Assembly (NCBI GenBank): GCA_039815185.1
Contig: JBCBZT010000095.1
Coordinates: forward strand, 1-17,338
Length of the DNA: 17,338 nucleotides
Reading direction: 5' to 3'
Source: Cyanobacteria bacterium P01_A01_bin.123
GTDB lineage: Bacteria > Cyanobacteriota > Cyanobacteriia > Phormidesmidales > Phormidesmidaceae
Shown piece by piece: positions 1 to 17,338 of this stretch. Under the pieces are notes generated by a model. That model worked only from the letters and a program-made list of their open reading frames with translations, did no database searches and had not been told where the DNA came from. The translations under genes were made by a program, and so were the position numbers. Positions within the stretch are counted from its first letter, which is position 1. The number at the start of each line of letters is the position of its first letter.

Positions 1-211
1 GAGTCGCTCAAAGAAGCCTCCTACCCTCCGTCAAGCCATGCTTTGGATTGCCCAATTAGGCGGATTTCTAGCTCGCAAAGGTGATGGAGAACCAGGCTTG
101 AAAACGCTATGGCGAGGGCTCACTAAGCTCCATACTTTGATAGAAGGAGCCCAACTAGCCGCTGAAACCTAACCTGTAAAAGTCTTTGAGCAACTTATGC
201 GTAAGGGACAG
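1..211 (+). mobile_element. Right end of an IS4/IS50-group insertion sequence, with a 19-bp terminal inverted repeat at 193-211
   Basis: ACTTATGCGTAAGGGACAG (reverse complement CTGTCCCTTACGCATAAGT) matches the Tn5 outside end CTGACTCTTATACACAAGT at 14/19 positions. It lies 20 bp after the transposase stop. Confidence 0.88.
2..172 (+). CDS. IS4-family (IS50/Tn5-like) transposase, C-terminal fragment, 5'-truncated by the window edge
   Basis: Not in the ORF track. Frame 2 translates to SRSKKPPTLRQAMLWIAQLGGFLARKGDGEPGLKTLWRGLTKLHTLIEGAQLAAET*. The IAxLGGFLxRKGDGEPGxKTLWRG motif is the Tn5-type C-terminal dimerisation region. Stop TAA at 170-172. Confidence 0.93.
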   Translation, partial: SRSKKPPTLRQAMLWIAQLGGFLARKGDGEPGLKTLWRGLTKLHTLIEGAQLAAET

Positions 212-244
212 CCTTGTGAAGGGGAGGTGCCGTAGGCAGAGGGG
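212..244. repeat. Partial cyanobacterial short dispersed palindromic repeat, cut by the IS
   Basis: CCTTGTGAAGGGGAGGTGCCGTAGGCAGAGGGG resembles the common cyanobacterial CCCCTT-n-AAGGGG-GTGCCGTAGGC-GGGG repeat. The outer left arm is missing at the IS boundary. Confidence 0.6.
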
Positions 245-376
245 TATTCATCTGTAGCCAGAAATTTGCGATTGGGTATTGGGCGGTAGCTGCGAGCCCA
301 ATTGCTTATGCATAGTGAATTTTTCCCCGGCGAAGGAACCTTAGAATGGGTGGATTCCTTGCAAGATAAGGCTTTG

Positions 377-421
377 CTCCCCTTCTCCCAGATTTGGGAG
401 AAGGGGTTGGGGGATGAGGGC
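377..421. repeat. Cyanobacterial short dispersed palindromic repeat; may also act as 3' hairpin of the minus-strand gene
   Basis: Perfect 12-bp stem CCCCTTCTCCCA (379-390) / TGGGAGAAGGGG (395-406), loop GATT, followed by the typical TTGGGGGATGAGGG tail. Confidence 0.75.
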
Positions 422-450
422 CTTCGGGGTGTTATTTGGTTACAAACGCC

Positions 451-3219
451 TTACCCCAAATCTAGCTCCGCCTTCATCAAACCATCCCCCATCGGCTTCA
501 ACGTAAAGCCCACTTTCTGAAACACATGGCGCATGGCACCATTCTCCATCAGCACCTCAGCCGTAATCCGCTGCAAGCCCTCACCGCGAGCAATTCCAAT
601 CAGCCGCTCTAGCAATTCGGTTCCTAACCCAAGCCGCTGGGCCGGATCAGCCACCAACATGGCAAACTCGGCTTCATTCGTATCGTGTAATTTACTCAGC
701 CTGCCCACCGCCAAAATCTCACGGTGCCCCGTCTCAGGGTTGTCATAATCAGCCACGAGTGCCATTTCACAGTCATAGTCAATAAAGCAAATCCGGGTGA
801 GCCGCTCATGGGCGGTGCGGTGGCTGAGCTTCATCAGGTGAAAGTAGCGGAGGTAAACGCTTTGCTCAGACAGGGTCTGGTGAAACTGAACAATCAGCGG
901 TTCATCTTCGGGCTGAATCGGGCGGATGGTGACCGTGCGCCCGTCTTTGGCGATCCAGTCAGCCACATACTGGGTGGGATAAGAACGAATCGCAGGCTTA
1001 GGAATCTGGTCTAAATCGACTTCAGCGCTGTAAAGGACAACGCGGGCATCCAAGGCTTGCAGATGCCGGGTACCCGGAGCATCAACCGGAGATACCAACA
1101 AAGGATTGATGTCGATCTCTTGGATCTCGGGATGCTCAACCACCAGCTGGCTAAAGCGCACCAATATCTGCTCTAGCTGATGCAGATCAATGGCGGATCG
1201 ACCCCGGGTACCTTGCAGGGCCGTATAGATCCGCGTCCGCTCCATTAGCCGTCGGGCCAAAGTCGTGGTGAGGGGGGGCAGCGCGATCGCGCTATCACGC
1301 ATCACCTCAACCATTTGGCCCCCGGTCCCAAACAGCAACACGGGGCCAAATTGGGCATCAATGCTGCTGCCCAAGATCAGTTCGTAGCCGTCATCTCGGT
1401 TGATCATCGGCTGCACCGTCACCCCGTTGAAATGCTCAGCGCCCGCTTTAGCGGTGACTGCCGCTTCAATATCGGCATAGGCTTGCTCAACGGTGGTCGG
1501 GTGGTTCAGATTGAGCTTGACGCCGCCAACATCTGTTTTATGGGTAATCGTTTCAGACAATAGTTTGAGCACCACCGGATAGCCCAAGCGCTCGGCGCAG
1601 TCAACGGCCTCGGCTGGACTGGTCGCTTTTAAGGTCTCCACAATCGGAATCCCATAGGCCGCTAACACCTGCTTAGACTCTTGCTCTGTGAGCAGCGTCC
1701 GCTCCTGCTGCCGAACCGATTGCAACAGATCATCCACCTGCGATCGCGCCGCGCCATGCCCATTGTCCTCAATGGCTGCAATTGGGGTTTCATATAACGC
1801 CCTGAGGTTGTAGCTATACCGCCACATGAAGTTAAACAACCGCGCTGCCGCATCGGGATAAGGATAGGTGGGAATGCTGGCCTCATTTAAAATCTCTTCA
1901 CCCGCCATCGCCTCAGTGCCCCCCATCCAGCTCGCCAGAACGGGTTTATCACTCTTTTGGGCGTAGGCTTTGAGTTGTTCAGCCGTGCGAATCGGATCCG
2001 TCATCGCCTGCGGCGTCAAAATCACCAAGATGCCATCCCCATCGGGATCTTCAGCCGCAATTTCAAAGGCCTTGGTATAGCGCTCAGGATCGGCATCGCC
2101 CAAAATATCAACCGGATTGCTATGACTCCAGTGGGTCGGCAACACATGATTCAACGCTGCAATGGTGTCGGCATTCAACGTGGCCAACTGCCCCCCCGAC
2201 GTGATTAGCGCATCGGTGGTCAGCACTCCGGGGCCACCCGCATTCGTCACAATTGTCAGCTTGGGGCCTTGGGGCAGGCGATCTTGCTTGGCTAACACTT
2301 CAGCCACATCAAACATTTCAGCGATCGTATCCACCCGCAGCACCCCGCAGCGCCGAAACGCAGCGTCTAACACGGCATCGCTACCCGCCAATGACCCCGT
2401 ATGGGAAGCCGCCGCCTTGGCCGCCGCTTCCGTCCGTCCAGCTTTGATCACAATGATCGGTTTGGTCAAAGCCACTTCCCGCGCGGCGGAGAGAAACGAA
2501 CGGGCATCGCCGATGCTTTCCATATAAATGACGATGCTGTGGGTGTGGGGATCATCGCCGAGATAATAGATTAAGTCGCCCCAATCCACATCCAGCATGG
2601 ATCCAATGGAGACGAAAGCGCTGAAGCCCACACTTTCTCGAATGCTCCAGTCCAGCACGGCAGTGCAAATCGCCCCACTCTGGCTAATAAAGGCAACGTT
2701 ACCGGGTTTCGCCATGGTTCCGGCGAAGGTGGCATTCAACCCATTACCCGGGCTCATCACCCCCAAGCAGTTAGGGCCAATCAGCCGCAGTTGGCTTTGG
2801 CGGAGTTGCGCCAAAATATCCTGCTCTAAAGCCAGTCCGGCTTCACCAATTTCTTTGAAGCCCGCAGAAATGACAATCGCTCCTTTTACCCCGGCTTCAA
2901 TACACTCGCGAATAATGTCGGGCACTGTAGGGGCAGGGGTGACAATGATCACCAGCTCAACCACCTCTGGGATTGCTTTAATCGAGCTGTAGGCCTTGAT
3001 GCCCAAAACACTGCTGCGTTTAGGGTTGACTGGAAAAAGCGTGCCCCCAAATGGATGACTAATTAGATTCCATAGCAGGGTCCGCCCAACACTGCCCGCA
3101 CGATCGGTAGCCCCAATCACGGCAACGGTTTTGGGTCTAAAAATAGCCCTCAGGGGCTGATGCTCCGATCGCAAGATGTCATAAGCGGGATCGGGAATCA
3201 ACGTTTGTAAATTGGTCAT
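451..3219 (-). CDS. Bifunctional ADP-forming acetate--CoA ligase family protein / GNAT acetyltransferase (Pat-like architecture)
   Basis: 922 aa. CoA-binding N-terminus ([14 protein letters not shown]), SQSGA, phospho-His loop [13 protein letters not shown]-grasp with HKTDVGGV and IDINPL, and C-terminal GNAT ([26 protein letters not shown]). Confidence 0.93.
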
Positions 3220-4066
3220 ATTGAAACCTGCACCATAAACGCCGATAGACGTAAAACTTTAAACGCTAAAGGTCTGACGAACCCACGTCGGCATTGCCCT
3301 CTAGCTTTGAATTAATCAAGCGTAAACCCATCAAAATAAGACTGTCTGGCAAATAAACTGTGTCTACATCCAGATCCACAGTTTCTTCTTAAGCTAAAAC
3401 TCCAGATTTCAAATCGGATGTGGTTTAGAACACAGCGTAAACGCATCAAAGCTTTGAAGCACACACCTCATTTATAGCCGGACTATCTATAGCTATAGCA
3501 AACAAAATGCTGACGACTGCACATTAGCCTTTGCAGCGTTTATTCGCTGGCCACCTTAAATTTAGACGAAGTCAAGCTGATTCAAACTCGATCAAACCTG
3601 AAGTGAAAATTAAGTTTGAAGATCACCGATAGACACCCGCAGACAACTCAGACAAACCAGACTAAAACAACTCAGACATTGCCTTAATGGCTCCCACAAT
3701 TAACCCAAAAGATATCCATAAAGGATATCTATATAGCTTTATCTATAGACTAACAAAACTCAAAAGTATCGGGGATTACGCACTATCACAAATTGGCGTA
3801 TTGGTTGCTACAGACCCATCTGATTTTCGCTTAAAGAAGCCCAAGTTATTTTTTTTTGTGAATCTGACGAGATGATTTTCTATCGCTACAAATAAACTAA
3901 GATTGTAGGTAGATAAGCAGATCTACTCAGCGCTAAACCTCTACTCACATAAGGTCTAGCCACATTCCATGGGATTCATCAAGGTTTTTGAGTTGATTTC
4001 TCAACCTACGATTGTGCTTAGATAGCAGCCTTGCCTCCAGTTACAGAAGAGAGGGATTTTTTACAT
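3220..4066. promoter_or_regulatory. Divergent control region between the acyl-CoA synthetase/GNAT gene and adhE
   Basis: About 850 bp, AT-rich, between two divergent start codons. Contains several direct and inverted repeats (see findings). Promoter positions cannot be fixed from sequence alone. Confidence 0.7.
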
Positions 4067-6718
4067 ATGGCGATCGCAACTGTTAACGCCCTAGAAGCAT
4101 TGATTCAAAACGTTAAGGCGGCTCAAGCCGAATACGCTCACTTCACGCAAGAAACCGTTGATTACATTTTCAAAAAAGCCGCGCTCGCCGCTAATGCAGC
4201 CCGGATTCCCCTAGCTAAAGTTGCCGTTGAAGAAACGGGTATGGGCGTGGTTGAAGACAAGGTGATTAAGAACCACTTTGCCTCCGAGATTATCTACAAC
4301 AAATACAAGCACGAAAAGACTTGTGGCGTCATAGAAGAAGATAAATCCTTTGGGATTCAACGGATTGCCGAACCCGTCGGCATTTTGGCGGGTATTGTCC
4401 CCACCACGAACCCCACCTCAACCGCGATTTTCAAAGCCTTAATTGCCTTGAAAACCCGCAACGCAATTATTTTTTCACCCCACCCTAGGGCCAAGCGCTG
4501 CACGATTCAAGCCGCCCGTGTGGTGCTAGAAGCCGCTGTCGCGGCGGGCGCTCCAGAAAACATCATTGGCTGGATCGATGAACCGTCTGTGGAACTCTCC
4601 CAAGCCTTGATGCAACACCCCGATATCAACTTGATTTTGGCCACGGGTGGGCCCTCGATGGTGAAAGCCGCTTACTCGTCGGGTCACCCCTCCCTGGGGG
4701 TCGGCTCAGGCAATACCCCAGCCGTGATTGACACCACTGCCGATATCAAAACGGCGGTTTCCTCTATTCTGCTCAGTAAGACCTTTGACAACGGCATGAT
4801 CTGCGCCAGCGAACAGTCTGTGATTGTGCTGGATGAGGTTTACGAGGCAGTACATGAAGAATTCAAGGCTCGGGGAGCCTATTTCTTAACCGAGGGCGAT
4901 CGCGCCCATTTGAGCCCCAAACTTTTAGTCAATGGTCGTTTGAATGCCGAAATCGTCGGGCAACCCGTGACCAGGCTGTCAGAGATTGCAGACATCTCTG
5001 TGCCTGACAATACGCGCGTGTTAATCGGTGAAGTCAGCGATATCAATCACGATGAACCCTTCGCTTACGAGAAGCTGACCCCAGTCCTGGCCATGTATCA
5101 CGCCAGTGACTTTGAGGATGCGGTGGATAAAGCCAAGCAGCTCGTTTGCTTCGGGGGCCGGGGGCACACCGCCGTGCTCTATACCGATCCGGCCAACATC
5201 GAACACATCCGCAACTTTGAAGACAGCGTAGAAACGGCCCGCGTGTTGATTAACACCCCGTCTTCCCAGGGGGCCATTGGCGACCTTTACAATTTCCGCT
5301 TAGATCCCTCTTTGACCCTAGGTTGCGGGACGTGGGGCGGTAACTCCGTCAGTGAAAACGTTGATCCCCATCACTTACTCAACATCAAAACGGTGGCGGA
5401 GCGCCGCGAAAACATGCTCTGGTTCCGAGTGCCGCCCAAGGTGTATTTCAAGTACGGGGCGCTACCCGTCGCCCTGCAAGAACTGGCCGGTCGCCAACGG
5501 GCCTTAATCGTGACCGACAAGCCCCTCTACAACCTGGGCATGACCGCCAGCCTAGAAGATGCCCTCAAACAGATCGGTCTCACTTACGACATCTTCTACG
5601 ATGTGGAACCCGATCCTTCTCTAGAGACGGTTCAGCGGGGGCTGGCGCTGATGAACTCGTTCAACCCAGACGTAATTATTGCCATCGGCGGCGGGTCGCC
5701 CATGGATGCGGCCAAAGTCATGTGGTTGATGTATGAGCACCCCGACATTGAGTTTGAAGGGCTAGCCATGCGATTCATGGACATCCGCAAGCGAGTCTAT
5801 GAATTGCCACCCTTAGGGGAAAAGGCGATTATGGTGGCCATTCCCACCACCTCCGGCACGGGCTCAGAAGTCACCCCCTTTGCAGTGGTGACCGATCAGC
5901 GGGTGGGGGTGAAATATCCCTTAGCAGACTACGCCCTCACCCCCACCATGGCAATTGTCGATCCCGCTTTAGTGCTGAACTTGCCGAAGCGGCTGACGGC
6001 CTACGGCGGCATTGATGCCCTCACCCATGCCCTCGAAGCCTACGCGTCTGTGATGGCCTCTGAATTCACCAATGGCATGGCTCTCGAAGCGATTCAACTG
6101 TTGTTTGAATATCTGCCCAGGGCTTATCGCCACGGGGCCCACGATCCCGAGGCTCGGGAAAAGGTTCACTATGCCTCCACCATTGCGGGCATGGCCTTTG
6201 CTAACAGTTTCCTCGGCATTTGCCATTCCATGGCCCACCAGCTTGGCGGTACCTTCCACATTCCCCACGGTCTGGCGAATGCGTTGATGATTTCCCACGT
6301 GATTCGCTACAACGCCACCGATGCGCCGTTCAAACAGGCGACCTTCTCCCAATACAAATATCCCAATGCCAAGTGGCGTTACGCCCGGGTTGCAGAATTC
6401 CTAGGACTCGCAGGCATCAACGAAGGGGATAAGGTCAACGCCTTAATTGCAGCTGTAGAAGATCTGAAGCGGCAGTTGGATATTCCAATCTCGATCCGCG
6501 ACGCCATGTCGGGCACCGAGGTAGATTTCTTCACCAAGCTAGATCTAGTGGCCGATCAGGCGTTTGACGATCAGTGTACGGTGGCAAACCCCCGCTATCC
6601 GCTAATTAGCGATCTGAAGCAACTGCTCGTCGATGCTTATCGTGGGGTATCACCGCTCACCCATATCGATCAGGTTCCCACAGCCGCATCAGAATCAGAA
6701 CTTCAGCCAATCGGCTAA
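4067..6718 (+). CDS. adhE: Bifunctional acetaldehyde-CoA/alcohol dehydrogenase
   Basis: ALDH domain (PTTNPTST, ATGG, catalytic Cys in FDNGMICASEQ), linker LTLGCGTWGGNS, Fe-ADH domain (GGGSPMDAAK, PTTSGTGSEVT, DALTHALE, CHSMAH, HGLANA). Start moved from TTG 4031 to ATG 4067, which follows the SD-like GAGAGGGA. Confidence 0.97.
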   Translation: MAIATVNALEALIQNVKAAQAEYAHFTQETVDYIFKKAALAANAARIPLAKVAVEETGMGVVEDKVIKNHFASEIIYNKYKHEKTCGVIEEDKSFGIQRIAEPVGILAGIVPTTNPTSTAIFKALIALKTRNAIIFSPHPRAKRCTIQAARVVLEAAVAAGAPENIIGWIDEPSVELSQALMQHPDINLILATGGPSMVKAAYSSGHPSLGVGSGNTPAVIDTTADIKTAVSSILLSKTFDNGMICASEQSVIVLDEVYEAVHEEFKARGAYFLTEGDRAHLSPKLLVNGRLNAEIVGQPVTRLSEIADISVPDNTRVLIGEVSDINHDEPFAYEKLTPVLAMYHASDFEDAVDKAKQLVCFGGRGHTAVLYTDPANIEHIRNFEDSVETARVLINTPSSQGAIGDLYNFRLDPSLTLGCGTWGGNSVSENVDPHHLLNIKTVAERRENMLWFRVPPKVYFKYGALPVALQELAGRQRALIVTDKPLYNLGMTASLEDALKQIGLTYDIFYDVEPDPSLETVQRGLALMNSFNPDVIIAIGGGSPMDAAKVMWLMYEHPDIEFEGLAMRFMDIRKRVYELPPLGEKAIMVAIPTTSGTGSEVTPFAVVTDQRVGVKYPLADYALTPTMAIVDPALVLNLPKRLTAYGGIDALTHALEAYASVMASEFTNGMALEAIQLLFEYLPRAYRHGAHDPEAREKVHYASTIAGMAFANSFLGICHSMAHQLGGTFHIPHGLANALMISHVIRYNATDAPFKQATFSQYKYPNAKWRYARVAEFLGLAGINEGDKVNALIAAVEDLKRQLDIPISIRDAMSGTEVDFFTKLDLVADQAFDDQCTVANPRYPLISDLKQLLVDAYRGVSPLTHIDQVPTAASESELQPIG

Positions 6719-6730
6719 CGCGTTTTCAGT

Positions 6731-6759
6731 GCGGTGCAGCGGTTGCTACCCTGCACCGC
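6731..6759 (+). other. GC-rich intergenic hairpin between adhE and pflB
   Basis: GCGGTGCAG (6731-6739) / CTGCACCGC (6751-6759), extendable by GGT/ACC. No U-tract follows. Confidence 0.65.
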
Positions 6760-6844
6760 GACATCGCCTCAACCCGCAGCATGAAAGTTTCATTTGGTTA
6801 CGCCATCCCGTTACGCCACATCAATTCCACAACGAGGTAATTCT

Positions 6845-9121
6845 ATGGTCACGACCCCAATTCGCAACACCAATCAATCAACCACCCCTGTTAATCAAGA
6901 CGTCTGGCAGGGTTTCTCGCCCGGTGCTTGGCAAGCTGAGATTAACGTGCGGGACTTTATTCAGCGCAACTATGCCCCCTACACGGGTGATGACACCTTC
7001 TTAGCTGGGGCAACGGAACGAACCCAGGCGCTGTGGGCTCAGGTCAGCGATCTGATGGTCCAAGAGCGATCGCAAGGCATTCTCGATGCAGACACCCAAG
7101 TCCCCACGGGGATTACAGCCCACGCTCCGGGCTATATCGACGCCTCCCTAGAGCAAATTGTGGGCCTGCAAACCGATAAGCCCTTGAAGCGGGCGATTAT
7201 GCCCCTGGGAGGAATTCGGGTCGTCCGCAAGTCTCTGGAAGCTTACGGCTACGAGCTAGATGCAGGCACTCACGAAATTTTCACCAAGTACCGCAAGACC
7301 CATAATGACGGCGTGTTTGATGCCTATACCCAAGAAATGAGGCTGGCGCGGCACTCTGGCATCATTACCGGCCTCCCCGACGCCTATGGTCGCGGGCGGA
7401 TTATTGGTGACTACCGGCGGGTCGCGCTGTACGGCATCGACCGTCTGATTGCCGATAAACGCGACCAACTCACTTCCTTAGAAGTCGATGCGATCATCGA
7501 AACCGTTATCCAACAGCGGGAAGAAATCAACGAGCAAATTCGCGCCCTGGATGAACTCAAAGCGATGGCCACGAACTACGGCTTTGACATCAGCCGTCCG
7601 GCATTGACAGCCCAAGAGGCGATCCAGTGGACCTATTTTGGCTACCTAGGCGCTGTAAAAGAGCAAAATGGCGCGGCGATGTCGCTTGGGCGAATTTCCA
7701 CCTTCCTAGATATCTACATTGAACGGGATTTGGCTAACGGCACACTGAGCGAAGGGGATGCCCAAGAGCTGATTGACCACTTGGTGATGAAGCTGCGGAT
7801 GGTGCGTTTTTTGCGCGCCCCTGAATATAACCAACTGTTCTCAGGCGATCCCGTGTGGGTGACCGAGTGCATTGGCGGCATGGGTGAAAACGGCCAGCCA
7901 TTGGTAACGAAAAGCAGCTTCCGGATGCTGCAAACCCTCTACAACCTCGGCCCTGCACCGGAGCCTAACCTAACTGTGCTGTGGTCTGAGCAGTTGCCCC
8001 TAGACTTCAAGCGCTTCTGTACCAAAACGTCCATCGACACCAGCTCGATTCAGTATGAAAACGACGACCTGATGCGGCCTTTGTACGGCGATGACTACGG
8101 GATTGCTTGCTGTGTCTCGGCCATGCGGATTGGGAAGCAGATGCAGTTCTTCGGGGCGCGGGTGAATTTGGCCAAGGCCCTACTGTACGCCATCAACGGC
8201 GGCAAAGATGAGAAATCGGGTAAACAAGTTGGCCCGACCCTCGACCCCATCACCGCAGAAGTGCTGACGTACGACGAAGTTGCTGATAAATTCAACCAGA
8301 TGCTGGCGTGGTTGGCGAAGACCTACGTCAACACCCTCAACGTCATTCACTACATGCACGATAAGTACTGCTATGAGCGGATAGAGATGGCGCTGCACGA
8401 TCGCGATGTTTATCGCACCATGGCCTGCGGCATTGCCGGGTTATCCGTGGTGGGAGATGCGCTCTCGGCGATTAAGTACGCTCGGGTTAAGGTGCTGCGC
8501 AATGACGACGGTCTCGCGGTTGATTATGAGATTGACGGCGACTATCCCAAGTTTGGCAACAACGACGATCGCGTCGACAGCATCACGTCTGGGTTGGTTG
8601 AGCAGTTTATGAACTTGGTGCGACAAAACCCAACTTACCGAAACGCCGTGCCAACGCAGTCAATTTTGACAATTACCTCTAACGTGGTTTACGGCAAGAA
8701 AACCGGCAGCACCCCCGATGGCCGCAAGGCGGGTGAACCCTTTGCCCCAGGGGCCAACCCAATGCACGGGCGGGATACAAAAGGCGCGATCGCGGCCTGT
8801 GCTTCCGTCGCCAAACTGCCCTACGAGCACGCTCAGGACGGCATCTCCTACACCTTCTCAATCGTGCCCCAAGCCCTCGGCAAAACCGATGAAGCCCAGG
8901 TGCACAACCTCATTGGCGTGCTGGATGCCTATTTCCACGACACCGGGCACCACATCAACATCAATGTGCTCAACCGTGAGACCTTGCTAGACGCCATGGA
9001 TCACCCCGAGAAATATCCCCAACTCACCATTCGGGTCTCGGGCTATGCGGTGAACTTTATCAAACTCACCCGCGAGCAACAGCTCGACGTGATCAACCGC
9101 ACATTCCACGAACGGATCTAA
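6845..9121 (+). CDS. pflB: Formate C-acetyltransferase (pyruvate formate-lyase)
   Basis: Catalytic Cys-Cys in [10 protein letters not shown], glycyl-radical motif [29 protein letters not shown] 6845, preceded by SD GAGGT, is preferred over TTG 6794. Confidence 0.97.
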
Positions 9122-9129
9122 TCTGAAAC

Positions 9130-9160
9130 GGTTCGGGCGTGGCAGCGCCACGTCCGAACC
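9130..9160 (+). terminator. Strong hairpin after pflB (partial terminator or mRNA-stabilising stem)
   Basis: 14-bp stem GGTTCGGGCGTGGC / GCCACGTCCGAACC with one G-U pair, loop AGC, 8 nt after the pflB stop. No clear U-tract. Confidence 0.6.
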
Positions 9161-9260
9161 AATCGATACTTAATTGTTTGCAAGGAGGATTCAGCTAGAA
9201 AAGGATCGGGTTGCCACAAAAGGTTTCCCAAAACCGTCCCTGCCGTTGCTCGTAAATGAT

Positions 9261-10040
9261 ATGACTGCCCATCCGCTGACCCACCATCCACCCCTACCTG
9301 ATCTCCATTCCTCTCACAAAGGTCGCATTCACTCCATCGAAACCTGCGGCACGGTGGACGGGCCAGGCATTCGCTATGTGATTTTTACCCAGGGTTGTTT
9401 GCTGCGCTGTCAGTATTGCCATAACCCCGACACCCGTGATCCCCTCGGCGGTAGAGAGGTGACGGTGGATGAGCTGATTGACGACATCAAAACCTATCGG
9501 TCTTACCTCAACTTTTCAGACGGCGGCATCACGATTACAGGGGGCGAACCGTTACTCCAACCTGAATTCGTCCGAGAGATTTTTCGCCGCTGCCAAGCAC
9601 TGGGTATCCATACGGCGCTAGACACCTCTGGCTTCCCCGATTTTGAAGCGTCTAAACCCGTCCTCGACCATGTAGACCTCGTTCTGCTCGACATCAAATC
9701 GTTTGATCCGGCAATCTACCATCAGGTGACTAACGTTGCCATCGAGCCAACGCTCCACTTCGCCCGCTACTTGAGTGAAATCCAGCAGCCAACCTGGATT
9801 CGCTTTGTGCTGGTGCCGGGCTTGACCGATGACCGTGATAATGTCGAGGGCTTGGCCCAGTTCGTTTCAACTCTGAATGGCGTTGAGAAAGTAGAAGTTC
9901 TCCCGTTCCATCAGATGGGTGCCTACAAATGGAAAGAACTTGGCCTGCCCTATTTATTAGAAAACACAAATCCACCCACATCAGCGCAGATTGAGGCAGT
10001 TAAACGCACGTTTAGCAGTTATGGGTTACTTGTTGAGTAA
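9261..10040 (+). CDS. pflA: Pyruvate formate-lyase activating enzyme (radical SAM)
   Basis: GRIHSIETCGTVDGPGIR, CxxxCxxC in GCLLRCQYCHNPDT, GGITITGGEP, LDTSG, LPFHQMG. Directly downstream of pflB. ATG 9261 preferred over TTG 9174. Confidence 0.95.
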   Translation: MTAHPLTHHPPLPDLHSSHKGRIHSIETCGTVDGPGIRYVIFTQGCLLRCQYCHNPDTRDPLGGREVTVDELIDDIKTYRSYLNFSDGGITITGGEPLLQPEFVREIFRRCQALGIHTALDTSGFPDFEASKPVLDHVDLVLLDIKSFDPAIYHQVTNVAIEPTLHFARYLSEIQQPTWIRFVLVPGLTDDRDNVEGLAQFVSTLNGVEKVEVLPFHQMGAYKWKELGLPYLLENTNPPTSAQIEAVKRTFSSYGLLVE

Positions 10041-10463
10041 ATCAACAAACTTAGAGATATTTACTAACCCCCAACACCCTAGATTATGTCTTCCTTTTTA
10101 ATCAGAGGTCGAGATCATCTTAAGGGATAATTCGTCTATTCTACAGCCTTAATCTCTGCGACTGTATTGGACAATATCTTTTCATATCAAGACTTGTAGA
10201 TTCTTCTTGACTTTCTCGCATTAGGCTTTTTTGACCAAATAAAAGTCACGATTGCCGTGTTAAGGCATAGAGATTTTATTGAGCGTCTTGTTACTTTTTG
10301 GACAACAAAGTAGTGTTCACACTGGACAGTTTTATGCCGCGGTAATTGAGATTCTATTTTTGCTGTAATCCTTCTCTGTTGATGAGTAGCAGCCTGGGTA
10401 GGAGATAGGTCAATAAGTGCCTTCTCGACCTATGCAGAATCGTCCTTTTATTTATGAAATACT

Positions 10464-12209
10464 ATGTTCAAAACTATTGCGGGTACAGCTGCCGTACTGA
10501 CGTCACTGATTGCTGTAACAGCGGAGTCTGCGGTTGCGGTCACCTTTCGGCTGCAGGACGCTACGATTAGCGATATCAACGATGCCTTTGATGCGGGGGC
10601 GTTAACGTCCGAGCAGTTAGTAGAGCTTTATCTCAACCGGATTGACGCCTATGATGACGCGGGGCCAGCCATTAACGCCGTCATCACGACCAATCCGGAT
10701 GCCTTAGATATTGCGAGAGCCCTCGATTTAGAGCGCCAAACCAGTGGCCCCCGTAGCCCGTTGCACGGTATTCCCATCCTCTTCAAAGACAACCACGACA
10801 CCTTCGATATCCCCACGACGGGTGGCTCAGATGCCCTAGTCGGCTCTGTGCCAACGGATGATGCGTTTGTCGTAGACCTGCTCCGAGATGCGGGGGCAAT
10901 TATCTTTGGCAAAACCGAGATGGATGAATTGGCCATTTCCGGTTCGGGCTATAGCTCCCTTGGTGGCCAGACCTTCAATCCCTACAATTTGCTGCGTCAA
11001 TCGGGGGGCTCTAGCGGGGGGACAGGTGCCGCGATCGCTTCTAGCTTTGCCACCCTAGGCACTGGGAGCGACACGGGCGGCTCAATTCGCACCCCCTGCT
11101 CTTTTCAGGGGCTGGTTTGTGTGCGATCTACCCGTGGCTTAGTCAGCCTCGATGGCATCATTCCCTTTGTGTTGTCGAGGGACATGATTGGCCCAATGGC
11201 CCGTTCGGTCGAAGATGCCGCGATCGCGCTGGGGGTGATGGCAGAATTTGACCCCAACAATCCTGGGATTCAAACGCCGATCGAGGCCCCCCCCGTTGAG
11301 CTCGATAAGTTCTATGACGACTACACCCAGTTTTTAGATGCCGACGCGCTTGATGGGGCTCGGTTAGGATTGGTCACCAACTATTTGGGTGAAGAAAACG
11401 GGGTTGACCCAGAAGTGACGGGCTTGGTCGAAGACGCCCTTGACGTGATGAAAGGATTGGGAGCAGAGATCGTTGAAATTTCGTTTGAAGACGATTTCTT
11501 AGCCACGTTGAGTAGTGTTTACGGCACCGCGATCGCCGTTGAGCAAGAAATTTATTTAGAAGAATACCTGGCGACCTTAGCGCCAGAATATCCCAAGACC
11601 TTAGAAGAACTCATTGAAGTTTTAGAGTCCCCTGAGATTGCCGATTCTGAGACGCCATCTATCATTACAGGCACATTGGAATTTGCCGTTGCCGAAGGCG
11701 ACACAGAGGAAGCCGATTATCTTGAAGTTGCTGACGTGATTGCGCCTTTTCTACGTAATACTTTGACCGACCGGCTGGATTCTCTTGATCTAGATTCGTT
11801 CCTGTTTCCGACCATTGATACCTTTGCCCGCCCAGCTATTGGCATCGACGATCCGACCTTTGTCAATCCCCCTGGCAATCCGCCCGCTCGACAAGTCTTA
11901 TTCGCCAGCTCTACCGGCCTGCCAGATGTCACGGTTCCTGCAGGGTTTGGTTCTCAGGATTTGCCTGTAACCTTATCGTTCACGGGGCGGCCCTACAGCG
12001 AATCTACACTGTTGGGCTTAGCTTATGCTTTTGAGCAAGCGACCCTGCTCCGCCAGTCGCCAGCCTTAACCCCGGCACTAGAGGGGGAAGAATTTGACTA
12101 TACGCCTATCCCAGAGCCAGACTTTGGCATTGTCTTAGTTGGCATGGGTGGCGTTTTGTTGGGGTACAAAGTTCTGAAGCGCAAACGCAGCCAAGTGTCT
12201 GCTTTGTAA
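10464..12209 (+). CDS. Secreted amidase-signature family protein with C-terminal PEP-CTERM sorting signal
   Basis: Signal peptide (MFKTIAGTAAVLTSLIAVTAESAVA). Ser-cisSer-Lys motifs LHGIPILFKDN, GGSSGG, GSDTGGSIRTP. C-terminal IPEP, hydrophobic helix, then KRKR. Confidence 0.92.
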   Translation: MFKTIAGTAAVLTSLIAVTAESAVAVTFRLQDATISDINDAFDAGALTSEQLVELYLNRIDAYDDAGPAINAVITTNPDALDIARALDLERQTSGPRSPLHGIPILFKDNHDTFDIPTTGGSDALVGSVPTDDAFVVDLLRDAGAIIFGKTEMDELAISGSGYSSLGGQTFNPYNLLRQSGGSSGGTGAAIASSFATLGTGSDTGGSIRTPCSFQGLVCVRSTRGLVSLDGIIPFVLSRDMIGPMARSVEDAAIALGVMAEFDPNNPGIQTPIEAPPVELDKFYDDYTQFLDADALDGARLGLVTNYLGEENGVDPEVTGLVEDALDVMKGLGAEIVEISFEDDFLATLSSVYGTAIAVEQEIYLEEYLATLAPEYPKTLEELIEVLESPEIADSETPSIITGTLEFAVAEGDTEEADYLEVADVIAPFLRNTLTDRLDSLDLDSFLFPTIDTFARPAIGIDDPTFVNPPGNPPARQVLFASSTGLPDVTVPAGFGSQDLPVTLSFTGRPYSESTLLGLAYAFEQATLLRQSPALTPALEGEEFDYTPIPEPDFGIVLVGMGGVLLGYKVLKRKRSQVSAL

Positions 12210-12224
12210 CTCTATAGTGCCAGT

Positions 12225-12251
12225 ATCGCCAAAGCTGACGTCCTTGGCGAT
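12225..12251. terminator. Possible hairpin between convergent genes
   Basis: ATCGCCAA (12225-12232) / TTGGCGAT (12244-12251), just after the amidase stop. Confidence 0.35.
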
Positions 12252-12321
12252 CGCGACCTTAATCTACAAGCAAAGAGACAAAATGCTTATGTGATAACTA
12301 GCTGGGCATTGGACTCAGCCT

Positions 12322-12454
12322 CTAAATATCTAGTGCAAACGAGATAGCTTGTTTGATTTGCTCCATCGTCTCACGAGGTAAATTGCCTAGCTTACGTTCA
12401 AGCCTAACTCGTGGAATAGAACCTATTCCTAACTTCACCAGGTTTCGGGTTCAT
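12322..12454 (-). pseudogene. Internally deleted, frameshifted MazF/PemK-type toxin gene
   Basis: ATG at 12454 gives MNPKPGEV, a typical PemK N-terminus. One base later, in another frame, GIGSIPRVRLERKLGNLPRETMEQIKQAISFALDI* reads as a typical PemK C-terminus (stop 12324-12322). The central RP-containing catalytic part is absent. Confidence 0.8.
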
Positions 12455-12620
12455 CGAGCAAAGTTAGGACTTCCTGCTCCACTGCTCGGGAACGTAATAC
12501 ATCCAAGGAGTCTTGGTCTGCAAGATCGATAATGTCTTGAATGAGCTGCCGAACCTCTTCAACGGTATCAGGTTGCCACTCTTGAAATTTGAGATTTAAC
12601 TTCTGAGCAAGAGCATCCAT
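12435..12620 (-). CDS. Small acidic protein, putative antitoxin partner of the MazF/PemK remnant
   Basis: 61 aa from ATG 12620 (MDALAQKL...RSRAVEQEVLTLLDEPETW). Its 3' end overlaps the toxin start by 20 nt, as in type II TA operons. Confidence 0.72.
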   Translation of the reverse strand: MDALAQKLNLKFQEWQPDTVEEVRQLIQDIIDLADQDSLDVLRSRAVEQEVLTLLDEPETW

Positions 12621-12748
12621 AGGTATGTCTGCGATGGTTAGCCTCATGTTAGCATCGCCAATATTCTCTAGTAATTCCAAGTACGGGCTACACTTCGCTG
12701 TAGTCAGTTACATCCACTTAGGATAAATCCCCATCCTCTGCATCGCCG

Positions 12749-14986
12749 ATGGATCTCTTTGATCAACATCGTCAAACTTTACTTGAAAAAGAAGCTCCCC
12801 TTGCCGCTCGTATGCGTCCCCGCACGCTGGACGAGTTTGTCGGGCAAGGCGCAATTGTTGGGCCAGGGCGACTGCTGAGGCGGGCAATCGAGGCTGATCA
12901 ACTGTCGTCGCTGATTTTTTATGGGCCTCCAGGAACGGGTAAAACGACGCTGGCGCGGGTAATTGCCAATACGACTCGTGCCCACTTCATCGCGATTAAT
13001 GCAGTCCTGGCCGGGGTGAAAGACATCCGTGAGGCGATCGCGTCGGCGCAAGACCGCCGGGGACAATTTGGTCAGCGCACTATCCTATTCGTTGATGAAG
13101 TCCATCGGTTTAATAAGGCCCAGCAAGATGCTCTGCTGCCCTGGGTGGAAAATGGCACCGTAATTCTGATTGGGGCCACCACCGAAAATCCTTACTTTGA
13201 GGTGAACAAAGCCCTGGTCAGTCGCTCGCGGGTGTTTCAGCTCAAGCCCTTAGAAGATGACGATTTACGGGCGATCGCGCACCAAGCCCTCACCGATCCA
13301 GAACGGGGCTATGGCGATCACGTTGTGTCCATTTTGCCCGACGCCCTTGACCATCTGGTGAACGTGGCCAACGGGGATGCTCGGGGGCTGCTCAATGCCT
13401 TGGAACTGGCGGTGGAAACCACGCCCGTAGATGACTCCGGCGCGATCGCGATTACCCTCACCGTCGCGGAAGAATCGATTCAGCAGCGGGCCGTCCTCTA
13501 CGACAAAGAAGGAGATGCCCACTTCGACACCATCAGCGCTTTTATCAAAAGCATTCGCGGCTCTGATCCAGATGCGGCCCTGTACTGGTTAGCCCGGATG
13601 CTCTATGCCGGAGAAAATCCCCGCTTTATTTTTCGGCGGTTGGTGATTTTAGCCAGCGAAGATGTGGGATTGGCCGACCCCCACGCGGTCACCGTGGCCA
13701 CCAGTTGCGCCGAATCATTTGATCGAGTGGGCATGCCCGAGGGTCGCTATCCCCTAGCCCAGGCCACCCTGTATTTGGCAACCGCCCCCAAATCCAACAG
13801 CGTCATGGCCTTTTTCGATGCCCTGGCAGCGGTCGAACAAGAACGGGAAGCCGACGTGCCCAATCCGATGAAAGACGGCAACCGCGACAAAAAAGGCTTT
13901 GGCCACGGGGCAGGCTATCTCTATCCCCACGCTTACCGCGATCATTGGGTGGCTCAGCAATATTTACCCACTGCCCTGCAAGGCCAGGTATTTTATCAGC
14001 CCTCTGACCAGGGCTATGAAGACAGCATTCGTGTGCAGGTCGCCCGTCGCCGGGAAGCTCAACTGGCAGCCATTTTAGAGGGGGGCGGTGCCTTGCCAGA
14101 AGGGCTCACCTCTAGTCCTGACAATCCGGGGCAAGAGCGCTGGCTCCAAAGGGCACTGGGGCAAGCTGGAACGCAGTTGGCGTACGGACGCGATCGCTTA
14201 TTTGCCACCCTCCAACCCCAACGGCACCACGTCATCTTAGATGTCAACGCGGGCAGTGGTTTGCTCACCTGGGAAGCCCTGCGCCAGGTGCCCGAAGGCG
14301 GTGTTTATGCTGCGGTTCACCGTCCCCAAGATGCGGCTGCGCTGGTGGAACAAGCGGCCCAATTGCCGGAACTCAATCGACCGATCGTGATGCAGGCCGA
14401 CCTTAACCAGTTGGATCAAGCCCTGGAGCAGCAGGCCAAAGGTGTTCGCTTTGACTGGATTATTGGTCGCAATGCGTTAACTCAAGTGGTTGACAAAGCC
14501 ACAGTCCTCCAGCAGTGGATAAACTGGTTGCAGCCCACAGGCGCGATCGCCCTAGTTGAATCTATCCCCCGTCAAGCCCAACGCCTCTACCAGTTACTCA
14601 ATCCCGATGCTTTGCCAGCAGCGCTTTACCAAACCGTGGTCATCGCCGAAGAGAGCATCTACCAAGATCCCAATAACCCAATGGTCAACTGGGATGCCGC
14701 AGATTTAAAGACCGCCTTTGAAACTGCCGGACTCACCGTTCAACTCACCGTCGAAACACCCCAAACGGAGGTGCTGATTACGCCACGATTGTTTAACCAC
14801 TGGTTCAGTGCTAGTGGTTCTGGTAAGAAACTGACGTATCGCGATCGCCTCTCGGCCTATCTCAATGAAACTGACTTGAAAACCGTTGAAACCACTTTCA
14901 AACGTTATTTATTGAATCAAACCGTCTTGTGGCAAAGTCAAATTGCGTTTATCAGGGGCGATCGCAATGAGACAAAGAGTATTTAA
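12749..14986 (+). CDS. rarA: Replication-associated recombination protein A (RarA/MgsA AAA+ ATPase) fused to a C-terminal class I SAM-methyltransferase-like domain
   Basis: APLAARMRP, Walker [10 protein letters not shown], Walker [50 protein letters not shown]. About 300 extra aa containing [10 protein letters not shown] and FDWIIGRN. Confidence 0.93.
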
Positions 14987-15025
14987 GGGTCTAACCCAGA
15001 AGCGGAGGGATGATTATACTGAAAC

Positions 15026-15148
15026 TTTCTACCTAATTCCCCATATAGGGATCTTAGGCAGACATCATTCCACCTATTTACCCCTAGAAGGATCTTAGGC
15101 TGAAATATTTCCACCTAAGATCCCGTATCAGGATCTTAGGTGGAAAAG
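15026..15148. repeat. Three tandem 41-bp palindromic units (16-bp arm, 7-bp centre, 16-bp arm, 2-bp link)
   Basis: GGATCTTAGG recurs at 15049, 15090 and 15131. Unit 3 is a perfect inverted repeat: TTTCCACCTAAGATCC-CGTATCA-GGATCTTAGGTGGAAA (15108-15146). Confidence 0.9.
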
Positions 15149-15152
15149 TCCT

Positions 15153-15171
15153 CTCTAATAACAAGTTAGAT
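15153..15171 (+). other. attI-like integron recombination simple site (L box, 5 bp, R box)
   Basis: CTCTAAT-AACAA-GTTAGAT compared with attI1 CCCTAAA-ACAAA-GTTRRRY. The R box is a perfect GTTRRRY. Confidence 0.6.
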
Positions 15172-15207
15172 GAAATAGTGTAGTAAAACAAATATCGCTC
15201 ACTGTTA

Positions 15208-16149
15208 CTAGCTGAATCGTTTCATTGTGAGTTCACGATAAGTGCTTGGTGAACAGTTATAAATTCTGCGAAAAGCTTTGTTAAAACTTGTATGAGAGGC
15301 AAAACCAACAATTTCGCTAATGCTTTTGATAGACTGATTTGTCTTACACAGTTGGCGTGCTGCTTCTGACAATCGCCATCGTAGTACATACTCATGAGGA
15401 GGTACAGATAGATAAGTACTAAAGATGCGCTTGAAGGTTGCAATTGACATACCTGATTGATCTGCAAGTGCTTGAATCGTCCAAACTTTTTCAGGTGATG
15501 AATGAAATGCGGCTAGCGATCTCGCTAGGTTCGGTTCACGTATTGCGGCGAAGATTCCAAAAGATGACGAGTTTTGAGTCCCAAAACCACGCAATACTTC
15601 CAGGAATAAAATTTCGGCATAGCGCTGAATAATAGCTGAAGTACCTGGACGCTCATCTTTTAGTTCACCCACGATCAGCTCGATCAGCTGGGTAAAGCGT
15701 GGATTCAGTAAATTTTGCTCAAATACCGTCACGGCCTTAAATGCAGGTGTCAAGATAGGGGCCAAAGCCATGTCAATTGTGAACGTACCGCAAATCATTC
15801 GACACGTGGACCCGGAACCACCTTCATATAGTTTCCAGCCTAGCCCGATTTTTACGGTCTTCTGCTCCATTGTCGCTAAAGACTCAGAGAAAGCTGTCTT
15901 CCCTGATCTCAGCTTAAAGGGGATGTGCGGTGCAACTATTGCAAGTGCACCTGCTGACAATAGAAAATCATTCCCCTGTTGCAATCTGCTTTGCTCTGTC
16001 AGTAAAGCTTCTCCCTCTACGAGAATGTGATAAGCAAAACCATCTATCTCTGTAAATTCCACCCCCCAGGGTGCAGAAGCCGTTACCCCGACCACCATTG
16101 CTGCAGTGGGTTGAATGTTATTAAGTAAGGCTTTCAGAAGCATCTGCAT
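15208..16149 (-). CDS. AraC-family transcriptional regulator with N-terminal cupin-like domain
   Basis: APWGVEF, YHILVEGEA, MICGTF in the N-domain. Double HTH: WTIQALADQSGMSIATFKRIF, PPHEYVLRWRL, ISEIVGFASHTSFNKAFRRIYNCSPSTYR. ATG 16149 (or 16143) is more likely than GTG 16224. Confidence 0.93.
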   Translation of the reverse strand: MQMLLKALLNNIQPTAAMVVGVTASAPWGVEFTEIDGFAYHILVEGEALLTEQSRLQQGNDFLLSAGALAIVAPHIPFKLRSGKTAFSESLATMEQKTVKIGLGWKLYEGGSGSTCRMICGTFTIDMALAPILTPAFKAVTVFEQNLLNPRFTQLIELIVGELKDERPGTSAIIQRYAEILFLEVLRGFGTQNSSSFGIFAAIREPNLARSLAAFHSSPEKVWTIQALADQSGMSIATFKRIFSTYLSVPPHEYVLRWRLSEAARQLCKTNQSIKSISEIVGFASHTSFNKAFRRIYNCSPSTYRELTMKRFS

Positions 16150-16150
16150 A

Positions 16151-16180
16151 TTTGAGCTATATGGATAATATTTTGAGCTA
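16151..16180. promoter_or_regulatory. Candidate AraC-type operator: TTTGAGCTA direct repeat with 21-bp period
   Basis: TTTGAGCTA at 16151-16159 and 16172-16180 in the divergent intergenic region. A further TTGAGC occurs at 16216. Confidence 0.6.
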
Positions 16181-16252
16181 ATCTCGCTATGAACTAACCA
16201 TAGCTGGATGTTAGCTTGAGCCACAAGAACTCAAATATCGAGAATACACATA

Positions 16253-17146
16253 ATGAAAACCACTATTGGAGTTTTAGGCGCTACGGGCCGTGTTGGAGGA
16301 ACAGCTGCTCGCACTTTGATTTCTAAGGGCATCTATCCTCGTCTAATTGTACGTAATGCTCATCAGCTACCTGAGAATATTCGTACTGCTGCTGAAGTCA
16401 TTGAGGCTGATTTGACCAGACCAGAGACCGCGATCGCAGCCACTACTGGATTGGAGACATTATTTTGGCTAACTCCCGATAATTTTCAGGCAGAAGACAT
16501 TCAAAGCTATTACGAGGCGATGGGTGATTGTGCTAAGCAGATTGTTCAAAAAAACAATATTGCAAGAGTCGTACAACTTTCTGCCGCGGGGGCCGATCAA
16601 GACCAATTTGGTATTATCAGTGCTCAGCGTATTATTGAGGATGCATTTCAAAGTGTGGCTACCCATCACTTCATCCTGCGCCCAGCTTATTTTTATGAGA
16701 ATTTTCTGCTCCAGATTCAGTCGTTGAGTCAACAGGGTTTATTATTTGAGTTGTTCCCTGAAGATATTGTTATTCCGATGGTTACAACGACTGATGTCGG
16801 GATTGAAATAGCACGTGTCCTCATCGATTCCTCTTGGTCAGGCACCATTGCTCAAGAAATACGTGGACCAGAGCGACACACCATGCCCTCAGCACTTACT
16901 GCGTTTGGTCAAGCTCTCAGCCGTTCATTTACGTATGTCAGAGTTTCAAGTATGGAAATGACTAAGGTGTTTCAATCACTTGGTGCAACTCAGTCTGTAA
17001 TCGACAATGTGCTTGAAATGTTTAAAGCTATAGCCGAGGGGCGTGCTACGCAATTAGAGGACTCGTCAGTTATTGTTGCTAAAACAGGTGCTCAGCAATT
17101 TGCCCAAACAACTCTGAGTTTTGCCCTTGAAAACTATAAGCAGTAG
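16253..17146 (+). CDS. NmrA-like / atypical SDR NAD(P)H-binding oxidoreductase
   Basis: 297 aa. Rossmann motif IGVLGATGRVG, plus RVVQLSA, ILRPAYFYEN, IPMVTTTDVG, IRGPE. Divergent from araC. Confidence 0.9.
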   Translation: MKTTIGVLGATGRVGGTAARTLISKGIYPRLIVRNAHQLPENIRTAAEVIEADLTRPETAIAATTGLETLFWLTPDNFQAEDIQSYYEAMGDCAKQIVQKNNIARVVQLSAAGADQDQFGIISAQRIIEDAFQSVATHHFILRPAYFYENFLLQIQSLSQQGLLFELFPEDIVIPMVTTTDVGIEIARVLIDSSWSGTIAQEIRGPERHTMPSALTAFGQALSRSFTYVRVSSMEMTKVFQSLGATQSVIDNVLEMFKAIAEGRATQLEDSSVIVAKTGAQQFAQTTLSFALENYKQ

Positions 17147-17222
17147 TTGATTTGGGAGAACCCTTGACGACAACGACTATTTGAAGAATATTTCACAGTC
17201 CGTTTGTGAGATACGTAATCTA

Positions 17223-17338
17223 ATCGGGATAGGGAGAATCCTCACGAATCCCCCCTCCCACACCACCCTGCAAGCGGGTCCGCACAGGGCGGTTCAGCAT
17301 CACGGAGCAAACTCTAACCTGAGTTGTCAACTATAGCC
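17223..17338 (-). mobile_element. 3' end (domains V and VI) of a class C group II intron, continuing beyond the window
   Basis: Minus strand reads GAACCGCCCTGTGCGGACCCGCTTGCAGGGTGGTGTGGGAGGGGGGATTCGTGAGGATTCTCCCTATCCCGAT. DV (17262-17293) has the class C CGC triad. DVI has a GTGA tetraloop and a bulged A 8 nt from the end (17230). The terminus is AT. Confidence 0.92.

Follow-up and report, generated by a model that had tools for sequence, protein, structure and literature searches.

The rarA locus

The window is the whole of a 17,338-bp contig (C111) from its own genome (G000), an 8.09-Mb draft assembly of 133 contigs with 5.99% contamination and 9,048 HIP1 sites; its relatives and control matches point to a cyanobacterium. 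Positions 451-10040 hold an ordinary fermentation cluster (acetate-CoA ligase-like/GNAT fusion, adhE, pflB and pflA) and 10464-12209 an amidase gene, the surroundings of which show a dip in GC. The left contig end (1-215) is a repeat common to three other contig ends and is likely an insertion sequence (IS). To the right lie rarA, an attI platform that starts 16 bp beyond its end, a gene cassette, the first bases of an attC and the end of a group II intron (Table 1). The methyltransferase-like C-terminal part of RarA (window 14225-14986) scores below the Pfam cut-off and is present in 22 of 24 same-family genomes.

A preliminary description made from the DNA letters recognised the attI, the cassette and the intron-split attC. 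All three stand, and we regard it as virtually certain that they are real. It missed that the site is one of about 19 platforms in the genome, a probable second split of the attC by an IS5-family element, and the HIP1 borders with a duplicated rarA end.

Table 1 Features at the right-hand end of the window
Feature	Position	Strand	Remark
rarA/mgsA AAA+ ATPase, 745 aa, methyltransferase-like C-terminal part	12749-14986	+	
125-bp rarA segment between two HIP1 sites	14841-14965	+	HIP1 at 14841-14848 and 14958-14965
HIP1-to-platform spacer, 37 bp	14966-15002	+	likely decayed intI leader
Extended attI platform, type A	15003-15165	+	41-bp period; four 41-bp units
attI simple site CTCTAAT-AACAA-GTTAGAT (L-5bp-R)	15153-15171	+	crossover between G15165 and T15166
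First gene cassette, two divergent ORFs, 43% GC	15166-17222	+	
AraC-family regulator, Cupin_6 and HTH_18	15208-16224	-	antisense to platform
NmrA-like/NAD(P)H-binding protein	16253-17146	+	
ATCTA, first five bases of attC inverse core	17218-17222	+	remainder probably C21:282-337 and 1263-1291
3′ end of multicopy IIC-attC-type group II intron (D5 with CGC triad, D6)	17223-17338	-	contig ends within

The attI site and its repeat platform

The simple site was found exactly as first described. It is no chance match: the pattern CTCTAA-N6-GTTRRRY occurs four times in the 8.1 Mb of G000. The extent of the site had been missed, the core being the terminal part of a 165-bp repeat element. R-like boxes TTAGG are found at 15054, 15095 and 15136 with a TATAC variant at 15015; L-like boxes (CCTA/TCTA) are located at 15032, 15073, 15114 and 15154. 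Measured back from the crossover in an alignment of 21 platform copies, the R-like boxes fall at 30, 71, 112 and about 151 bp and the L-like boxes at 11, 51, 92 and 133 bp. The hexamer TATACT at 15015 is almost invariant across the copies; a scan of the platform sequence found no full sigma-70 promoter consensus (Pc).

The same element is divergent from an intact intI in the relatives G020, G019 and G049. The platform is therefore the intI–attI intergenic region of this cyanobacterial integron family. An inverted-integrase layout was rejected, since platform and intact intI point away from each other. The window site thus combines L and R boxes and a conserved G/TT crossover, at which foreign DNA begins, with homology to a site adjoining intact intI; homology between platforms of different genomes ends at GTT. 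The 41-bp-phased boxes are putative IntI-binding sites.

A platform profile, built with the window copy included, identified 18 loci in G000 at E≤0.002, the best match in the reversed genome having E=0.064. A platform sequence model, derived partly from the genomes on which it was run and used without a shuffled control, matched in 33 of 36 same-family genomes and in 48 of 61 genomes overall. The platform pattern had no match in viral contigs.

As first noted, there is no adjacent integrase gene: no IntI match lies within 1.5 kb upstream of the platform, nor is there a coding remnant of intI within 1.5 kb of the 37-bp spacer. The locus is not a complete integron, in which intI adjoins attI.

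The araC/nmrA cassette

The insert behind the attI is AT-richer, as described (43.4% GC versus 52.9% for positions 1-14986). A distant cyanobacterium (G061), whose rarA is only 71% alike to that of G000, carries a copy with 12 differences over 2,066 bp (99.4% identity). There it takes second position behind an intact attC, has a different downstream neighbour and is split by an IS. The match begins exactly at G15165, where a breakpoint (15165/15166) had been predicted, and just 8 of 30 bases agree upstream. Runs X2, X4 and X5, which come from three studies (that of X2 also including a possible source run), likewise start matching at 15165. The unit runs from TTRRRY to attC and has different neighbours elsewhere, and this comparison shows it, at the level of sequence, to be a mobile cassette; lying directly behind the attI with its left border at G15165, it is also the first cassette, as proposed. 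Its DNA was not found in 60 relatives. A protein-guided search recovered the cassette at one of the three loci returned, and two exact-pattern scans for an intact attC gave no match in JGI metagenomes.

The split attC and its probable continuation

ATCTA does abut an intron end: D5/D6 of a group II intron is found on the minus strand at 17223-17294 with 41.2 bits (Rfam cut-off 40). This 3′ end is present at eight contig ends of G000; the matching 5′ end is seen eight times, seven of them at contig ends and the eighth in an ORF-less copy on C129. At all eight 5′ ends the top strand goes on with ACAA, in agreement with the predicted resumption with AC, and the attC is broken at RYYYA/AC. The 5′ exons end in TTGT and the 3′ exons start with T (8/8 each), insertion is in the bottom strand of attC, opposite to the cassettes, and D5 holds the CGC catalytic triad. 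The TTGT/T rule (PMC7923331, PMC3001079) and the triad (PMC7923331) are given as marks of IIC-attC introns in the available text of these papers, in which the S.ma.I2 lineage shares the triad and bottom-strand TTGT/T insertion inside R″. In these features the window intron is the same in kind; its own ORF is unassembled. A relative's copy (3′ end 94% alike) encodes RVT_1 and GIIM only, and its intron-encoded protein matches introns of a class 1 cassette array at 51% identity, these being among its best plasmid matches.

ORF-less derivatives of about 700 nt are also inserted in attC sites (G000:C129:7811-8501, L125 and L088) and are likely mobilised by full copies. Some intron copies lie outside attC sites (left ends of G000:C11 and C103; C106, C121 and C127), that on C11 appearing to sit inside a gene.

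No read or contig spans the intron at 17223. An attC right half continues at five of the seven intron 5′ contig ends. The internally deleted attC of the G061 copy retains an 11-nt tail, about four letters of which discriminate, and C21 alone of the five right halves matches it. C21 also carries a second rarA 3′ end, 3.6 kb further along. Judged by these matches, C21 is very probably the continuation of C111 across the intron. Two other guides were rejected: the attC score, as the right halves of C47, C123, C131 and C133 also score as attC when joined, and rarA synteny, as downstream genes vary among the loci of 29 relatives.

A 922-bp IS5-family element that shows a TTA duplication interrupts the attC a second time on C21. 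When intron (as had been suggested) and IS are removed in silico, the joined site is 87 bp long, scores 45 and folds as an attC, with R″/L″/L′/R′ in the bottom strand and z=-3.1 for the circular form, given the inferred C21 link. The contig further holds glyoxalase and GUN4-like genes, the rarA copy, more cassette-like genes and pheS. The proposed search for further cassettes met with attC sites on C21 at 2016-2103 and 3772-3915, if the two contigs are linked. With the rejoined attC these are the basis on which the locus, if C21 continues the array, counts as a CALIN (at least two attC, no nearby intI), a count that is not IntegronFinder output. A first attC heuristic gave 242 matches and was replaced because it was too noisy; the weight-matrix scan used instead, trained on G000's own sites, gave 47 matches in G000 versus 1 in the reversed genome.

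Platforms outnumber integrases

The suggested search for intI elsewhere in the genome located a single intact gene, on C36, versus 19 platform loci after merging of overlapping matches. Seventeen of these could be oriented: one has an intact intI, five have remnants and eleven have none. Among near-closed relatives, G005 has 11 platform loci and three full-length intI (one with a stop), G043 11 platforms and no intI, G049 13 and one, and G039 nine and one. Genomes of this family hold many more platforms than integrases. Half of the strong attC sites in G000 (15 of 30) follow a platform at a distance of no more than 6 kb, and most others are near contig starts. Subscription papers and supplements aside, the literature offered no account of cyanobacterial genomes with many intI-less attI platforms each; excerpts of the archaeal integron preprint and of PMC8876359 contain nothing on intI-less attI.

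Platform motifs differ between IntI clades. A tree of 26 IntI proteins groups the four that have type-A platforms at 99/99 and places the intact IntI of G000 apart from them, with type-B platforms (99/96). The window platform scores 95/75 to type-A references and 15/15 to type-B. It is one of 11 type-A sites among the 17 oriented platforms of G000, three others being type B. The G000 assembly contains no intact type-A intI, only remnants. Each IntI is reported to act strictly on its own attI (PMC2095811, as far as its text is available), thus the window site may now be without a cognate enzyme. An unassembled intI, arrival of one on mobile DNA or cross-reaction of the type-B enzyme may provide exceptions. 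There are hints of the last in one pair of G000 loci: C121 is a type-A site with no intI and C68 a type-B site with a 13-codon remnant, and their first cassettes are 98% alike over the 257 bp assembled. Given the contamination of the assembly, this pair could come from two strains. That the window site is serviced today by a resident integrase seems doubtful.

HIP1 borders and a possible landing at rarA

The island starts at the HIP1 site 14958-14965 and ends on C21 at a HIP1 site three bases after the last attC. The latter opens a second copy of the 125-bp rarA segment (C21:3919-4043, far end of the array), with 13 differences. Both copies have a depth of 32-35 in run X1. The two rarA ends differ by 10%, with six synonymous and five amino-acid changes, and the second is either a decayed duplicate or the allele of another strain. 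The final codons of rarA, up to its stop at 14986, derive from island DNA after HIP1, and recombination at HIP1 may have replaced the end of the gene on integration.

The comparison of the rarA 3′ flank proposed in the preliminary description placed no platform within 1.5 kb of the rarA end in any of 28 relatives; the location of the platform at rarA is lineage-specific. Of 36 intI-less platforms, 12 have a HIP1 site in the 150 bp upstream, versus none of 26 with intI or a remnant (background 15%; binomial p=0.005), counting matches that reach the core and are preceded by 300 bp or more; the rows are not independent and the background is from G000 only. The other 24 intI-less platforms are without a nearby HIP1. 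Some link of HIP1 to site-specific and illegitimate recombination has been reported (PMC4390886, in the text available). On balance we lean slightly towards HIP1 having been the means by which the island landed at rarA.

In G026, a genome of another family, a decayed integron (L154:2500-7400) lies within 4.5 kb of the rarA 3′ end, and a second copy of the rarA end is found near HIP1 sites. This is an independent case.

Proposed loading of the platforms in trans

The locus is probably a detached integron platform (attI and array, no intI), likely landed at rarA through HIP1, with cassettes likely gained or lost since by way of IntI acting in trans. C21 would continue C111, the array would hold several cassettes and run up to HIP1 and the second rarA 3′ copy, and the platform would have landed at the 3′ end of rarA through recombination at HIP1 sites. 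IntI made elsewhere would bind the phased boxes and recombine incoming attC sites at G/TT. Recognition would be largely type-specific, such that a type-A site needs a type-A integrase unless a type-B enzyme cross-reacts. The first cassette would now be frozen, because intron and IS appear to break its attC, and new insertions at the attI would remain possible. More tentatively, and with a little less than even confidence, we suggest a distributed integron, in which one integrase, or a passing one, serves 10-20 intI-less platforms on the chromosome and other replicons through clade-specific 41-bp boxes, with HIP1-bounded spread.

The relative G049 bears most directly on action in trans. A 188-bp ORF-less cassette is first at four of its platforms and is identical there (188/188). 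One of the four adjoins the only intact intI of the genome and three have no intI, two of these being on a separate 697-kb contig with no intI match nearby. Identity spans GTT to GTT, the second cassettes are unrelated, and two sites have tandem copies. All six genome copies of the cassette lie at these four platforms, which agree at 76-85 of 124 bases (one pair at 117/124). The four are the best-scoring type-A platforms of G049, and six other oriented ones have other first cassettes. These identities are natural, if indirect, evidence of loading in trans. In G039 a related case of sharing, at lower identity, involves three platforms and two inner positions, and the first cassette common to C121 and C68 in G000 points the same way. 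No first cassette is shared at ≥90% among the six oriented platforms of G043, nor at intI-less sites among the seven of G005.

For the window site itself, run X2 is informative. The rarA–platform junction is present there at a summed depth of about 35, and the sole cassette contig listed has a depth of 11, the same intron position and five differences, and continues 580 bases into other DNA before 15165. The preliminary claim of service in trans is thus strongly upheld for the platform class by G049 and indirectly for this site by X2; for the resident integrase it is doubtful, as the only intact intI of the assembly sits on another platform type. Editing of the window site in trans after loss of intI has, in our estimate, a good likelihood.

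The main competing view is a dead relic: a complete integron at rarA captured the cassette with its own intI, lost that gene and has been inert since. Graded decay of intI is indeed common (remnants at five of the 17 oriented G000 platforms and at 12 of 62 overall), the assembly has no intact type-A intI and the first attC is doubly broken. The available text on Xanthomonas (10.1101/2025.06.18.660453) provides a precedent of inactivated intI with retained arrays. Against this, the cassette is 99.4% identical in G061 while the two rarA ends differ by 10%, the X2 populations have the intI-less junction with this cassette not directly behind it, and in G049 intI-less platforms are loaded. We consider the relic unlikely.

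Shared first cassettes might instead arise by duplication or gene conversion of platform-plus-cassette blocks. Two of the G049 platforms (L103 and L104, the 117/124 pair) have upstream DNA in common, two G005 integrons that both have intI share a first cassette, and assembly can homogenise identical short repeats. This explanation of the G049 pattern is nevertheless very improbable, since identity extends from the crossover G up to the following GTT, the second cassettes and tandem copies are as described above, and the other platform pairs are 61-69% alike. That the 41-bp block is a repeat or has a regulatory role with no relation to IntI binding, and that the cassette lies in a secondary (attG-like) site, draws on the inferential nature of IntI binding to the repeats and on reported off-target cassette insertion (10.1101/2022.09.11.507474, excerpt), and can be dismissed almost entirely, as homology among genomes stops at GTT, the block fills the intI–attI gap of intact integrons with a motif that varies with IntI clade, and half of the strong G000 attC sites follow a platform.

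The 188-bp cassette family is first at platforms in three genomes (L102, L103, L104 and L108 in G049; C80 and C41 in G023; C180 in G020) and is a candidate selfish, promoter or RNA cassette. Another cassette, in G039, is present five times (L116, L118, L120 and L123) and carries tandem short repeats, each with a HIP1 site, which could seed HIP1 sites at array ends.

Relation to known integrons

In the accessible text of the sources, CALINs are attributed to intI loss, rearrangement or secondary-site insertion (Cury et al. 2016, PMC4889954; review PMC8618304), their cassettes may be excised by an integrase elsewhere (PMC4889954), and according to work on Xanthomonas, in which intI proved to be fixed at ilvD, CALINs can be mobilised in trans (10.1101/2025.06.18.660453). 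Like a CALIN (as described in part of PMC4889954), the window locus has an attC array and no neighbouring intI. It differs in keeping a full attI platform, so that the array can receive cassettes as well as donate them, and in the 9-19 platforms per genome. IntegronFinder is stated to seek only exact class 1-3 attI sequences (PMC4889954, in part), so the window attI would go unreported. The sedentary integrons of Xanthomonas likewise have a chromosomal platform beside a housekeeping gene and an intI that is often deleted or truncated; that platform is, in the text available, ancestral and fixed at ilvD (10.1101/2025.06.18.660453), whereas the rarA location is lineage-specific and the platforms here are many and dispersed. 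The class 1 attI1, as covered by the available part of PMC3146285, shares the simple site with its 5-bp spacer, the G/TT crossover and upstream core-like repeats, but has two direct repeats in 65 bp, where the 165-bp window platform repeats every 41 bp and has boxes of alternating orientation, four of them R-like and four L-like.

How integrase-less arrays arise and what they do is described as an open question, partly since attI is unknown for most integrons (PMC4889954, in part). The attI is recognisable here, which makes their role directly testable and the arrays scorable as targets. If the distributed integron is true, many cyanobacterial CALINs would be live landing pads and not relics. 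G049 offers a natural example in which a single integrase would have loaded sites far apart, and such platforms could also serve as native, type-specific landing pads for inserting genes at several loci in filamentous cyanobacteria.

Additional types of platform, in which different repeat motifs recur at comparable distances, are found at G000:C14:600-1100 and at L065:60-207 in G061. The C14 platform resembles that of the intact intI of G004.

Follow-up and report, generated by a model that had tools for sequence, protein, structure and literature searches.

Extended attI architecture of cyanobacterial integrons, conserved and integron specific, at a site without an integrase

The window in this report, a stretch of 17,338 nucleotides analysed as a whole (contig C111 of its genome), holds an integron fragment joined to the 3' end of a host gene. 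That gene, rarA/mgsA (12749-14986, forward strand), encodes an AAA+ ATPase with a C-terminal methyltransferase-like domain (MgsA_C, E 4e-64). An array of palindromic units (15026-15148) sits between rarA and a low-GC pair of divergent genes for an AraC-family regulator (15208-16224, reverse strand) and an NmrA-like oxidoreductase (16253-17146, forward strand). Adjoining the array, as the sequence-only reading of this DNA had claimed, is a simple attI site (15153-15171, forward strand) with an L box at 15153-15159, a 5-bp spacer, and the R box GTTAGAT at 15165-15171, a layout that agrees with the GTTRRRY form of the R box and with a core profile from 51 loci. The crossover, G|TT, falls at 15165/15166. 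Joined at this G|TT is the first gene cassette (15165-17223, forward strand), which carries the AraC+NmrA pair and is closed by an attC with a matching R'' (17217-17223); its ATCTAA (17218-17223) pairs with the R box GTTAGAT. The site does not adjoin the 5' end of an intI, and no intI was found on C111 by tblastn with IntI; close homologs of the module do adjoin an intI 5' end, e.g., in G020:C180, G019:C43, and G006:C69. Elsewhere in the window, the translations of 4031-10040 read as an adhE, pflB, and pflA cluster (the fermentative pyruvate formate-lyase pathway), and that of 451-3219 as an acetate-CoA ligase/GNAT fusion.

The cassette boundary was compared with eight of 20 DNA sequencing runs. 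The AraC+NmrA unit begins at 15164-15165 in contigs of five of the eight (X2, X3, X4, X5, and X10), which come from four studies; the source sample may itself belong to one of them. The same unit has different flanks in X3, X4, and X5. In X3 and X5, by our own reading of the letters, an attC-like end precedes it, and in both runs non-intron sequence continues from 17224. Because the start of the unit is shared across samples and its flanks differ, it is a true mobile cassette, and 15165/15166 is the crossover point. The eight runs yielded no joint, and among their contigs listed, none of which spans the stretch, 0 had the rarA-linked array with another cassette.

The contig ends inside a group II intron, of which the 3' end (17224-17338, reverse strand) is present in the cassette attC at R''. 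Rfam family RF00029 matches 17223-17294; no other family reached its gathering score in a scan of 14800-17338. Group IIC-attC introns occupy the bottom strand and sit at the TAA of R'' in cassette attC sites. The present intron resembles them in strand and insertion point, with RF00029 as the evidence of class and only the 3' end to go by. The same intron end breaks at least eight contigs (the window, C130, C14, C5, C106, C127, C121, and C113), which suggests that the intron is active and targets attC.

The array is composed of three units, U1 (15026-15066), U2 (15067-15107), and U3 (15108-15148), with a period of exactly 41 and pairwise identities of 31/41, 29/41, and 29/41. The best 82-nt periodic match between 14900 and 15300 is 61, compared with a maximum of 42 and a mean of 35.5 in 1,000 shuffles of dinucleotide tokens. 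The unit coordinates and the exact period are as the sequence-only reading had given them. Its other descriptions of the units held as well: the right arms are better conserved than the left (14, 13, and 14 matches of 16, versus 12, 12, and 11), and symmetry is perfect in U3 only (16/16 self-complementary pairs, with 11/16 in U1 and 9/16 in U2). The array does not have the makeup of a dispersed or CRISPR-like repeat, being tied to an integron, with units identical at 29 to 31 of 41 positions and no spacers between them.

The conserved element is a half-site of ~12 to 15 bp, together with a tail-to-tail palindrome that lies between the units as they were first drawn. This palindrome occurs four times, and the final copy, which includes the attI L box, ends in L. 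The half-sites were scored with a profile of the attI left-arm half-site alone (the L-half profile, 15 nt read outward), built from the 51 of 83 loci that were core anchored; the window was absent from the training set. Counted from the crossover, the direct half-sites, on the forward strand, are at -152 (15013-15027, score 17.6), -112 (the U1 right arm, 15053-15067, 4.9), -71 (the U2 right arm, 15094-15108, 8.8), and -30 (the U3 right arm, 15135-15149, 4.3), the last being the positional equivalent of DR1 in attI1. The inverted half-sites, on the reverse strand, are at -130 (the U1 left arm, 15023-15037, 12.1), -89 (the U2 left arm, 15064-15078, 6.9), and -48 (the U3 left arm, 15105-15119, 5.4). 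The site at -152 had been suspected as a degenerate fourth right arm and is a real half-site, with the top score of the ladder; it carries TATAAT on the minus strand at 15013-15018.

On average, the L-half profile matched 4.8 times per locus within 168 nt upstream (45 cyanobacterial loci) and 0.27 times per locus downstream (30 of these loci). Its peaks fall at -30, -71, -112, and -152 in the direct (R) orientation and at -48, -89, and -130 in the inverted orientation, and all seven are matched in the window; the site at -30 overlaps the training window of the profile and is not independent of it. The array and L consensus sequences are nearly identical, and the ladder is built from L-type half-sites. 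Most array boxes do not have the G of GTT (the AAC triplet), which, according to a passage of PMC4792948, matters when IntI1 binds the R box.

Across 33 standard-type loci, tail-to-tail boxes are 17 to 18 bp apart in 84 of 99 unit positions, and head-to-head boxes are 16 to 19 bp apart in 98 of 99. This spacing bears on an alternative offered by the sequence-only reading, that the units are themselves tyrosine-recombinase sites, competent for recombination and with overlap regions of 7 bp. Conserved CC..GG does flank a variable 7-bp center, and tyrosine recombinases of the IntI family have overlaps of 6 to 8 bp. The IntI-type boxes (TAA..TTA), however, stand 17 bp apart in 65 of the 99 head-to-head positions, beyond that range and beyond the 7 bp of the true core, and the 7-bp "center" is merely the middle of the 17-bp spacer. 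The units thus do not have inverted half-sites 6 to 8 bp apart. Furthermore, cassettes join at the terminal core and not inside units in the intI-linked regions that we read, and none of the other tyrosine recombinases of the genome lies beside an array. We regard this alternative as very unlikely.

A long subtype of the ladder has its first box at -40 and not at -30, has six to eight units, and extends to about -267. It occurs in the source genome (C108:70670-70950, C60:44740-44940, and C70:73080-73340) and elsewhere (L020, L064, L088, L116, and L121); behind the C70 copy the core is present in duplicate, ~130 bp apart. A second type of array (G000:C14:760-1010, L033, and L216) has a period of ~42 and another box variant, and it reaches the start of intI; the integrases of these loci do not belong to the main cyanobacterial clade. 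A collapsed site is found at G000:C120:2325-2350, where next to nothing separates the outermost box from an R box; a cassette gene and an attC follow.

The number of units, ~2 to 8 among loci, would be compatible with neutral tandem duplication of the DR1-L palindrome, by slippage or attI × attI recombination, with function limited to the one or two sites nearest the core. Serial homology alone accounts for the likeness to L under this reading. Within a locus, L matches its own array at 0.611, compared with 0.520 when permuted; a comparison with the array of the nearest IntI relative gave 17 versus 9 (p 0.17), so that the tree-aware test is not significant, and coevolution of L and array with IntI is not supported beyond kinship by that control. 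The array profile also diverges with IntI distance (Mantel r 0.57), which fits binding by IntI but would follow from linkage as well. Against neutral duplication, the positions are kept across integrases ~60 to 100% identical to the query, the spacers cluster at 17 and at 17 to 18 bp, the boxes are fixed in position while the spacer bases vary, and the long subtype is displaced by exactly 10 bp. Taken together, we think neutral duplication quite unlikely.

Conservation of the array upstream of intI was assessed with a model-free test, in which the best period between 15 and 60 was found in up to 450 nt upstream of intI and compared with shuffles (p≤0.02). Ninety of 110 loci (L017 to L126) passed filters for the 5' end and upstream DNA, and 83 were kept after the removal of five duplicates and two errors, 71 of them cyanobacterial and 12 from elsewhere. 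The best period was 40 to 42 in 59 of the 71 cyanobacterial loci, with 55 of the 71 beating the shuffles, while 0 of the 12 others were significant; one of the 12, L086, is near-identical to a cyanobacterial locus and was treated as cyanobacterial in the later profile work. Among coding controls from intI itself, 3 of 90 had a best period of 40 to 42. In new loci the test was passed by 9 of 10 from cyanobacteria and by 2 of 7 that have close integrases but belong to other phyla, for a cyanobacterial total of 64 of 81 passing and 17 failing; the IntI1-side outgroup, taken from a metagenome scan, gave 2 of 75, about the chance rate. None of five loci from non-photosynthetic classes passed, and the region tested there is probably coding, since open frames run to 437 to 502 aa. 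The IntI-like proteins of non-photosynthetic cyanobacterial relatives (L172 to L178, in frames of 437 to 502 aa) suggest an N-terminal extension, as judged from the frames. In a FastTree phylogeny of 117 integrases, including 14 outgroup rows, a single clade of 73 members (support 0.87) contains 60 of the 64 loci that are array positive. The integrases were gathered by similarity to that of contig C36 of the source genome, and kin among them are not independent. The window module itself was matched in 26 of the 41 genomes searched, 21 of them among the 24 that belong to the same family, often with an intact intI directly following. The array is thus an extended attI architecture of cyanobacterial integrons, conserved and integron specific, and in the window it stands without an integrase.

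The source assembly (8.09 Mb in 133 contigs), the relatives of which have cyanobacterial integrase loci, has 6% contamination, and some array copies may stem from a second strain. Exact 10-mer scanning, BLAST, and profile searches found at least 18 arrays in it, of several sequence variants, six of them within 900 nt of intI or intI fragments, including the sole intact intI (C36). Same-strand attC sites lie within 4 kb of 7 of the 13 arrays that have at least 2.5 kb on the cassette side, compared with 0.6% of random positions; the attC profile, for which 11 sites of other genomes served as the training set, has low sensitivity, and a simple attC heuristic found few sites. At least four further integron remnants lie beyond the 18 arrays. 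On inspection by eye, the ladders flagged at C67, C82:104537, C95, and C113 were judged not to be arrays. Rather than being scattered without a link to cassettes or recombinases, the arrays lie at intI, attI, and attC loci, in keeping with what the sequence-only reading had supposed. The C36 gene encodes an integron integrase (TIGR02249, 476 bits against a cutoff of 265), with the catalytic R, K, H, R, H, and Y present in an alignment to 2A3V. Because its own array is diverged and its tree position is apart from that of the IntIs with the arrays best matching the window, it may not be the integrase that serves the site in the window.

A host protein, such as a regulator, a nucleoid protein, or the host Xer, might instead bind the palindromes and control PintI/Pc or shape the synapse, replacing LexA control. 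That the regular ladder is all but restricted to a single clade of cyanobacterial IntIs (60 of its 73 members) would fit this, as would the divergent LexA motif of cyanobacteria noted in a passage of PMC3108266. There is also a modest excess of solo tail-to-tail pairs in the source genome, with 23 pairs at 17 bp outside the 18 arrays versus 7 to 8 in shuffles, an excess that is partly explained in that at least four are integron remnants; an apparent excess at a spacer of 16 was discarded as an artefact of profile self-overlap (14 to 29 in shuffles versus 19). Head-to-head pairs outside arrays, however, are not enriched at any spacer from 5 to 30, including the dif-like 6 to 8, and 17-bp head-to-head pairs number 19 inside arrays and 1 outside, which argues against a host regulon. 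A host protein would also have to be reconciled with a half-site near-identical to the L box, which IntI must bind, with several array sequence variants in one genome, with the lack of room for a gene between intI and the array at standard-type loci, and with similar tail-to-tail pairs that we see by eye in Chloroflexota-type integrons. We consider it unlikely that a host protein is what the array serves.

The region folds better than shuffles (z -3.7), U3 forms a perfect 16-bp stem, and the arms resemble the R'' and R' boxes of attC, all of which would suit extruded hairpins or cruciforms that mimic attC, or a processed small RNA. The pairing pattern does not: among 65 units G-T pairs (89) are not favored over A-C pairs (110), and three positions inside the boxes pair 14, 22, and 13 times, where independent columns would give 20, 21, and 20. 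U1 and U2 are poorly paired, and the Rfam scan likewise left the units without a family. With G-U pairs not favored, the units bear no sequence sign of a processed RNA. An attC is a bottom-strand hairpin of R''-L''-L'-R' spanning ~55 to 140 bp, while the units are 41 bp long and have no L'' or L' boxes, and the insensitive attC profile of 11 training sites found no match on C111. Hairpins or small RNAs are a very unlikely explanation.

On balance, we think it likely that the array is the upstream part of the integron attI, made of seven L half-sites that probably are accessory sites for IntI. That it belongs to attI at all we hold with high confidence; that IntI binds it as accessory sites is a prediction from the letters, held with moderate confidence. 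The sequence-only reading had proposed phased binding sites for a dimeric protein, akin to DR1 and DR2 of attI1. The phasing and the association with an integron attI stand, as do the inverted pairs, now seen as alternately inverted boxes, while the binding protein remains putative. Because IntI must bind L, and the ladder consists of L-like half-sites in helical phase, extra IntI monomers could dock along the same face of the DNA at distances that would preclude cutting. The box spacing of 17 is 7 plus one turn and the period is about four turns, as loading on one face would require, and the long subtype at -40, exactly one turn farther out, would fit as well. Such a complex might favor attI × attC capture over attI × attI, by analogy with DR1 and DR2, which, according to passages of PMC8946536, favor attI1 × attC and have been proposed to act as a topological filter.

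In 7 of 33 loci the minus strand of the -152 box reads TATAAT, and in 26 of 33 the distance from this box to the start of intI is 66 to 80 nt. This hexamer might be the -10 element of PintI, ~70 nt before intI. Because a scan for sigma-70 promoters and terminators returned no full sigma-70 match and no terminator, the -10 reading is that of a lone hexamer. With the outermost box overlapping this minus-strand TATAAT near the start of intI, bound IntI may damp its own promoter. In the most extended form of this proposal, which is speculative and which we rather doubt as a whole, a filament of cyanobacterial IntI on a phased ladder of 160 to 280 bp would gate capture and autorepress intI in place of SOS control; the ~20 integrase-less copies per genome, cut at HIP1, would be functional satellite sites of capture supplied with integrase in trans, making the chromosome a distributed integron.

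Phased accessory sites beside a recombination core have precedents. In the TnpI IRS of Tn4430 and the res sites of the Tn3 family, a crossover core is accompanied by phased sites for the same recombinase, which act as a topological filter, and the ladder as we read it resembles both in having a core and further phased sites of one recombinase. The res sites belong to serine recombinases, and the TnpI site has two direct repeats; to our knowledge neither has an alternating 41-bp ladder. The closest likeness is to attI1 of class 1 integrons, where, according to passages of PMC8946536 and PMC4792948, 5 bp separate the L and R boxes, crossover takes place at G|TT, and an accessory box lies ~30 bp upstream in direct orientation. 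On a class 1 plasmid (L157) we place DR1 at -32 and DR2 at -51, both direct, so that the first rung of the ladder, at -30, matches DR1 in position and orientation. It is not a DR1/DR2-type pair, since the -48 box is inverted and the ladder runs on to -152: attI1 has two direct repeats and ~65 bp, whereas the present site has seven alternately inverted boxes with a period of 41 over ~160 bp. The accessory sites of attI1 are described as two direct repeats in the same two sources, one of which (PMC8946536) describes the Vibrio attIA as having no repeats, while the other (PMC4792948) states in a passage that how integrases recognise attI is poorly known. The titles and abstracts covered by our literature search describe no such arrays.

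With the ladder included, the capture sites of most of the cyanobacterial integrons examined are more than twice the length of the textbook attI. According to a passage of PMC4889954, IntegronFinder detects attI by exact match to classes 1 to 3 only, so extended sites go unrecognised, and the ladder offers a searchable attI signature for what that tool does not cover. The CALINs of Cury et al. (2016), described in the same paper, are like the present locus in having cassettes without a nearby intI and an IntI elsewhere in the genome, but here an intact-looking attI platform is kept. Many apparent CALINs of this kind retain a full putative docking site, with at least 18 in one genome; should such sites function in trans, arrays without an integrase would not be dead ends. 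Across the cyanobacterial IntI clade the seven-box ladder is also a natural deletion and phasing series in which the role of accessory sites can be probed.

The loss of intI from the window probably took place at the rarA junction. Similarity to the intI-attI leaders of six relatives (L128, L129, L130, L133, L141, and L154), aligned by eye, starts right after a HIP1 octamer at 14958-14965, our putative junction, and the leader remnant (14966-15012, forward strand) has no intI upstream. A second rarA-like 3' end, on C21, diverges at the same HIP1 point, and in four relatives no array lies within 350 nt after rarA. A breakpoint at HIP1 that fused the platform to rarA likely removed intI here, as far as these alignments tell. 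Of the 14 arrays without an intact intI, 5 have HIP1 no more than 100 nt upstream, compared with a background of 10.5% (p 0.011 in this post hoc test). The source-genome contigs concerned in arrays near HIP1 are C111, C26, C8, C108, C121, and C68, and on C68 the start of intI breaks off exactly at HIP1. We rejected GGGTCTAAC at 14987-14995 as an attC R''; it aligns with the intI-attI leader. The C21 sequence (G000:C21:3919-4043) is a ~90% identical HIP1-to-HIP1 copy of the rarA 3' end (14841-14965 in the window), and it lies in a cassette array directly after an attC-like R'. The opposite end of the group II intron can apparently be read at the start of C21. The two contigs, C111 and C21, may therefore adjoin each other in the genome, and this duplication of the rarA end may flank the island.
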